Positions 1 through 64,000 of a DNA stretch of 64,000 nt are shown here, piece after piece. The stretch covers positions 832,001 to 896,000 of the forward strand of contig OY970340.1 in the NCBI GenBank assembly GCA_963717465.1. Reading direction: 5' to 3'. The first letter of the stretch is position 1. Every line of letters begins with the position of its first letter. The translations under genes and the position numbers were made by a program. The stretch comes from Candidatus Bathyarchaeota archaeon. Lineage in GTDB: Archaea; Thermoproteota; Bathyarchaeia; Bathyarchaeales; Bathycorpusculaceae. The notes below the pieces were generated by a model. The model did not search any database. It was not told the DNA's origin and worked only from the letters and a program-made list of their open reading frames with translations.

Positions 1-1
1 G

Positions 2-202
2 TGTCGTCTGGCTGGATGAGCTAATTTTTAATGATTTATACTCCAAGCTAGCAAGGTAAATTCCCAGTCCCATAAGCACCAAACCAACAATGAGCGCTGC
101 AATGCTGTACGGGCTTGATTCGCCTAGGAAAAGAATGGCAGTTAAAAAGGCAAAAAATATGCCTAAGCCTGAACCGAATAATATTACTCCCCCATATTTC
201 AT
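2..202 (-). CDS. Small membrane protein, runs off the window start
   Basis: Read by hand: MKYGGVILFGSGLGIFFAFLTAILFLGESSPYSIAALIVGLVLMGLGIYLASLEYK..., two hydrophobic helices, no stop before base 1. Confidence 0.5.
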   Translation of the reverse strand, partial: MKYGGVILFGSGLGIFFAFLTAILFLGESSPYSIAALIVGLVLMGLGIYLASLEYKSLKISSSSQTT

Positions 203-331
203 TGCCTGCCTGCCCTGTTCTCATGCTGATTTATCCAGTTGTGAGGCTTTCTTAAAGATTTTGGCTATTGCTCGCCTTTGAAAGCCGGTCTCTTAGGCGC
301 ACACTGACCCTTAAGCAAAATCGCTAATACT

Positions 332-688
332 TTATTCTGCCTCTTCTCTGACATATTTCTTACATCCCATTTTTTCAAGAAAATCCTTAAGACGCTTTAA
401 GCCGCTTTCATCTTCAATAATATCCCCAAGGCTAACATATTCTATTACTAAATCAAGCAGTTTCCTGACAGAGCCATAACCATTCTTTACACTCACAACT
501 TCCCCATTTTGAACGCCGAGCTCCTTCTGGTACTTATCCGCTAACGCCGCAAGCACCTCTTCGCTCCTTTTCAACATTAAAACCACGTCAGTCATGACTG
601 ATTCCACTTCTTTCAATTTCTTATCGTCTTGCTTGGACGCACTAATACTAATCAAGTGCTCCCCTTCAACGCACATTTTCCTACCCAA
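332..688 (-). CDS. Hypothetical protein
   Basis: 118-aa ORF with normal composition, no recognisable motif. Confidence 0.45.
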   Translation of the reverse strand: MGRKMCVEGEHLISISASKQDDKKLKEVESVMTDVVLMLKRSEEVLAALADKYQKELGVQNGEVVSVKNGYGSVRKLLDLVIEYVSLGDIIEDESGLKRLKDFLEKMGCKKYVREEAE

Positions 689-1291
689 AAATCATCGACA
701 CCCACCTAACCTGACCCAAACCAAACAAAAGCAACCTGGTACCAAACCTTCCAAACCCAACCACCAACACTCACACATCCTTCATCAGGCATAGCATCGC
801 CTTCTCAAAACCACCAAAACTCCCCTAAGCACTCGAAGACTACGAACGCCTCTTCCACCCCAAACGAAACTACGAATGACCCACTCTACTCCAAACAAAA
901 CAAACAAAACCAAAAACACCCTACAAAAAACCAAAACAAAAAACACTGACAAAAAACAACCAAAGCTTAAACCACAAAAGAACTAATTAGTGCTAATTAG
1001 CAACCGACAAACCATCCCAAAACACACCCTTAACCATGCAAAAAGTTCAAACCACACCACCAAAGACCATACAAAAAGTTCAAAACAAACAACCCCATCA
1101 AGACCAAAATAAGCACGCTTTTGCGAAAAACAAGCCCAAACCAACCGTCTTCAAACTAAAAAAATTTTCAAAATTGAACAAAAAAGTTCAAAAATCCCAC
1201 CTCCGCCACACCAAAAACAACCACCAACCACACAAGCACTATAGACTAAGATGACAAAATTATAATACGCTACCTACACAATAATAAGGAA

Positions 1292-1657
1292 GTGGCAAAC
1301 ATGTCAAAAATAGTCCCAGTCAAGAATCAAAATCTAGCAAAACAAAAAGAAAAAAACCTGCTAAGCAACGTCACCTACGAAAACGGCTTCCACTTCTACA
1401 CCGAAGTTGGAAAATACAGCGGAGTAACCGCAACCAGCCTAGCCGAGTTTGCCGATAAACTAAAAACAATACCCATCCAATCAGTAAACTTCCATTTTAA
1501 ACGACAAGACTTCCAAAAATGGCTCAAAACCACAATCGGCGACGAAGAACTAGCCAGACGCATCGACTCAATCAAAACAACCCTAACCGACGAGAACTTA
1601 AGAAAAGAACTCTTCAAAACAATCCAAAACCGAATCACCGAAATAACCAAACCATAA
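1292..1657 (+). CDS. DUF5752-like protein
   Basis: GFHFYTEVGKYSGVTATSLAEF...SVNFHFKRQDFQKW pattern typical of this family. Confidence 0.7.
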   Translation: MANMSKIVPVKNQNLAKQKEKNLLSNVTYENGFHFYTEVGKYSGVTATSLAEFADKLKTIPIQSVNFHFKRQDFQKWLKTTIGDEELARRIDSIKTTLTDENLRKELFKTIQNRITEITKP

Positions 1658-1843
1658 ACAAAAAACATCCCATTCAACTCCCAAAACCCCGTTATGCAAC
1701 AAACAAATTATAAACCTTAAAGCGACAGCACTAACAAAAAATAGCCTTTCCCAAACACTCACTCAACCCACAAAAACAACGACCGCATAACCAATTCTTA
1801 ATTAACAGCGACAATTAAGCCTAAGCGTAAAACAGGCGACTAC

Positions 1844-2434
1844 ATGTTTAACAGCATCCCCAAAGAAATCAAGGACAGAATGGCTTACCTGGAAAAACAG
1901 GATAAAAAAGACCGACAAAATGACACCCCCATGCTGCAAAGACTCAGGCAAGTGCCTCCTGAAACAGGAAAATTCATCGCTCTAATGCTCGCATACTCCC
2001 CCAAAGGAACCGCCCTAGAGATCGGCACAAGCGCTGGCTACTCAACACTCTGGCTCGCCTTAGCCTGCAGGACAAGAAAAAGACAAATCAACACGTTTGA
2101 AGTCTTAGATGAGAAAGCCAAGTTAGCTAAAGAAACCTTTAGGCTAGCAAACGTTGAAGATGTAGTTAAGCTTATTCAAGGAGATGCAAGAAAACTAATA
2201 AAAGAATACTCTGATGTAGCGTTTTGTTTTCTGGATTGCGAAAAAGAATACTACTTAGAATGCTACAACGCGCTAATTCCACGCATGATAAAAGGAGGCA
2301 TCCTAATAGCTGACAACGTCATCAGCCACAAGGAGGACTTGAAAGATTTTTTGGAAACGGTGGAAAAAGATCAACGTGTAGATTCAGTTATTATCCCTTT
2401 TAAAACTGGGGACTTAGTTTGTCGAAAAACTTAG
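1844..2434 (+). CDS. SAM-dependent O-methyltransferase (Methyltransf_3-like)
   Basis: LEIGTSAGYSTLWL motif I, FLDCEK, GGILIADN. Confidence 0.9.
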   Translation: MFNSIPKEIKDRMAYLEKQDKKDRQNDTPMLQRLRQVPPETGKFIALMLAYSPKGTALEIGTSAGYSTLWLALACRTRKRQINTFEVLDEKAKLAKETFRLANVEDVVKLIQGDARKLIKEYSDVAFCFLDCEKEYYLECYNALIPRMIKGGILIADNVISHKEDLKDFLETVEKDQRVDSVIIPFKTGDLVCRKT

Positions 2435-2789
2435 CTTTAATGAACTACTTACAGTGCAATAGGATATCCAATGGAAATCTGTCAAAATTCATGTATTACG
2501 CATTAGTATCCGGAATTCAGAAGGTTTAATTTCTTTGCAATTAACCTGCCTAAACTTGAGACAAACAATTAAAGTAGCGAAGGGTTCAACAAGGCGAGGT
2601 CATTGAGCAAGAATTATTGCAGAAGGGCATTCAACAAAATACCAGTTAATTATCTAGACCACACTCTCAAAAGCTTGGCAGAACACGTCAATCTAGGTTT
2701 TCACACAGATTCAACTTTTCGATTTTTCGAGACACTGAAGCATCACAACGAATATTAATGGAAAACTGGAAAAGTTGAGGTTAAAGTAA

Positions 2790-4411
2790 ATGATGAACAA
2801 AAACAATACTATTGCAGATTGCAACGAAATCGAGAGAGAATTGAAAGAAGCGGAAGAACGCTACCGTGCACTGTTTGAAGAAGCACCATTAGGCGTTGTA
2901 CTCATCGATCCTGAAACAATGGCCTTCATTGAATTCAACGACATAGCGCATCGTCAACTAGGATATTCAAGAGAAGACCTATCAAAACTAACGATTCTGC
3001 AACTTGTAGCCAAGGACCAAGGTGACGAAGTAAAGTCCCGTATGGCAAAAATAATGACGGATGGAGCTGCAGAGTTTGAATCCAAGCATTGCACAAAAAA
3101 CGGCGAAGTCAGAAATGTCTTAGTAACCGCAAGAACAGTCGATTTACCGGCAAAAAATCTATAATTGCCATTTTTCATGACATAACCGAAATCAGAAAAA
3201 TTCAGGATGCTCTCAAGAAAAGCGAAACAAAATATCGCCAACTAGTTGACCAAACGCAAGAAGGTGTTTGGATACTAGACAAAGAACATAAAACAACTTT
3301 TGTCAATAAGCGAATGGTCCAAATATTCGGTTACTCGGAAGAAGAAATGGTGACAAACAGTCCATACGAACTATTAAGCAAAGCCACTGCGATGCGAGCA
3401 CGATCATTCCTAAAGGAAACCGAGAACAGACTCAACGGAAATTTTGAATGTGAATTCGTACGAAAAGACGGCTCTACTGTGTACGCGATGGCTGCCGTGT
3501 CTGAAATCAAAGATGAGAAAGGCCAATTCTCAGGTTCTCTTGTCCTAATTGCTGACATAACTGAACGCAAAAAGATCGAAGACCAACTTGAAATGTACTC
3601 CAAAGGTCTCGAAGAACAAATCAAACAGAGAACCAAGCAATTAGCAGAAGCACAATCCCAACTAGTTAAATCTGAGAGATTCGCAGCGATAGGCGAACTT
3701 GCAGGAATGGTAGGTCACGACCTCAGAAATCCTTTGACAGCAATTAAGAATGCAGCATACTATTTGAGAAAGAAGAATAGCACTGCAATAAGTGATAAGA
3801 GCAATGAGATGCTAAACGTTATCGATAAATCAGTTGAATACTCCAACAAGATTGTCAACGACCTCCTCGAATTCAGTCGAGAAATAAAACTCCAACCAGA
3901 AGAATGTTCACCAAAGTCACTAATCACCTATGTTTTGCTCTCAACTAAATATGCAAGCAACATAGTAATTCTAAACCACACTGAGGACTCTCCAGCAATT
4001 TGGGTAGACGCAAACAAGATTGAACGCGTATTCCTAAACATCATCAAAAATGCTATCGATGCAATGCCAGGAGGCGGCACACTTGAAATACGTAGTCGCC
4101 AAAACGATGAGAATGTAGAGTTCACTTTTTTAGATACTGGCATCGGCATACCTTACGAGATCATCGGCAGGATATTCACACCTTTGTTCACGACTAAAGC
4201 TCAAGGAATGGGTTTCGGACTAGCAATTTGCAAACGAATCGTGGAAGCTCATCAAGGAAAAATTTCCGTTGAAAGCACACCTAACAAAGGAACAACCTTC
4301 ACTATATCCTTGCCAATAGAAAATCCAACAAGAATTGAAGCACCAGGGAACAGCAAACTAGAAGGAATCTCTATAATCGAAGACAACATAGAACGTTCAA
4401 CGCCAAATTGA
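2790..4411 (+). CDS. PAS-PAS sensor histidine kinase, split by one frameshift near 3153-3158
   Basis: Two PAS domains, H-box GHDLRNPL, N-box NIIKNAIDA, G boxes DTGIGI and GMGFGL; ORFs 2790-3164 and 3089-4411 join at an A6 run. Confidence 0.85.
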
Positions 4412-4585
4412 AAGAAGCCTCAAAAAAGATTGAAGAACAAACTCAAAAAGCAAAAGAACTTGCAGAAAAAATTTCCAAAGAAGCTAAAATCTAAGGGAGT
4501 TACTCTCAGGAACAAAAATTTCGGCGACAACAAACGCCTAATATTCTGAGGAAAGTGCTTGCTATTACTTCCTAATTTAATTTGT

Positions 4586-5023
4586 TTACGGATACCAATG
4601 GACAATGAGCAGGAATCCAAGAATAAGGAAAATAACAATCAATGCCAATCCAAGTATAACAAGCCAGTAAGAAGCTTTCAAAGACTCAGCAGTAATAGAC
4701 GTATCTGAGGTTTTAATCGTTGGTAAAACAAATATTAAGTGATAGTATCCGAGTAAAGTCAATATTGCACCGACCCAAAATCCGAAAACGCAAAATTTGA
4801 CTGTTGAAAAGTCGCTAAGAAATGCAATAAGTGCAGCAACAATCAGGAGCAAAGATAGAAGCATAAAACCAATAACATTCCTGTTTAGACTCTTGCCTGA
4901 AACGCTAAACTTGCTATCCTTTTTGTTTGTGTCGTTCTGTGTTTGGTTTTGGGTTCCATTTTTGTTTGTGTCGTTCTGTGTTTGGTTTTGGGTTCCATTT
5001 TTGTTTGTGTCGTTCTGAGTCAT
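4586..5023 (-). CDS. Membrane protein with N-terminal 13-aa repeats
   Basis: Likely start ATG at 5023; repeats of TQNDTNKNGTQNQ followed by three hydrophobic helices. Confidence 0.6.
   Translation of the reverse strand: MTQNDTNKNGTQNQTQNDTNKNGTQNQTQNDTNKKDSKFSVSGKSLNRNVIGFMLLSLLLIVAALIAFLSDFSTVKFCVFGFWVGAILTLLGYYHLIFVLPTIKTSDTSITAESLKASYWLVILGLALIVIFLILGFLLIVHWYP
4920..5017. repeat. 39-bp tandem repeat, about 2.5 copies
   Basis: Unit TTTTTGTTTGTGTCGTTCTGTGTTTGGTTTTGGGTTCCA, in frame within the ORF. Confidence 0.95.
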
Positions 5024-5152
5024 AGTTTCTAATATTATTAATTGCATATTAAACTGTTGGTTATAGCTGACCAACATTCTTACTAAAATGGTGCATATTA
5101 GGCGTATCAGCAAGCAGAATTTGTTGTTTATTTATGAAATTTGATGGAAAAG

Positions 5153-5255
5153 TGCCGAGGGCAGGGTTTGAACCTGCGACGACTCGGTCTTCAGCTTCGC
5201 CCTCAGTCACAAGAGTAACTGGGTCGAGCGCTCTCCCAGGCTGAGCTACCTCGGC
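5153..5255 (-). tRNA. tRNA-Phe(GAA) with 29-nt intron at position 30/31 (intron 5196-5224)
   Basis: Acceptor GCCGAGG/CCTCGGC; after splicing the anticodon arm is CTCGG-CTGAAGA-CCGAG; bulge-helix-bulge at the junctions. Confidence 0.93.
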
Positions 5256-5519
5256 AAGTTTTGGAATGATTTCGGATAGTGGAGAGGCTATTTAGTCAAT
5301 GTTTCTCACATTTATTTACGTTTTCGTAAGAACATTGATTATTTTTCTGGCAAACATATTCAAAGCAACATTGAGTAATGTTTTAACGTCTTGAGGGCAG
5401 CGTGACTTTTTTTCGGCTTCATCCATCTTCTGACATTCTAGCGTTTGAAAAAAGCTATTTAACACTTACACAGTATTAGCATTATTTAAGCTACTTGCGC
5501 ACAATATAGTAGCTATTAG

Positions 5520-6494
5520 GTGGGGTATTACCGTTTGGAGTCAATTACCCTAATTGAAGATTTAGCGAAAGAATTGTTTTTATCCACTGAATTGTTTCCA
5601 AAAGGAAAAAAATGCACTCTTGCCCTGAAATTGTTTCGTGAATATGCAATTAATGCATACTCAAAAAAGCCAGATCCACTCCCTACTTTATCAGCTATCA
5701 CAAACAAGAAGGAATTCAGTTATAGGGAGGTAATAGACTGCGTCCGAACATTTGTGGGAGCAGGCTTGGCTGCTTGGATAGAACTTCCGCTGATGAAAAA
5801 AAAGGAGATCAAAAACCAAAGAGGAAGACGATTCGACTTGCTTTTTCTTCCTCCAAGAGAAATGATTGATGTTCTAAAGATACGAAGTCATTCTTTCACA
5901 ATGGGCAAAGAAACTGACGATGCCTTAAACGAGTTGGAAGCTGACAACAAAGACGAATGGCTACTACCCTATGAGAGCGCCTATAACTTTCAAGGCATGA
6001 TTCCATTGCTTTCAGCTCCAAAATGGTTTGTATTCGCCCTTTCTAAATTCTTGATGAAAATAAGTTTATCTCAAGAAAAACTCTTAGAAGTCATCTTTGT
6101 AACCCAAAGGTCCACAGCAATAGAATTTCCACAACTGACGAGTTTCTTTAATGAAATCAGCAGCTCTAATTGCCAAATCAAGAATTACTTTGACAAAAAT
6201 GCCGTTGATCCACGTGCTTTCAAGGGTATGAAAGCGATTGGGAGAAACATTCAACTATTTTCAATCCCAAGTTCCGTAATCAGAGACGACCGTTACGTAC
6301 TAGTAGGAGAGTACTTCATAAGCTGCCACAAGAGACTTTCTCCATACAAGAGCTCAAAATTAAGTTACTACGAAGATTTTTACAATGTTGATGTAATAAA
6401 AAGAAGCCAAGCCGTACAAGACTTCAAAGAAAGAATAGCGGAATGGAACAAACTTGGACTATGCAAAGAAATTGAAATTTCAAACAATAATTAG
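5520..6494 (+). CDS. Hypothetical protein, possibly a TrmB-like regulator
   Basis: 324 aa; wHTH-like segment (LSAITNKKEFSYREVIDCVRTFVGAGL) followed by LPPREMIDVL linker; family call weak. Confidence 0.45.
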   Translation: MGYYRLESITLIEDLAKELFLSTELFPKGKKCTLALKLFREYAINAYSKKPDPLPTLSAITNKKEFSYREVIDCVRTFVGAGLAAWIELPLMKKKEIKNQRGRRFDLLFLPPREMIDVLKIRSHSFTMGKETDDALNELEADNKDEWLLPYESAYNFQGMIPLLSAPKWFVFALSKFLMKISLSQEKLLEVIFVTQRSTAIEFPQLTSFFNEISSSNCQIKNYFDKNAVDPRAFKGMKAIGRNIQLFSIPSSVIRDDRYVLVGEYFISCHKRLSPYKSSKLSYYEDFYNVDVIKRSQAVQDFKERIAEWNKLGLCKEIEISNNN

Positions 6495-6726
6495 AAATAT
6501 TATAGTAATCACCAAGCATGACTAAACATCATCCATTTTTCCATGCATATTATGTAAATTTTACAAAATAGTCGAAATTCGATAAAATATGCATAAAAGA
6601 AACTTCAAGCAAATAAGCACTTACTCGGAAAAGGAGAAGGCTAAAAACGTCTAAACCATCAAAAAAGGGGGGAATAAAAAGGGAAGCTCTAGCCACAATC
6701 GGCGGAGCGGTTAGAGAAATCATATA

Positions 6727-6762
6727 AAGCCAGTAGGTTTTATCAACGCAACCTACTGGCTT
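6727..6762. terminator. Perfect 13-bp hairpin in the leader of the URO-D-like operon
   Basis: AAGCCAGTAGGTT, 10-nt loop, AACCTACTGGCTT; function (terminator or RNA structure) not established. Confidence 0.5.
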
Positions 6763-6979
6763 AGTTGCTGAATGCTTGGTAAAGGCTGCAGACAAAAAAG
6801 AGTGAGTTGAAAAAATGATTGTATAATCCCCTCCTAAGAAACCCATTTTTTAATTGGAAATTATCAAAAAAACAGTATTTTTGTGCCAATTGATTATGAA
6901 AACACGCGAGAAGAAAAGTTGGAGAAACCCAAAAAGTTATCAGTTTATTCTCCGTTAACTTGTTACTAACTAAAGGAGG

Positions 6980-8188
6980 ATGAGGAAAATTTCATTTGAC
7001 ATGTTTGAGTTAGATCCTAAAACCAAGAGCCCTGATTGGTACTGGAAATTTGAAAAACCAACTTTTACAGATATAGACGAGCTGCTTTTCGAGCGTTTAG
7101 CTGACAGGCTTCGTGAAAACAACGAGAATAGAGCTGGAGGAGAAACTTTCGAAGCACTCGTCAATCCTGAAGAAGCCAAAAGAAACATGCTGACAACAAC
7201 AATTGAAAGGGACGTATTAACCCTCAGAGTGCTTGATTCATGGGCTGACATAATAAAAATACCTGACTTACACAAGTATCCAAAGCTAAATCTTATAGCT
7301 CAGTTAATGTGGGTTTCAAAATTTGATTTGGACGGCTTTAACCTTTACACGCCCTCTTATGGGGAGCCTGAAGTCGGCGGCACAGCCAACATGACAGCCC
7401 ACATGAGTCATGTCCCCAAAGAAAGAGCATTCGAATACATGGGTGGAATCGACAACGTTATTGTTCCAGACTTCAAGAATGTCGGTGCATACGCAAGGTA
7501 TCTTTGGGTTGTTAAAGAAATCAAGAATTTCCTGACTAAGAACGGCATTTCCTTAACAGTCGGCGCATCCTCTTGCCCTGACCCCGCTGGAGTTGGGATA
7601 GTAATTTTTGGTCCTGAAAGAATGAAAAGACTCGCTAAAGAAGACCCAGACCTCTTCCATAAAGCATTGAAAATCGGGTATCAATACTCGCTTAATTTCA
7701 CTAATGCCCTTTACGAAGCTGGAGCAGACTACGTTTGGCACTGCGCTCACCTCAACGATGTAGATTATGATTCTATAAAGCAATATGGATATGAAAAGTA
7801 CAGTGTAGACCTTTACAATGCGACAAAAATCTTTGCTGGACCAATCGGAACACTTACTCCGAGGCACGCGGAAATATTTGCAAGCTTCCCAACAACAGGA
7901 ATTTCACTGGAAGACAACGTGAATTTCGTTGAAGACATGAAGATACTCGTCAATCACGGTGTATACGCTACGTCGATTCTTGACACAAAAGTTGCTTCAA
8001 GCGGAACACCCGAGGAGATAAATAATGAAATTCGGTGGAAGTACAAGACAGCCCGAGAATTAGGACGCAACGAGTTCAACATGACTGCTGAATTTAAAGA
8101 ATTCATGGTTCCAATGGAAAGAGTCCAGTTGGTTCTTGAATCTTTACGTGAAGGAAGCAGAGCTTTCATCCAAAAAACTCTTCAATAA
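6980..8188 (+). CDS. Uroporphyrinogen decarboxylase / MtaA-CmuA methyltransferase superfamily protein
   Basis: GPERMKRLAKEDPDLFHKAL, ALYEAGADYV and SGTPEEINNEI patterns of URO-D-fold TIM barrels; RBS AGGAGG. Confidence 0.7.
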   Translation: MRKISFDMFELDPKTKSPDWYWKFEKPTFTDIDELLFERLADRLRENNENRAGGETFEALVNPEEAKRNMLTTTIERDVLTLRVLDSWADIIKIPDLHKYPKLNLIAQLMWVSKFDLDGFNLYTPSYGEPEVGGTANMTAHMSHVPKERAFEYMGGIDNVIVPDFKNVGAYARYLWVVKEIKNFLTKNGISLTVGASSCPDPAGVGIVIFGPERMKRLAKEDPDLFHKALKIGYQYSLNFTNALYEAGADYVWHCAHLNDVDYDSIKQYGYEKYSVDLYNATKIFAGPIGTLTPRHAEIFASFPTTGISLEDNVNFVEDMKILVNHGVYATSILDTKVASSGTPEEINNEIRWKYKTARELGRNEFNMTAEFKEFMVPMERVQLVLESLREGSRAFIQKTLQ

Positions 8189-8218
8189 CCTTTTTCATTC
8201 ATAGTATCGCGGTTATAA

Positions 8219-9390
8219 ATGGAAAGCAGGGATGCATCAACCGAAATTAAAGCGCGCTGTGGTAAGTGTACAACCTGTCTTCTAACAAAATGTAATCGTG
8301 TCTGCGCTAACTTCGGCCGATGCTACACCATTTGCCCATTTTTAAAATCCGTTAAACTCACACCAAAGGAAATAGCAAACAGTTTCAACCCTAAACAATC
8401 CAGTCGACATTCAAAGAATTTACAGTTGCATGCAATGCGGTTTATGTGAACAAGCATTATGCCCCCAAGGCCTAAGCCCTGAAGAAATGATTCTAAACTA
8501 TAGAGAAAAAGCAGTAGACCAAAACAAAGGTCCAATGCAGTATCATCGTTTCCAGTTCACAAACGAGAAAAACAACTTCTTCTCCATATACAAACAAGAA
8601 TATGGTGGCCTTGAACAGCCGACCCTTGAAGGAAAATACGACTATGTGTTCTTTCCAGGCTGCGCCTTATCCGCTTTTGCTCCTGGACTGGTTAAGGCAA
8701 CTCAGGATTTGCTTGTTGCAAAACTGGGAAATGTTGGGCTTTTGCTTGATTGCTGCTATCAACCCCTAAGAAACATTGGGCTGAAAGATGCGTTTAACAG
8801 CAGTCTGTCTCAACTAAAAGGTAAACTGAAAGAAATCGGCAATCCAAAACTCATTAGTCTCATGCCCCAACTGTTACCGTATCTTCGAAAAAAACTTGGA
8901 CAAAAACTTGGTATTATCCGTTTATGACGTGCTAAAAGATCAACCCTTAAAGTTCAAGCCGTCTGGAAACATTGCCATTCATGATTCATGCCCATTCAGG
9001 TACTACCCAAAAGAATTAGACATAATACGAAAAATATTTACCTCAAATGGCATAAATCCAATTGAATTCGACTACAACAGAGAGCATACCATGTGCTGTG
9101 GAGCAGGCGGCGGCGTTGCATACGCTAATTCGGAATTGTCTGCTAAAATGAGCGAGGATATTTTGGCCGAAGCAAAACAGAAAGGTGCCGATGTTCTTGT
9201 CGCTTATTGCTCCTCGTGCATTAACCAGTTTTCGGCAGCTTCAGAAAAATACGGCATTAAACTGTACCATATGCTTGACCTAATCACTGGAGCGCAAACT
9301 GATTATCAGAAAATTAGCCAAAACATTCAAGAATTATTCACTGAACCCAAATGGAGCTCAGTGCTTTCAAGACTTGGAATATCGCAGTAA
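8219..9390 (+). CDS. Fe-S oxidoreductase (4Fe-4S plus two CCG domains, HdrD/GlcF-like), two frameshifts
   Basis: Joined frames give YSCMQCGLCEQALCP, FFPGC, DCCYQP, SCPNC, HDSCP, CCGAGGG, YCSSC; shifts near 8390 and 8856. Confidence 0.8.
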
Positions 9391-9398
9391 AAACCGGT

Positions 9399-9589
9399 TT
9401 ATGCTTTGAGCGATTTGATTTCGATGGCATTGTTTGGGCAGTATCCTTTGCATACGTCGCAGGTTACACAGGCCTTTGCGTTTACCACTCTTGCTTTTCC
9501 ATTAGTGACTTAAAGCAGTTCATTACGCACATGTCAACGCAGATGCCGCATCCATTGCATTTCTCCAAGTTAACTACCGGATGAGGCAC
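9399..9589 (-). CDS. 2x[4Fe-4S] ferredoxin, not in the ORF track (one frameshift near 9511)
   Basis: MPHPVVNLEKCNGCGICVDMCVMNCF / VTNGKARVVNAKACVTCDVCKGYCPNNAIEIKSLKA. Confidence 0.8.
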
Positions 9590-10332
9590 CTAAGGTTTCC
9601 TTGTTCATTTGCTCGTCAAGGTTCCAGACTTTTCTTTTCTGGTCAACAATTAGCTTGTTTGGAAACGAACTTAGGCTCACCAAGTATTGATGGCAACATT
9701 TTCCATGGAATGCCGACAAGCAACTCGTTTTCCCCAAGATCGGTTGATCCTCTTGCGCCGTGACATCCGAAAGAAAAGTTGGGTTTCCCTGTCAAGTAAG
9801 GCGTCAAAGTAACATCGATGCACATGGCGTTGAATCCGCTCGTATTGAAGAAGGAACGTTCACCAGTGGAATAGGACATCGCACAAACAAACCACATAGC
9901 CTGCTCCGGATTAACAGTGAAAACAACAACATCAGGCGTAAACTCTGCCTCATCCAAAGGAGAAACCAACGTTGCCTTTATGCCGCCTTGCTTTTCAAGG
10001 CTGGGTCTCTCTTGAACCATACGTTTTGCTTCAGCAATCGTCTTGAACTTGCCAAAACCCATGTACAATTTACCATTTGCAAGTTTCTCAGGCATTTTAG
10101 TCATTCCAAGAAGAGCAGAACCGTCCGGGCAAGCATGCTTATCAGGAGTCATAAGCAATGTTTTCCCTTTTCGGCCAACATAACAGACTGGCAATGACGA
10201 AGCCTCCTGCTTAAGGATGGAATATTTTTCGGCAAAGGCTCACCATTTTTAATAAGCTTAACTGCCACAGGCTTCCACTTTAAACCCAAAATTTCGGAGA
10301 ATTTTTGAGACATTTCGACTATTACTTGGCAT
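9570..10332 (-). CDS. DUF169 family protein with multiple frameshifts
   Basis: PVAVKL, RHCQSV, HACPDG, NAMCID, SFGCHGAR and ELLVGIP motifs across three frameshifts. Confidence 0.75.
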
Positions 10333-10485
10333 TAATCAAATCAACCTTACATTACCTTTACCTTGAAATGTCTAAACTATAACATTTTCCTTTGAAAAAA
10401 ACAAACTGAAGAACAATATTCGTCCTTTACCAGAAAAAACGGCATGCTTATTTTCTCTGGGAATTTTTTAAAGGCAATAAAAGGT

Positions 10486-11151
10486 CTATGATTCGCTGAA
10501 TACTGCAGTGAGCAAGCGAAGTTCCGCTTTTCTTATATGAGTTGCCAAAGCTGATTTGTGGAGACCAAGTTTCTCGGATAATTCTCTAGAACTTATTTTT
10601 CGTGGCAGGTTATAGTATCCTAACTTGTAAGCGGCAATCATAATTCGCCTCTGCTTTTCAGTTAAAACGTTAAGCGGTGAATTGAGCGAAAATTTTGCAT
10701 CCGTCAGTGACACTATTTTGTGGTGTATTTTTGCCTTTTCCAAGGCTTTGAGAGTCTCCTTAATTTGATGCACGCTTCCTAGAAAAGTCATTCTAAACTT
10801 TCCACCCCATATTTCTCTGGAGATAACATACCCACCTTTTTCCCAAACCGCTTGTGAACCAGTGCGAAGTTTCTGATCGTTTAGTCTGTGTTTGACGAGA
10901 ACTATGTAAGCGCCTCCGTTTTCCCGTTCAAGTAACTGTACCTGATAGATGTTGTCGCTGACTAGCTTAGCGTATTCCTCAATGTTAGAAATATCGGTTT
11001 CAAGTTCCACCCTGCAAATCATCGTTATCTCTTCATCAGTATGGCGAAGAAAAAACAGGACTTCCATAGTCTTTATTTTTTGAAGAATTTTCGAGTTTCC
11101 CTCGATTTTGCTAAATTCACTCTTTGGAAATTCTAATGCAAGTCTTCGCAT
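10486..11151 (-). CDS. HTH_10 (bacterio-opsin activator type) transcription regulator
   Basis: C-terminal LTEKQRRIMIAAYKLGYYNLPRKISSRELSEKLGL...HIRKAE. Confidence 0.88.
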   Translation of the reverse strand: MRRLALEFPKSEFSKIEGNSKILQKIKTMEVLFFLRHTDEEITMICRVELETDISNIEEYAKLVSDNIYQVQLLERENGGAYIVLVKHRLNDQKLRTGSQAVWEKGGYVISREIWGGKFRMTFLGSVHQIKETLKALEKAKIHHKIVSLTDAKFSLNSPLNVLTEKQRRIMIAAYKLGYYNLPRKISSRELSEKLGLHKSALATHIRKAELRLLTAVFSES

Positions 11152-11193
11152 AAACTAATTGCACCTATAAACATGGTATATACGTTTCGATAT

Positions 11194-11207
11194 GCGGACA
11201 GGTCCGC
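11194..11207. promoter_or_regulatory. Palindromic operator candidate in a divergent promoter
   Basis: GCGGAC-AG-GTCCGC between the HTH_10 regulator and the ABC operon. Confidence 0.45.
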
Positions 11208-11269
11208 TAAAAGTAAATTCGGTTGAAAACCCTTTGCTTTTTGCAAACTGAAAATACGGTCGTGAAAAA

Positions 11270-12283
11270 ATGACTGATGACATAATAGTCGTTGAAGGAT
11301 TAACAAAAATCTTCAACAGAGCCTTTATCGCCGTTGACCATGTAAGCTTCAGTGTGAAAAGCGGTGAAATTTTCGGATTTTTGGGGCCAAACGGAGCAGG
11401 GAAAACAACAACGATCAAAATGCTTACGACTGTACTTAAGCCAACTGAAGGCAAAGCATTGATACTTGGGCAGGATGTTACCAAAAGAGGCTCAAGTGTA
11501 AAAAACTCTATCGGTGTGCTACAACAGGTTTACACTGCTGACGATGATTTAACAGGCTACCAGAATATAATGTTATGCGGTGCTCTTTACGGAGTTCCAA
11601 AAGATATTTCAAAGAAGCGTAGTTTAGAACTCCTAAATCTAGTTGAGCTTACTTCATTTAAAGATAAGGAAGTGTCAACTTATTCAGGTGGCATGCGTAG
11701 AAGATTAGAACTGGTTTGTAGTTTAATCAACAATCCTAAAGTGCTCTTTTTAGATGAACCCACCTTAGGCTTGGACGTACAAACTAGAACGGCAACTTGG
11801 AATTACCTTAGAACACTGAAAAAAGAGTTCGGCATAACTCTTTTTCTAACAACACACAATATGGAAGAAGCTGACTCGCTTTGCGACCGAGTAGCAATCA
11901 TCGACCACGGTAAAATAGTTACAATTGGCACTCCGAATGACTTGAAAAAAGATCTCGGCGGAGACATCATAATGTTGAGCATACAAAACGACGCAACCGA
12001 CATCTCGAGCATAATTGAGCGCGTTCCAGAAGTAAAGGAAGTGCAACGACAGGATGGAACCTACAGAATAAAGGTTGCAGATGGAGAGGAAGCAGCCCCT
12101 AATATTATGGATGTAGTTAGAACGGAAGGGCATAAGGTTGCAAGGCTTTCATTAGCTAAACCAACACTCGACGAAGTCTATCTGGAATTTACTGGTGAGA
12201 GCCTCAGAGAAGAAGAGGGGTCAAAAATTGCGGCGTTCCGGCAGAGAGAAACCATACAAAGAGCTGAAAGAAGAAAAAAGTGA
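11270..12283 (+). CDS. ABC transporter ATP-binding protein (DrrA-like)
   Basis: GPNGAGKTT, YSGGMRRR, LFLDEPT. Confidence 0.93.
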   Translation: MTDDIIVVEGLTKIFNRAFIAVDHVSFSVKSGEIFGFLGPNGAGKTTTIKMLTTVLKPTEGKALILGQDVTKRGSSVKNSIGVLQQVYTADDDLTGYQNIMLCGALYGVPKDISKKRSLELLNLVELTSFKDKEVSTYSGGMRRRLELVCSLINNPKVLFLDEPTLGLDVQTRTATWNYLRTLKKEFGITLFLTTHNMEEADSLCDRVAIIDHGKIVTIGTPNDLKKDLGGDIIMLSIQNDATDISSIIERVPEVKEVQRQDGTYRIKVADGEEAAPNIMDVVRTEGHKVARLSLAKPTLDEVYLEFTGESLREEEGSKIAAFRQRETIQRAERRKK

Positions 12284-12289
12284 TGAAAC

Positions 12290-13192
12290 ATGACTAACAA
12301 GAACGATAACATTAATCCTCTGCACGGTTTAGGCGCGCTAACTATTCGTGAACTCACTAAATGGTTTAAAAACCCTATTGTCTTCATTCTCACTATCGTA
12401 CAGCCAGTTATATGGCTTGGTCTTCTTGGGAAAGGCATGAACATTAGCGGGTTATTCACATCAAATAATTTTCCGCAACTATCACTCAGTCCACCGCCTA
12501 CACAAGGGCAACTTTTGCAAATAAACAATTATTTCGCAGGTTTACAATCGCAAATAATGACGAATTTGTTTGGTGTGACTGATTACTTTTCTTTCTTAGC
12601 ATGCGGCATCGTTATTTTTCTAACTCTAATGGCGACCACTTACAGTTCCCAAGCGGTTGTTTTGGATCGGCGTTTCGGCTTTATCGACAAACTCTTGACC
12701 ACATCAGTTTCAAAGTCCGCAATAGTTATATCCAAAATCCTATCCGGAACACTGCGAGCACTAACGCAATCCGTCATTTTATTGGGCATCGCTTTCCTGT
12801 TCGGGCTCACAACAGGCGCAAACTTCAACGTACTTAGTATTCTTGGAACGGTTGCGATTATATTCCTGTTCGGCGTGGGAATGAGTTCAATCTTTGTTGC
12901 CGTTAGCTTAAGGTCAACCCGAATGGAAACACAAAGCGCTTTCATAAACTTCATAAATATACCTTTAGTATTTGCTAGTAACGCGTTTTTCCCAATTAGT
13001 TTGATGCCTAGCTGGTTGCAGGCAGTGGCAAACGTTAATCCTGTCTCGTACGCAATCAACGCGGTCAGATTATTCTTAATTGATAGTGGTGGTCTCAGTA
13101 ACGTTGTGGTTGATTTCGCTTACGTTGGCGCTTTCGCTTTGATAATGTCCACAATAAGCATAGTGCTTGCATGGAGATTCCTAAACAAGTAA
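12290..13192 (+). CDS. ABC-2 type permease (DrrB-like)
   Basis: Multiple TM helices; FASNAFFPISLMPSWLQAVANVNPVSYA. Confidence 0.9.
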   Translation: MTNKNDNINPLHGLGALTIRELTKWFKNPIVFILTIVQPVIWLGLLGKGMNISGLFTSNNFPQLSLSPPPTQGQLLQINNYFAGLQSQIMTNLFGVTDYFSFLACGIVIFLTLMATTYSSQAVVLDRRFGFIDKLLTTSVSKSAIVISKILSGTLRALTQSVILLGIAFLFGLTTGANFNVLSILGTVAIIFLFGVGMSSIFVAVSLRSTRMETQSAFINFINIPLVFASNAFFPISLMPSWLQAVANVNPVSYAINAVRLFLIDSGGLSNVVVDFAYVGAFALIMSTISIVLAWRFLNK

Positions 13193-13295
13193 TCTCTAAA
13201 ATATGCTCTTCGTTTCAAAAATGATTACAAATGATTATTAATAATCGATCGATCACCATGTTCAAATATAATGTTGGGGGTGCTTGGATAGCCAT

Positions 13296-13538
13296 ATGTT
13301 TAGACGTAGAAGTCATAGGAATAGAAACACGAGTTTCATATCTTTGAATACTCATCTGTGCGCAGGCTGCTGGGCTTGTATTTCGGCTTGTCCAAATCAT
13401 GTCCTTGGAAAGGTTGATTTACCAATGCATAAGCACGCTCGCATAGAGCAAGCCAGTAATTGCAAAGGTTGCTTGCTGTGCGTAAAATCATGCTCCAAAA
13501 ATGCAATCATGGCAATAAAGCCTCTTTCAGGTTCCTAA
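13296..13538 (+). CDS. 2x[4Fe-4S] ferredoxin-like protein
   Basis: CAGCWACISACP and CKGCLLCVKSC. Confidence 0.8.
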   Translation: MFRRRSHRNRNTSFISLNTHLCAGCWACISACPNHVLGKVDLPMHKHARIEQASNCKGCLLCVKSCSKNAIMAIKPLSGS

Positions 13539-13692
13539 TGGCTAGTTTGTCTCTCGCCAGCCAAATCCCATGCTCATAAAGAGGTATGGTTCTAAAAATC
13601 AACCATCTACAACAGCAAAATAACAAACCCACATATTCAGCAATTAACTTATATACAATTTCAAAATCCAATTCTTAACCGTAAAAGCCGAT

Positions 13693-13783
13693 GGCGTCCT
13701 ACAGCTAGGTGGTCCTGGCATCGGACTTCAAATCCGATGAGTCCGGTAAGGTCTCGGGGTTCAATTCCCCTTGGACGCCGCCA
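13693..13783 (+). tRNA. selC: tRNA-Sec (anticodon UCA), 9/4 archaeal/eukaryotic fold
   Basis: Acceptor GGCGTCCTA/TTGGACGCC (9 bp, one U-U), D stem GCTAGG/CCTGGC (6 bp, 4-nt loop), anticodon stem ATCGGA/TCCGAT (6 bp) with CT-TCA-AA loop, long variable arm, 4-bp T stem GGGG/CCCC, G73, encoded CCA. Confidence 0.95.
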
Positions 13784-15097
13784 TTACTCCACCGTTTTCA
13801 AAACCGTGTCTAAGCGTTCAACTGCCAGTGCAACGTCTTCTTTTTGCATTCCTATGCCAACATCAAAATTGATGTAAGAAGAATGGTATTTTGGGCAGCA
13901 TACTCCAAAATCAGTCGGGTCCAAAGCTCTTGCCCCTGTTACTCTTGACGCGAACAAGGCTTTGCCTATCTTTTTTGCGCTTCTACCATTCAGTGTCATT
14001 GCAACTGAAACTGGATTGTTAACGTTCAACACTCGCTGAGAGTGCTTTTTTGCAGTTTCCACCAAATATTCTTCTAAAAGTTTCCTGTTTTCTTCTTGTT
14101 CACTTCTTAGTTTTTCGTAGCCATCTAATCCCATGGATAATATCGCTGCCAAGAACTGGGCAATAGGAGCTGCAGACGCTCTGCCAGGATAAACGTTAGC
14201 AATTTCATTCATGAATTCTTCGTTGGGCGAAGCAACTATAGCTCCTCCCACTGGCGCAAGAAAATTCTTGTCAGTACTTTGCACTACTGCGTCTACTCGG
14301 CCAGCATCAATTGCGCCTCTGATAAGCTTCATTACTTCTCTGCTTTGCACACCGTAAGCATTGTTTATGATATGTGGAACATTTTTTTCTTTAGCGATCT
14401 TGGCAATTTCCTTTATTTTGTCAGGTTCTCTGGGAGTGAAAAACGTTGTTGTCGATAAAATAGCTGTGGTTTTTTCGGAAACCGCCTCTTCAATTTCCTG
14501 CTCGGGAACGTTAACTGCGTCTCCAAAGATTTTTCCTTCAATAATTTTTTCCTGAAGTCCTGCAAGCCTGATTGCTTTTATAGGAGTTTTATGGTCAACT
14601 CTTGGATACACAACTTCATTTCCACCTTTGCAGTTTCTAGCGGCGCATAAGGTCAGTCCCAGCGCCATTCCTGTTGCAACGGGGAAAACAACTGCCTTTT
14701 TGATGTTTGGAGCTCCAAACCTTCTCATCGCATCGGTTGCCAATTTGTTAGCTAGAAAATACAGCAGTGTTCCTCCTGCTGCCTTAGGCTGCGGCCCAAC
14801 TAAGTCGCCTGTTCTTCCGACACCATGGTGAAATCCAAAAGCAAGTTTGGAGATAAGAGGAGAAGCAACTCTTCCTTCCCTTTCACCTATCCGTGCAGCT
14901 TTGCTATCCTTATCCGAATCCATACCTGATAAGAAATTTAGCAAGCTTTGAATTTGATTGTCACTCCAGCCAGTCTGGGGTATTCTTCTTTGTTCAAAAA
15001 GCGTTTTTATCGGTTTGGACTCTGATTGAAGAACCATCAAACCTCGATCAAGAATTTCCTTAGGAATTGTATCCTTCAATTTTTCAGGCGGTATCAA
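13784..15097 (-). CDS. spcS: O-phosphoseryl-tRNA(Sec) selenium transferase (SepSecS)
   Basis: GEREGRVAS, HGVGRTGDL..QPKAAG, HIINNAYG, PLP-lysine motif QSTDKNF, YPGRAS. Confidence 0.95.
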   Translation of the reverse strand: MIPPEKLKDTIPKEILDRGLMVLQSESKPIKTLFEQRRIPQTGWSDNQIQSLLNFLSGMDSDKDSKAARIGEREGRVASPLISKLAFGFHHGVGRTGDLVGPQPKAAGGTLLYFLANKLATDAMRRFGAPNIKKAVVFPVATGMALGLTLCAARNCKGGNEVVYPRVDHKTPIKAIRLAGLQEKIIEGKIFGDAVNVPEQEIEEAVSEKTTAILSTTTFFTPREPDKIKEIAKIAKEKNVPHIINNAYGVQSREVMKLIRGAIDAGRVDAVVQSTDKNFLAPVGGAIVASPNEEFMNEIANVYPGRASAAPIAQFLAAILSMGLDGYEKLRSEQEENRKLLEEYLVETAKKHSQRVLNVNNPVSVAMTLNGRSAKKIGKALFASRVTGARALDPTDFGVCCPKYHSSYINFDVGIGMQKEDVALAVERLDTVLKTVE

Positions 15098-15153
15098 AAT
15101 CTCACGCTCATTTCCAAACCGTTTGCGCCAAACATTTTGGCTTAATCATATTC

Positions 15154-15235
15154 TTTTAGGCTTAATTGATTAGCTTGCCTGCCTATTTTAGGCTTAATTG
15201 ATTAGCTTGCCTGCCTATTTTAGGCTTAACTGATT
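15154..15235. repeat. 32-bp tandem repeat (2 exact copies plus a partial) upstream of SepSecS
   Basis: TTTTAGGCTTAATTGATTAGCTTGCCTGCCTA at 15154 and 15186, partial copy at 15218. Confidence 0.95.
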
Positions 15236-15289
15236 TCTGATTTCCTTTTGAAATAAGCTTTCCAGCGGGAAAGTTGATTGATGTAGGTT

Positions 15290-15763
15290 TTATCGTCGGT
15301 CGGGTCGGCTGGGCACACCAAATGGTGGCGCTCCAGGTTGGCCACGTTTTACTTGTGGTTTTCGAATCATCCATTCGTCTGCTGGTTTAACGCTTTGTTC
15401 AAGTTTTGTTTGGCTATCCAGTTTGTTAACGAAATCTCTTACTCGCGCGAACCATTTTTCGAATTCTGGTTCTATCTGATCTTTCGGGTAGTATCCTTTT
15501 ATGTAGTATTTTGTGTTGATGACATCTACGAAGATTTCAAACTCCGAGTTTATCCACGAGAGAAACTGGCTATCCTCTATGACTCCTTTTCTTCTTAGTG
15601 TCGTGTAAAGCATGCTGGCTATGTCTGCTGCACGATACATTGAACAATAAGCCGCTCTAACGTGTCCATCTTTTGCTATTGGATCAGATGTTTCTAGAGC
15701 TGTTTGTATTCTTTCCCTTGCTGTTTTAAGTGAATTGTGAGCATCCTGTATTTCCTTTGCCAT
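15290..15763 (-). CDS. Hypothetical protein, weak HEPN-like resemblance
   Basis: Helical; RAAYCSMYRAA recalls the HEPN AYYxxxHAA segment. Confidence 0.5.
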   Translation of the reverse strand: MAKEIQDAHNSLKTARERIQTALETSDPIAKDGHVRAAYCSMYRAADIASMLYTTLRRKGVIEDSQFLSWINSEFEIFVDVINTKYYIKGYYPKDQIEPEFEKWFARVRDFVNKLDSQTKLEQSVKPADEWMIRKPQVKRGQPGAPPFGVPSRPDRR

Positions 15764-15994
15764 AATGTTTCCCCTGAGTGTTTGTATTTAGTTTGTGTAG
15801 TTCAAGGGTTTTTTTGCAATTAAGGGTTTCTGTTATTACACGTTCTTTTTGTTTCTTGTTTAAAGTCCTACTATTTTTTGTGAAATTGCTTTTTTTGGAG
15901 GTTTTGCCTTGATTCCGGTTCTTGTTTTAGTTTGAATATTGGTATTTGACCGGCTATTTGTGCAAAAAAGACCATAGCAGCATTATTTTTCTCT

Positions 15995-16942
15995 TTATAT
16001 CTGTGCATTAGGCGCTTGTCTGCCAAGCCAAAACACTAACAGTACAAATGCTGATTGAATTGCTGTGATTAATACTTCAAGCCAAACGATGCTCCAGAAG
16101 CCGAAGATTAGTGCCGTGAGAACGTCAACGATATGAAAGCCGATGAATACTAAGAAGACTGGGTAGTCTTCTTTGAAGCTGAATTTTGACGTCATTCTTC
16201 CACGCCAGAAAACAGCCAGTAATATGACTGGTATGGTAACGTTTACTGCCAGCATTATCCATTCACCTATGCTGCCTTTGGACAAGAAAGGACCAAGCCA
16301 CATTAGAAACTGGCTCGTCGGCAAAAATAGTGCACCTAAGGCAGCAAACATAGTTACAAAGGGATAAACTATGCCAATTTTCTCGCTGTAATTTGATTTT
16401 TTGAACCACCAGCGACCAAGCAGAATGAAAAATGCGCCAACGCCGCAAATTAGTGCCCAACCTGAGAAATTGTAAACAGGTACATTGAAAATGTTAGCTG
16501 TTGGTGAAGGGTTGAACCAAGTCCAGCGTCCAATTCCTGCAGGGTACTGAAGGTCCGGACATATGAGTCTAACCGATACAGGATCTAATGTAAAATCAAA
16601 AAGTGTCCCTGACAATCCGACAATAAATGGTTTGCACCATGTAGGAATATTCATGTGTCTTAGCATTCGTAAAGCAGCATACACAACTAAGAACTCAATA
16701 ATTGGAACGGAAAGTGGGACATTTCCAATCATTAACAGTGATTTCCCGTAATCATAATAGCCAGCTAAAACGGCAAAATTCTCGTAAATCGCTGCATAAA
16801 AAACTGAAAAACAAAACATTTCCAGCAGTACGCTTGTGGGATGCTCTTCTTTCTTAAGTATATACATTACTGTTATGACCGCTACCGCTATAATAAGCAA
16901 GTCTGGGATAACCCAAGCCGGAACAAACGTTAAATCAGCCAT
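15995..16942 (-). CDS. CruF/DUF422-like membrane protein (carotenoid biosynthesis family)
   Basis: YENFAV..GYYDY, NVPL, DFTLDPV, WTW and NVPVYNFSGW motifs; many TM helices. Confidence 0.75.
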   Translation of the reverse strand: MADLTFVPAWVIPDLLIIAVAVITVMYILKKEEHPTSVLLEMFCFSVFYAAIYENFAVLAGYYDYGKSLLMIGNVPLSVPIIEFLVVYAALRMLRHMNIPTWCKPFIVGLSGTLFDFTLDPVSVRLICPDLQYPAGIGRWTWFNPSPTANIFNVPVYNFSGWALICGVGAFFILLGRWWFKKSNYSEKIGIVYPFVTMFAALGALFLPTSQFLMWLGPFLSKGSIGEWIMLAVNVTIPVILLAVFWRGRMTSKFSFKEDYPVFLVFIGFHIVDVLTALIFGFWSIVWLEVLITAIQSAFVLLVFWLGRQAPNAQI

Positions 16943-17111
16943 ACACTATTCCCCTTTGCCCAAAGAGCAAATTCACTCTTCCACTTCGGCACCTAATTTT
17001 CCGCTTGCAGTTTTTCTGCAAACGCTATTTTCTCTTCACGCCAGCTTAACACAAAAATTTTATACCTCGCATACTAGGCTTTAACGCAAAACCAAAGGCT
17101 GATCCGCAAAA

Positions 17112-17759
17112 ATGCGAAGACTCATAATTGAAATTTCAAAAAGTGAACTTGAAAAAATAGGTGTATCCCAGTCTTCGATAAACAATATAAAATCATTAAA
17201 TCTGATAAACTTCCTAAGACAAGACCCCGTAGAACTTTCAGGAATATGGCGCATAGAATTCAAAAACAAGGAAACCAAGGTTGAAGAGCTCAAGGAAACT
17301 TTTCAAACAGAAATCCAGGTTCTCCAACAAGAAAAAAACGGTGCATACACGATTTTCATGAGAGTTGGACCCAACTTATCTTCAACTTTAAGCACAGTAG
17401 CAGGAGCAGGAGGCTACTTTTTCCAACCATTAGAAATTCAAGACGAAAAAATCAAAATTTCATTTATCGGAAGCATAAGGCAAGTCAAAAGTTTCATAGC
17501 AAGCTTAAAAAAGCTGGGTATCCGCTTCAAGATTGCGTCGCTCACTGACCAAAACTTTTCTCCAACTTCACCCTTAAACAAGCTAACAGAAAAGCAAAGA
17601 AAAGTACTGCTGCTAGCATACAAGCAGGGTTATTACGATGTGCCAAGAAAAATTACTTCCAAGCAACTTGCAAAAAAGATAGGTATCTCTGACGCCACAC
17701 TAATAGAACACTTAAGAAAAACACAACATCGCTTACTAATGACCCTTTTAGCACAGTAG
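17112..17759 (+). CDS. HTH_10 transcription regulator, paralog of 10486-11151
   Basis: LTEKQRKVLLLAYKQGYYDVPRKITSKQLAKKIGIS...HLRK; same MRRL start. Confidence 0.88.
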   Translation: MRRLIIEISKSELEKIGVSQSSINNIKSLNLINFLRQDPVELSGIWRIEFKNKETKVEELKETFQTEIQVLQQEKNGAYTIFMRVGPNLSSTLSTVAGAGGYFFQPLEIQDEKIKISFIGSIRQVKSFIASLKKLGIRFKIASLTDQNFSPTSPLNKLTEKQRKVLLLAYKQGYYDVPRKITSKQLAKKIGISDATLIEHLRKTQHRLLMTLLAQ

Positions 17760-17941
17760 ACCGCAACCAAAAATCCCCGACATGAATATGATGATTAGCT
17801 TGAAAAAGGCTTACATGAACTGTACTTCACTGAATTTAAGTTAGATTGCAAATCAGTTCGAGCTTTCGCGACAAAATCAGTCATCTTTATAATTTCTGTT
17901 AACGTAATTGCAAGTCTATAATTCCATCATCAAAAATGCTG

Positions 17942-18006
17942 TAATGTGTTAACGATGAATTCAGTTTCTTGGTGATCTGGACCGGATTCGGATCGGCAAC
18001 CTTCTG
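17942..18006 (-). repeat. Degenerate copy of the tRNA-Val 3' half plus flank (att-like site 3)
   Basis: TTGGTGATCTGGACCGGATTCGGATCGGCAACCTTCTG vs tRNA TTGGTGGGCCGGACCGGATTCGGACCGGCGACCTTCTG. Confidence 0.85.
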
Positions 18007-18034
18007 TGCCACTGAGTTGTAATTTGAGTGAATT

Positions 18035-18439
18035 TTAAGGGAGTGTTTGAAAGCCTGCTTCTCTAAAGTGGCTGTCAAACGTGAATGCTTCAAGAACTGA
18101 AAGATCTTTCATTAAGGCGAAACTAGTGCAATCAGTAAAACTCCATGGTTTTTGATCAGATTTTCGAAAACTGCTCAGTGCTTTTTCAAACAGGTTATCA
18201 TCAACCCAGAACACACGCATACTCCTGCTTTTTCTTATTTTATCGATGAAAGTGGAGGCTGTTAACAAGTTTTTTCTTATCCGTAGCAAAGTCAATGTTT
18301 CATCTAGAATGTAGTCGGTTGTTATTGGAACACCATATTCTCCGGAAGCTAACTTAGATAGAAACCCGTATGCTTTTTCGTGGTTTACATCATCTTCCAC
18401 TTCAATTGCGTACCATGCACTGGTGTCAACAAATATCAC
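18035..18439 (-). CDS. vapC: VapC / PIN-domain toxin
   Basis: IFVDTSAW, ILDET, SFTDCTSF, FTFDSHF acidic PIN residues. Confidence 0.92.
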   Translation of the reverse strand: MIFVDTSAWYAIEVEDDVNHEKAYGFLSKLASGEYGVPITTDYILDETLTLLRIRKNLLTASTFIDKIRKSRSMRVFWVDDNLFEKALSSFRKSDQKPWSFTDCTSFALMKDLSVLEAFTFDSHFREAGFQTLP

Positions 18440-18684
18440 TATGCTTCCCCGTAAAGGTACTTGTCATGTTTTGTGGACCCATAATCTTTCTTTCCAGTTT
18501 TCTTGAAGCTGGGTGGGCTGGTGAAGATAGGATCGTTTTGGTCCACGTTGCCTTCCACCTTGGTTTTGATGGCTTCCCGAAGAACATCCTTGATGCTCAT
18601 TGCGTTCTTCTTGGCGTATTCCTCAAGAAGTTTATGTTCCGCTTCGGTCAGGGTTGTCTGAACAACTTTCATGTTGCATGTCAC
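18439..18684 (-). CDS. Antitoxin (RHH/CopG-like), VapB partner
   Basis: Overlaps the vapC start; N-terminal RHH-like segment; C-terminal STKHDKYLYG. Confidence 0.75.
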   Translation of the reverse strand: MTCNMKVVQTTLTEAEHKLLEEYAKKNAMSIKDVLREAIKTKVEGNVDQNDPIFTSPPSFKKTGKKDYGSTKHDKYLYGEA

Positions 18685-18871
18685 ATTCTGAATGAAACAT
18701 TAAGCAAAATGAGATTTAAGCATTACCTCAGGTTTTAAAAATTGATGTTACCTGTATGCAAGAAGGTCTTGTTTGAAAAATCAAAAGAACTTGGATTCAA
18801 CCTCAACGGAAAATTCGAAAATCACTTAAAACGATTAATTCACCAACCTTTCAAACAACCAAACTGCACAA

Positions 18872-18947
18872 AATAATATGTCATCACAGAATTCATGTTA
18901 TTGGTGGACTGAACCGGATTCGGAGCAGCAGTCTTTTGTACATCAAG
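18872..18947 (-). repeat. Degenerate copy of the tRNA-Val 3' half plus flank (att-like site 2)
   Basis: AATAATATGTCATCACAGAATTCATGTTATTGGTGGACTGAACCGGATTCGGAGCAG... aligns without gaps to 19592-19667. Confidence 0.85.
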
Positions 18948-18961
18948 AAACCGTTCCTTAA

Positions 18962-19252
18962 TTATGTGTAGGCTTGGTCATGGTGTGCATATTTCAGAAC
19001 CCTAACGACCTTGGGATTTTCGAGCACTTCATAGATGAGAACAAACGATCCCACATGGACTCTTCTTAGCCCTTCTAAAGGGTGCCTTAAGGGTTTGAAT
19101 TGCAATGGATCAGTTAGTATCTGGTCAATTTTTTTATTTATTGCTTCCAATTGTGGCTTGTCTTTTTTGGCTAATTTCTTGAATGTCTTATAGACTTCTT
19201 CCTCGAGTTCTAAGCTATACAAGCAATCACTTTTGCTTGAACTCTTCTGCAA
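18962..19252 (-). CDS. RelE/ParE/StbE-family toxin
   Basis: YSLELEEEVYKTFKKL...FKPLRHPLEGLRRVHVGSFVLIYEV...HHDQAY. Confidence 0.88.
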   Translation of the reverse strand: MQKSSSKSDCLYSLELEEEVYKTFKKLAKKDKPQLEAINKKIDQILTDPLQFKPLRHPLEGLRRVHVGSFVLIYEVLENPKVVRVLKYAHHDQAYT

Positions 19253-19463
19253 AATCCTTAACTTTGACGAATTTGCCGTGGTCTCGAGCTTCTTCTACCT
19301 CTTTAATGAATTCTGGTCGCAATTGGGGTTCAAGCTCGAATTCCTCATATCGTTTTATGATTATGCTGAGCGCTTGACTTTTGTCTTTAAGACCGTATTT
19401 CGCCTTAACGATATTAATTACCCTGCTTTCTCGTTCTCCCAATTCAATTATGTTCTTTACCAT
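19227..19463 (-). CDS. DUF2683-like antitoxin
   Basis: MVKNIIEL..RVINIVKAKYGLKDKSQAL..EPQLRPEF; overlaps the toxin gene. Confidence 0.8.
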   Translation of the reverse strand: MVKNIIELGERESRVINIVKAKYGLKDKSQALSIIIKRYEEFELEPQLRPEFIKEVEEARDHGKFVKVKDFAEEFKQK

Positions 19464-19621
19464 CAGCCAAATCTCTTTAAATTATTCCGTATAATCTGAT
19501 ATAATTCAACATAATTTAAAGTTATGTATTTCCAGAAATCAATGACCTGCACTTGCGTTACTTTCAACAATTAATCAACCAACCTCCCAACAATAATGTG
19601 TCGTCAAAAAATTCGAGTTGT

Positions 19622-19699
19622 TGGTGGGCCGGACCGGATTCGGACCGGCGACCTTCTGCACGTCAAGCAGATGTCCTAACCAGGCTAGACGACCGGCCC
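19622..19699 (-). tRNA. tRNA-Val(GAC) with encoded CCA
   Basis: GGGCCGG acceptor; TCTGC-TTGACGT-GCAGA anticodon arm; variant T loop TCCGAAT. Confidence 0.95.
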
Positions 19700-19867
19700 A
19701 CGTTATTTTCTGTACATGTTCTCGGCGCTCGGAATATTTATGGATAAGGCTAGGAACATTCGGGAAATTTTAAAGAGCGTAAGGCTTTTAGCTTATTTCC
19801 TTCCATGCTTTTCTTTCCCCCCACATTAAGAGAACTTAGAATATTTATGTGTTTTTAAAACTTGATA

Positions 19868-20254
19868 TTATATTAAATGCAAACTTAGTAAAGTAATAAT
19901 TAATCCTATTATTGCTATTATTAAGCCAACTGTCAGGGAAGCAATTAAGGTAATTATTTTATCATGGAAATTCCATTGTCTAGTTAGCCATTTCTTAAAG
20001 TCAATAGCCATAATTGTGATTGGAGCATGTCCTTCTTTTCGTTTAAACCTGATACAGTTTTTACTATATACGTTCGAATCGTTTAGACTAGCTTTAGAAT
20101 AAGCACAAGTTAATTCAACTTTTTCTTTGGGAACACTGCCTACCGTTGTAGCATATACACTCAACACGGTTCTCTTTTCAATTAATCGAGAGCAATTAGA
20201 ACAGTTTCTATTTTTGTCAAGATAATCGTAGAGTCTATTCAGTAATAGAGACAT
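19868..20254 (-). CDS. Small Cys-containing protein with a C-terminal TM helix
   Basis: CSNC..C..C plus hydrophobic tail; AT-rich gene. Confidence 0.55.
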   Translation of the reverse strand: MSLLLNRLYDYLDKNRNCSNCSRLIEKRTVLSVYATTVGSVPKEKVELTCAYSKASLNDSNVYSKNCIRFKRKEGHAPITIMAIDFKKWLTRQWNFHDKIITLIASLTVGLIIAIIGLIITLLSLHLI

Positions 20255-20260
20255 AGCCTT

Positions 20261-20455
20261 CTAAAGTCTTCTGATATTTCTTATTAGAGTTAATACAATG
20301 AAAATGCCCCAAATAAAACCAAAGATTACCAATATCGGCAAAGCAGCATTTGATAGATTTGCATTATTTATGTAAATGCCATAATAATACGCCAATAAAG
20401 ATACTGCTACTACAAACGCTAATAGGCTATGGGCTGTATAGGTAACTCGTGACAT
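20261..20455 (-). CDS. Small two-TM protein
   Basis: 64 aa, hydrophobic; TATA-like box about 25 nt upstream of the ATG. Confidence 0.55.
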   Translation of the reverse strand: MSRVTYTAHSLLAFVVAVSLLAYYYGIYINNANLSNAALPILVIFGFIWGIFIVLTLIRNIRRL

Positions 20456-20529
20456 GTATGTGTTTTAATTGTTAAAGGATAAATAAATTTTTCTATTAAA
20501 AGCAAAGAGAAGAGTAAAAGAGATGTTTA

Positions 20530-20739
20530 TTATTCCACTTTTAACATAGAGATTAATCGGAATAAACTTAAAGCTACTACAATCAATATTCCTAGCTGTA
20601 CGGCAAGTCCAACTGAAAGTATTCTTCCTTCAATAATATCATTCATCAACACTTCATAAGCCACTTGAATAAAGAATGCAAAGAGAGCACCTATAATTAG
20701 TAAATACAAGTCTCTTTCTTTTACTTTTATTTTATTCAT
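20530..20739 (-). CDS. Small two-TM protein
   Basis: 69 aa; TTTAAA about 25 nt upstream of the ATG. Confidence 0.55.
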   Translation of the reverse strand: MNKIKVKERDLYLLIIGALFAFFIQVAYEVLMNDIIEGRILSVGLAVQLGILIVVALSLFRLISMLKVE

Positions 20740-20789
20740 GTTAACGCTATTTCTACGCTTTACAGATTTAAAATCTGTGTTCTAAGGTC

Positions 20790-21119
20790 TCAAGTATCTT
20801 TCAGTTGTTTTTTTAATTCAATAAGTGATGGGAGAGTATCGCCTTTTTCTATCCTTTCTACTATTCTGTTGATTTTTTCTAATTGCATCTTTTGCTGTTT
20901 TCTCATGTAATCCAATATCCAGAACATAGCAATAAGAGTTAAAACAAAGGCTATAGAGCCAGCTATAAAATTTGTCTGGTAAATTCCAGCAGAAAAAAGC
21001 AGTAACCCAATTATGCCACCAGCAGCAAAAGCACTTAGAAAATTAAACCATGATTGATATTGATTATCTAGAATCTGAACTTTCTGGAGATCGACATCTC
21101 TGTTTGTCTTTTTAGCCAT
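20790..21119 (-). CDS. Two-TM protein with a charged tail
   Basis: 109 aa; CTTAAAT box about 25 nt upstream of the ATG. Confidence 0.6.
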   Translation of the reverse strand: MAKKTNRDVDLQKVQILDNQYQSWFNFLSAFAAGGIIGLLLFSAGIYQTNFIAGSIAFVLTLIAMFWILDYMRKQQKMQLEKINRIVERIEKGDTLPSLIELKKQLKDT

Positions 21120-21757
21120 GTAAGCTACTTCTGTTATGCAGATTTAAGACTTATTATTATGAAATGAATGCAAAAAGAATGGTAATTGCTACTAGTCTAA
21201 ACGAGTAAGTCTCTGTATCTGTTTCTATATGGAAAATTTTGAGAAAGATATTGGAAGCAATTCTATAATGCTATGTACTTTTTTACATAGCGTAGTAGTT
21301 TCTTTTCCAATAACCACTTCAAGCACACATATTTTATACTAGCTCCTTACGCTCTGCTCCACTCGCTAATAGTAAAAGCTAGAAGCTAGTGAGATATGGT
21401 TATTCTAGTTAAGAATATACTTGGTTTAAAATTGGCGACTTAGAGGGGTTAGGTACATGCGCACGTAGGAAAAAATAAAGGCTAAAACCGTTATCTTTCG
21501 TTTAGTCTTATTTTAACTAAATACTTAATATTTAAGCTTATTCATGTAAACTTGAGTATTTTCATAGTCGTTTATTATTGAAATAGGTAGTTTTGCTACC
21601 ATTCAGGCATAAGTAAATATTCTTAACAAAGATGGGGATATTCATTGGTTTTGCGCGAACTCTGGCGATAGTTTAATTCTCGATATATTGTTTTTTTCGC
21701 AATTTGTCTCTTAAAGAGCCCTTAGTATCTTGTTTCTTAATACACGGTGATTGTGGA

Positions 21758-22129
21758 ATGGCTTTCACATTTCGATTCACGTTGAACCCGTACCTGTTGA
21801 GTTCGGTTTTCGTTGTTCTTGGCACAATGGATTGCTTAACAACAGTCTTTGGGATCTTTTATCTTGGTGCCACCGAAGAGAATCCTGTTATCTCTGGCAT
21901 TGCAATGACTAATCTGCCCTTATTCGCCGTCATAAAGTTAGCTGCCACATTAGCTGTAGGCGTAATGGTTTATCAAGCGGAGAAGACTTTTCAAACAGTT
22001 GAAGACAAGACGAGCAAGTCATATAAATTTACCAGGGTAGGACTCAGAGTTGCCTATGTAGCTGCAATCGCATTCCTGTGTATTGTAGTATCGAATAACT
22101 TTACGGTTGTTTTCAAATTATTATCCTAA
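21758..22129 (+). CDS. DUF5658-like membrane protein
   Basis: DCLTT..G...GATEENP motif; GGTGA RBS before ATG 21758. Confidence 0.75.
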   Translation: MAFTFRFTLNPYLLSSVFVVLGTMDCLTTVFGIFYLGATEENPVISGIAMTNLPLFAVIKLAATLAVGVMVYQAEKTFQTVEDKTSKSYKFTRVGLRVAYVAAIAFLCIVVSNNFTVVFKLLS

Positions 22130-22148
22130 TTAATTAAGCACCAAAATA

Positions 22149-22520
22149 ATGTACTCTAAGAAGAGAGCAATGTCCAAGGAATTCTTTAAGCCACGAGTTG
22201 TTTGGCTAATACTTAACGGAAAAACTGAAGAAGCCCTCATCCTGCTTGCAGAAAACTATAAAGTAAGAACGCCAAGGCTGAAAGTGGGCCTTCCAAAAGG
22301 ACACAAGGCAAGAACGTATGGATGCTACACCTCCAAAAATGAGACTATTTCAGTGCTTAACAGCGACTTTTTTGCAAACCCCTTTGTAATACTTCACGAG
22401 TTCTACCATCATCTCCGCTCAAAATCCATCGATAAAGAACATAAGGGAACAGAAAAAAATGCTAACCAGTTCGCATTGGAATTCATAGAAGCATACAAAA
22501 AAGCAACTGCAATTTCCTAA
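22149..22520 (+). CDS. Small HExxH zincin-like protein
   Basis: ILHEFYHH followed by E..AN.FA. Confidence 0.65.
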   Translation: MYSKKRAMSKEFFKPRVVWLILNGKTEEALILLAENYKVRTPRLKVGLPKGHKARTYGCYTSKNETISVLNSDFFANPFVILHEFYHHLRSKSIDKEHKGTEKNANQFALEFIEAYKKATAIS

Positions 22521-22529
22521 GTGGGCAGT

Positions 22530-22997
22530 TTACGTTTGGGTTATTTGTACAGGAATTTTTTCTCCATGTGAATTGTAAGCTACTACATCATTGGGACTGT
22601 TGTAAGGGTACCCAACGATCATGAGAATTCGCCCAAAAAAATGATTAAAATCCACATCAGAAGGCGTCTTATTTCCAGACGGATGAGAATGCACCGTTCC
22701 AACCAATGAAAAATCCATTGGCAACATGTAAAAAGGATAATTAGCAAAACCGTGCCCATAAGTGGCAAGCGGCGGAACCAAGAGTTCAAGAACGCGAATC
22801 TCCTCCTTGCTTTTCTTGCCTCTAAGAAGTAAAATGGTTTCTTTAGGGTGAAGCATTTTTGCACCCTCAAAAATATTATCCAATAATTCCTGACTCATCG
22901 AAACAGCAGTTGTCTTAGCCAAACAAAACTCCCAACAATCATATAATAGCAGTTGCGAGATAAGTCTTTTATCAATAACAGAAATAAACAAGTGCAC
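22530..22997 (-). CDS. JAB/MPN (Mov34) metalloprotease; true start probably further downstream
   Basis: HPKE and GTVHSHPSG...PSDVD JAMM motif. Confidence 0.88.
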   Translation of the reverse strand: MHLFISVIDKRLISQLLLYDCWEFCLAKTTAVSMSQELLDNIFEGAKMLHPKETILLLRGKKSKEEIRVLELLVPPLATYGHGFANYPFYMLPMDFSLVGTVHSHPSGNKTPSDVDFNHFFGRILMIVGYPYNSPNDVVAYNSHGEKIPVQITQT

Positions 22998-23015
22998 TAA
23001 TTAAGTTAAAAAAGA

Positions 23016-23100
23016 GCCGGGATGGCAGAGTGGTTAACGCGCGGGCCTTGAGAGCCCGTGGATCTTCCGGTCCGCATGGGTTCGAATCCCATTCCCGGCG
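23016..23100 (+). tRNA. tRNA-Ser(TGA)
   Basis: GCCGGGA acceptor; CGGGC-CTTGAGA-GCCCG anticodon arm; long variable arm; G73. Confidence 0.95.
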
Positions 23101-23212
23101 CCTTCTGTTCACCAAAAGTTTAGTTGTTTTGTGTAGGTCTGCGAAGATCGGCAGGTTTATAAGATTTACTAACAATTAGTATAATTACAATTATGATAAT
23201 CGTAATTGTGAG

Positions 23213-23680
23213 ATGTGGCGATTGGTCTTCAAGGGTGAAATAGATAAACGAGTATTCGAGCTCATAACTGGCATCTACATCAGGTTTGAAAGGTTGGCAC
23301 AGCATCAGCTTCGGGAATTAAACATGACTTTCTCTCAGTTCAGAACCATGCTTATGTTATCTCAACGAGATAAAATGACTCAACGCGAGTTTGCCGACAT
23401 GATAGATACCGACACAACAACTGTCATGGTGCTATGCGATTCACTGGAGAAAAAGGGATGGTTGATAAGAATGCCCGATGCTACTGACCGCAGAGTAAAC
23501 AGACTGATCTTGACTGAAAACGGCCAGAAGGCTTTTTCTCAAGCTCTCCCTCTGATCCAGAAATTGTACAATGACTTTGCTTTGAATAACATCTCAAACA
23601 ATGAACTAGAAGCAGCTGTTGCAGCTTTAGAAAAACTGTTCCTAAACATCAACAACTGCTTAAAGCAAGCAAGAAACTAA
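23213..23680 (+). CDS. MarR family regulator
   Basis: MTFSQF..., LEKKGWLIR..DATDRRVNRLILT. Confidence 0.9.
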   Translation: MWRLVFKGEIDKRVFELITGIYIRFERLAQHQLRELNMTFSQFRTMLMLSQRDKMTQREFADMIDTDTTTVMVLCDSLEKKGWLIRMPDATDRRVNRLILTENGQKAFSQALPLIQKLYNDFALNNISNNELEAAVAALEKLFLNINNCLKQARN

Positions 23681-23694
23681 CCGAGACGAATCAA

Positions 23695-23922
23695 GTGACG
23701 AGCAACATAAAGAAAGTCATCTCCGCCATAATTCTTCTGGCCGTCTTCGGTGGATGGATTTATGCTGCAATCCTTACAGCAACGCCGTCGGAAAAAACGA
23801 GCGAGGTCTGCCTTCTGGGATATCATGCGCATTGTCCGTTTACGCCGATAAGCACTATAATTTGCGTTATCGCTGCTTTAATCACAATTTACGCTGCTGT
23901 AAAAATTGTTCGGAGGGAGTAG
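23695..23922 (+). CDS. Small two-TM protein with a Cys/His loop
   Basis: CLLGYHAHCPFTPIST between two TM helices. Confidence 0.65.
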   Translation: MTSNIKKVISAIILLAVFGGWIYAAILTATPSEKTSEVCLLGYHAHCPFTPISTIICVIAALITIYAAVKIVRRE

Positions 23923-23923
23923 A

Positions 23924-24061
23924 ATGATTGATAATCAAATCAGTTGTCCTTGTCCAAAAAAGAAGTGCCCAAGGCACGGAAAATGCCAAGAATGCCGAGA
24001 ATTTCATGGAAGAAAGAACAAGTTGCCTCGTTGCGAACGAAAATCCGTTAAGGTCTTTTAG
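23924..24061 (+). CDS. 45-aa Cys-rich probable metal-binding protein, not in the ORF track
   Basis: MIDNQISCPCPKKKCPRHGKCQECREFHGRKNKLPRCERKSVKVF; RBS GGAGGGAG. Confidence 0.7.
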   Translation: MIDNQISCPCPKKKCPRHGKCQECREFHGRKNKLPRCERKSVKVF

Positions 24062-24442
24062 GTCGGCGCTTAAGAACTGATTAGCTTTTAGCTATAGCAT
24101 TTGTAAAAGTTGTGAATTGGAAAATTGAAATCATGATTAGGTGCATTGATCGGGCTTACTAAGTATGACTGAAATTTAGTAGGTCAAATCAGTATTGTGC
24201 ATAGTTAAGTGTTTTTGTCTTAAAATTCTTTTGGTTTTTTGGTTTTTAATGATTTTTTGATTTAAATTCATCATTATTAAGAGCTATTGTATATGATTCG
24301 CTACTGCTTTAATATGTATTGTCAATAAGTAATGCTTAATAGGTTGTCTGATAAGTATATTGAATAATAAGACTCAAGAAATAATATGAGAGTTTAATCG
24401 CGGAAAAAAAATAATAAAATAAACGGGAGGGAAAAAATAAAA

Positions 24443-24685
24443 ATGAGTGTAGCAGAACTGAACAGCCTCATCACCGCAACAATATCACTGCTAAACCAAG
24501 TCGGCCCCCTTGTAACCCAAGTCACCCAATCCTACGTCTACCTGAACGATTTTCTCGGCTTGCTCTGGAACGCAGTCAGCACAGTAACAGGAATCGTAGG
24601 ATCTGTAATGGGATTCGTTGGAACTGTAACTGGATTCGTAACTGGAACCGTACACACCGTTGTACAATTCTTCGCAGGACTTTAA
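24443..24685 (+). CDS. 80-aa hydrophobic repeat-rich peptide
   Basis: Strong RBS GGGAGGGA; downstream hairpin; no Lys, Arg or Cys. Confidence 0.7.
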   Translation: MSVAELNSLITATISLLNQVGPLVTQVTQSYVYLNDFLGLLWNAVSTVTGIVGSVMGFVGTVTGFVTGTVHTVVQFFAGL

Positions 24686-24710
24686 TTGCCACATAAATTA
24701 ATGTGGCAAT
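24685..24710. terminator. Hairpin between convergent genes
   Basis: ATTGCCACAT-AAATTA-ATGTGGCAAT, perfect 10-bp stem. Confidence 0.6.
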
Positions 24711-24741
24711 CAATTTCTCCATAAAATAAAACATATTATCA

Positions 24742-26811
24742 TTAGCTCAGAAATGCTTCCATCTGTTCTGTACTATTTGTAGGAGGCAAACAAGTTTTGT
24801 CGCGACAAATATAAGCCGTTGCTTTCCCATCGATTTTCTTGTAACTTGTACCTATCACTTGCTTGCTTTCATGCATAAGAGAAATAATACTGTTGGGCTG
24901 AAAATTCTTTCGTAACACTCTAAGCATATCCAGTGTATCCACCTCGTTTATTTCACCTACTAAAACTACGCTAAATGCTGGCCCGACAGCAAAATCTACT
25001 CCGCAAAGGAAAAAAGTAAAAGCAGTAGGATGAGACTCAACATCTCTGAAAAAAACCTTTACGATTCTATCGGCATATCCTTCTAGATTGGATTCGTTGC
25101 TTATTCGTGCTAAACGGAGCAGGTTAAGCAGTGCAATCGAGGTGCCCGATGGAATAGCGTTATCGTAAGCTTGTTTCATTCGAGGAATCGTCTCTTTTGA
25201 GGTTTCAGGTGAAAAATAGAAGCCACCGTTAGTCTTATCCCAAAACTTTTCGATAAATGTCTTTGCTAAAACAAGCGATTTTTGCAGATATTTTTCTTCA
25301 AAACATGCTTCATAAACCTCGATTAGACCAAAGATTAAGAAGGCGTAGTCATCAAGAAAGCCTTCAACTGCCTTTTCACCTTTAGCAAAACGATGGAATA
25401 GCACGCCCTTATTGTCCGTCATGTTCTGCAGGATAAAATCTGAAGCTTTTATTGCTGCTTGAAGATACTTGGCTTCATTAAAAACTACGCTAGCTCTCGC
25501 TAAAGCTGCAATCATTAAACCGTTCCAATCAACAAGTATTTTATCGTCTTTTAAGGGGTGACCCCGTTTTTCCCTCGCCACAAAAAGCGCTTTTTTAATA
25601 TCTCCAAGCCTAGGCTCGTTTACCGTTAAATCAGCTTCTTTTACTAAACGTTCCAAAGGCAAAGTCAAGTGCAGGATATTCTTTCCAGTCCCCACTGCAT
25701 TTGGCTCATCATAATTTCCTTGGGCCTTAACATTAAAAAGCTGAATAGCTAAATCAGCATCTTCAGGCGGTAGAGCCTGGCGGATTTCATTTTCTGTCCA
25801 AAGATAGAATTTGCCTTCTTCACCCTCACTATCAGCATCTTCAGCAGAATAAAAACCCCCTTGAGGTGAAACCAATTCTCGGAAAACAAACTCAAAAATT
25901 TCTTCAGCAGCTTTCTTAAAGGCTATTTTGCCTGTGGCTTGGTAAGCTTCCGTGTAAGCTAAAGATAGCAATGCTTGATCATAAAGCATTTTTTCAAAGT
26001 GTGGGATAATCCATTGAGCGTCAGTGGAGTAACGGTGAACGCCGAAGCCGATTTGATCAAAAACTCCTCCAAAACGAATAGCCAGTAGCGTCTTTTCAAC
26101 CATGCTTAAAGCTTTTTTATCTCCCGTTCTCTTCCAATATCTTAAAAGAAAGAGCAACTGATGTGGCATTGGAAATTTCGGAGCACCACCAAACCCGCCA
26201 TTAATGGCATCAAAACGGCTGGCTAATTGTTCATAAGCTGCGGCAAGCACATTCTTGTCAAGTTCTTTTTCTGGAGCTCTAGCTTCTAACTCGATTAGTC
26301 TCTGGGCAACTTCTTCACCGATCTTTTCTAAATCTACTCTTTGTGTTTTCCATGCTTCCATAACCTGTGGGATAAGGTCAAGCATGCCTACTAAGTCATG
26401 ATGACTTTTCTTAGGAATGTAACTTGCGACGAAAAACGGTTGCTTATCCGGTGTCATCAGCACGTTTAGAGGCCAGCCACAGTTTCTCCCCATTGCTTGG
26501 CAAACTGCCATGTATGCACCATCAAGATCAGGCCTTTCTTCCCTGTCAACTTTTATGCATACAAACGCTTGATTCATCTTATCCGCTACTTCATCGTCGT
26601 TGAAGCATTCTTCTTCCATTACATGGCACCAATGGCATGTCGAGTAACCTATGGATACAAAAACAATCTTATCTTCAGCCTTTGCTTTCTCAAATGCTTC
26701 AACGCCCCACGGGTACCAGTCAACAGGGTTGTAAGCGTGTTGAAGCAAGTATGGACTTTTCTCATGGATAAGCCTGTTTGGCTTACGATCTTCTGATGGT
26801 TTATTTAACAC
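24742..26811 (-). CDS. Thioredoxin-domain protein, YyaL/SPATA20 family
   Basis: [47 protein letters not shown]. Confidence 0.93.
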
Positions 26812-26924
26812 GAAAAAGTTTCTCCTAAATAATAATAGAAAATCGTTTTAATTAATACACTGTAATTTTACTGTAATGTTATTTGTCTTTAAAGTGTTGG
26901 TGTTAAAAGGGAAAAAATGTGGTT

Positions 26925-27377
26925 CTAATATTCAATGCTTAAGTAAAGCAGAACCATCAATGCTGCAAATTCAAATATGTCAGGTATTAACACGAATGGT
27001 CCAAGTCCGAAGGGACGAAATCCAAAGACCCCTATGAAGAAAGGATTTGAAACCAAATCCTTCAGAAGGAGAGCTCCAGCAAATATTAGAAGTCCTATTG
27101 TGAATTCGGAACGTGTTTTTACATATATGCTTGCGTAGTTAACAATCAAGATTACTAAGAGAACTATGTTAATAGTGGACAGTATGGTGTTGGCAAGGTA
27201 GAAAAACTCAAAGTCGCCTGGAATGTAGCCTGTTGCTGGATGTGGCCTTTCAGCGAATGGAGAGACAGGTCCATTATAATAGACATATGCTGCCCACACA
27301 ATTATAGCTAGGGACACAAGGATTAAAGTCAGAATTATTAATTCACTTTTTTTATTCAATTTCATGCCAATTTGCAT
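26925..27377 (-). CDS. Membrane protein co-oriented with the ArsR regulator
   Basis: Four TM helices. Confidence 0.7.
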   Translation of the reverse strand: MQIGMKLNKKSELIILTLILVSLAIIVWAAYVYYNGPVSPFAERPHPATGYIPGDFEFFYLANTILSTINIVLLVILIVNYASIYVKTRSEFTIGLLIFAGALLLKDLVSNPFFIGVFGFRPFGLGPFVLIPDIFEFAALMVLLYLSIEY

Positions 27378-27395
27378 ACCATGATTCTTCCTTTT

Positions 27396-27719
27396 TTATT
27401 TTTTCCCGATTTTCTTCACAATCTCCTCAAACAGGGCATAATTGTCCTCCATAACTTGCGACAGAAAGTACGTAGCACCATACCTGTCACCTACAGAAGT
27501 GATAATTTTATTTTTCTCTAAAACATCTAAGTGATGCCTCATTGTCTTGTAATCCATTTTAAGACTTGTTGCGAGTTGATTGGCGTTTTGAGGAGTTTCC
27601 TTTAATATTTCAATCATTTTAGCACGAGTGGGTCCACCACGAGTACCTACAATTAACCATCCAAGTAGGTACTTTAATGAACGTGAAGGGCCAGACATTT
27701 TTTTGTTGCTCCATGCCAA
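27396..27719 (-). CDS. ArsR-type winged-HTH regulator
   Basis: GTRGGPTRAKMIEIL..PQNANQLA..LKMDYKTMRHHL.VL. Confidence 0.88.
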   Translation of the reverse strand: MAWSNKKMSGPSRSLKYLLGWLIVGTRGGPTRAKMIEILKETPQNANQLATSLKMDYKTMRHHLDVLEKNKIITSVGDRYGATYFLSQVMEDNYALFEEIVKKIGKK

Positions 27720-27789
27720 AGAGATTTGATGTTTTCAGTATGCAGACTTAAGTAATAAATAATTTCCCAAATGCAAAGCAAAATGGTAA

Positions 27790-27840
27790 AAATTAGGAGC
27801 CAAATTGGGTATAATTTTGAAAAATCGTTTAATAACTTTC
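27790..27840 (+). promoter_or_regulatory. Conserved promoter/operator block, copy 1
   Basis: AAATTAGGAGCCAAATTGGGTATAATTTTG...TTTAATAACTTT, similar to 28612-28662. Confidence 0.55.
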
Positions 27841-27885
27841 CGCCTACACGTTTTAGAGGGAACCAAGGAGGTGAATGAACAAGCA

Positions 27886-28485
27886 ATGAACACAAAAAGT
27901 AAAGCTTTAATCTTGCTGTCAATCGTCACGATAGCTGCAGTTGCAGTTGGCTTAGTTCTAGCAACACAAGCGTCATCTAAATCTGAAACGAGCAGTTCTG
28001 CTAATTCAAACGTAGCAACCACGACATCAAGCTCAACTGATGAAAATTCAAGTTTCCTAGGCACCGGAAACCTGCCTTGCTTTGGCAATGGAAACATGCT
28101 TGGAGGTTTAGCTAATGATAACGGAAATATGCTTGGAGGTTTTGCTGACCAACAAATGATGGGGGGATTCAATGGTTATGGCAATATTACGGTTAGTGAC
28201 GCCTTTAAAGAAAACGTAACCAGCATAGCAGAGAACGATACAGACGTGCAAACCTTGCTTAACGACGGCTATAACATCACCTCAATACAGCCGATAATAA
28301 CGACAACAATTGATGGAAACGGTTATGTTGTATCCCAAGCTACGAGTGCAATAGTGACTTTGCAGGAAAATTCAACCAGTACATCTGGAACGAGCACAAT
28401 TGGAACAGCTTTAGTATGGGTTGACCTGACACAAGCAAAAGTAACACGAATAGAGATTACAACAAATACACTTATTGAAAAATAA
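27886..28485 (+). CDS. Membrane-anchored Ser/Thr/Gly-rich exported protein
   Basis: RBS GGAGGTGA; N-terminal TM helix; NGNMLGG repeat. Confidence 0.75.
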   Translation: MNTKSKALILLSIVTIAAVAVGLVLATQASSKSETSSSANSNVATTTSSSTDENSSFLGTGNLPCFGNGNMLGGLANDNGNMLGGFADQQMMGGFNGYGNITVSDAFKENVTSIAENDTDVQTLLNDGYNITSIQPIITTTIDGNGYVVSQATSAIVTLQENSTSTSGTSTIGTALVWVDLTQAKVTRIEITTNTLIEK

Positions 28486-28611
28486 TTGACCACTTCGTGA
28501 TGCATTTAGCTGCAAGCTAAACTCTTTTCTTTTTTGTTTTCTATTTTTTCAAAACCTACCTCCTTTTTTTGTTCTCACTTATTTTAACCTTTTTTTTATT
28601 CAAACTTAATT

Positions 28612-28662
28612 AAATTAGGGATAGATTTGGGTATTATTCTGCAAATTATTTAAAAGCTTTTT
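28612..28662 (+). promoter_or_regulatory. Conserved promoter/operator block, copy 2
   Basis: AAATTAGGGATAGATTTGGGTATTATTCTG...TTTAAAAGCTTT. Confidence 0.55.
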
Positions 28663-28807
28663 TCCAACACAGCAGTAGCAAGACAATCAAGAAGTGAAAA
28701 GAATGAAAAACAAAAATTCAGCTACCTTCCAGAAGCATCCTCTCAAGCATCCCCTTCTCTTCAATTCCTTCTTGATTGTCGATTTTTCTGATTAATGGTG
28801 AAAGAAA

Positions 28808-30208
28808 TTGGGTATTGTCACAAGAGCAGTTAGAAATATTTCAAGAAGAAAAACGCGCGCATTATTAGTAATTATTGCTTTAGGTTTTGCCTTAGCAATA
28901 ATGATTTCGATCCCAGCAGGAGTCATCGCCAATCAACAAACAGAAAGCAAAGTAGTATCCACGCTTACAAATGCAGAAGCGGCGCTCAACCTAACCTCAG
29001 ACCAAATAACTTGCACTCTAGCTTCAAGTTCAGGAAGCTCCAATTTTCCTAACTTCACCGGATTTGGAGGATACAGTGGCAGTGCTTCAGGCTCTCGCCC
29101 TTCCTTTGGATTCGGGGGCGGCTCAGCATTCGGCGGTGGTGAAGCAACCGCCTTCAACGAAACAGAATACAGCGACATTAACGATACAATCCTTCTGACG
29201 AACGTATCAGCCGTCCAAACAGTGTTAGCGGTAGAAGAAGGACAAAACGAAACCTTTACGTTTAATGGAAACTCATTCACCCGTCTAGTGCCAAACTACA
29301 TTATAGAAGGCGTATCATTAACCTCAGACCTAATCGACAATGGTTACTCGACCTTACCCACAAACATTACCGAGGGAACAACCCTTCAAGCAGGAGAAAC
29401 AAATGAAGTGCTTCTTAGCGAAAACAACTCAAAATACTTCGGCGTAGGCGTCGGGAACACAGTTGACATCTTAGGAACAAACTTTACTGTTGTCGGCGTC
29501 TACACCCCCTCGAACGTTGAAGACACACAAGTACTATACATGAGCCTCTTAGATGCACAATCAATAACAAATGAAACGGATTACATAACTAGCTTCGTAG
29601 TCTTCGCCGATTCACCCTCAGACGTAAACACAGTAGTAACAGAACTGCAAAATCTGTATCCAGCTCTCAACGTAAACACCGCGGAAAGCATGTTATCCGC
29701 TGAAAATACCGAATTGGCTAGTGCTGAGAGTTCCCTCAGCTCAACCACTACTACCGCTCTTGAAGAAATAGTCATCGTTGTTGTAGCAACAAGCCTAATA
29801 GTACTGTTCGTAATGCTTTACACGGTAAAAGAAAGAACTAAAGAAATCGGGACACTCAAAGCCATCGGCTTCAGCAATAAAACGGTAATGGGGCAATTCA
29901 TGCTAGAAGGTGTATTTCTCAGCGTTATTGCAGGTATAGTCGGGATAGCAATTGGTTTCGTGGCGGCGCCTACATTAGCTTCAGCATTGCTACCAAGCGT
30001 TAGCTCAAGCTTTAGCAGAGCTGCAGGGTTCGGCGAATCCTTTAGATCAAGCACAACCGCAAGCACAACTACTACAACAGCTACTTTGACTCCTGAGCTT
30101 GTACTCATAGGTTTAGCCGTAGCCATCCTACTTGGAATAGTAGGCAGTTTGTACCCAGCTTGGAGAGCAGCAAAAATAAAACCAGCGGAGGCAATGAGGT
30201 ATGAGTAA
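28808..30208 (+). CDS. MacB/FtsX-like ABC permease
   Basis: RNISRRKTR, ERTKEIGTLKAIG, YPAWRAAKIKPAEAMRYE. Confidence 0.92.
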   Translation: MGIVTRAVRNISRRKTRALLVIIALGFALAIMISIPAGVIANQQTESKVVSTLTNAEAALNLTSDQITCTLASSSGSSNFPNFTGFGGYSGSASGSRPSFGFGGGSAFGGGEATAFNETEYSDINDTILLTNVSAVQTVLAVEEGQNETFTFNGNSFTRLVPNYIIEGVSLTSDLIDNGYSTLPTNITEGTTLQAGETNEVLLSENNSKYFGVGVGNTVDILGTNFTVVGVYTPSNVEDTQVLYMSLLDAQSITNETDYITSFVVFADSPSDVNTVVTELQNLYPALNVNTAESMLSAENTELASAESSLSSTTTTALEEIVIVVVATSLIVLFVMLYTVKERTKEIGTLKAIGFSNKTVMGQFMLEGVFLSVIAGIVGIAIGFVAAPTLASALLPSVSSSFSRAAGFGESFRSSTTASTTTTTATLTPELVLIGLAVAILLGIVGSLYPAWRAAKIKPAEAMRYE

Positions 30209-30950
30209 ACCAGTACTGCAACTTGAGAAGATAAACAAAACTTACATGCTCGGTAAACGACCAGTCACAGCTTTAATGAACCTCAACCTGACAGTAAACA
30301 GCGGCGAGTTTCTAGCGATCATGGGTCCTTCAGGCAGCGGCAAAACCACCCTATTAAACATCATAGGTTGCATTGACAAGCCAAGTACTGGAAAAATTGT
30401 GTTAGACGGCGCTGATATCACCAACACCCCTGAAAACCAGCTCTACAAGATCCGAAGAGACAAAATGGGATTCATTTTTCAAACCTTCAACCTGCTGCCA
30501 TACCTAAACGCAAGAGAAAACGTTGAGTTACCGATGGAGACGAGCATTAAATCTTCGGAAAGCCGAAAGAAGCGTGCCAGCGAACTGTTAGCAATGGTTG
30601 GTCTTTCAGGCAGAGAAGAACATAGACCACAGCGGCTTAGTGCTGGGGAACAGCAGAGAGTAGCAATAGCTCGTGCATTAGCAAACAACCCCGCCGTAAT
30701 TCTTGCAGACGAGCCTACTGGAAACTTGGACAGCCAGAACAAGAAAGATATCGTAAAATTACTTGCAAACCTGAACATTGACAGAGGAACCACAATAATT
30801 ATGGTTACCCATGATGGCCAAGTGGCTTCCCACACAGAGCGAATGCTGCTTCTAAAGGATGGAAAAATCTTGAAGGAAAAACAAGGATTACATTATGCAA
30901 AAAAAAGTGGTCAAGCTCCGACAAACACTTTGAATCAAACGAAAACGTAG
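30201..30950 (+). CDS. LolD/MacB-type ABC ATPase
   Basis: GPSGSGKTT, LSAGEQQRVAIARAL, ADEPTGNLD. Confidence 0.93.
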   Translation: MSKPVLQLEKINKTYMLGKRPVTALMNLNLTVNSGEFLAIMGPSGSGKTTLLNIIGCIDKPSTGKIVLDGADITNTPENQLYKIRRDKMGFIFQTFNLLPYLNARENVELPMETSIKSSESRKKRASELLAMVGLSGREEHRPQRLSAGEQQRVAIARALANNPAVILADEPTGNLDSQNKKDIVKLLANLNIDRGTTIIMVTHDGQVASHTERMLLLKDGKILKEKQGLHYAKKSGQAPTNTLNQTKT

Positions 30951-31115
30951 GTGCATTTAGGCTTCTTCAGTAAATTTCCTAGAAAAACTTCTTTTTTCTT
31001 TTTAAAATCAACGAAATTATTGAACTACGCAAGCTCAGCAATCTAGTAAGCATAAAACCTTAAATTTACACCAGTGAAGGAGCTTTAAACATCAATAAGC
31101 ACTTATATTCGATAG

Positions 31116-31313
31116 CTAAGGGATGCCGCGCTTTGAGCAGTAAAAGTTTCCGTTAATTCTCTCAAAATATGGACATTTTCCTCCATCGCAATGCTCAAGC
31201 CATTGACAAGGTGAACGAACTTCGTGTACTCTTGGCATGTACCCACGATAAGAAACTGAAAGGTTTTTAGGATCTAATTCTTCTAAAATCGTTCCCAAAT
31301 TTAAACACCTCAA
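31116..31313 (-). CDS. Small Cys-containing hypothetical protein
   Basis: SPCQWLEHCDGGKCPYF...FYC. Confidence 0.45.
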   Translation of the reverse strand: MRCLNLGTILEELDPKNLSVSYRGYMPRVHEVRSPCQWLEHCDGGKCPYFERINGNFYCSKRGIP

Positions 31314-31458
31314 AACTTTAACTTAATTTTTATAAAAATGAAAAGTTATTATTAAAATTGTGTTGCAAACACATAACAACAACAAAAACATATAAGCCTT
31401 AGCAAGCGCAAAAACGTTAATTACTTCATCTAAACCATCTTATTCTAAGGCACTTCAA

Positions 31459-32379
31459 ATGGCGCTTCAAAATAGAGATATAATATCAATTCAAGACTTT
31501 ACTAAACAAGAAATCACCCAAATTTTGCAGTTCAGCAAGTCGATGGAGCCAAAAGCAAAAACAGGCACAAACACCCTAAAAGGAAAAATTCTTGCCACGC
31601 TATTCTATGAACCTTCAACAAGGACCAGATTAAGCTTTGAAGCAGCTATGCAGAAACAAGGCGGAACAACCATAGGTTTCACGCAACCCCAAGAAGCAAG
31701 CATCAAAAAAGGAGAAAACCTTGCGGATACAATTCGCACAGTAGAGAATTATGCTGACGTAATCGCACTCCGTCATCCATTGGAAGGAGCAGCAAAATTA
31801 GCGGCTGAAATAAGCGAAAAGCCAATAATTAACGCTGGGACAGGTGCAGAAGAGCATCCAACACAAGCATTCACAGATTTGTACACTATCCAAAAAGAAA
31901 AAGGGACTATAGACAACTTGAAAATAGCCTTAATTGGCGATCTAAGATATGGTAGAACTGTTCACTCGCTTGCTTATGCGCTAATGAATTACAATGTTGA
32001 GTTGCACCTGATTTCTCCAGAGACTCTTCGTATGCAAAAAAGTGTTTTGAAAACGATAAAAACGAAGATAAATGTTGTAGAAGACGCAAATCTTGAAAAA
32101 ATAATCCAAGAAATAGACGTCTTGTATGTAACAAGAATTCAAAAGGAACGTTTCCCTGATCAAGCTGAATACGCGAAGCTAAAAGGCACCTACAAAATAG
32201 ATAAAAATACAATTTTGAACGCAAAGAAAGGCATGATTATTCTTCATCCTCTTCCAAGAATAGATGAAATAGCTCCAGAAGTTGATAAAACGCCGCATGC
32301 ACGGTATTTTCAGCAAGCATGGAACGGACTTGTAGTCAGAATGGCACTGCTAACGTTGGTTTTAAGCGAAACCAAATAG
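31459..32379 (+). CDS. pyrB: Aspartate carbamoyltransferase catalytic subunit
   Basis: FYEPSTRTRLSFE, HPTQ, HPLPR. Confidence 0.97.
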   Translation: MALQNRDIISIQDFTKQEITQILQFSKSMEPKAKTGTNTLKGKILATLFYEPSTRTRLSFEAAMQKQGGTTIGFTQPQEASIKKGENLADTIRTVENYADVIALRHPLEGAAKLAAEISEKPIINAGTGAEEHPTQAFTDLYTIQKEKGTIDNLKIALIGDLRYGRTVHSLAYALMNYNVELHLISPETLRMQKSVLKTIKTKINVVEDANLEKIIQEIDVLYVTRIQKERFPDQAEYAKLKGTYKIDKNTILNAKKGMIILHPLPRIDEIAPEVDKTPHARYFQQAWNGLVVRMALLTLVLSETK

Positions 32380-32382
32380 AAC

Positions 32383-34590
32383 TTAGGCTGAATCAAACCT
32401 GTCAAATTTTGCTATCGAGTTTATGGATCCACATGTGGGGCACTTGTGAAGATTTCCAAACCAGCTTTTCTTGCAGTTGTCACAGTAACTAATTACTCGA
32501 TTGTATGTGAAGAAATTAAGTGTTTGATTCTCTATTAATTGCTTTGTAAAACTCAAAAGCATTTCCGGGGTGTATTCAGCCTCATGCAAATCTATTATGC
32601 CGAGAAAACAGCTTTTGAAGCCTTTTTGCTTCTTTCCAATCTTTATATCTTCAGGGGCAAATCCAAAATTCTCACTGTTTGCCTGCAAATGTATAGTTGT
32701 TGAGTAGTAAGGCTTCTCTCTTGTTCCAGAAAACTTGATTTTAGCTATCCCGTACTTCTCGATGTCCAGTCGCGCAAGTCTTTCAGATGCTTCAGGACTG
32801 TAAATTATTGCAGGATACAGACGTCTTCCAAGTCGTCTTCCGAGTATCACCTTGAAAGCTTGAATTTCCTGTATCACTTCTTCGAAAAACTTGCTGTTTT
32901 CTTCAACTCTGCCTGCTTTTTCAGTGAAAGATTCTGCTGCTTCATTTAAACCTGCAAAATTTATTAATCGCAAGCAATTTTCAAGCCTAAAGTACGCGTC
33001 ACCCTTAGCCTTTTTTAGAAGAAATGGTAACGTATTATTGCCATATTTTTTTATAGCGTTATATTTAATATCTAAGGCACGAGCAGCTAATTCGCACCGA
33101 TCTCTTAAAATCTCAAAAAACTTGTTCTTTTCCATATTGCTTTCTTGAACAATCCGCGGAATGTTTATGGTAACATACCCAAGACACCCCGTACGGAGCG
33201 TATCTGTTTCCCAGTCATCAGTTAAGTCTGGTGAAAAACTAGCTCCTGTGGCAGAAAAAGAATTGTCTTCAACTTCTTTTTGAATCATACATGCAAAGTT
33301 AGGAATTCCGTTTCTTGTAGCCAGTAGATGTGCTTTCAAAAGCACTTTCTTTGCTTTCTCATCAGCTAAAACGTTTTTGTCTATTTTTAAGACTAGATTA
33401 GGGCTAAATAATGGTTTGATTGCGCTTTCTTCCATCATTACCTCAACGGTTAAATCAGCCAGTAACACGGTTTCTGAAGCAAAATCGCTATATTTCCCAT
33501 TAATTTTTCCTCCTGGGCCGATGGCTGGTTTTTCCCCTACCACTTTTGGAATTGAAAGCTCTAAGCCTAGCGTTACTTGGACGTGTTTGTTTAAGTTGAG
33601 CAGGAATAACCGCAGACTTTCCTTAATCCTTTGACGATCAAGACCTTTTGCGTAAGGTGCAAGAAACACAGTGAAGTAATTGCATGTTTGCATGCGATTT
33701 ACTTCTTTACTTGAATGCAAAAGTACATTAAAGATGGTGATTAATGCCGATTCGAAGTTGTCTGGTGGGCGCGTTGAAAATTCATGCGGGTCATCAAAAA
33801 TGATGCCGTTTTGGAAGAAAAACCGCATGTCGTGGATTACTTCGTTTGGTTTTAAAATCCACGTGCCTAAACCGTCTATGTGAATTGCGCCAGAGAGGTG
33901 TGCATCAGCTATGTCTCTTGGGAAAATGTTGAGAAGCGTGTATTCACCTATGACTGTTTGGCCTGCTTTTGCCAGAATGCTTGTTGAATCTTGTATTTTC
34001 TGTTTCGATATTATCAATAGAGTTACTTCGTGAATTGGCATGCCTACTCTGGTTAGTTTGTTGCGGTAATCTTCATAGCCCTTTTCGACTAGTATCCCAT
34101 TTACAACTTCTCTGATTAGTGAAGCGGTCAGGTACTTGGTTTTGGACTTTAGCAAGCGTTTCTCAGCTTCTTTAGCTGCTTTTTGGGCTAACTCAACGGG
34201 TACTCTTGCTTCAGCTATAAGCGAATTCGCAATTTTGTTTGCGTCAAATTCTTCAAGCGTTAAATGCGAGGTTCTTACAAGCATTCCTCGTGGTTTAACA
34301 GCGTTTTTCTCAATTCTATCAGAAACATCTAGAACCATTTTGCCAAGATCTGTCAAGAAATACTTCTTTGATTCAACATCAGCTTCAACCAAGTTAGCCT
34401 TTAAAAGGAACTTTAGGTGATAAGCAAATCTTCCAGCATCTCGGCTGGGATTCATCTTAAGCGCATTCATCAATTCCGTGTATGAGAGAGCGCTTTTATC
34501 GAATAATAAGTTGAGAATTTGAAGCCTGAGGGGTGAAGAAACGGCTTTTAGAACCTTCACGCCGCGCGTTCGATGAGGTGGATTTACCAT
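32383..34590 (-). CDS. ArsR-HTH + ATP-cone + NrdD-like fusion, apparently catalytically degenerate
   Basis: N-terminal wHTH; ATP cone (EEFDANKI...LTASLIRE); NrdD-like core (AHLSGAIHI, DTLRTG...TINIPRI); C-terminal CDNC/CPTC zinc ribbon; no RxxGY motif. Confidence 0.85.
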   Translation of the reverse strand: MVNPPHRTRGVKVLKAVSSPLRLQILNLLFDKSALSYTELMNALKMNPSRDAGRFAYHLKFLLKANLVEADVESKKYFLTDLGKMVLDVSDRIEKNAVKPRGMLVRTSHLTLEEFDANKIANSLIAEARVPVELAQKAAKEAEKRLLKSKTKYLTASLIREVVNGILVEKGYEDYRNKLTRVGMPIHEVTLLIISKQKIQDSTSILAKAGQTVIGEYTLLNIFPRDIADAHLSGAIHIDGLGTWILKPNEVIHDMRFFFQNGIIFDDPHEFSTRPPDNFESALITIFNVLLHSSKEVNRMQTCNYFTVFLAPYAKGLDRQRIKESLRLFLLNLNKHVQVTLGLELSIPKVVGEKPAIGPGGKINGKYSDFASETVLLADLTVEVMMEESAIKPLFSPNLVLKIDKNVLADEKAKKVLLKAHLLATRNGIPNFACMIQKEVEDNSFSATGASFSPDLTDDWETDTLRTGCLGYVTINIPRIVQESNMEKNKFFEILRDRCELAARALDIKYNAIKKYGNNTLPFLLKKAKGDAYFRLENCLRLINFAGLNEAAESFTEKAGRVEENSKFFEEVIQEIQAFKVILGRRLGRRLYPAIIYSPEASERLARLDIEKYGIAKIKFSGTREKPYYSTTIHLQANSENFGFAPEDIKIGKKQKGFKSCFLGIIDLHEAEYTPEMLLSFTKQLIENQTLNFFTYNRVISYCDNCKKSWFGNLHKCPTCGSINSIAKFDRFDSA

Positions 34591-34866
34591 TCCATGCTTC
34601 CCCCACTCTAAATTTAGTGCTTTACTTATTATTAATTGCAGAGTTTAAACTTAGCTAAGGCTTTATTTATGCAAGCGCTTAAAAGGGGCTGTTTTATGTC
34701 GCTATTTTAGGGTACTTTCCTATTGATATATTATATCTTACGAAAGCACATTCAATATTGATAATCATTATATCTATCTCTGCACTAAGATAAGTTTTGA
34801 GAATTCGTTACGTTTATTTATGGTTTGGTATATTAAACTATCAGATAAGTCCGGGATGTACAAAGC

Positions 34867-35448
34867 ATGTCGAAGAAACCGCAATCCAAAGATGAAGCAT
34901 TCGAAGCCTTAGACTTCATCGTAAACGTACTTAAAGAGCACGAAAAAGACCTAGACCGACTAATAAACGAATTAGGAACAGTAACAGAACGTTTGGGCGA
35001 AACCGGTGAAGTAAGCAAAAAAGTGGAGAAAGTAGAGGAAAAAATAAACGGCTTACAGAATGAAGTAACAAACCTGATTAGCTATTTATCTACTTCACCT
35101 AAAGAAACCCCTACTCCATCAACCATTAGGACTCCAAAACTCGGTTCAGCAAATGCAACTTCGAACACTTTTACCCCTGCTGTACCTTCAGTGCAAAGCG
35201 GTCCTCCTGTAATTCTACGGTGCAAACAATGGGAAGATTTCCAAAATTTGGCGTCACAATCGCAAACAATATCATTCATGTATAAAGAAGCCGAAAAAGC
35301 GTTCCAAGTTGATGCAATAAAGGGCAATCAAATAGCCTCTTACAGCGGCGAGTTACCAAAGTTAGTTTCGCTTTTAAGAATGTGGCTATCAAAGCAGTTA
35401 GATGTTCCAGAAACCAGGATTTTAGAAGGCATTTTGGCCATCGGTTAG
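34867..35448 (+). CDS. Conserved hypothetical coiled-coil protein
   Basis: EALDFIVNVLKEHEKDLDRLI heptads; globular C-terminal domain. Confidence 0.75.
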   Translation: MSKKPQSKDEAFEALDFIVNVLKEHEKDLDRLINELGTVTERLGETGEVSKKVEKVEEKINGLQNEVTNLISYLSTSPKETPTPSTIRTPKLGSANATSNTFTPAVPSVQSGPPVILRCKQWEDFQNLASQSQTISFMYKEAEKAFQVDAIKGNQIASYSGELPKLVSLLRMWLSKQLDVPETRILEGILAIG

Positions 35449-35513
35449 CTTTCAACTTAATCTTTATTTGCAATTCATAAGTCTTATATTTAGAGTTTCG
35501 TAAGTCTTATGAC

Positions 35514-35638
35514 GTGATTGGAGGGCTTAATTACTTGGCGGCTACAACGGTAAAAAATTTTTCCGTTTTCGAAGCCTTCTCCTTTCTCCTCGACTACGGA
35601 TTGAACTGTTGTAGCCGCTAAACAAGCCCTCCCATCAC
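35514..35638 (+). ncRNA. Candidate structured RNA (long irregular hairpin)
   Basis: Five nested helices, including a 17-bp stem with two G-U pairs on the + strand; TATA-like CTTATATTTA about 25 nt upstream. Confidence 0.55.
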
Positions 35639-35660
35639 CAAATAACAAGCGTGAATCGGA

Positions 35661-35804
35661 ATGACTCAAGAAAAGGCTCTTCGTAGACTCAATGAAGAAA
35701 TGATACAGTTCGAAAAATCGGTGGAAGACATGAAGTTGTTGCAAAGCGTTTCAAAAGACCTAAAAAACTTCCGAAAAATGATAAAAGTCAAAAAATACGA
35801 TTAA
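35661..35804 (+). CDS. 47-aa helical protein, not in the ORF track
   Basis: MTQEKALRRLNEEMIQFEKSVEDMKLLQSVSKDLKNFRKMIKVKKYD. Confidence 0.5.
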   Translation: MTQEKALRRLNEEMIQFEKSVEDMKLLQSVSKDLKNFRKMIKVKKYD

Positions 35805-35909
35805 AATTCATCAGCATACAATCCTAAGCATACGACCCAAAGCGCCTTGGATTTGGATAAGGTATATAATTGTTAATTACTATGCGTTTACCGCCGAGTA
35901 AACGATCCT

Positions 35910-37016
35910 ATGACATTGCAGAAGACCAGACTTAATCTTAAAACTATCTTAGTTCCGCTTGCAGGAATAGCTGCTTTTCTACTATACATATTTGTCATTA
36001 ACACAATTAGCCAAAGTGGCTTATCGCAAATTATCGTGGACTTTCAAAAAGTAAACCCGCTTTATTATGGCTTAGCAGCCGTTTCAAGTTTGCTTGAAAT
36101 GGTTTTTTTCACGTATTCATGGAAGACGCTTCTAGATAGTCTATCGGTAAAGTTGTCTTTTCTACGTGCCAACCTGTATGTTTTCTACGGAAATTTTGTT
36201 GACATCTTACTCCCAGCCGGGTCTGCTAGCAACGATTTAACTCGAGTTTACTTAGTCACCAAAGAGCATGGAAAAACAAGAAGCGGCCTAGCAATGGCTT
36301 CGCTTGTTATACACAGGTTCATCGGAATGGGCATGAATGTCTTAATTTTAATCATCGGAGTAGTTTTGCTCTTAAACGAACCGGACGCGATTAAAAATCA
36401 GTTTTTAGTCCATATAGGAGGCTTAAATTATATTATAGCTTTAACGGTCGCCATTGCAGCAGCGTTAGTCGTCTTAATTGTACTTTTAACTAACGATAAA
36501 GTTAGCGCCAAGTTCATCAATGCCATGATAAAATTCTCATCAAAAATCAGCCGTAACAAATGGAATCTTGGAAATCTACAGAATAACGTTTCGGAAATTG
36601 CTCAAAATTACCATGAATCAATGAATCACTATAAAAAGAACATGAAATCAGTGGCATTCTCTTTCTTCTTAATGGTGATCACTTGGGTTTTCAGTCTCAC
36701 AACTCAATACCTAGTTTTCCTATCGCTTGGAATCCCAATTTCCTTTGGAGCAGTAGCAATAACTGCAGGAATAATTCTAGTTGTTTCTGCTATACCTTTT
36801 GGACCGTTTCAAGTTGGGATTCCTGATGTACTCATGAGTTTATTATATGGTATCTTTATAGGGAATTTTGGGGTTGCAGCTGTAGCCACTCTACTTATAC
36901 GGTTTTTGACTCTTTGGCTCAGGTTCATCTTAGGCTTTGTTGCCCAACAATATCTTGAATTAAGACCGATGAAAGCACCTGAAACGCCTGAAATTTCAAA
37001 TCCATCAAAAAACTAA
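35910..37016 (+). CDS. UPF0104 / lysylphosphatidylglycerol synthase TM-domain (flippase-like) protein
   Basis: GNFVDILLP.G, IPFGPFQVGI.D, ATLLIRFLTLW; many TM helices. Confidence 0.85.
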   Translation: MTLQKTRLNLKTILVPLAGIAAFLLYIFVINTISQSGLSQIIVDFQKVNPLYYGLAAVSSLLEMVFFTYSWKTLLDSLSVKLSFLRANLYVFYGNFVDILLPAGSASNDLTRVYLVTKEHGKTRSGLAMASLVIHRFIGMGMNVLILIIGVVLLLNEPDAIKNQFLVHIGGLNYIIALTVAIAAALVVLIVLLTNDKVSAKFINAMIKFSSKISRNKWNLGNLQNNVSEIAQNYHESMNHYKKNMKSVAFSFFLMVITWVFSLTTQYLVFLSLGIPISFGAVAITAGIILVVSAIPFGPFQVGIPDVLMSLLYGIFIGNFGVAAVATLLIRFLTLWLRFILGFVAQQYLELRPMKAPETPEISNPSKN

Positions 37017-37049
37017 AAATTACACATGTTTTCTTTTGTTTAAAGGTGT

Positions 37050-37499
37050 ATGCAGGAATTAGTAATTGAAGGTGCGACCATAAAGTTTCTTGATAGATTA
37101 TACGAGTTAGAAACTTTATGTTTTGATCATGAAGCGTTTACTAAGCGCCAATTATTGTATCTTCTAAGCGACCACGATACTTTTGGGTTAATCGCCCGGT
37201 TGAACGGTGAAATCGTCGGGTTTATTATTTTTCGAATAGAAAGTGATGAAGATACTTATGGTCATATAATAACGATAAATGTCTCCCCAAATCATCGACG
37301 CCGAGGTATCGGACAGAAGCTTATGAAGGAAATGGAACTTATCTTGAAACAGAAAGGGATAGTTGATTGTCGCTTAGAAGTTAGAGAGGGAAATGAGGCT
37401 GCATTGAGGCTTTATAGGCAACTTGGATACCAAGAGGCAGGTAGGCTGGAAGGATACTATGGAAAATCCCATGGATTATACCTCAGCAAAAGATTATAA
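37050..37499 (+). CDS. RimI-like GNAT acetyltransferase
   Basis: HIITINV.P.HRRRGIG, LEVREGNEAALRLY. Confidence 0.9.
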   Translation: MQELVIEGATIKFLDRLYELETLCFDHEAFTKRQLLYLLSDHDTFGLIARLNGEIVGFIIFRIESDEDTYGHIITINVSPNHRRRGIGQKLMKEMELILKQKGIVDCRLEVREGNEAALRLYRQLGYQEAGRLEGYYGKSHGLYLSKRL

Positions 37500-37555
37500 T
37501 TGCTTCAACTCTGGGTGCAACATTGAGAACAAACATTTAAAAACAATCTTGCGAT

Positions 37556-37843
37556 TTGAATTATGAGGAATTTGGGGTGGGCTCTGAAGAGAAAATAACC
37601 AACGAACAAACGCTTGTTAAAACATTTGTTGTATTAATACGCAATACTACTTGGAGATGCGGAAAACTCGAAAAATCTATTATTCTCCACCTTCACAAGC
37701 GCCACGAAAACTTCGGCAAATCAGGTGCCTCAGTGGGCGATATCATGCAGACCCTAAATATTAACGGCAAGAAAAGAGACGAGTGCTTAGATGCACTAAA
37801 GAGACTTGAAAAACGGAATATAATTAAGATTTTGCCGCTTTAA
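37556..37843 (+). CDS. Hypothetical wHTH-like protein
   Basis: C-terminal LDALKRLEKRNIIKI. Confidence 0.55.
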   Translation: MNYEEFGVGSEEKITNEQTLVKTFVVLIRNTTWRCGKLEKSIILHLHKRHENFGKSGASVGDIMQTLNINGKKRDECLDALKRLEKRNIIKILPL

Positions 37844-37859
37844 CCTTTTATCTTGTTAT

Positions 37860-38459
37860 TTATTTTGCTCTTAATTTTGCCTCGGAAATCCATCTTTTAA
37901 CAATTTTAGGCGATATCTGAAGGCTCTTTGCTACATCTTCAGCTGATGCATTTGCTAATTCTTCAAAACTGCTGATTCCTAAAGCATTCAATTGTGCAGC
38001 TCTTTTTTGCCCAATTCCTTTGAGTCTTTTCACTTGTGATCTTTTAACATGTGTAACTGGTTGTGTATCTGGCAAGGTTGTTGTTTCAGTTGCTGGCGAT
38101 GGCGTTGGGGATAATGGTTGAGTTGGAGATTCTACGGTTACGGTGTTTTCGATGACTGGTGGCTTTTCAACAACTGCCACAGGTTCAGCAGGAATTTGAA
38201 TTGTTTGCGGGACAACAGTCTCTGACACCGCTACATTTGACTGTACATTTGACTGTATACTTGTCTGTGGGGCTTGCATCAAAGCTTTTGGTCGTTGAAA
38301 GTAACCGAAGCCGATAGAAAGCAAGCCTAAGACGACTGTGGATACAACCCACAGCTGGTGTTCTGTCATCTCCATAGATATTGCTACGTAGGAAATTATT
38401 GTTACAACAAAAAATAGTCCGGCAACAACGTACATTATATAATCCAATCGCATGCACAT
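37860..38459 (-). CDS. Membrane protein with C-terminal helix-hairpin-helix (DUF4332-like) domain
   Basis: Two TM helices, P/T-rich linker, LKGIGQKRAAQLNALGI. Confidence 0.75.
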   Translation of the reverse strand: MCMRLDYIMYVVAGLFFVVTIISYVAISMEMTEHQLWVVSTVVLGLLSIGFGYFQRPKALMQAPQTSIQSNVQSNVAVSETVVPQTIQIPAEPVAVVEKPPVIENTVTVESPTQPLSPTPSPATETTTLPDTQPVTHVKRSQVKRLKGIGQKRAAQLNALGISSFEELANASAEDVAKSLQISPKIVKRWISEAKLRAK

Positions 38460-38742
38460 TCACTGGTTCCTTATTTCCATAGAGTTTACTTAAAAAACTT
38501 TCCATAACTATTTTTGACTATTTCACAAATTAAAGAATCAAACAGAAAAAAAATTACTGCAAAAGCCATTTTTAACTGACCTCTGTCTTACTAAACAATA
38601 CTTTACAGCAAATCGCCTGATTGCCTGAATTCTTAAAAATTCAAGTCGATTGTACAGTTTTTGATGGCTATTCCTAAATGTTCTTTAGTGCGCTTCGCAA
38701 AACTTTATACATTCTCGAAAATTAACCGAAGTGTACGCTTGA

Positions 38743-39499
38743 ATGGCAAAATCGAACATGGATGAGCGCCCATTATTGTGGATTGGGTGTGCCTATCGAA
38801 ACGTTTTACCTGATCTTCACAAAGAGATAACCCGCTTGTTAAATCGTCTTGGAGTCCAGTTTGAAACGTTGGACAAAGAAGAATGTTGCGGTTTCCCATT
38901 GATCCTCTCTGGAAACAATGATGAGGCCAAAAGGTTTGCAGAAAGAAACATACGCCAAATTGGTGATAAAAAGAGGGTTGTGACAGCATGTCCAGCTTGT
39001 TACAGGGCTTTTAATGAATTTTACCCAAATCTTCTCAAAAGTAAGCTTCCGTTTCGGAGTCTCTCATATAACACAGTATTACTGCGAACTCATAGATCGA
39101 GGCATTTTAAAGGCATCAATGCTAAAGCCTTTGAAAATTAAGGTTATGTATCATGATCCATGCGAACTGGGTAGGCATTCAAAGATTTTTGATGAGCCTC
39201 GAAGAGTGCTGAAGATGATTCCGAATCTATCTTTGTATGAGCCAAGGTTTAGCCGAGAATTGTCAACTTGTTGCGGTGGAGGAGGGCTGGTTTCAGCATA
39301 TTTCCCAACACTTTCTGTAAATATTGCTAGCCGTAAAATATTAGAAGAAGACCATGTTCCAAATGATGTTTGGGCAATTGTCACGGAGTGCCCTCAATGC
39401 GTAAGTAATCTTCAACGGGCATGGAGCAAGGATGGTACCCCATTGGGCATTAAGGTGTATAATTTGGCTAAAATTTTGAACATGTCATTAGGTGATTAG
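38743..39499 (+). CDS. LutA-like Fe-S (CCG-domain) protein, frameshift near 39052
   Basis: WIGC, EECCG, TACPAC / YHDPCELGR, TCCGGGG, TECPQC. Confidence 0.8.
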
Positions 39500-40778
39500 A
39501 GTGACTGAAGACGCAAAAAAGGGAATAGATGAAACTTTTGCTCGCTACCGGGATGAACTTTGGAACGCAATGGAAGATGAAACTATTCACTTAGCTTTGT
39601 CAAGGGCTGTTGAATCCTTCAGGCGTAACAGAGATGAAGCCCTGAAGCTTTACCCGAAAGTTAAGGAAAAAGCAGCGCAATTGAGGGATATCAAAGAATA
39701 CTCATTATTGCATGTGGATGAGCTTGTAAAACAGACTAAAGACAGGATTGAAGACCTAAAAGGGCAATGTTTCATCGCTGAAAAGCCAGAGGATGCTCTG
39801 AAATACATTTCTGAAATAACAAAGGAAAAAGACATCATAGTCAAATCTAAGAGCTTCACCAGCGAAGAACTTGACTTGAACGATTTCCTTGAAAAGCGTG
39901 GCTGCGAAGTCTATGAGACAGATTTAGGAGAATTCATAATTCAACATCTCAAGAGTCGTCCAATGCACATTCTATCTCCATCAATACATGTTCCAAAGGA
40001 AAAAGTCGCCGAATTATTCTCGTCAATCATGGGAAAACCTATCAGTCCAGACATAGGCGTCCTCGTGAAGGAGGCAAGACTTTTTCTGCGCGATATCTTT
40101 TTCAAAGCAAACATTGGAATAAGCGGAGCCAACGCTATAGCCGCTGAAACAGGAACAATATTTCTAATAGAGAACGAGGGCAACGCCAGACTTACAACAG
40201 GGCTCCCAAGGAAGCACATAGCAATCGCTGGTTTAGAAAAAATCGTGCCGACCTTGCAAGATGGAATGCTTGTAGTTGAGGTTGCTTCACGATACGCCAA
40301 TTATAAAGCTCCTTCTTACGTCAGTCTTATAAGCTCTCCCAGCAAGACAGGTGACATTGAAAAACAAACAACTTACGGCGCTCATGGGCCCGAAGAACTC
40401 CACGTAATCCTATTGAACAATAACCGAACTGAAATGATTAAGAACGATACCTATAGACAGGCACTCTACTGCCTGCGATGTGGCGCTTGCTTCTACGAAT
40501 GCTCAGTATATCCTTTAACTGCAGGCTATTTCGGTCATCGTTACATGGGAGGAATAGGAGCAATTCTAACCGCATTTCTATTGGGAGGATTAAAGAACGC
40601 CGCGCCAATTGCTTATACATGCACACTTTGTGGACGATGCAAAGAAGTTTGTCCAATGAAAATAGATGTCCCAGGCATGATTCTAAAACTACGCCAAACA
40701 CTAGCAAAAGAAGATTACGTGCCCCAGCAGATAAAGCAAACAGAGAAAACAATAATTAAAGAAAGAAGCCTAAAATAA
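39492..40778 (+). CDS. LutB-like lactate utilisation protein (LUD + 4Fe-4S)
   Basis: KSKS, ETDLGE, NEGN, CLRCGAC...C, CTLCGRCKEVCP. Confidence 0.9.
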   Translation: MIRVTEDAKKGIDETFARYRDELWNAMEDETIHLALSRAVESFRRNRDEALKLYPKVKEKAAQLRDIKEYSLLHVDELVKQTKDRIEDLKGQCFIAEKPEDALKYISEITKEKDIIVKSKSFTSEELDLNDFLEKRGCEVYETDLGEFIIQHLKSRPMHILSPSIHVPKEKVAELFSSIMGKPISPDIGVLVKEARLFLRDIFFKANIGISGANAIAAETGTIFLIENEGNARLTTGLPRKHIAIAGLEKIVPTLQDGMLVVEVASRYANYKAPSYVSLISSPSKTGDIEKQTTYGAHGPEELHVILLNNNRTEMIKNDTYRQALYCLRCGACFYECSVYPLTAGYFGHRYMGGIGAILTAFLLGGLKNAAPIAYTCTLCGRCKEVCPMKIDVPGMILKLRQTLAKEDYVPQQIKQTEKTIIKERSLK

Positions 40779-40979
40779 ATCCCTCTATTTTTCATGCTTT
40801 GGAATCTAAAATAAGAACGTCCAGGTTTCTTTAGCCTTGGCAAGTAACTAATGAATTCGATTTATAATTACTCTAAAGACTCTTTCATTTTATCCTAAAT
40901 GCATATTTTGGGCTTTAAAAAAACAAAGACGTGGAAAGCAAAAAAGCAAAAAAGGATTTTTTATTCGGCGAATACTAGC

Positions 40980-41531
40980 TTAGTATCTTTGTCTGTAACC
41001 GCCGCCAGAGCCTCTTCGGTCTCTGTCTCTTCCGCCACCGTAGCCTCCGCCGCCACCGCCTCGTCTGTCACCATAACCGCCGCCACCGCCGTATCCTCTG
41101 CCTCTGCCTCCTCCACCTCGGTAGGGTCGTCTTTCTTGTTCATATGCTTTGCTTGAAACGTTGTTTTCTTTGTTTACTTCAACTGCTAGTGGTTCTTTTG
41201 CGGGTTCGAGTTTGCCGTATTTTCCGATGTTTAAGCGTATATTTCCTTTGAATAATGTTACGTAACCGTTTTCTATGCGAACTGTGTCGTCATTGTTAAT
41301 TTTTTCTATTTTATCGTCCCAAAGTGTTAGGTATACCACGCCTGTTTCGTCACCGATTAGTGCGTCGCATACTTTGTGCGGGGATCCATCTCTTCCCATT
41401 GGGATTTCTCTTGTTTCTGTTTTGGATACTACTTTGGCCGTAACATTAACCGCTCGTGATTGGGGGGTTAATTCTCCGACTTTAGCTTCTACAGGTTGCC
41501 TTTTGTTTTCGAAAAAACCTTCAACAGCCAA
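40980..41531 (-). CDS. ssb: Single-OB-fold ssDNA-binding protein with a Gly/Arg/Tyr tail
   Basis: IGDETG...TLW, IENGYV..FKG...LNIGKYG. Confidence 0.88.
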   Translation of the reverse strand: MAVEGFFENKRQPVEAKVGELTPQSRAVNVTAKVVSKTETREIPMGRDGSPHKVCDALIGDETGVVYLTLWDDKIEKINNDDTVRIENGYVTLFKGNIRLNIGKYGKLEPAKEPLAVEVNKENNVSSKAYEQERRPYRGGGGRGRGYGGGGGYGDRRGGGGGGYGGGRDRDRRGSGGGYRQRY

Positions 41532-41883
41532 TTTGGGTTCATCTTCCTGTTTTTTTGAATCTTAGGAGACATTTAGATTTCCTGCGCACTTAAGTGTTTT
41601 GGTGAATTATTTTAGTAATAAAACGAAGATTGTACATGAAAGAAGCAGACGGAAATGATGTTCAAATTAAAAAAATTATTTTCCTGCTGAATTTTTTATC
41701 AATAAATGTTATGACAGTATAGTGAAGGCAATTCAAAACTGTAGGTTAATACATCGTTCAATTCCCAAAATTCTTAGATGCTTCAGGACTAGAACTTGGT
41801 AAAGTTGAATCGAAGAAAAACTTAAAACCAAAGCAAAGAATTAATTACTTACAAGTCAATTTCTGACAATCTAGGTGATTTAA

Positions 41884-42144
41884 GTGAAACCCACAGTAAA
41901 GAAGCCCACTCAAAAAGAAAGCAAAGAAGCAAGTTCCTGGCCAATTTGGGAAAAAGAAGAATCGACTTTTCCATGGGACTACACTGAACAAGAAACATGC
42001 CTAATCCTAAAAGGAAAAGCCGCCGTAAAAACACCTGACGGAACCATAGAATTCGGCGAAGGCGACTACGTTATATTTCCAACCGGCTTAAAATGCACTT
42101 GGACCATAAAGCAGAAGATCAAAAAACACTACAAATTCGGCTAA
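41884..42144 (+). CDS. Cupin (DUF861/EutQ-like) protein
   Basis: [14 protein letters not shown]...ETC.IL.G...GD.V.FP.GL.CTW. Confidence 0.85.
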
Positions 42145-42329
42145 ACCCCCTTTTTGCCCTCCTAAGCTACCAGTTTTCTTTATTTCTCCATTTTGCTGAA
42201 AGCACAACTATCAAGAATATGTGCGTTTTCTATGAAGAAAAGAAAGGTATACAAGTAGTGCTTTCTGTTCGTTTTGTTTATATATGGGTGTTTAAACTAT
42301 GCTTGTGCAAAAGAAGGAATATCTTTAGT

Positions 42330-42770
42330 ATGGGTTCCAAGTCTCCAAGAGGCGAATTCGCCGCAAGGCAATTAAAAAAGAAGCGGAAAGACTTTCGCTG
42401 GTCAAACCGTTACTTTAACAGGCGCATGCTTATGCTAGACGAGAAGGTTGATCCGATGCAGGGTGCGCCTCAATCACGTGGTATCGTTCTAGAAAAAGTA
42501 GGTGTCGAATCAAAACAACCCAACAGCGCTATCCGTAAATGCGTAAGAACGCAACTCATTAAAAATGGTCGTCTTATCACCGCGTTTTTACCCGGAGACG
42601 GGGCGTTAAATGTAGTTGACGAGCACGACGAAGTTGTTGTTGAAGGCATAGGCGGAACAAGAGGAGGCGCCATGGGAGACATTCCAGGAGTACGCTGGAA
42701 AGTAGTCATGATTAACGGCGTTTCACTAAATGAGCTTGTCTACGGGCGAAAGCAAAAGCCAGCAAGGTAA
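42330..42770 (+). CDS. rps12: 30S ribosomal protein S12 (uS12)
   Basis: True start MGSKSPRG at 42330; [22 protein letters not shown]. Confidence 0.97.
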
Positions 42771-42775
42771 TTTTT

Positions 42776-43366
42776 ATGAGTACACAATCAGTCGCTCAAC
42801 CACAAGAAATTAAGCTTTTTCAAAAATGGAGCTTCAAGGATATTAAAGTCGAAGACATAGGCTTGCAACGCTACCTGAACTTAACCCCAATGGTTGCGCC
42901 CCACAGCATGGGCAGACATGAACATCAAAGGTTCCGCAAAGCAAAAGTCAACATAGTAGAACGCTTAATCAACGGTCTAATGCGTTCAGGCAAAAACAGC
43001 GGCAAAAAAGCCAAAGCCACAAACATAGTCAAGGAAACGTTTGAAATCATCAACGTACGCACAGGAAAAAACCCAATCGAGATACTTGTAAAAGCCGTAG
43101 AGAACGCTGCACCATGCGAAGACACAACAAGAATCAGTTACGGTGGAGTCGTCTACCACTTATCTGTTGACGTTGCACCGCAACGCAGGATCGACCTTGC
43201 CCTACGCCATATCACTGAAGGCGCCAGAGCCGCAAGCATAAACAACCCGCGCAGCATCCAAGAAACACTTGCAGACGAACTTGTGTTAGCAGCAAACAAG
43301 GATATCAAAAGTGCAGGCGTCGCTAAACGCAACGAAATCGAACGCGTCGCGCAATCAAGCAGATAA
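42776..43366 (+). CDS. rps7: 30S ribosomal protein S7 (uS7)
   Basis: IVERLIN, NPIEILVKAVENAAP.E, VDVAPQRRID, ERVAQSSR. Confidence 0.97.
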   Translation: MSTQSVAQPQEIKLFQKWSFKDIKVEDIGLQRYLNLTPMVAPHSMGRHEHQRFRKAKVNIVERLINGLMRSGKNSGKKAKATNIVKETFEIINVRTGKNPIEILVKAVENAAPCEDTTRISYGGVVYHLSVDVAPQRRIDLALRHITEGARAASINNPRSIQETLADELVLAANKDIKSAGVAKRNEIERVAQSSR

Positions 43367-43398
43367 TCAAAAACGATATTTTTTTCCTATTTTTTAAT

Positions 43399-44583
43399 TT
43401 AGATTTTAGTGTGTATTTCTACTATATCCCCGTCTTCTAAAACAAAATTCAACCCAACCTTCTTGGGACTAAACGGCAAACGCTTAGCCCAAACCATGGC
43501 AAACATGAAGTTTGAGACAAGCTCCTTATGAATGTTTTTCGCCAATTCGTTAACGGTGGTGCCTCGCTTAAGAGCGAAAGGGTGGTCGCTATGCACCTTG
43601 TTGCCGGGTTCCTTTGTATAAACTCGAATTACGCCTAAAGACTCGAAGAGTGCTTTGCCCAGCGCCTCAAATCCAACCTTTTTCTCGCATGACATGGGCA
43701 CGATAGGCAAATTACCGTTTACATATTTCTCTAAAACTTTCAAGTTATTTGCTGACCCCTTCAAATCTGTCTTGTTCGCGGCAATTACTGCCGGCTTGTA
43801 CGTGGTGGTTTCAAAAATGGCGTCCTCTACATCGTCTAAACTTACTTCGCCGGTGATTTTCACGATTGCATCGTTTATTTTATAGGTGCGTATAAGCTCT
43901 TCGACATCCCGCATGTTGCAATCAAGCAATTTGCCGATAAGAATAATCCTTAAGCCAACTCCAGCATGGCGTCGATCAATCTCTACTTTTCCACTAGGCT
44001 TATTTACTAAAACGCGGCTCTTTTCCAATTCGCCCAAAACCAGCTTCAACTGCTCCACTGGATTATTGGACAAATCAACCATTAAAATTAAGCCATCAGC
44101 ATTGCGTGCCAATCCAAGTGTTACGTGACCTGTTCCGCGTCCATCTGCGCTGCCTTCCATTACTGCTGGTGCTTCGACAATTTGGAATTGCACATCTAAA
44201 TAGCTCATTATGCCCGGTACTGGTTCATGTGTACTGTAAGGCGTAGGTGTAACGAGCACTTTTGAGTTTGTTGTGGCATTCATTAAGCAGCTTTTGCCCA
44301 CGTTTGTTGTGCCGATCAAGGCTATCTGTGCGGAAGCTTCCTTCTCGATGAAAAGTTTCGGTCCGCCACTGCTTTTGCCTGTTCCCATGCGTTTCTTGTG
44401 GTCAAGGTCTTTTTGGATGACTGCCATTCTCTTCTTGATGGTGCCTCGAAGCTTCATAGTGCCTTTATGCTGAGGGACAGTGCTTAGGAATTCCTGCATT
44501 TTCTGCAGTTTCTCTTTTGGGGTATGTGCAGCTTCTACTTCAGCCCATTTATCCAAAGCTTCAGGAGGCAAATTATTTGGCAT
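43399..44583 (-). CDS. DRG/OBG-family GTPase with TGS domain
   Basis: MPNNLPPEA, GTTNVGKS, NKTD; C-terminal TGS (LEDGDIVEIH). Confidence 0.9.
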   Translation of the reverse strand: MPNNLPPEALDKWAEVEAAHTPKEKLQKMQEFLSTVPQHKGTMKLRGTIKKRMAVIQKDLDHKKRMGTGKSSGGPKLFIEKEASAQIALIGTTNVGKSCLMNATTNSKVLVTPTPYSTHEPVPGIMSYLDVQFQIVEAPAVMEGSADGRGTGHVTLGLARNADGLILMVDLSNNPVEQLKLVLGELEKSRVLVNKPSGKVEIDRRHAGVGLRIILIGKLLDCNMRDVEELIRTYKINDAIVKITGEVSLDDVEDAIFETTTYKPAVIAANKTDLKGSANNLKVLEKYVNGNLPIVPMSCEKKVGFEALGKALFESLGVIRVYTKEPGNKVHSDHPFALKRGTTVNELAKNIHKELVSNFMFAMVWAKRLPFSPKKVGLNFVLEDGDIVEIHTKI

Positions 44584-45571
44584 ACAGTCTTCAGCAATTA
44601 TATTTCATAGACGACTTTAATACCATTTCTAATACGCGGACAAGAAATGCTCGGCAAATCACTGTTGAGCACGTTCTTGGTAAACTTGCCGGTAAAGCTG
44701 GAATGCAGTTGGCAGCTCGCAAGACCTAGGGGTAGTTATGCTTGGTTCTCTTTCAGCTTTGGCTTTTCTGACTTTGGAGGAGCCGCGAAAACAGGCCTGA
44801 AGACTTGTTGGTAAATGTCCAGAAATGTCCTGAAAATCTGGGAAAACCCGCGAATAACAGGGTAAATCTCGGAAAACCCTGATTTGCTCTTGACGATAAT
44901 AAGAAAACCAACTGCAGTTTTGCTTCCATAGTTTAACTTTTAATTAAACTTGTTTTAATTGTTCGTCCAACTTTTAATTCAACTTTTTTCTTGGTTAGTC
45001 CTTTTGTTTAACTATAGGTTTAACTCATCCGAAATAAATGAAATTAATCTGAATAAGCAGATTGAGCGTTTAATGCCCACGTTTGCCGTCATAATGTTCA
45101 AGTTCAAGTGGCTAATCAGTAAATTTTGAACCATCTCAAGCGGACACGGAAGATTCGCCGAGTAAATTTTCACCAAGAGGGATGGACTGAAATCTTGCAT
45201 GCCTTTTCACAAAAAGTCGCAAAGCAAGAGAATTTAACACGCTTCGCGCCGCGCTCCGCAAGTATTCATTATCGTAAAATTAAGCATTTGTCATTTTATT
45301 TTTATCTAAAAATTTTTTAATTAATTCTTCGTCACTTTTAATTTGACTATCATCAAATTTTCTAAGACGATGGAGCAAAATACTAAAACAGTCCTTCTTT
45401 TCACCAGTTTCTATATTCTTTTATGATTTTTCGTTCCAAAGGACTTAGAATATAATTTCGCATAACAACTCCATTAATCATATTCGCTTATAACTTTTTC
45501 AAATTCTAAGCAATCTAACCAAAAGATTTAAAAAATGACTTAAAAAAGTAATTTAGAAAAAGAGTTAATCT

Positions 45572-46738
45572 TTATTTTTTCTTTAAAGCTTGTTGAATCT
45601 CATCTCTCAAAGGTATTACGGCTTCCGCAAGAAATGCAAATACTAAAAGTATAGTTGTGCTTATCCACGTGTTGGTATCAATATGAATATATGGTGTAAA
45701 AAATGCAAATTGTACTATCAAAATTAAAATAAATGTAACAACCATAACTGCCTTATAGAAGTATGGAATTTGAGAAACAAGTTTTTCGGTTCTCTTAAAG
45801 GGAGTACGCGTAGGTTTAATCGCCAAATCATAGGCTATCATCGAAATAGGGTCACACAATTCGTCCTTTGACTCTTTGATAATAGCTGGAGAATCAACGT
45901 GTCTTAATCTACCTTCTATTTCAAAAACAGTCTTATCTCTGATAGCTCCCGAAGCATCTGTCTGTTGATAAGAGTAAATTCCAGAGGTATAAGCGACCGT
46001 CGCAAGAATCGACTGATTTTTATCATTTGCATCTGAACCTATGACCATTAAAACACTATCAACAAAACCAATGGGCATTTTGTAAACAAGATAACCGTCG
46101 CTTTCTTCTTTTCTTCTATAATCTTCCACTTTACCTATTACATCATCAACAATTTTGAAATTCGCATTGATAAAATACGTTTTTCTTGACACGCCAATCA
46201 AATTAGGACCTACCACTAATCTGACTATAAAGAGCTGAACGAATCCAGCAAAAATAAAAACAAAGCATAAGATGAATGCTACGAAAACCCATTGAGAAAA
46301 CATGGTATTTATCATTGAAGTAGTTGGAATATAGTAACCTATGTAAAGAGTATTGTACATATGTAGAAACTCGATTGCAGCAAACGTCATCCAAGCAAAA
46401 ATTTGGATATTTAAAGGAGAAACAATCCTTTTTGGCGAGAAAAACAGAGAAGCAGCTATACAATATAAAATGGGCAAAACAGCAAAACCTGATAAATACC
46501 AAACCCCGTAATCAGTAAGTACAAATGTGGCATTGCTCGCTGTCTGATTTATAGATACAAGTACTCCAGCGTAGAAAAGTACAACTTCAATTGGAACTAG
46601 AATAATTGTGGCTACGATTAGAGTCAATGTTGTTTGGGAATTTTTAATTCTTTCCAAGAGGTTCTCTTTCCCTTTCGTTGTTAAGCCTTTTTCGTATTTA
46701 GATTTTGCCAACAATTGGACATTATAGAAGACCGACAT
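45572..46738 (-). CDS. Multi-pass membrane protein, AT-rich, unknown function
   Basis: 388 aa; TM clusters at both ends; flanked by a 16-bp direct repeat. Confidence 0.7.
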   Translation of the reverse strand: MSVFYNVQLLAKSKYEKGLTTKGKENLLERIKNSQTTLTLIVATIILVPIEVVLFYAGVLVSINQTASNATFVLTDYGVWYLSGFAVLPILYCIAASLFFSPKRIVSPLNIQIFAWMTFAAIEFLHMYNTLYIGYYIPTTSMINTMFSQWVFVAFILCFVFIFAGFVQLFIVRLVVGPNLIGVSRKTYFINANFKIVDDVIGKVEDYRRKEESDGYLVYKMPIGFVDSVLMVIGSDANDKNQSILATVAYTSGIYSYQQTDASGAIRDKTVFEIEGRLRHVDSPAIIKESKDELCDPISMIAYDLAIKPTRTPFKRTEKLVSQIPYFYKAVMVVTFILILIVQFAFFTPYIHIDTNTWISTTILLVFAFLAEAVIPLRDEIQQALKKK

Positions 46739-46770
46739 GCCATCAATTTTTTAAAAAGAGTTAATCTTAA

Positions 46771-46885
46771 GCGCACTGGCTTGTCCCTAAAATCGGAAGA
46801 CTCCCTGAAACGCAAAACAAAAGAGTAAGTGAGGTGGAAATCGTTTCTTCAAAAATGCTGGCCACGTTGGGTTTTCATGGCGCGC
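46771..46885 (+). mobile_element. Orphan IS end
   Basis: GCGC + ACTGGCTTGTCCCTAAA, a 16/17 inverted match to the IS end at 49661-49677. Confidence 0.7.
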
Positions 46886-46888
46886 ACG

Positions 46889-47833
46889 CTATTTCTCATC
46901 GTGTTGACTTATACACCAACTAGGCAGGGCGCGCGTTTCGGCAACGACGCGAGCTGTGAACTTCGGGTTGCGCACGAGCTCTGAGCCAGTCATAGGACGG
47001 CCGCGCTCGTCGTAGTAGATGCCGGTCTGGCCTGATTCATTGGTCAAGATTTTGGTGATTACGCTTGCGGTTCGCTTCGAGGTGCTCATGTGTGGGATCA
47101 AAGGAGCGAGCGGCGCAAGGAGGTATTTAGCAAAGAAACGTAAGAAGATGTTGGCCTCACGCTCAAGACCGGTGCCCGGATTGAGGCCTGGTTCAAGTGC
47201 GCTGAAGCGTAATCGGGGAATCTCGTGGGCGAACTCTAATACCGTGGCAAGGCTGCACTGTTTTGAAGTGGCATAGGCGTCGAAGCCGGGATTCTTGGAG
47301 CCGCCAGGCTTCCACTCGCCACGTGCGCTGGCCTCCGCAGAGATATAGCGGCCGCCACGGAAGCCGAAGCGCTTGGCTAGTGAACGTGCGGGGTCTTCTA
47401 CGGCGGAGACTAAAAAGACGATGTTCACGTCGTCGGCCAGGTGCGGAATGAGTTCTTCGGTAAGTAGGAATGGCCCTATGTGGTTGGTCGCGAACGTCAT
47501 GTCCCAGCCAAATGAATTCTTCGTGGGTCGTTGCTGCCTGATACCGGCGTTGTTGACCAGACCGACGATTGGCAGATGCAGCGAGATGATCTCCGCTACT
47601 GCGTGCCGCACGCTCGCAGGCTCCGACAGATCGCAGATGACCGACACCGCGCGCTGTCCCATTTTCTCGATTGTCTTCTGCAAGTCCGCAAGCTTTTGGC
47701 GATCGCGGCCAACCAAGATAACTGTGCCGAGCTTAGCAAGCTCGAGTGCCGTGGAGCGACCTATGCCTGAGGTCGGGCCTGTGACGATGAACGCTTTCTG
47801 TGTTGCAGGGTTACTCGATTTAACATTCGGCAT
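46889..47833 (-). CDS. Short-chain dehydrogenase/reductase
   Basis: TGPTSGIG, NNAG, YATSK; visibly GC-richer than its neighbours. Confidence 0.92.
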   Translation of the reverse strand: MPNVKSSNPATQKAFIVTGPTSGIGRSTALELAKLGTVILVGRDRQKLADLQKTIEKMGQRAVSVICDLSEPASVRHAVAEIISLHLPIVGLVNNAGIRQQRPTKNSFGWDMTFATNHIGPFLLTEELIPHLADDVNIVFLVSAVEDPARSLAKRFGFRGGRYISAEASARGEWKPGGSKNPGFDAYATSKQCSLATVLEFAHEIPRLRFSALEPGLNPGTGLEREANIFLRFFAKYLLAPLAPLIPHMSTSKRTASVITKILTNESGQTGIYYDERGRPMTGSELVRNPKFTARVVAETRALPSWCISQHDEK

Positions 47834-47847
47834 TTTTCCACCTGTAG

Positions 47848-47905
47848 TTGATTGTCTAGTCAGTCATTATCAATATGCGATATAAATGTTTGTCTAGTCA
47901 ATCAT
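47848..47905. promoter_or_regulatory. Two TetR operator candidates upstream of the SDR gene
   Basis: TTGATTGTCTAGTCAGTCAT (47848) and ATGTTTGTCTAGTCAATCAT (47886); third copy ATGAGTGTTTAATCAGTCAT at 48505-48524. Confidence 0.7.
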
Positions 47906-47921
47906 TATTTAGTTCGAAAAA

Positions 47922-48500
47922 TCAAGCAAGTGCGCGCCAGAGGGTGTCGAAACCGATCTTGCAGTATTTGGTAGCGTTGGTTGGGTCCTGAGCCATGAAA
48001 TCCATCGTTGCTTCCGCTACTGAGTTCATTATTGCAACGACAAAATCCATCGAAGCATCACAAATAGGACCGTTTGAGCGACCTTGTTCCAGCAGTTTAG
48101 CGATGTCTGCCATGGTTTTGCGCGCCGCAGCACGACTTGCAGGGGTTATCTCATCTGAAACGCCGAGCAGCGCGAGTGCCCGTCGCTTACCAGGGTTGTT
48201 AACCGCCCAGTCCATCCAATTTGACCATACATGAAACAACTGATCATGAATCGTGGTCCCTGCTGGAAGTCCATCCATGGAAGCGGACGCCATCGCGGAT
48301 TTCAGTTCAAGGTAGAGTTGGTTAAAAAGGTTAGCTTTAGTCTCGAAGTAGGTGAATAGTGAACCGTTAGAGATGCCTGCCTCTTGAGCTATTGTGGCCG
48401 TCGGTGCACTTAGCCCGTGAGTAACGATAACTTGGGTCGCTGCCGCCATGATAGCGTTCCGTTTTTCTTCGCTTTTCGGTCTAGCCATGTTTCTCATCAC
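47922..48500 (-). CDS. TetR/AcrR family regulator
   Basis: MARPKS..KRNAIMAAA...TATIAQEAGISNGSLFTYFETK. Confidence 0.92.
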   Translation of the reverse strand: MMRNMARPKSEEKRNAIMAAATQVIVTHGLSAPTATIAQEAGISNGSLFTYFETKANLFNQLYLELKSAMASASMDGLPAGTTIHDQLFHVWSNWMDWAVNNPGKRRALALLGVSDEITPASRAAARKTMADIAKLLEQGRSNGPICDASMDFVVAIMNSVAEATMDFMAQDPTNATKYCKIGFDTLWRALA

Positions 48501-48576
48501 ATAAATGAGTGTTTAATCAGTCATGTATATAAATTCTGTGACTTTTATCATGAAAAATAGTGAATTTGATCAGCGC

Positions 48577-49677
48577 GCCGCTTTGTCCATAAATTATGTG
48601 TTGAAGTAGGTTGGTGATACTGCTTTTTCATATCTGCCAATCCTCTGAGCTGCCTCTCTGTTTAGAACAAGGCAAAGAATGCTGCACAATGCATAGAATG
48701 TTACTTGCGCTAAACCCCTGACTTTGTTGTTAGCCATAGCTAAACTGTGTCTTAAGAAAACTGTTAACTGCCTCGATAGGGGTCTTTTGTGATATTCCAT
48801 CTTTTGTTCTTCAGATCCATAAGTCCTAAACTTCCTATCAACTCGCAAAAGACCCTCAACACCCTTCATGTGATTCGCAGGATAAGGAATAGTTGCCGTC
48901 TCCACAGCGCCTCTAAGCTTAGAATCGCTATATTGACTATCCGCAACTGCACTTCTAACCTTGGCTTTGCACCGTTGCAGAATTCTCTTGGCTTTGTCAA
49001 GTATAGTCAAGGAATGTTTCTTCTCATTTTGGTTTGCAGAAACAAAGACGCTTGAAAGAGGAAGCATAGTTTTGTGGTCAATCGACAGATGTAGCTTATA
49101 GCCTAATGCAAAGGATCGTCCGGATCTGCCAACTCGGGCGTCAGCATCCGAATAGCCAGTTTGATTATCTGTTGGATGACGAATACTCCAAGCTTTGATG
49201 AAAGAAGCATCCAAAACAACATAAACCTCACCGCTTTGTTGTTCTTTCAGGAGTTTGACCACTTTGCTGTCTATTATTTTGTTGAGGCTTTCTTCGCCGA
49301 CGCGTTTGGAGAATCTGCTTAGAACGCTTCGTGTGTAGCCTTTTTGTTTGTCATTGATTAGACAGAGCTTTCTGATTCTTTGGTCTGTGTTTAGGATGCG
49401 GGTCATTTCTCTTAGGCTGCATACTGCTTTCATGCGCATGATTAAGAAAGTTCGAAAGAGGCCGAGTGGGTTTCTGGGCGGTCTTCCGGGACCAGAAATG
49501 TGGAAACATCTGGTTAGGATTTTGTGGGCAAAGCTTAAGTCAACGTTTTTGAAGAGGGTTTCAAGGGTTTCGTGTTCATCCTGTCTCGCAGGGATTCACC
49601 TTCCTTGTGTTGATTGGTTCTCAAGATACGAGACCCCGTTTCTAGTAATAAGCGTTTCAATTTAGGGACAAGCCAGC
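48577..49677 (-). mobile_element. Insertion sequence (IS1182/IS5-like, DDE) flanked by GCGC
   Basis: Imperfect 17-bp terminal IRs GCCGCTTTGTCCATAAA / TTTAGGGACAAGCCAGC; GCGC at 48573-76 and 49678-81. Confidence 0.8.
48594..49595 (-). pseudogene. DDE transposase, probably damaged
   Basis: Frame open to 49595 with no canonical start upstream of 49439; GRPP, VLDAS, GYKLH, ADSQY; the catalytic-E segment IEAVNSFLKTQFS lies in another frame. Confidence 0.75.
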
Positions 49678-49788
49678 GCGCTAAAATTATTGAATATAGG
49701 ATTACCATAGAGCGCGCATGATAACGGATACAAAATATTTACCTCGAATTAATAAATCTCATATAATAAGTTCGCACAATTTGAAATT

Positions 49789-50079
49789 ATGTCGAGAAAA
49801 AACCAGAGCCTACTAATAAGCAATAGTGTTCTTAGCATTAAGCCCGTTAGACGCCGCACGCGCGCCAAAAACACTTTTGGTACACCTTTGCTAAAAAGAA
49901 AGCCTATTGTGAGAGTAGGGAAAACAAGTAATTTCGTTGTTGATTACGATAGCACTGAAAGACTCATTCTGGTGTATGGAAAAGAAGCTCCAATCTCACA
50001 TGGTTTCAAACTTGGATTAGATAAAAACGAAGCTACGGCTCTAATTAATTTATTGAAGCGCGCGTTATCGAGCAAATAA
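49789..50079 (+). CDS. Hypothetical basic protein
   Basis: 96-aa ORF, no motif recognised. Confidence 0.4.
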   Translation: MSRKNQSLLISNSVLSIKPVRRRTRAKNTFGTPLLKRKPIVRVGKTSNFVVDYDSTERLILVYGKEAPISHGFKLGLDKNEATALINLLKRALSSK

Positions 50080-50209
50080 ACGATTAGATTTATGAGTTAT
50101 CAACAGCGAGCGAAGTATTTTCTTAAATTCGTCAAAAGAATCGATTTCCATAAACAAAATTCAAAATTCATAATGTTTTTCTTTCTAATTCCTAAAAGAA
50201 TAGGCACAA

Positions 50210-50728
50210 GTGAATAAATTGAGCCAATTCTACTACGATTGCATGTTGAAAGGGAATTTTTACAAGGACATGATTAGGGTTATGCTGCAAAAATCTGGAT
50301 ATTCAGTTTGCCCTTATGGTTATGAGAGTACTTTGTCAGATGTCAAGTCAAAGCTTACGGAAGAAACAAGAAACTCCAAGACTGGTCGTAGAATTAGGTG
50401 CTCTCCAGATTTGCTTGTTTACGATGACCAAAACGTAATGCTTGTAGAAGTCAAGATGCGGAGCAAATCACCGCCAATGATAAGAGCCAGTGAAATTAAA
50501 AATGTTAAAGAGTTTTGGAATGATTCCATTCTTGTGGTCGTAGTCCCAGAAGATAACATCTTCTATGCTCAAGAGATGAGCAAATTAGAATTTCAAAAAA
50601 CCGATTATTATCAATTATCAGATTTTGAGAAATTTCAAGATATTTTTACAAGGGTTCAGTTTAAGGACATTTCATATTATAAAGACATTGTGTTACAAAA
50701 CATGACAAAGAACTCCAAAAAAGATTGA
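50210..50728 (+). CDS. PD-(D/E)xK nuclease-fold protein
   Basis: SPDLLVYD...LVEVK. Confidence 0.7.
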   Translation: MNKLSQFYYDCMLKGNFYKDMIRVMLQKSGYSVCPYGYESTLSDVKSKLTEETRNSKTGRRIRCSPDLLVYDDQNVMLVEVKMRSKSPPMIRASEIKNVKEFWNDSILVVVVPEDNIFYAQEMSKLEFQKTDYYQLSDFEKFQDIFTRVQFKDISYYKDIVLQNMTKNSKKD

Positions 50729-50816
50729 CCCCTATACCTATGCCACATATTGACTTGCTTTTTCTTCAGAGAAGATACGCACAGCTAAAAACATAAGCGC
50801 ACGCTTAAATCACTAA

Positions 50817-51119
50817 CTAGCGTGCTTTTATTTTGAATTTTGGCGACCTATTATAACCGATTTTTGGATTATTCGATTTGTATTTCAGAATTAGTTCAAC
50901 TTCTTTCTTGTTTACTTCTCTATCTGTTGCGTCATTGGATTGCCAAAGAATTTCCCTTCTTATCGTGAAATCCTTTTTTTCTTCATCAATAAAATCCGAC
51001 TCCAAAAGTTTACTATCTGGACTGCCAAAATATCTAAACGTACCTGTTAAATCCTTTCCAATGTAGATTTTACCGTTAGGATATGTTATTTTATAAATAA
51101 CCTTCAAACTTGCCACCAT
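50817..51119 (-). CDS. Stand-alone GIY-YIG nuclease
   Basis: VIYKITYPNGKIYIGK, conserved E (KKE), GYN. Confidence 0.85.
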   Translation of the reverse strand: MVASLKVIYKITYPNGKIYIGKDLTGTFRYFGSPDSKLLESDFIDEEKKDFTIRREILWQSNDATDREVNKKEVELILKYKSNNPKIGYNRSPKFKIKAR

Positions 51120-51151
51120 CTAAATATTTTTTGTTCTATCGGTCAAATTTT

Positions 51152-52060
51152 TCAAGAATCGATTTTGTCATTGACTAATTTGTAATCAGAGATTCGTATC
51201 GGTTCAACCAAACTGTTAGACAACAGAGAAGCAAAATCCCTAATGAGCATTCTTTCAAATGATAGTCTATGCTCAAACAACTCGTCTGGAAGAACATCAT
51301 ACCGAAAGTAATCCCAATTAGGTATTGATGCATGCTCTTGGCTTAATCTCTCTATCAACTTGGATGCTTCTCCAACGTACAAAAGTCTGTTCTTAGTGTC
51401 TATGAGAAAGTACAGAACATTATTAGCGCCTAATTCAAACTCTAATTCCTTGCGCGGTTTCCAATGAGTCTTATAGATTCTGAAAGGTGGCTTTTCATTT
51501 AACTCATCATCAATTTTGTGAAGCACAGGTGACCCTATAAAATGTTTGAATAACTCAGAGAACATTGGTTTTTGCGTATAGTAAGCTTGGAAATAGAACT
51601 GCTTTGTTTCCCTCTGATATTCGATATCAAGGAATTCCCAGAAGGGTATTTCGTCTTCTATGCTCCTTGTTTCTGATCCGTTAGATTTTCTGAGCCTGTC
51701 TTCAATGTCTCTGACAAAACTCATAACAAAAACATCTTTCAACTCATATGATAGTTTAGGTTCATACCATAATCTGTAAGCTGGTGTTTTTCGTCCTTCC
51801 TTAGCTATCGTCATCCATCCTTTGAATAGCCTTCCTTTGAAATTTACTTTAACTCTTGAATTTTGGTGGTTTCTTGATGTGCATTCTGAAAAGTCTTTTT
51901 CGATTTCCCACATCCTGCAAGCCCATTGAGGGATAGTCGTACCACTCTGTCGAAAAAGGGATGAGTCTACTTTCTTACGCCATAGTGGATGGTCAACATC
52001 TGACCGCTCAAGTTTCATGTTATCACTAAGTTTATTGTAGCAACGTATACTGTAAGTCAA
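51152..52060 (-). CDS. Protein with a C-terminal GIY-YIG-like domain
   Basis: VLYFLID...LLYVGEA..LIERL..H...FERMLI; N-terminal domain unrecognised. Confidence 0.7.
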   Translation of the reverse strand: MTYSIRCYNKLSDNMKLERSDVDHPLWRKKVDSSLFRQSGTTIPQWACRMWEIEKDFSECTSRNHQNSRVKVNFKGRLFKGWMTIAKEGRKTPAYRLWYEPKLSYELKDVFVMSFVRDIEDRLRKSNGSETRSIEDEIPFWEFLDIEYQRETKQFYFQAYYTQKPMFSELFKHFIGSPVLHKIDDELNEKPPFRIYKTHWKPRKELEFELGANNVLYFLIDTKNRLLYVGEASKLIERLSQEHASIPNWDYFRYDVLPDELFEHRLSFERMLIRDFASLLSNSLVEPIRISDYKLVNDKIDS

Positions 52061-52460
52061 TTTAACGTTTAAAAAATTATTGACAAAAAAAGAGAAAAAA
52101 TGTGCTTTTTAAAAGGTCTTAAATCTGAACAGCGCAGAATAGAAAAAACTGAATAAAACTGGTGGTGAGTGTGAAGGTCAAGGAATTAAATGGAGTATTA
52201 GTTCTTGATGGGGATGTGTTGATAGGTGGAGAAGAAGCCTTCACTGATACGAGATACATTGAAGCTTTTACTCTGCTACATGCCTTGATTGATTGGTGGA
52301 GGCTGACTTAATTCAATTTGATGAAGGTCTTTTCAAGCGCAAGTATAGATTCAGAAACTCAGTAAACTATCTCAAACGGGTCCTGGAATCCACTCTTTTC
52401 TTTCATGCCTTAAATATTTTGCCAACCAAATAATTCTTAAATGCTTAACCCCTAATTTCA

Positions 52461-53405
52461 ATGGGCTCAATTATGGAAGATTGGGATTTAATAATAATTG
52501 GTGCAGGTGCAGCGGGGCTTGCAGCTGGAATTTACGCTGTTCGAAGCGGCTTGAAAACGTTAATTTTGGATGAAGAACTCGCTGGAGGAGTCCTCGGTAA
52601 AGTTCCGATTGTTGTGAATTACCCTGGTTTTACTGAAATAACTGGTGGAGAACTTGCAGAAAAATTTGCTTTGCAGTGCAAAAAAATAGGCGCCACGATC
52701 CATGAATTAGAAGCAGTAACCAGCTTAGATCTTAGGCAAGAAAAGAAAATTGTAAAGACTTCGCGTTCTATTTATGGTGCTAAAGCGGTCATTATCGCGT
52801 CTGGTTCACATCATAAAGAAATCGGCGTCAAAGGTGAAAAAGAATTTCTCGGAAAAGGCGTTAGTTATTGCGGCGTTTGTGATGGTCCATTTTTTAAAGG
52901 TAAACGCGTTCTGATTGTTGGCGGAGGAAATTCTGCTTGTGTGACTACTTTGTATCTTTCAGGGTTAGCTGCTGAAGTTTTTGTTTCGCATCGAAGAGGG
53001 GCTTTCAGGGCTGAGGAAGCCACAGCGAAGGACATTGCTGCTAAAACTAATGTGACTGTTTTTTGGAATACTGAAGTTAAAGAAATTAAAGGTGAAAAGA
53101 CTGTGACTTCTGTTGTGCTGTACGATAACAAGACTGGGATGACTCGGGAATTGAATGTTGACGGTGTTTTCGTCCAAGTTGGCGAGTCGCCTAAAAGTCA
53201 ACTTGCTAAAGAGTCAGGAGTTGAGGTTGATGATGAAGGCTTTATCAAGATTGATGTTTGCCAGCGAACTAACCTGCTTGGAGTTTTTGCAGCAGGAGAC
53301 GTTTCGAATTATCCTGTTAAACAGATTGGAACCGCCGTTGGTCAAGGAATCATGGCAGCTCTTGAAGCCTATGCCTTCATTCGAAGTCCTTATTATAGGA
53401 AATAG
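52461..53405 (+). CDS. trxB: Thioredoxin reductase
   Basis: IIGAGAAG, GVSYCGVCDG, VGGGNSA, FAAGDV. Confidence 0.93.
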   Translation: MGSIMEDWDLIIIGAGAAGLAAGIYAVRSGLKTLILDEELAGGVLGKVPIVVNYPGFTEITGGELAEKFALQCKKIGATIHELEAVTSLDLRQEKKIVKTSRSIYGAKAVIIASGSHHKEIGVKGEKEFLGKGVSYCGVCDGPFFKGKRVLIVGGGNSACVTTLYLSGLAAEVFVSHRRGAFRAEEATAKDIAAKTNVTVFWNTEVKEIKGEKTVTSVVLYDNKTGMTRELNVDGVFVQVGESPKSQLAKESGVEVDDEGFIKIDVCQRTNLLGVFAAGDVSNYPVKQIGTAVGQGIMAALEAYAFIRSPYYRK

Positions 53406-53492
53406 GTTAAACGTATAGAAAAAAATATATCCTAAACGTTTTCCAAACAAGCACCAGTTAGCGTAGTTCAGGCGAAATGAGGTTCAGGTAAG

Positions 53493-54731
53493 ATGAGTGA
53501 AGAGAAATGTCTAGCCGTAGTGGAAATTAATCAAGATCTTTGCGGTAGATGCTACGTTTGCCAATCGATTTGTCCTTTCGAAGCGATAAAACGCGATTCA
53601 GAAGGAAAAGTCGAAATAAACATTCAAGATTGCCAAGTTTGCGGCATATGCTACAGCGCTTGCCCAACATCCGCAATAAGCATGGATTACTACAACTATG
53701 AAAACCTCTCAAACAGCGTTAAGAAACTCAGAGCTAAAGCAAAAAGTAGCAAACAAATTGCGGGAAAAGACGCAGGCGAGACTCTTGTCTTAATGTGCCG
53801 TGGAAACTCGCCTTCTACAGGCGAAGTTGAGGAAATTCTTAAAGACCAAGGGTTAAAAGTTAACAGTTACATACCGTTAAGGTTACCTTGTTCGGGTCGA
53901 ATCCCGACCAGCTTTATATTTGATGTTCTTAATTCAGGCGTAAAAAATGTTGTTTCCATCCAATGTGAAGACTCTTTTTGCCGCTACAAAGAAGGCACAA
54001 AAATTAACACTCAGCGGCTTTTATTATCAAAAAATGTTCTCAAACAATTAGGCTTCAATGAAGATGCAGTTAAAATCGTAAAATACTCTCGCAAGGCAGT
54101 TTACAACGTCAATGAATGCGTGGGCTGCGATAAATGCATCTTTATTTGCCCCTATAAAGCCTTAGAATTTGAATCTTTCGCGACGCCAAAGGTGATTAAC
54201 GAAAAATGTATGGGTTGCGGCGCATGTCAACTTGTTTGTCCGCATCATGCTATCCAAGTAAAAGGCTTCGAATTTGAAAACGTACTGAAACGTTATGCTA
54301 ACTCGGCATCAAAATTAAGAGCTAAGCGTAATAATCCTGTAATCCTCGCATTTATTTGTCAATGGTCAGAATTTTCAGCCTTAGACAACCCAAACAACAT
54401 TTTCGCGGGCAAAAACGTTTTGGCTCTCGAAGTTCCCTGCTTCAAATCCTTGGATCCGGTTCACGTAGTAAATGCGTTGAACTGCGGTTTTGACGGTGTA
54501 ATGGCTGTTGTCTGCTCATCTAAGGACTGCAAATTACAAGAGGGAAGAGATACTGCAGAGCGAAACATGGGCGTCTTAAAGAACTGTTTGAAAAAGACGG
54601 GTCTTCTCGATCGATTTGAGCTTTTCGAAGAATCCCCACGATGCGCAGGCGACTTCAACAAGAAACTAGACGCGTTTTACGAGAAAATTTCAGCTTTACC
54701 TAAACGCGAAATACTCTTGGAGGCAAAATAA
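53493..54731 (+). CDS. Ferredoxin/MvhD(FlpD)-like tandem fusion protein
   Basis: Four CxxCxxCxxxCP motifs in two pairs; two MvhD-like segments (RLPCSGRI; FICQWS..EVPC..LDP). Confidence 0.8.
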   Translation: MSEEKCLAVVEINQDLCGRCYVCQSICPFEAIKRDSEGKVEINIQDCQVCGICYSACPTSAISMDYYNYENLSNSVKKLRAKAKSSKQIAGKDAGETLVLMCRGNSPSTGEVEEILKDQGLKVNSYIPLRLPCSGRIPTSFIFDVLNSGVKNVVSIQCEDSFCRYKEGTKINTQRLLLSKNVLKQLGFNEDAVKIVKYSRKAVYNVNECVGCDKCIFICPYKALEFESFATPKVINEKCMGCGACQLVCPHHAIQVKGFEFENVLKRYANSASKLRAKRNNPVILAFICQWSEFSALDNPNNIFAGKNVLALEVPCFKSLDPVHVVNALNCGFDGVMAVVCSSKDCKLQEGRDTAERNMGVLKNCLKKTGLLDRFELFEESPRCAGDFNKKLDAFYEKISALPKREILLEAK

Positions 54732-55576
54732 TGTACAAAATAGTAAATAAAAAAGAACTTGCCCCAAAAATAAAACTCTTTGAAGTCGACGCTCCAGACA
54801 TAGCGTCTAAATCTGCAGTTGGTCAATTCCTAATAGTTATACATAATAAAACAGGCGAACGCATTCCCTTAACCATATGCGGATACGACACCGCTAAAGG
54901 AACCGTTTCATTCGCTTTCCACGAAGTTGGTAAAACAACTCAAACGCTTGGCTTGCTAAGCAAAGGCGAATGCATAGACAACGTTACTGGTCCACTTGGA
55001 AATCCCTCTGAAATAAAAAAGTTCGGCAAAGTTCTCTGTGTAGGCGGAAGCGTTATGATTGCTCCACTGCTTTTGCAGGCTAAAGCCATGAAAGAAGCTG
55101 GAAACAATGTTACCACGATTATAGGTGCTCGGACAAAAGACTTCATCATGATGGAAGATGAAGCAAAAGCATTAAGCGACATTGTTTATGTGGCGACAGA
55201 TGATGGTTCCAAAGGTTACAAGGGATTAGATTTCCTTAAAGAATTATTGAAGAAAGAAAAATTTGATCGCTGCGTAGTCATGGGTCCAGTTATCTTAATG
55301 AAAGATGTCAGCGAAATAACCAAGCCGTACGGTATACCGACAATAGTCACTTTAACACCCATAATGATTGATGGCATGGGAATGTGCGGCGTATGCCGTG
55401 TCACAGTCGGCGGCAAAATGCTTTTCGGCTGCATAGATGGACCGGAATTCGATGGTCACAAAACCGATTTTAACGAGTTAATTTTACGTCAACGAATGAT
55501 GCTTCCCGAAGAACGCTTAAGTTCTGTTCTGTGGGACATGCGAGGAGGTTGTAAATGTGGCAGAAACAAAGCCTAA
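54731..55576 (+). CDS. NfnA/SudB-like FAD/NAD and 2Fe-2S subunit
   Basis: GQF, GERIPLT, GPLG, DGMGMCGVCRV...CIDGPEF. Confidence 0.9.
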   Translation: MYKIVNKKELAPKIKLFEVDAPDIASKSAVGQFLIVIHNKTGERIPLTICGYDTAKGTVSFAFHEVGKTTQTLGLLSKGECIDNVTGPLGNPSEIKKFGKVLCVGGSVMIAPLLLQAKAMKEAGNNVTTIIGARTKDFIMMEDEAKALSDIVYVATDDGSKGYKGLDFLKELLKKEKFDRCVVMGPVILMKDVSEITKPYGIPTIVTLTPIMIDGMGMCGVCRVTVGGKMLFGCIDGPEFDGHKTDFNELILRQRMMLPEERLSSVLWDMRGGCKCGRNKA

Positions 55577-56968
55577 ACCAAAATTAGTCAAGAAAGCAGT
55601 TGAAATGGCAAAACAAGACCCAAAGGTACGCGCTAAAAACTTCAGCGAAGTCGCTTTGGGCTACACAGAGGCGCAAGCTCAGGAAGAAGCGAATAGATGT
55701 TTGCAGTGTCCAAAACCTCAATGTACGACTGGTTGCCCAGTAGAAGTTCCTATACCTGCATTCATAAAGCTGATTAAAGAAAAGAAGTACGCCGAAGGCA
55801 TATCTGCAATTAAAGCAAAGAATGCGTTGCCAGCTGTATGCGGACGAGTTTGCCCTCAAGAAGTGCAATGTCAAAGCAAATGCGTCGTCGGCAAGGTGGG
55901 TGAACCAATCAGCATTGGACGTTTAGAACGTTTTCTTGCAGATTGGGAACGTGATAACGGATTTCAGATTCCGCAGAAAGCGGCATCTACAGGCAAAAAA
56001 ATTGCTGTCATCGGTGCCGGGCCCGCTGGATTAACTGTTGCTGCAGACCTCGTTAGGCTTGGCCATGATATTACAATGTTTGAAGCGCTGCATGTTGGCG
56101 GTGGCGTATTAAGTTATGGCATTCCAGAATTTCGTTTACCAAAAGCAATTGTTCAAAACGAAGTTTCATACATCCAAAAGCTTAGGCGTTGATTTAAGAT
56201 TAGGCAACCTAATCGGCAGAATCCACACGATTCCTGAACTAATGAAAGACGGCTATGACGCTGTATTCATCGGCAGCGGGGCTGGTTTACCACAGTTTAC
56301 AGGTTGCCCAGGCGAAAACCTCGGCGGAATATACTCTGCAAACGAATTTTTGATCCGCGTCAACCTAATGAAAGCCTTCATGTTTCCAGAAACTGACACA
56401 CCAATACGCATAGGCAAAAAAGTTGTCGTCATCGGCGGCGGAAATGTTGCTATGGACTGCGCAAGATGTTCAATGCGCTTAGGCGCTGACGTATGCTTAC
56501 TATACAGACGTTCACGAGACGAGTTACCTGCAAGACACGAGGAAATCGAGAATGCTGAAGAAGAAGGCTTAATGTGCAAGTTCCTAGCAGCTCCGATCGA
56601 ATTTTACGGTGACGAAAAAGGCTGGGTAAAATCAATGAAATGCATAGCAATGGAGCTCAGGCGCACCTGATGCTAAAGGAAGACGCGGTGTAACACCGAT
56701 TCCAAACTCTGAATTCACGATGGATGTAGACACAGTTATCATTGCAATCGGCCAAACACCCAACCCAATTATTCAAAGGACTACACAAGGCTTACAAAGT
56801 GACCCAAGACATGGCACAATAACCGTTAATGAAGTCGGCAAAACCAGTTTAGACGGCGTTTACGCTGGTGGCGACGTAGCCACAGGCGCAGCAACCGTAA
56901 TCAGTGCGATGGGAGCAGGCAAAAAAGCAGCAAAAGCAATGCACGAATACTTAACAAGTAAGAAATAA
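55557..56968 (+). CDS. NfnB/SudA (GltD-like) subunit, two frameshifts (near 56183 and 56658)
   Basis: RCLQC...C..GCP, CGRVCPQE..C, GAGPAG, GIPEFRLP, GGGNVAMD, AGGDVATG. Confidence 0.88.
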
Positions 56969-57138
56969 CATCTCAATTTTTTATAACTAAATTTTGTTGC
57001 TTCGAAACTCGAACTAAATAGTTGGTAATAGTGACTATTGAGTGTAGATTAGATTTGGTGTTTTAGGGTTGCTTCTCGATTCTTAAAGGCAAAGGCTTAA
57101 GAATAAAGGTTGCCCTTGATTCGAACAAAAAGTTCGAT

Positions 57139-57970
57139 GTGCATTTGAAGATGGGCAAAATGAAGGTTTGTGTTGCTGGTCTTGGTCAGATTGGTTTTCC
57201 AGTTGCACAATACATTCAGGCTAAGGGTCTTGAAGTTGTAGGTTATGATATTAATCCCAGCACTGTTGCAAATGCTGGTAAAACTGGCAAGTTTAAAGCA
57301 ACAAGCAAATGGGATGATGTACCGGATGTGGATGTCTTTATTTGTTGTGTCACAACTGGTCAAATTAATGATTCACCTGACTTGTCAGCGGTTTTTGATG
57401 TTTGCAAAAAAATGGCTGAAAAAACCACGCCTGATTCGCTTGTATCTATTGAAAGCACAATAATTCCAGGCACAAGCAAAAAAATATTTGAAGAAATTTT
57501 TAGTAGTAAAGTGTCTGTTTGTGCATGCTCCTCATAGGTACTGGGCAGACGAACCAGAAAAACACGGGGTCAACCAGCTCAGGGTAATCGGAGGAGTAAA
57601 CTCAAAAAGCCTTAGCGCTGGCTTAAAATTCTATAAAGATACTTTAGGAATACCGATGCATAAGGTTTCCAAAGTTGAAGTCGCAGAAATGTGCAAGATC
57701 ACAGAAAATTCGCATCGCTATCTGCAAATTGCGTTTGCTGAGGAACTGAAAATGATGTGCGACAAGCTGGACATGGATTTTAATGAGCTTCGTGATGCAT
57801 GTAACTCGAAATGGAATGTTGATATGCCTGAAGCAAGAGATGGCATCGGAAGGCATTGCCTACCAAAAGATATTAGATACGTCACATCGCTTGTTCCCGA
57901 TAACATTTTGCTGCAAAGTGCGGTTCAAGTTGACAAGAAATATAGAGAGTGGCTTGCTCAAAAAAAGTAA
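57139..57970 (+). CDS. UDP-glucose/UDP-ManNAc dehydrogenase family, short form, one frameshift near 57515
   Basis: GLGQIG, IESTIIPGT, AEMCKITENS, GIGRHCLPKD. Confidence 0.82.
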
Positions 57971-57983
57971 ATGGAGAAAATAA

Positions 57984-59018
57984 ATGCCTGATGTCTGGTT
58001 AGACACTGTTACGCCTAAAATCAGCATAGCAATCAACAGTTTACTTCCTATTCTGCATAAGAAAGATTACTCCACGCTTATCACGGCTAAGAAGGCAACT
58101 CAAACAACAGATATGTTTGACGCCTTAAAAGTTCAATATTACACGATAGGCGAATATGGCGAAACTCCAAAAGAAAAATTAGTAGTCGAGCAGAAACGGA
58201 CTTTAGAATTTCTTGAGCTCTTCGAAAAAGTGGGCACTCCAAAAGTGCTCTGGACGCACGGCGACGTATCTGCCATTCGAACAGCTTTTGGACTCGGCAT
58301 CCCAATCGTCTACGCTAACGACACAGTTTTTGCCTACCACGTAGCCAAACTTGCCGTTCCACTGGTGAACTGGTTAATTGCGCCAGCCTGTTTTGGAACC
58401 TCATGGAGCAAATTCGGAATCTCCAAAAAACAAATAATTCACTATGACGGCTTAGAGGAACTAGCATGGCTTAAAGGCACAAGATTCGAAAAACCGGGCT
58501 TTCTAAAGGAACTAAAAAGCAAAAAACCCATTATTCTCTTCCGAGACGCCGAGTATAAAGCCAGCTACTGCAAGGACGTTAAAGTTGACTCAATACAGCT
58601 TTTGGAAGAATTAACCAAGTTAGCAACTGTCGTATGCCTTCCCCGCTATGAAGAAGAAAGACAGCAATTCACCGCTTTAAACAACGTTTGGATACCGCCA
58701 AAACCAGTATTAACCGCCCAACTAATGCCCTATATCGACTTGATGGTTGGTAGCGGAGGTACTGCATGCCGTGAAACAGCCCTCTGCGGCATACCGACCA
58801 TAAACTTTCACTTCTGGGATGTACAAGCACGCTACCTCTACAAGAAAGGTTTTCCCATCCAAATCTTAAGAGACAAAAATAAAATAGTTAAAGTAGCGAA
58901 GAAAATTCTTGAAAACCCGCAAAAACACCGATTGGACACAAAAATTTCGCTGGCAAAACTTGAATCCCCCATCCCTGTTTGGACTCGTTACATCCAACTA
59001 TGCCTAAAAGACAAGTAA
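57984..59018 (+). CDS. DUF354 (GT-B fold) protein
   Basis: VWLDTVTPK, AFGLGIP, YDGLEELAW, GSGGTACRETAL.GIPTI. Confidence 0.85.
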   Translation: MPDVWLDTVTPKISIAINSLLPILHKKDYSTLITAKKATQTTDMFDALKVQYYTIGEYGETPKEKLVVEQKRTLEFLELFEKVGTPKVLWTHGDVSAIRTAFGLGIPIVYANDTVFAYHVAKLAVPLVNWLIAPACFGTSWSKFGISKKQIIHYDGLEELAWLKGTRFEKPGFLKELKSKKPIILFRDAEYKASYCKDVKVDSIQLLEELTKLATVVCLPRYEEERQQFTALNNVWIPPKPVLTAQLMPYIDLMVGSGGTACRETALCGIPTINFHFWDVQARYLYKKGFPIQILRDKNKIVKVAKKILENPQKHRLDTKISLAKLESPIPVWTRYIQLCLKDK

Positions 59019-59021
59019 TTA

Positions 59022-59909
59022 TCATGAAGTAAGATAACCTCGCAGATAATAGAGACGAATCAACGGGTGGATATAGGCAAGTGAGGGTTCACGGGTTTGG
59101 TAAGCAACAAACAATCCAGTGAATGGCGATATCAAAAAACGGTAAATCACATCGAATTTTTTAATTGGCGGTTCCCTTTTGTGGGTAACGGAAGTGATTT
59201 TTCGCCACATTTCGGGCAACTGCTTGGCGTACCAGTATTGGTGGTTTAGTTCCTGTTTTAGGCTGCTTCGAAGATGAATTGACTGCACATTATAATCTAC
59301 AAACCATTGATAGCCATGCCTGTCGATTTCGTAAGCTAGGACCGTGTCAACGCCGCTGCTTGATGCCAATTTAGGAAAGCCGTCTATCTCGCGAATGACG
59401 CTTGTTCTGAAAATCGTGTTATCCAATGTTTTGCCCAGCGTGAAAGCAGCCATCTCTCTGCCTTTAAGCCATGACTCCAATTGTGCTTCTCCACGGTACT
59501 TTTTTGCCACATACAACTGTAACATATGCACGCCAGGCGGCTTATCAGCAAAACGCATACCTGATGCCCCAGCAACTTTAAGGTTTTTTAGAGCTTCTGG
59601 AATTTTTTTCCACCAGTCATGCGATAGGAGTAAATCCTGCTCAAAGCAAACAAAAAATTCGGATTCCACATGCTTAAGCGCAGTATTGGCATTATCGCTG
59701 ATGCCTTGACCCTCGTTAAAAACCACAGTCCAACCAAACGACTCGGCAATTTCGCGTGTGCCATCCGTACTTTTGTCGTCCGAAATGATTTTTTTATTCA
59801 CCATTTCAGCAGGAATTACTTGGTTGATTCTTTTCAACACAGACGGCAGCGTTTTCTCGCCATTAAATGTCCACATTACCAAGTCGACTTTTCCAACCAA
59901 GCATAACAC
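59022..59909 (-). CDS. Family 2 glycosyltransferase
   Basis: DDKSTDGTREIA, FEQD. Confidence 0.85.
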   Translation of the reverse strand: MLCLVGKVDLVMWTFNGEKTLPSVLKRINQVIPAEMVNKKIISDDKSTDGTREIAESFGWTVVFNEGQGISDNANTALKHVESEFFVCFEQDLLLSHDWWKKIPEALKNLKVAGASGMRFADKPPGVHMLQLYVAKKYRGEAQLESWLKGREMAAFTLGKTLDNTIFRTSVIREIDGFPKLASSSGVDTVLAYEIDRHGYQWFVDYNVQSIHLRSSLKQELNHQYWYAKQLPEMWRKITSVTHKREPPIKKFDVIYRFLISPFTGLFVAYQTREPSLAYIHPLIRLYYLRGYLTS

Positions 59910-59927
59910 AACCGTTTAATTTTGCAT

Positions 59928-60732
59928 CTAAGCAGCAATCCAGCCTTTAAATATGAGTACATTACTGCGAAAATGAATTTTGGAAGCTTCAAAATCTCTG
60001 GTTACAATATAAATCCAAATTGCCTTCGGTAAAGAACTTGCAAGCCAACGCAAAATTGTAATGAATTTGCCATAATGGTATTTTTTAAGAAGGTAGCCAG
60101 TGGTTATAAAACCCGTAGACCGTTCATTAGGCGTTAGATTATGCAGGCAATATGGTGAAGTAACTTTAAGGAAACGGTAACCTTTCTGGATAATGTAACG
60201 TCCAATAAAATCATCCTCATAAATATGCAAATCGGAAGGAATACGAATACCCGCTACTGCAGTAGACCTGACAAGAGTGTCATGCATCATGCACCGTTCA
60301 CCGCGCATTTGCTTGACCAACAAATCCTTCATATCGAGATGATAAAGCCTAGACATGGCATAATTAATATTGTAGAAGTGTTTTTCAGAAGGTACGGCAA
60401 CGCCCCAAACAGCACCAGTGTCGCTTTTCACGTTTTCCCACGCTTTGTAAAACCAGTCTCTTGTTAAAATAACATCTGAATCGATATGGACATGCCATTG
60501 GGTTTCAACGGCTTCAATACCTTTCTGCCCTAGCTGTTGCACGTGTACCTTTGTTGTCATGTATTAATTTCACGTTAGGAAGGGCTTTCAGCAAATCTAG
60601 TGTTCCATCTGTGCTTCCGCCATCGACAGCAATTAGCCTGTTAACTGGAATATTCGCATAAATAGAATCAACACATTCTTTCAAACATGGCTGCACGCTA
60701 TTTTTTGTAAGTAAAACAACATCCAACTTCAT
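59928..60732 (-). CDS. Family 2 glycosyltransferase, one frameshift near 60529
   Basis: MKLDVVLLTKNS, VDGGSTDGT / HIDSDV, YED. Confidence 0.82.
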
Positions 60733-60745
60733 TTCTTTGGCATAG

Positions 60746-61825
60746 TTAACTTGTTCCATGACCATTAATAGACCTCATTTTTGATTTATGCATTTTGTCT
60801 AAATACTTAAATCTAGAAAAAACAAGGTACAGCGGAAAAGGCGGATAAGGAGCAAGCATAGCTTTTTGCACTTCTCTATCGGACACTTGCCTGATAAATT
60901 TTTGAACCGTCTGCCTCTTACTCCATGTTTCTCGAAGATGAAGCCAATTCCAAAAAAAACCTTTCACAATAGCAAGGCTAACAAGTGGTCGACGTCTAGC
61001 AAGAGATAAAGCGGCATTACGCATCTCATAAAGAATTGAAACAGCGATTGCCTTTGAAAGTTGTTGTAAGCTGTAATTTTTTATAAGAACCATTAAATGA
61101 TTTCTGGTGTAAAAAAACATGCGGTTTTGGTGCGTGAGCTTGGAGGCAGTAGACCCTGAGGCATGATAAACAATCGAATCAGCAGCAAACATTACTTTGT
61201 ATCCGCTTAGCCATATTCTCCAGCACAAGTCAACTTCGTCAAAGTACATGAAAAAGTCTGGGTCAAATAGACCAGTTTCCTTTAATACAATACGCTTTAT
61301 GAGAATTGCTGCGCCTTTGGCGTAAAAGACTGTGTCATTAGAATTATAATCACTAGCCTCTTCTCCTCGACCTCGTTCAAAATGATATCCGTAGTAGTCA
61401 ACTAAACCGCCTGCGCAATCAAGAAGTTCAGGCGAATTCATAAGTAAAAGTTTGCTTTGAACGACTCCGACTCTTGGTTGCGACTTTATTGTGTTAACTA
61501 ACGATGTTAGCCATTTCGGTTCAACCCGTGTATCGCTATTAACTAGAGCAATTAGATTGCTCGCAGATTTTCTTATGCCAATGTTGTTCCCTTCGGTAAA
61601 ACCATAATTTCGACTATTTCTTATGATACGTAATTTCTTGTTTTTGCCAAAACGGCTTTCAATAAAATCGACGCTGCCATCTGTTGAGGCATTGTCAACG
61701 AATAACACTTCAAAACTGGGATAATCAGTTAAAAGTACTGAGTTAACGCAAGTTATCAGAAGTGGCCCTAAATGCTTTCTACCATTATAGTTTAGAATTA
61801 TAACTGAAACCCTTTCAGCTTCCAT
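60746..61825 (-). CDS. Family 2 glycosyltransferase
   Basis: ILNYNG, VDNASTDGS, GFTEGNN, NSD, EVDLCWR. Confidence 0.92.
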   Translation of the reverse strand: MEAERVSVIILNYNGRKHLGPLLITCVNSVLLTDYPSFEVLFVDNASTDGSVDFIESRFGKNKKLRIIRNSRNYGFTEGNNIGIRKSASNLIALVNSDTRVEPKWLTSLVNTIKSQPRVGVVQSKLLLMNSPELLDCAGGLVDYYGYHFERGRGEEASDYNSNDTVFYAKGAAILIKRIVLKETGLFDPDFFMYFDEVDLCWRIWLSGYKVMFAADSIVYHASGSTASKLTHQNRMFFYTRNHLMVLIKNYSLQQLSKAIAVSILYEMRNAALSLARRRPLVSLAIVKGFFWNWLHLRETWSKRQTVQKFIRQVSDREVQKAMLAPYPPFPLYLVFSRFKYLDKMHKSKMRSINGHGTS

Positions 61826-62019
61826 TTAAAGGCCTCCACTAGTGAATGCAACCTTGATAGACAATCAAGGTTATATAAACAAGTGCGCTCCAACTTTTTA
61901 GCAAAAAAATTAATACCTGCAACTCTGTTCTGAAAATTGATTCTTCAAGCTCGTTCAGCATATTTGAGAGGCTACTTTTTGTTTTTTAACAACTCTATAA
62001 TTGGCATTATGTCAAGTGT

Positions 62020-62781
62020 TTAATCAGACCCAAATCGCATATTATGTAATGCAACTCTGAAAACAGACCTGAAATATGGTTCATTGTATTTACAGGTTGA
62101 ACATGTTTTGAATTTGTTTTTGTTTTTCAATATTCTTTCAACAATATCTACGTATGATTCTTGAGTTAAGTTGCCTACGGGACTTGATAACCCAAAATCC
62201 ATGCAACACAGATAAACATCTCCATTTGGTAGTACAACAGGTTTAATTTCTTGATAAAATCTGGCGCACCAGCCTAATCTTTTCTGTTTCTTAACTAGTC
62301 CTCTTGTAGTATTTTCTCTATTATTTGTGACAAAATTATTATTCATTATGTTAAAGCTGACGTTTGAGTTACTTTCGATGAGTTCAAAGAAATGATTACG
62401 ATAATTTTCCGTTATTGGCTCTTTCATTATTTGTCCATCTGGAAGATGAATGCATATTTGATTGAATTTAATGCGTTTCAATTCTTTCATATCTGCATCC
62501 TTTAATCCATACAAAGTCGTGTATAGTTCCAGTGTATGCTTATCCGTCATTTTAAAAAAATCTATGCACTTTGGATTTTTTAATGGCTCAGAAAATCCTG
62601 CAAATAGAATTCTAACATAATCCGGTACATTATTAAGTATTTTCTGATATGTTTCAACACTCATGTTTTTCTCGCATTTGTACCTTGACACTAATACTTC
62701 TTGTGGACAATATTTTGAACAGTTTACAGGGCATCCTATGTTAGTAGTTATTTCTAAAGCATATTTCATCATTATCACCAA
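62020..62781 (-). CDS. Radical SAM / SPASM-like protein
   Basis: CPVNCSKYCP (variant cluster motif), FSEPL, GDVYLCCMD, CSTC. Confidence 0.8.
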   Translation of the reverse strand: MVIMMKYALEITTNIGCPVNCSKYCPQEVLVSRYKCEKNMSVETYQKILNNVPDYVRILFAGFSEPLKNPKCIDFFKMTDKHTLELYTTLYGLKDADMKELKRIKFNQICIHLPDGQIMKEPITENYRNHFFELIESNSNVSFNIMNNNFVTNNRENTTRGLVKKQKRLGWCARFYQEIKPVVLPNGDVYLCCMDFGLSSPVGNLTQESYVDIVERILKNKNKFKTCSTCKYNEPYFRSVFRVALHNMRFGSD

Positions 62782-63119
62782 ATATTGAGCTTTAGAAGTC
62801 CTGAAATGACAACGGACAAACCGTTAACAAATCGAGTTTTTTCTGTCATTATGAGCAGAGTCTGCCTGGCTTCTTTATGGATTTTACTTCTTTGAGTCAT
62901 GAACTTTATCTCTAATTTAAGAAATTACATTATTTTGTGTGTGCATAACTGCGACACACAAACGAATTAATTACAACTAAACTTCGTAAAAATGAACTGA
63001 CACAATGGAGAGGAAATTAATACCCAAAAAAAACAAGAATTCAGAAAAATCATTCTTTTCTTCTTGCAATCTTTATATTATCACATGAAAACAGAGTATA
63101 GCTGTTAAGTGGGCTTAGC

Positions 63120-64000
63120 ATAAAAAGAATTAACGTGCTTCAATTGGTCTACGGGTTCGGGATTGGTGGAACTGAAAAAGTAATGCAAACATTTTCTGAA
63201 CAATTAAGCAAGGAAATTTTTGATGTTTCAGTATGCGCTGTTTCGGGCGGCGGCATCAGAGAAAAAATGCTAAATGAACATGGCATCCCAACTTGCACTG
63301 CACAAAAACAAGAAGAACTCACTCGGCTACTAATAGATAAGAAAATCCAAATTATGCATGTTCATAGAGCAGGAAAAGAACAGCCCTTTGAAATTCTACG
63401 AGCGCAACAAGCTAAAGTGCCAGTCATAATAGAAACAAATGTTTTTGGAATGTATGATTCGAGTGAAACTGGAAAAGCTATAAACATGCATTTAATGGTT
63501 AGCAAGAATGCTGCCTTAAACTATGTTAAAAGGGGCAAAATTTCAATTCAAGACTTTACACAAAATTGCCGAGTATTGTACAATCCAATTGAAGTTGACA
63601 AATTCGAAAATTTTAGAGCTGACATCGATGCATTTAGAGCTAAATACGGGATTGATAACGATGAACCATTGATTGCCAGAGTTGGAAGGCCAGACCTTAT
63701 AAAATGGAGCCGTTTCACGGTAGACATGTTTAGGATATTGAACAAGAGAATGCCGAAAATCAGGTATTTAATTGTAGGTGGCATACCTGATACTATAAGA
63801 AAGGAATTTATCAAGATAGGCCTGGAGAAAAACATAATCGATGCTGGAGTTTTGTCTGAAGATGATCTTTTGACAGCCTACTATTGCATCGATGCTTTAG
63901 CACATTCTTCACAAATAGGCGAATCATTCGGAATCACGATTGCAGAGGCCATGGCAGCAAAAAAACCTGTAGTGGTGAACTCCACGCCTTGGGCGGACAA
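63120..64000 (+). CDS. Family 4 glycosyltransferase; start uncertain, truncated by the window end
   Basis: Open frame INVLQLVYGFGIGGTEK...ESFGITIAEAMAAKKPVV. Confidence 0.85.
   Translation, partial: MKRINVLQLVYGFGIGGTEKVMQTFSEQLSKEIFDVSVCAVSGGGIREKMLNEHGIPTCTAQKQEELTRLLIDKKIQIMHVHRAGKEQPFEILRAQQAKVPVIIETNVFGMYDSSETGKAINMHLMVSKNAALNYVKRGKISIQDFTQNCRVLYNPIEVDKFENFRADIDAFRAKYGIDNDEPLIARVGRPDLIKWSRFTVDMFRILNKRMPKIRYLIVGGIPDTIRKEFIKIGLEKNIIDAGVLSEDDLLTAYYCIDALAHSSQIGESFGITIAEAMAAKKPVVVNSTPWAD

Follow-up and report, generated by a model that had tools for sequence, protein, structure and literature searches.

A selenocysteine (Sec) system in which PSTK and aSelB are fused has been described for 'diverse Bathyarchaeota' (Mukai et al. 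2022, Front Genet, PMC8762117, sections 3.4.1-3.4.2, Fig. 9 and Suppl. Fig. 3). The available text of that paper reports a U6:U67 mismatch in the tRNA-Sec of the Bathyarchaeota 'wetland sediment lineage', gives a typical Bathyarchaeota Sec gene cluster in Fig. 9B and proposes that the fusion shields Sep-tRNA-Sec from SepCysS where SepCysE is missing. The Bathyarchaeota points are repeated in the accessible part of a review (PMC9499178), and the corresponding Sec proteins in Bathyarchaeia MAGs have already been named by NCBI. The 2022 report is easy to miss; the accessible part of a 2026 review (PMC13188914) gives only Methanococcales, Methanopyrales and Asgard archaea as Sec-using archaea, and a literature search found no paper on the Bathyarchaeia selenoproteome or SECIS. 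A preliminary description of the locus studied here had left open whether the trait was new to the lineage. Because Bathyarchaeota are already a known Sec-using lineage according to the sections cited from PMC8762117, the claim of novelty falls and the biology stands. The additions made here are a conserved gene junction, figures for the distribution of the system, a mismatch with the rationale proposed for the fusion and an orphan second module. The closed 3-Mb Bathyarchaeon genome, with its complete machinery, provides a clean reference for the lineage.

The window analysed was a stretch of 64,000 nucleotides corresponding to C1:832,001-896,000, where C1 is the single 3,053,889-bp contig of a genome with a completeness of 88% and a contamination of 1%. 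Positions without the C1 prefix are counted from the first nucleotide of the window. The closest SepSecS proteins were 71-88% identical to the one encoded here, and the named SepSecS protein matches were from Bathyarchaeia or Bathyarchaeota, as were the titles (Candidatus Bathyarchaeia/Bathyarchaeota) of the six closest SepSecS-bearing contigs (71-74% identity), bar one labelled Limnocylindrales, which is evidently a case of mis-binning. Another of the relatives' contigs carries a Nanoarchaeia label that is evidently wrong. A housekeeping Drg-type GTPase encoded at 43402-44583 on the minus strand had eight named proteins among its best 120 matches, seven of them from Bathyarchaeia or Bathyarchaeota and one from 'Binatia'. 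The preliminary description had taken this for a probable Bathyarchaeia genome, and the best named matches of SepSecS and of the GTPase bear this out; judged by these proteins, the host organism is a Bathyarchaeon.

The next-nearest named SepSecS proteins, at about 57-59% identity, were those of Asgard archaea (Freyarchaeum, Jordarchaeales). This similarity, and the evidently wrong bin labels on some relatives' contigs (Limnocylindrales, Nanoarchaeia), would be in keeping with an assembly or binning artefact in which the Sec locus of another organism, for example an Asgard archaeon, had been joined to a Bathyarchaeon contig. Such a join is extremely improbable, as the assembly consists of a single 3.05-Mb contig and has a contamination of 1%, the GC content is even across the locus (0.37-0.44), the same gene junction is found in 13 other genomes of the same family and on one further contig, and both the closest SepSecS (71-88%) and the housekeeping GTPase 29 kb away indicate Bathyarchaeia.

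The gene for tRNA-Sec (anticodon UCA) was located at 13693..13783 on the plus strand using Rfam, ARAGORN and covariation among 20 relatives. The Rfam model RF01852 matched positions 13693-13779 (+) with 71.8 bits, compared to a gathering score of 47 (E 9.6e-13), and the match covered all 91 model positions end to end; ARAGORN called a tRNA-SeC (tca) at 13695-13779. The body of the tRNA (13693-13779) is followed by G73 (13780) and a genome-encoded CCA (13781-13783). In the RF01852 alignment the acceptor and T stems are 9 and 4 bp long, the D and anticodon stems have 6 bp each, the D loop has 4 nt and the variable arm is long, so that the UCA anticodon, the four stem lengths, the variable arm and G73 given in the preliminary description were all recovered. 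The 9/4 split between acceptor and T stems is the form found in archaea and eukaryotes. A U.U mismatch at the eighth acceptor pair, which is the U6:U67 position in eukaryotic numbering, had gone unmentioned in that description.

Pairing on the 9/4 cloverleaf was counted in a set of 20 related tRNA-Sec genes, comprising 17 distinct sequences. This gave 95.5% of cells paired and changes on both sides in 8 of the 30 pairs, while 0 of 500 shuffles matched these values and slid controls were paired at just 27-51%. The eighth acceptor pair was a pyrimidine-pyrimidine mismatch in 16 of the 17 distinct sequences. G73-CCA was encoded in 20/20 of the related genes, and an encoded CCA is ordinary in this genome, with NCCA ending 27 of the 46 other tRNA calls. 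A TATA-box-like element, TTATATA, is present at 13649..13655 (+), 38-44 nt upstream of the 5' end of the mature tRNA, and is the putative promoter of the gene; similar AAATTATATAT / TTATATAT elements occupy the same spot upstream of tRNA-Sec in G131, G107, G332, G443 and L011. ARAGORN overlooked tRNA-Sec at 7 of 23 loci, and Rfam regained four of these above its cut-off (L014, L039, L044 and L046); the tRNA-Sec of L011 was called by ARAGORN. Matches of about 40 bits in relatives were considered as extra Sec tRNAs and rejected, as they are tRNA-Ser(UGA).

The gene for SepSecS (O-phosphoseryl-tRNA(Sec) selenium transferase, 437 aa) is located on the minus strand at 13784..15097. The protein matched PF05889 with 399.9 bits (E 1.3e-119). 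Against the equivalog TIGR03531 it reached 489.2 bits, compared to a cut-off of 224.85, and the match covered profile positions 2-443 of 444. Residues 8-433 aligned with the solved SepSecS chain 2z67 (E 8.4e-102), presumably the protein of Methanococcus maripaludis. The (S/T)xDKN motif, whose lysine binds PLP, is kept; within QSTDKNF, the residues STDKNF are in register with SSDKNL of 2z67 and SLDKNF of 3bc8, which we take to be the mouse chain. The profile matches and the 2z67 alignment agree with the initial account of an intact SepSecS carrying its PLP lysine in STDKNF, and the enzyme would be expected to convert Sep-tRNA-Sec to Sec-tRNA-Sec. The eukaryote/Asgard-like look remarked on in the same account holds for the motif GEREGRVAS, which is identical in 3bc8 while 2z67 carries GEREARTYS, but it does not extend to the whole protein, which is nearer to 2z67 (344 bits) than to 3bc8 (295 bits).

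The genes for tRNA-Sec and SepSecS are convergent and arranged tail-to-tail with a gap of zero. As had been noticed at the outset, the encoded CCA (13781-13783) is followed directly by the stop codon of SepSecS, with TTA at 13784-13786 forming the TAA stop of the minus-strand ORF. The zero-gap junction was found in 14 of the 19 related genomes in which the primary tRNA-Sec was located, these 14 cases being locus L011 and 13 genomes that belong to one family and represent three of its genera. From the arrangement of the genes, a regulatory role of the junction as an antisense 3' UTR or through transcriptional interference is possible. The SepSecS mRNA might run antisense across tRNA-Sec, or the polymerases might collide, and the level of the enzyme would then be coupled to the level of its tRNA substrate. 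A SepSecS 3' UTR, if any, is necessarily complementary to tRNA-Sec, the exact G73-CCA/stop arrangement recurs in 14/19 genomes across the three genera, and remnants are left in two rearranged genomes.

The rearranged genomes are also the evidence against such a coupling. The two genes are separated by 375 nt in G108 and by 554 nt in G083, with a SepSecS 3'-end remnant or duplicate still adjoining the tRNA in both, and in G321 the tRNA-Sec immediately precedes the fusion gene on a different contig from SepSecS, and 15 nt left over from the 3' end of SepSecS still come after the tRNA. Both genes are intact in these three genomes, and they are likewise intact in other families, where a gap of 57 nt is found in G177 and the two genes are on the same strand in G223. 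Since the junction was broken by insertion or rearrangement in G108, G083 and G321 without gene loss, the abutment is not required. A bidirectional T-run terminator shared within the 3' end of SepSecS was also considered and is unsupported, as just 6 of the 14 zero-gap junctions have TTTT in the 20 nt that follow the CCA; this lack of conservation also counts against coupling, which is decidedly unlikely. The abutment is ancestral to this Bathyarchaeia family, often kept and dispensable. It is an inherited compact layout of the family in which the tRNA stays linked to its modifying enzyme.

The preliminary description had proposed a search for PSTK, SelD and the elongation factor, and SelD and a PSTK-aSelB fusion were located in the same contig. 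SelD occupies C1:951,672-952,481 (240 bits, compared to a cut-off of 125) and contains one in-frame TGA at C1:951,702. An AT-rich spacer of 59 nt separates it from the downstream ORF of the fusion, which is 732 aa long and consists of a KTI12/PSTK domain (residues 9-219), a GTP_EFTU domain (277-441), domain 2 and aSelB_III. The PSTK domain matched PF08433 (KTI12) with an E-value of 1.1e-34 and TIGR03574 with 151 bits, under the equivalog cut-off of 290.5, as might be expected of a fused, diverged form. Its P-loop, GLPASGKTT, is conserved across 85 aligned fusion homologs. The archaeal SelB chain 4ac9, which has 482 residues and which we also assume to be from Methanococcus maripaludis, aligned over its residues 19-478 with residues 276-727 of the ORF (E 2.4e-79); the elongation-factor part is therefore full-length and of the short archaeal type, without the bacterial winged-helix extension. 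A domain search of the genome gave no SelB-wing_3 domain, and no SelA over the cut-off was found in the genome. The search for SBP2, also suggested beforehand, gave no SBP2-like protein or known SECIS-binding module in the genome, where the L7Ae family is represented by just two ORFs. The fusion gene adjoins SelD and is 105 kb from SepSecS; in most relatives it is 0.3-0.8 kb from SepSecS.

These components suggest the following pathway. A long variable arm and G73 are determinants for SerRS, which would charge tRNA-Sec (UCA) with serine. The N-terminal PSTK domain of the PSTK-aSelB fusion would phosphorylate the charged tRNA, after which SepSecS, as a PLP enzyme, would make Sec-tRNA-Sec, with SelD supplying the selenophosphate. 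Delivery of Sec-tRNA-Sec to in-frame UGA codons would then fall to the aSelB part of this fusion. We infer each enzymatic step from the membership of the proteins in their families, and expression of the pathway is likewise presumed.

The genome was scanned for in-frame TGAs flanked by coding-like sequence, which revealed 13 with a downstream hairpin of -16 to -25.8 kcal/mol that begins about 6 nt 3' of the TGA. Two of these are in one HdrA/MvhD gene and the others are distributed one each over eleven paralogous loci. Of the 350 control TGA stops, which end ORFs of at least 250 aa, no more than 5 reached -16 kcal/mol, and this control set includes at least one true site. When TGA is read as U, the HdrA/MvhD protein is 854 aa long with two UGA positions, the second of which is contained within the FlpD domain (674-797). 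The eleven paralogous loci are molybdopterin-enzyme genes that share the same UGA context; one of them encodes a 771-aa molybdopterin enzyme in which the PF00384 match (74-487) spans the UGA. The hairpin after the UGA of SelD is weak, at -9.2 kcal/mol compared to -6.1 +/- 3.4 for controls, and was counted against the reading of this locus as a working system, as were the PSTK score under its equivalog cut-off and the lack of a known SECIS-binding module in the genome. A strong hairpin at that site was not borne out, and no common stem was present in the Sec-type SelD of five relatives.

In-frame TGAs of the kind that the preliminary description had proposed to look for are thus carried by HdrA/MvhD, the molybdopterin-enzyme loci and SelD. 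With SelD, PSTK-aSelB and selenoprotein genes in the same genome, UGA is almost certainly read as selenocysteine in this Bathyarchaeon, and the original suggestion that the organism recodes UGA as Sec by the PSTK/SepSecS route gains support from these genes and from the Pfam domains that span the UGA. The full set of pathway genes was found intact, with PSTK as a probable assignment, covariation supports the fold of the tRNA and the UGAs are inside conserved domains. The locus very probably forms the core of a functional selenocysteine system of the archaeal/eukaryal type in this Bathyarchaeon.

When the distribution of the system was examined, 10 of the 120 genomes from this genus, including 6 of its 73 high-quality genomes, had a SepSecS above the cut-off. 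In the sample of the class, SepSecS exceeded the cut-off in 15 of 401 genomes, spread over 8 of 132 genera and five or more families. The Sec trait belongs to a minority, about 4% of the species sampled from the class. The PSTK-aSelB fusion was found in 21/21 SepSecS-positive Bathyarchaeia genomes, two copies being interrupted by TAA or split, and is therefore universal among the Sec-using Bathyarchaeia sampled. A tRNA-Sec above the Rfam cut-off was found in 18 of these 21 genomes and SelD in 20, seven of which have an in-frame TGA.

The rarity of SepSecS in the group (10/120 in the genus, 15/401 in the class sample) means that losses must be frequent, and tRNA-Sec and SepSecS could be left over from a lost trait in a genome where UGA is only a stop. 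The SelD matches without an in-frame TGA in 13 of 20 relatives would agree with this. A relic is nevertheless highly improbable, since all five components are intact, SelD itself requires read-through of UGA in this genome, thirteen UGAs are within conserved domains of otherwise full-length enzymes, and tRNA-Sec has compensatory changes. A working selenocysteine system is the preferred reading.

The best matches to SepRS and SepCysS in this genome reached 50 bits (cut-off 381) and 60 bits (cut-off 301), respectively. Both proteins were above their cut-offs in one of the 21 fusion-bearing genomes (G130) and were lacking in the other 20. The rationale of protection from SepCysS consequently does not fit, and the fusion is kept in genomes without the pathway against which it was supposed to protect.

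A second tRNA-Sec/PSTK-aSelB module is present outside the window. Its tRNA-Sec gene, at C1:2,829,638-2,829,725 on the minus strand, was identified by ARAGORN and by Rfam with 61.8 bits and shows compensatory changes at acceptor pairs 4 and 5 and one extra D-stem base. Downstream of it, after 83 nt, comes a second PSTK-aSelB gene (paralog 2; C1:2,827,363-2,829,555), whose 730-aa product is 54% identical to the first fusion (paralog 1). Two full copies of the fusion were found in this genome only among the 21, and G443 has two tRNA-Sec genes with one fusion. Paralog 2 had no relative above 55% identity in a collection of 5.8 billion proteins, while paralog 1 had one at 90%. In an alignment of 85 fusion homologs, from which 5 of 90 matches shorter than 650 aa were left out, the G1 motif GHVDHGKT and the G3 motif VDLPGH were each conserved in 84/85. 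The corresponding motifs of paralog 2 are GHCKHGKT and VEMPGN, together with SKID, and the switch-I RGMT, the G3 aspartate and the catalytic histidine are lacking. Paralog 2 keeps 50 of the 68 family-invariant columns of the G domain, compared to 67 of 68 for paralog 1, and 36 of the 43 invariant columns of the kinase domain.

A FastTree phylogeny of 87 fusion sequences, rooted on ten homologs at 36-39% identity, placed paralog 2 outside a 74-tip clade (support 0.999) to which paralog 1 belongs. Paralog 2 has a long terminal branch (0.59) and a root-to-tip distance of 1.11 compared to a median of 1.02. A fast-evolving recent duplicate was rejected on the basis of this position and the ordinary root-to-tip distance, from which paralog 2 is not a recent copy but either an ancient paralog or a gene acquired from a lineage outside the sample. 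A decaying pseudogene is also unlikely, as a frame of 730 codons has stayed open at 46% divergence.

The second module is part of a same-strand array with HdrC-like and HdrB-like genes, a corrinoid protein and a RACo-type activase. The array also holds a 416-aa corrinoid methyltransferase-like gene with two internal UGAs, for which no Pfam family was matched. The HdrB-like gene was rejected as a new selenoprotein; its TGAs, at residues 23 and 29 of the extended frame, are upstream of the conserved N-terminus KYAFFPGC, and translation most likely begins downstream of them, which would leave them non-coding. The genome might run two non-identical Sec modules, in which paralog 2, if functional, would be a GTPase-dead branch that acts as a kinase and holds tRNA, and the fusion in general would serve to pass the tRNA from the kinase via SepSecS to the elongation factor, not to protect it from SepCysS. 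This proposal is tentative and on balance rather unlikely. If true, the paralog 2 branch might store, regulate or dedicate the supply of Sec-tRNA for that operon.

The system described here can be compared most directly with that of Bathyarchaeota in the available text of PMC8762117. Both have PSTK and aSelB in a single ORF, a mismatch at U6:U67 of tRNA-Sec and a SepSecS of the same Bathyarchaeota/Asgard branch. The paper ties the fusion to the presence of SepRS/SepCysS without SepCysE, whereas SepRS and SepCysS are lacking here. Fig. 9B apart, the available text and supplement text of PMC8762117 make no mention of the stop/CCA abutment, of two tRNA-Sec genes or of a second fusion paralog.

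Comparison with the Methanococcales and Methanopyrus revealed a common two-step PSTK/SepSecS route. The SepSecS is most similar to 2z67 (344 bits), the aSelB part aligns over its full length with 4ac9, and the short domain IV of aSelB is also in common. The methanogen systems have separate PSTK, SepSecS and aSelB proteins and a SECIS in the 3' UTR, whereas here PSTK is fused to aSelB and strong hairpins are found within the coding sequence directly after the UGA. Compared with the archaeal norm in the accessible part of PMC9499178, in which tRNA-Sec genes are said to be without an encoded CCA and the D stem is usually 7 bp, the D stem here is 6 bp and the CCA is genome-encoded.

Other features are closer to those of Asgard archaea and eukaryotes. 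One difference from both is that PSTK is fused here, and an SBP2-like protein was not found in the genome, which has two L7Ae-family ORFs. The 9/4 fold, the 6-bp D stem and the U6:U67 mismatch are held in common, the last being described as a eukaryotic feature in the available text of PMC8762117 and PMC9499178. The GEREGRVAS motif of SepSecS is identical to that of 3bc8, and the nearest SepSecS proteins outside Bathyarchaeia are those of Asgard archaea. T-arm introns, which are found in the tRNA-Sec of other Bathyarchaeia families, recall the intron in the tRNA-Sec of Lokiarchaeota that is mentioned in the accessible part of PMC9499178.

A second tRNA-Sec gene and a second copy of the PSTK-aSelB kinase-elongation factor fusion were located outside the window on the same contig (OY970340.1, C1). 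The two genes together occupy C1:2,827,363-2,829,725 on the minus strand, with the tRNA-Sec (L002 2321-2408, 61.8 bits) lying upstream of the PSTK-aSelB paralog (L002 46-2238) and separated from it by 83 nt. The GTPase motifs of this paralog are degenerate and it forms a deep branch in the family tree; no relative with more than 55% identity was found in the protein collection searched.

The spacer upstream of SepSecS within the window contains a tandem repeat of a 32-nt unit (15154-15235; 2.6 copies, 98% matches). The PSTK-aSelB gene of related genomes is placed near this position, and the region may therefore be the mark of a rearrangement. The tRNA-Sec and SepSecS of the related genome G083 are separated by a 554-nt insertion (region L035 843-1483), and part of the 3' end of SepSecS is duplicated as a remnant adjoining the tRNA-Sec. 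G083 also contains a degraded second tRNA-Sec-like copy (L073 1501-1590; 46.7 bits), which has a disrupted T stem and is 1 kb from the intact copy.

In three genomes from other Bathyarchaeia families the T arm of tRNA-Sec is interrupted by an insertion (G442, L068 227-340; G223, L044 3284-3393; G051, L070 1501-1593), which looks like an intron. The acceptor stems of these three tRNAs are paired throughout, with no U.U mismatch. None of the three genes was called by ARAGORN. The Rfam search gave 59.3 bits for G223 but scores below the cut-off for G442 and G051.

Introns are present in several tRNAs of the window genome. The intron-containing tRNA-Thr(tgt) at window 5153-5255 (minus strand) was detected by Rfam (46.4 bits) and by ARAGORN when introns were allowed, and was not called by ARAGORN without that option.

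Three evident Bathyarchaeia entries are labelled in public records as Limnocylindrales bacterium (locus L014), Nanoarchaeia archaeon (protein match P0147) and Binatia bacterium (protein match P0311); these labels are probably binning errors.

Each of the 13 other UGAs examined has a strong hairpin after it, but the in-frame UGA of SelD (L004 1531, C1:951,702) is followed by a weak one of -9.2 kcal/mol. SelD itself is followed by an AT-rich spacer of 59 nt. For the HdrB-like gene with two CCG domains close to the second module (L131 14329-15318, minus strand), the first-ATG call is too short and the open frame continues upstream; neither of the two TGAs in this extension, which both precede the conserved N-terminus, is likely to be a Sec codon. 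Three adjacent plus-strand genes at window 52461-55573 encode a Pyr_redox_2 flavoprotein, a 412-aa polyferredoxin with an MvhD/FlpD domain and a DHODB-type Fe-S protein. The gene of the HdrA/MvhD selenoprotein elsewhere in the genome has in-frame TGAs, whereas the MvhD-like polyferredoxin of the window contains none.

Follow-up and report, generated by a model that had tools for sequence, protein, structure and literature searches.

A class III ribonucleotide reductase pseudoenzyme carrying a winged helix-turn-helix domain: a probable ATP/dATP-sensing regulator of reductase genes in Thermoproteota

The NrdR protein (TIGR00244) is described as the bacterial repressor of ribonucleotide reductase (RNR) genes and as rare in archaea (PMC9110341). 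It is reported to be a chain of 140-220 aa whose N-terminal Zn ribbon, with two CxxC motifs, binds 16-bp boxes. The Nudix-related regulator NrtR is reported to combine an enzyme-fold effector domain with an HTH, to be annotated as an enzyme and to regulate the pathway of its parent enzyme (PMC2330246). In class III RNRs, dATP has been reported to drive both the dimerisation and the repositioning of the ATP-cones (PMC12662201, PMC11226230). For most Thermoproteota we found no described RNR regulator, and the protein family presented here is a concrete candidate for this role.

The member described here lies in a window of 64,000 nucleotides, the whole stretch of DNA analysed. Its open reading frame, 32383..34590 on the minus strand, encodes 735 aa ending in KFDRFDSA. 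The original prediction recognised in it an ArsR-like wHTH, an ATP cone, an NrdD-like barrel and a Zn ribbon, all recovered by Pfam and structure match, and proposed a non-catalytic (d)NTP-sensing transcription factor built on an RNR scaffold. That proposal is supported by the sequence evidence below, and its likely targets can be refined to RNR genes rather than pyrB. With a probability of about 0.68, we read the protein as a dead class III RNR subunit joined to a wHTH, a transcription factor that senses ATP/dATP and acts on RNR genes as an archaeal counterpart of NrdR built like NrtR. The features of the locus are as follows.

31459..32379, plus strand: pyrB, convergent neighbour, 3 nt from the stop codon of the 735-aa ORF
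32383..34590, minus strand: 735-aa ORF, wHTH + ATP-cone + dead class III RNR barrel + Zn ribbon
32383..32400, minus strand: C-terminus, RFDSA-stop; the chain terminates at the glycyl site (alignment, structure match)
32431..32484, minus strand: Zn ribbon CxxC-x10-CxxC of the one-time glycyl-radical domain
32491..33972, minus strand: dead 10-stranded RNR barrel, residues 207-700, putative dimer scaffold (structure match, dN/dS)
33241..33246, minus strand: G449-A450 in the finger-loop Cys-Cys columns (SATGASF; thiyl radical, E. coli C384; alignment)
33841..33843, minus strand: E250 in the beta-A Cys column (KPNEVIHD; E. coli C175; alignment)
33871..33882, minus strand: HIDG replacing the substrate-triphosphate motif HxHD (alignment)
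34021..34065, minus strand: cone-core linker TRxGxP, residues 176-190, invariant (two-fold axis of the dimer model)
34066..34281, minus strand: ATP-cone, residues 104-175, VRTS type, putative ATP/dATP sensor (Pfam)
34330..34554, minus strand: ArsR-type winged HTH, residues 13-87 (Pfam HTH_5/DUF7347)
34643..34649, minus strand: own-promoter TATA-like TTTAAAC

The ATP-cone (PF03477) scores above its cut-off, and the Pfam NRDD match spans residues 207-731. The alpha/beta barrel of 10 strands that is a feature of class III RNR is present; compared with the solved relatives 8p2s, 9d3x, 4u3e and 1h7a, it superposes on 8p2s_B with a VIA Z of 32.8 and an rmsd of 2.6 over 518 aligned residues. The NCBIfam NrdD model TIGR02487 gives 211 bits, under its cut-off of 326, and the metalloregulator model NF033788 gives 31.8 bits, under its cut-off of 55, while the profile search returned no match to Zn_ribbon_NrdR or TIGR00244. 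The nearest solved relatives of the wHTH are HlyU, CadC and ArsR (E 1e-5 to 2e-4), and its putative recognition helix, RDAGRFAYHL, is strongly conserved across the whole family. All four Cys of the Zn ribbon are kept (C703, C706, C717 and C720), each in 75-77 of 80 family members. In phylogenetic trees (FastTree, and IQ-TREE with 25 rows), the nearest relatives are canonical archaeal NrdDs, from which the family is divided by a branch with 100/100 support in the IQ-TREE analysis.

The catalytic apparatus of these relatives is gone. In an alignment of the protein with E. coli NrdD and eight archaeal NrdD3 sequences, KPNEVIHD indeed falls at the beta-A Cys position and SATGASF at the finger loop, as had been judged by eye; the substrate motif HxHD (as defined in PMC4493059) is replaced, and the NxN flap position reads KQK. 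R731 aligns with the Arg of RITGY and the stop comes 4 residues on, the final residue, 735, pairing in the structure match with the glycyl site, residue 580 of T4 NrdD. The earlier observation that the KFDRFDSA end lacks RxxGY and that no frame rescues it was upheld: neither other frame of the locus carries RxxGY beyond the Zn ribbon, which rules out recovery by frameshift or readthrough. The claimed loss of the catalytic Cys and Gly also holds across the family, counted in 80 selected members and in 91 wHTH-bearing representatives at 50% identity. The beta-A Cys is retained in 0/80 and 0/91, HxHD and NxN each in 0/91, the glycyl-loop Gly in 7/80 and 12/91, and a single finger-loop Cys in 4/80 and 7/91. 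Gly and finger-loop Cys occur together in no member of either sample, and no family member examined holds the full catalytic set.

One representative, P0155, retains RRLGYL, the sole such case among the 91, and databases often label family members as anaerobic RNR; a Methanosuratincola protein likewise keeps the Gly. The label and the RRLGYL would suit an active enzyme to which a separate piece supplies the glycyl radical; this, or a decaying pseudogene, is highly improbable. With both catalytic Cys lost along with HxHD and NxN, a Gly loop from elsewhere would not be enough. The genome, which is 88% complete, contains nrdD and nrdG in a separate nrdR-nrdD-nrdG operon; no Gly_radical match was found, and this nrdD is the sole sizeable ORF with RxxGY, so that the separate glycyl-radical subunit named in the original prediction as a refutation did not turn up. 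Decay, already doubted in the original prediction, is contradicted by the low dN/dS of 15 independent pairs: 0.044 for the wHTH, which orthologues keep, 0.044 for the cone and 0.13-0.15 for the barrel, i.e., purifying selection in all domains. The ORF is full and closed in 71 of 79 close loci.

Within the proposed factor, the ATP-cone rather than the barrel is the most likely sensor. The barrel specificity site was rejected as the main sensor, its Glu and loop 2 being lost: the T4 E181 column is Glu in only 6/80 members, and loop 2 is largely deleted. The T4 K103 column is Lys in 49/80 members and Asp in the 735-aa protein. Mean pairwise identity is highest in the cone and linker (residues 104-186, 61.5%), compared to 47% in the wHTH and 30% in the barrel. 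At the cone hairpin and the start of helix 1, V105 is found in 78/80 members, R106 in 80/80, S108 in 79/80, F115 in 79/80 and I120 in 80/80, and this nucleotide-binding region is conserved to the same degree as in active NrdD3 cones; R181, G183 and P185 of the linker are present in 80/80. A homodimer is predicted, held together by helices of the cone and of the barrel and by the TRxGxP linker, which is invariant. The dimer model, which covers residues 1-490 only, scored 0.61 (best control 0.00), against a pass mark reached by 20/30 solved pairs and 1/23 single chains; its contacts agree to at least 80% and its pLDDT is at least 76, but it may pass through likeness to solved NrdD dimers. The wHTH lies outside the confident interface of the model.

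Many invariant cone residues (R160, E161, R181, G183 and P185) do fall in the modelled interface. This would fit a DNA-binding protein in which the cone serves as a dimer or contact module and the effector is not ATP/dATP, the signal being redox/oxygen, Zn or a partner. The same reading could draw on the glycyl-loop Gly retained by deep-branching members (12/91) and on Nmar_1628, presumably the N. maritimus member, reported to decrease in oxygen-producing anoxic conditions (10.1101/2021.04.01.436977). However, the NrdD3-like conservation of the nucleotide-binding hairpin argues against another effector, and the glycyl loop is wholly lost in the 735-aa protein and in the Nitrosopumilus type, so that we consider it improbable.

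The family is mostly single-copy and is found in 68/80 selected Thermoproteota genomes and also in Asgard archaea; a match is present in 59/61 genomes of the Nitrosopumilus order, and cultured hosts include Nitrosopumilus maritimus (ABX13524.1), Nitrosotenuis and Methanosuratincola. In the literature searched, which left out most subscription journals, no paper describing it was found. Members occur in aerobic ammonia oxidisers having neither an NrdD nor an NrdG match, which are erroneously credited with an anaerobic RNR through annotation of the family protein. Among genomes that lack an NrdD match, the family is present in 6/6 of f13 (Nitrosopumilus/Nitrosotenuis-type), 3/3 of f25 and 3/3 of f20, and NrdG was above cut-off in 0/5 tested genomes among those with no NrdD match. 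NrdR was detected in only 7/80 genomes, every one in family f1.

In 25/83 genomes, the next gene downstream is an RNR gene of the same strand (11 nrdD and 14 nrdJ, the latter in two classes). Because both are found, the association with RNR genes outlasts a swap of enzyme class. In the Nitrosopumilus order, a cone-type RNR start is downstream in 20/30 loci, and a family-profile match was found upstream in 7/37 further RNR loci. Many genomes of families other than f1 have unrelated neighbours. Proximity to nrdD, as well as the class III dimer-surface helices of the barrel, which have been retained and form part of the modelled interface, could instead reflect regulation at the protein level, the dead subunit pairing with active NrdD (or NrdJ) to tether or inhibit it, with DNA binding secondary. 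Such a role is improbable: the family persists in genomes lacking an NrdD match, the class II enzyme NrdJ is reported to dimerise differently (10.1101/2022.04.23.489257), selection is strongest on the wHTH, and the adjoining RNR gene is preceded by a TATA-bearing intergenic region of its own.

The position of the gene opposite pyrB, correctly noted in the original prediction, has to be weighed against the RNR association. Among the 79 closest named loci, an RNR gene is adjacent in 2, whereas 68 have pyrB on the opposite strand; pyrB is present in 36/87 phylum-wide loci and convergent in 5/5 loci of a Baldrarchaeia-like protein. A nucleotide-sensing factor whose main targets lie elsewhere (pyrB/pyrI, or a wider nucleotide/replication regulon) would account for this, the RNR link being synteny inherited from the duplication; indeed, an nrdD duplicate would begin life adjoining nrdD anyway, and the candidate operator described below is missing at most RNR promoters. 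This reading is unlikely, since the pyrB-pyrI intergenic region shows no conserved element (2/25 above background with the first matrix), the site with TATA is found upstream of pyrB in 0/63 cases, and, in two classes, the family gene also precedes nrdJ, which encodes another enzyme. Moreover, a convergent junction of 3 nt does not break easily, and atpF/atpA and an HTH gene are conserved alongside. The pyrB pairing is probably ancient synteny and not a target.

A candidate operator for the proposed RNR regulator, the 20-bp palindrome TTTCnACA-N4-TGTnGAAA, came from a de novo search of f1 nrdR-nrdD promoters (IC 15.1 vs 7.1-7.3 in random sets; leave-one-out, 23/30 exceed the background 95th percentile). 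In this genome, the candidate site at G000:C1:1297536-1297555 abuts the nrdR-nrdD-nrdG TATA box and lies upstream of the NrdR boxes, but among 19 intergenic site+TATA candidates it takes no more than a shared 4th place; the promoter of nrdJ has no good site (score 3.2). The combination of site and TATA was found in 3/6 held-out f1 promoters and in 5/13 gene-adjacent promoters of NrdR-free families, compared to 4/204 in the background and 0/16 family-negative RNR promoters. It occurs in 3/37 new Bathyarchaeia RNR promoters, some of whose starts are probably mis-called, in 1/31 non-adjacent nrdD, 0/45 non-adjacent nrdJ and 0/11 Nitrosopumilus-type promoters, and in 0/74 of the family genes' own promoters. 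The gene described here likewise has none; its own-promoter pattern, AAGTTTAAAC, is seen again in most relatives compared. As judged from sequence, the candidate site is strong in f1, weak in most other families and not family-wide, despite the conserved wHTH helix. The site may instead serve another factor, and its GAAA end might be no more than the BRE.

Two other motifs were set aside. An 18-bp AT-rich palindrome derived from 13 hand-anchored training promoters matched 13/31 held-out nrdD promoters vs 12/204 in the background and 2/16 family-negative promoters, with no match at the promoters of this genome; several of its matches were the TATA box, and it was replaced by the 20-bp matrix. 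The Nitrosopumilus-type TGTCAA-N5-TTGA is position-conserved inside that family (IC 12.0, close to the 11.6 of a competing SD-like motif) and did not transfer to other classes (4/31 vs 11/204, p 0.12).

Altogether, these findings suggest a model in which a dimeric factor would read the ATP/dATP balance via its ATP-cone, high dATP likely lowering the transcription of RNR genes. Nucleotide binding would re-orient both cones, as in the solved class III enzymes, and thereby shift the two wHTH heads so that they gain or lose register with a palindrome lying at the BRE/TATA of RNR promoters, the site at nrdR-nrdD-nrdG being the candidate target in this genome. Repression by the dATP form is slightly more likely than activation by the ATP form because the candidate site overlaps the BRE. 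The protein is not the only RNR regulator here, as the genome encodes NrdR and a separate nrdD/nrdG, and NrdR already controls nrdD in 43/46 f1 genomes. A broader scenario, for which we see even odds, is that the missing archaeal NrdR counterpart arose when an entire class III RNR subunit was duplicated ahead of the Thermoproteota-Asgard split, lost its chemistry and became a dATP-feedback transcription switch for RNR genes. In aerobic ammonia oxidisers it would later have passed from the control of nrdD to that of nrdJ, the B12 enzyme, and here it would work beside an imported NrdR. If true, an RNR pseudoenzyme would serve as a transcription factor by reusing the allosteric switch of the parent enzyme. 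Members in cultured organisms make this question accessible to EMSA and ChIP.

With NrdD3 (archaeal class III RNR alpha, QCCR finger loop; PF13597, TIGR02487), the protein has in common the fold (VIA Z 31-33), a cone of the same VRTS type, the TRxGxP linker and the Zn ribbon. Unlike NrdD3, it bears an N-terminal wHTH and lacks the beta-A Cys, finger-loop Cys, HxHD, NxN, loop 2 and glycyl loop, and the family persists in genomes where NrdD and NrdG were not found. The wHTH fold matches the ArsR/SmtB/HlyU regulators (3jth, 1u2w), yet these are stand-alone dimers of ~100-120 aa, whereas here the domain is fused to a cone and a barrel. The likeness to NrdR lies in an ATP-cone sensor joined to a DNA-binding module, in a gene ahead of RNR genes and, by analogy, in a presumed dATP feedback on RNR transcription. 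NrdR differs in its size and DNA-binding module, the 735-aa protein having a wHTH N-terminus and a whole dead alpha subunit; the candidate site is another palindrome, located across the TATA box from the NrdR boxes, and both proteins coexist in f1. As in NrtR, an enzyme-fold domain is combined with an HTH and linked to genes of the parent pathway. The enzyme fold, domain order and ligand are different, and while the effector domain of NrtR is reported to be its enzyme-like domain, here the active site is empty and sensing probably falls to the allosteric cone.

The studied protein joins an ArsR-type winged helix-turn-helix (wHTH), an ATP-cone, a barrel of the class III ribonucleotide reductase (RNR) type and a Zn ribbon; Pfam places HTH_5/DUF7347 at residues 13-87, the ATP-cone at 104-175 and NRDD at 207-731. 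Its gene faces pyrB:

window 31459-32379, pyrB, convergent neighbour of the studied ORF
window 32383-34590, minus strand, studied ORF of 735 aa, convergent with pyrB

The AlphaFold2 model of the protein (pLDDT 87.9, pTM 0.80) finds its best structural matches among class III RNRs (Foldseek E 8.5e-27), in agreement with the RNR scaffold of the original prediction, and a VIA comparison with 8p2s_B gives Z 32.8 and an rmsd of 2.6 over 518 residues. The glycyl-radical motif had been reported absent, and indeed the chain end, residue 735, aligns in structure comparison with T4 NrdD residue 580, the glycyl site, while the other frames of the ORF restore no RxxGY. The NrdD equivalog score is 211 against a cut-off of 326, and the protein is a member of neither NrdD nor NrdR. 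The divergent 193-aa ORF (window 34867-35448, plus strand), with an N-terminal coiled coil and no family match above cut-off, did not show up as a conserved neighbour among relatives.

Catalytic residues were examined in 80 family ORFs, hand-picked from the fetched loci and aligned with E. coli NrdD and eight archaeal NrdD3-type enzymes, using motif definitions from the available parts of 10.1101/2022.04.23.489257, PMC4493059 and PMC11226230. The studied protein carries E250 at the beta-A Cys, G449/A450 at the finger-loop Cys pair, HIDG at HxHD and KQK at the NxN flap, so that the loss of both active-site and finger-loop Cys, originally read by eye, holds on alignment. Across the 80 ORFs, the beta-A Cys is never found, a single finger Cys occurs in 4, Gly at the glycyl column in 7, and finger Cys and Gly together in none; the specificity site is likewise eroded. 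A second set, the best 150 matches of the profile search, contains 91 proteins with the wHTH, among which beta-A Cys, HxHD and NxN are absent, 12 have the Gly, 7 a Cys near the finger tip and none both; one representative, P0155, retains RRLGYL. Because the Gly survives in some members without the catalytic Cys set, loss of the chemistry preceded loss of the tail in deep members.

Members of the Methanosuratincola type and from Asgard archaea have the Gly at the glycyl-radical position with all catalytic Cys gone (loci L052-L055, L063, L065; proteins P0133, P0137, P0141, P0147, P0151, P0155). The NrdD that immediately follows the family gene in genome G004 (L073:2677-4584) has itself lost both CC and Gly (PAGLR, RSIAFY), possibly a second inactivation, and an intact NrdD lies elsewhere in G004. 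Another NrdD-like set has no wHTH (P0196, P0202, P0208, P0219, P0230, P0232, P0237, P0239, P0252, P0253, P0262); most apparently have two ATP-cones. The proteins of this set lack RxxGY as well as the finger-loop motif, and many stop before the Zn ribbon. These proteins, one cluster of which carries the name Euryarchaeota/BMS3Abin16, form several groups on the canonical side of the tree and may be split enzymes or RNR pseudoenzymes that arose independently.

The argument that an uninterrupted ORF speaks against decay is strengthened by dN/dS from 15 non-overlapping pairs (dS 0.05-1.5), which is 0.044 for the wHTH, 0.044 for cone and linker, 0.152 and 0.128 for the barrel halves and 0.075 for Zn ribbon and tail, and by a full closed ORF in 71 of 79 named Bathyarchaeia loci, the other 8 being broken, cut or not parsed. 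It is extremely improbable that the protein is still an enzyme, or a pseudogene. Mean identity among the 80 ORFs is 61.5% for cone and linker, 47% for the wHTH and 30% for the barrel. An effector other than ATP/dATP seems very unlikely.

The presence of a separate nrdD in the window's genome (G000) had been left as a check, and one is found, together with nrdJ:

G000 C1:1297636-1300902 (L005:5637-8903), nrdR-nrdD-nrdG operon, separate from the studied ORF
G000 C1, from about 2121730 (2121730-2123700), nrdJ

Both are frameshifted in the assembly, nrdD into three frames and nrdJ into two; YCVG, MCCR and RVVGY are present in the nrdD pieces, and sufC-like and lactate-utilisation genes are likewise split in this single-contig assembly, which looks like assembly indel errors rather than pseudogenes. 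A further ATP-cone protein (C1:2008000-2008600, minus strand) is fused to a restriction-endonuclease-like domain, Mrr-type by eye. NrdR occurs in 7 of 80 chosen genomes, all from the window's family, f1, and in 43 of 46 f1 genomes. In 43/46 f1 genomes and 0/73 other Thermoproteota tested, nrdR-nrdD(-nrdG) forms a unit of bacterial type that bears NrdR-box-like sites in pairs (L005:5637-6083; L315-L344), and this confinement suggests one horizontal gain at the f1 root.

A search for the studied protein's family across the phylum gave matches in 223 of 301 genomes, canonical NrdDs counted too. Among 80 genomes hand-chosen from it and weighted towards families with matches, 68 have the wHTH+cone module, single-copy in all except one; the 12 genomes without it are 93-99% complete and spread over 9 families. 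The protein body is shorter in some families. Among the named members are Nitrosopumilus maritimus ABX13524.1, Nitrosotenuis, Methanosuratincola and Culexarchaeum, with Baldrarchaeia, Atabeyarchaeum and Ranarchaeia from the Asgard archaea; within the Nitrosopumilus order, 59 of 61 genomes give a match. ESM Atlas has clusters of the same domain make-up in which Promethearchaeota or, a weaker lead (score 0.88), Nanobdellota are the commonest taxa. A 100/100 branch splits the family from canonical NrdDs (25 rows; 99 by FastTree on 64 rows). In family-carrying genomes of f13, f25 and f20, an NrdD match was found in 0/6, 0/3 and 0/3, and NrdG exceeded its cut-off in 0/5 tested genomes; the family persists in genomes in which no class III RNR was found. 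Genome G030 holds two members (C13:5426-7609; C16:18685-19248), one of them Bathyarchaeia-like, a short divergent form being what its genome family otherwise carries; this reads as transfer or bin contamination.

Gene order links the family to RNR. In 87 loci from 83 genomes, about one third with 1.5-kb flanks only, 25 genomes have an RNR gene directly downstream in the same orientation (nrdD in 11, in some cases behind a glutaredoxin, and nrdJ in 14), besides one genome with a degenerate NrdD and one with a divergent nrdJ. A cone-type RNR start is downstream in 20 of 30 Nitrosopumilus-order loci, and of 37 additional RNR loci from Bathyarchaeia, 7 have a family-profile match upstream. pyrB is present in 36/87 loci; it occupies the opposite strand in 68 of the 79 close loci and is convergent in 5/5 loci of a Baldrarchaeia-like protein. 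Several genomes show the order regulator > nrdD > < pyrB, pyrI >, and the window looks like this block after the departure of nrdD. Regulation of RNR at the protein level is very unlikely.

A candidate operator emerges at f1 promoters. A pattern fixed in advance of the promoter data matched 28 of 30 new f1 nrdR-nrdD promoters versus 66 of 204 background promoters. De novo motif discovery in 29 of these 30 promoters, on the stretch upstream of the NrdR boxes, yielded TTTCnACA-N4-TGTnGAAA (IC 15.1 versus 7.1-7.3 for random sets), which ends 3-5 nt ahead of the TATA box in 23/30 (leave-one-out 23/30). NrdR-box-like sites, found with the NrdR-box motif, lie downstream of the TATA box, which would thus be flanked by two operators, the palindrome being the candidate one. 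Box length and spacing follow PMC13584703, as far as available. Outside f1 the top matches (scores 21.3 and 17.9) come from an NrdR-free family, at promoters of nrdJ that immediately follow the family gene. The palindrome with a TATA box beside it occurs in 3/6 held-out f1 promoters, 5/13 adjacent to the family gene and 4/204 of background; elsewhere, counts are 1/31 for other nrdD, 0/45 for other nrdJ, 0/11 for the Nitrosopumilus type, 0/16 for family-negative RNR promoters, 0/63 for pyrB and 0/74 for the family gene's own promoters. Of 37 promoters newly taken from other Bathyarchaeia families, only 3 (3/37) carry it, three loci too short being left out. The f1 enrichment together with this 3/37 makes the 20-bp element real in f1 but only a candidate for a family-wide operator, its binding by the studied protein being putative. 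The G000 site (C1:1297536-1297555) scores 13.2, a score reached at 64 genome positions. A regulon other than the RNR genes is a reading that we hold unlikely. The best genome-wide match (C1:2493913-2493932, score 20.0) has a TATA-like sequence beside it and precedes a 131-aa ORF on the minus strand.

The protein is predicted to dimerise. Two copies of residues 1-490, modelled against a mark reached by 20/30 solved pairs and 1/23 single chains, score 0.61 versus 0.00 for the best control, a pass that may reflect likeness to solved NrdD dimers; contacts agree by at least 80% between runs, with pLDDT at least 76. The modelled interface comprises cone helices 145-173, linker 176-190, helix 201-221, 242-247 and barrel helices 284-296 and 328-336, and includes many family-invariant residues, with the wHTH outside its confident part. 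The cones of solved class III enzymes dimerise and change position in response to dATP (PMC12662201, in part), which by analogy might move the attached wHTH heads.

Altogether, at roughly two chances in three, the studied protein is a transcription factor that acts as a dimer, senses ATP/dATP and controls RNR genes. The analysis establishes its architecture, inactive catalytic site, selection, range and gene order; the dimer is a prediction, and nucleotide binding, DNA binding, target genes and sign of regulation are all putative. The finding is real, and the family is not previously described in the literature searched: an RNR phylogeny preprint never mentions ArsR or helix-turn-helix, nor do the available parts of the RNRdb paper PMC2795772 mention Nitrosopumilus or Cenarchaeum, or those of PMC6593220 ArsR. 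As Nmar_1627 is described as a B12 RNR (PMC4303638, in part) and is adjacent, the N. maritimus member should be Nmar_1628, which the accessible part of 10.1101/2021.04.01.436977 lists as an 'AsnC family' regulator lowered under oxygen production. To judge from the available parts of the two reports, the studied protein would work like NrdR (PMC9110341) and is built like NrtR (PMC2330246).
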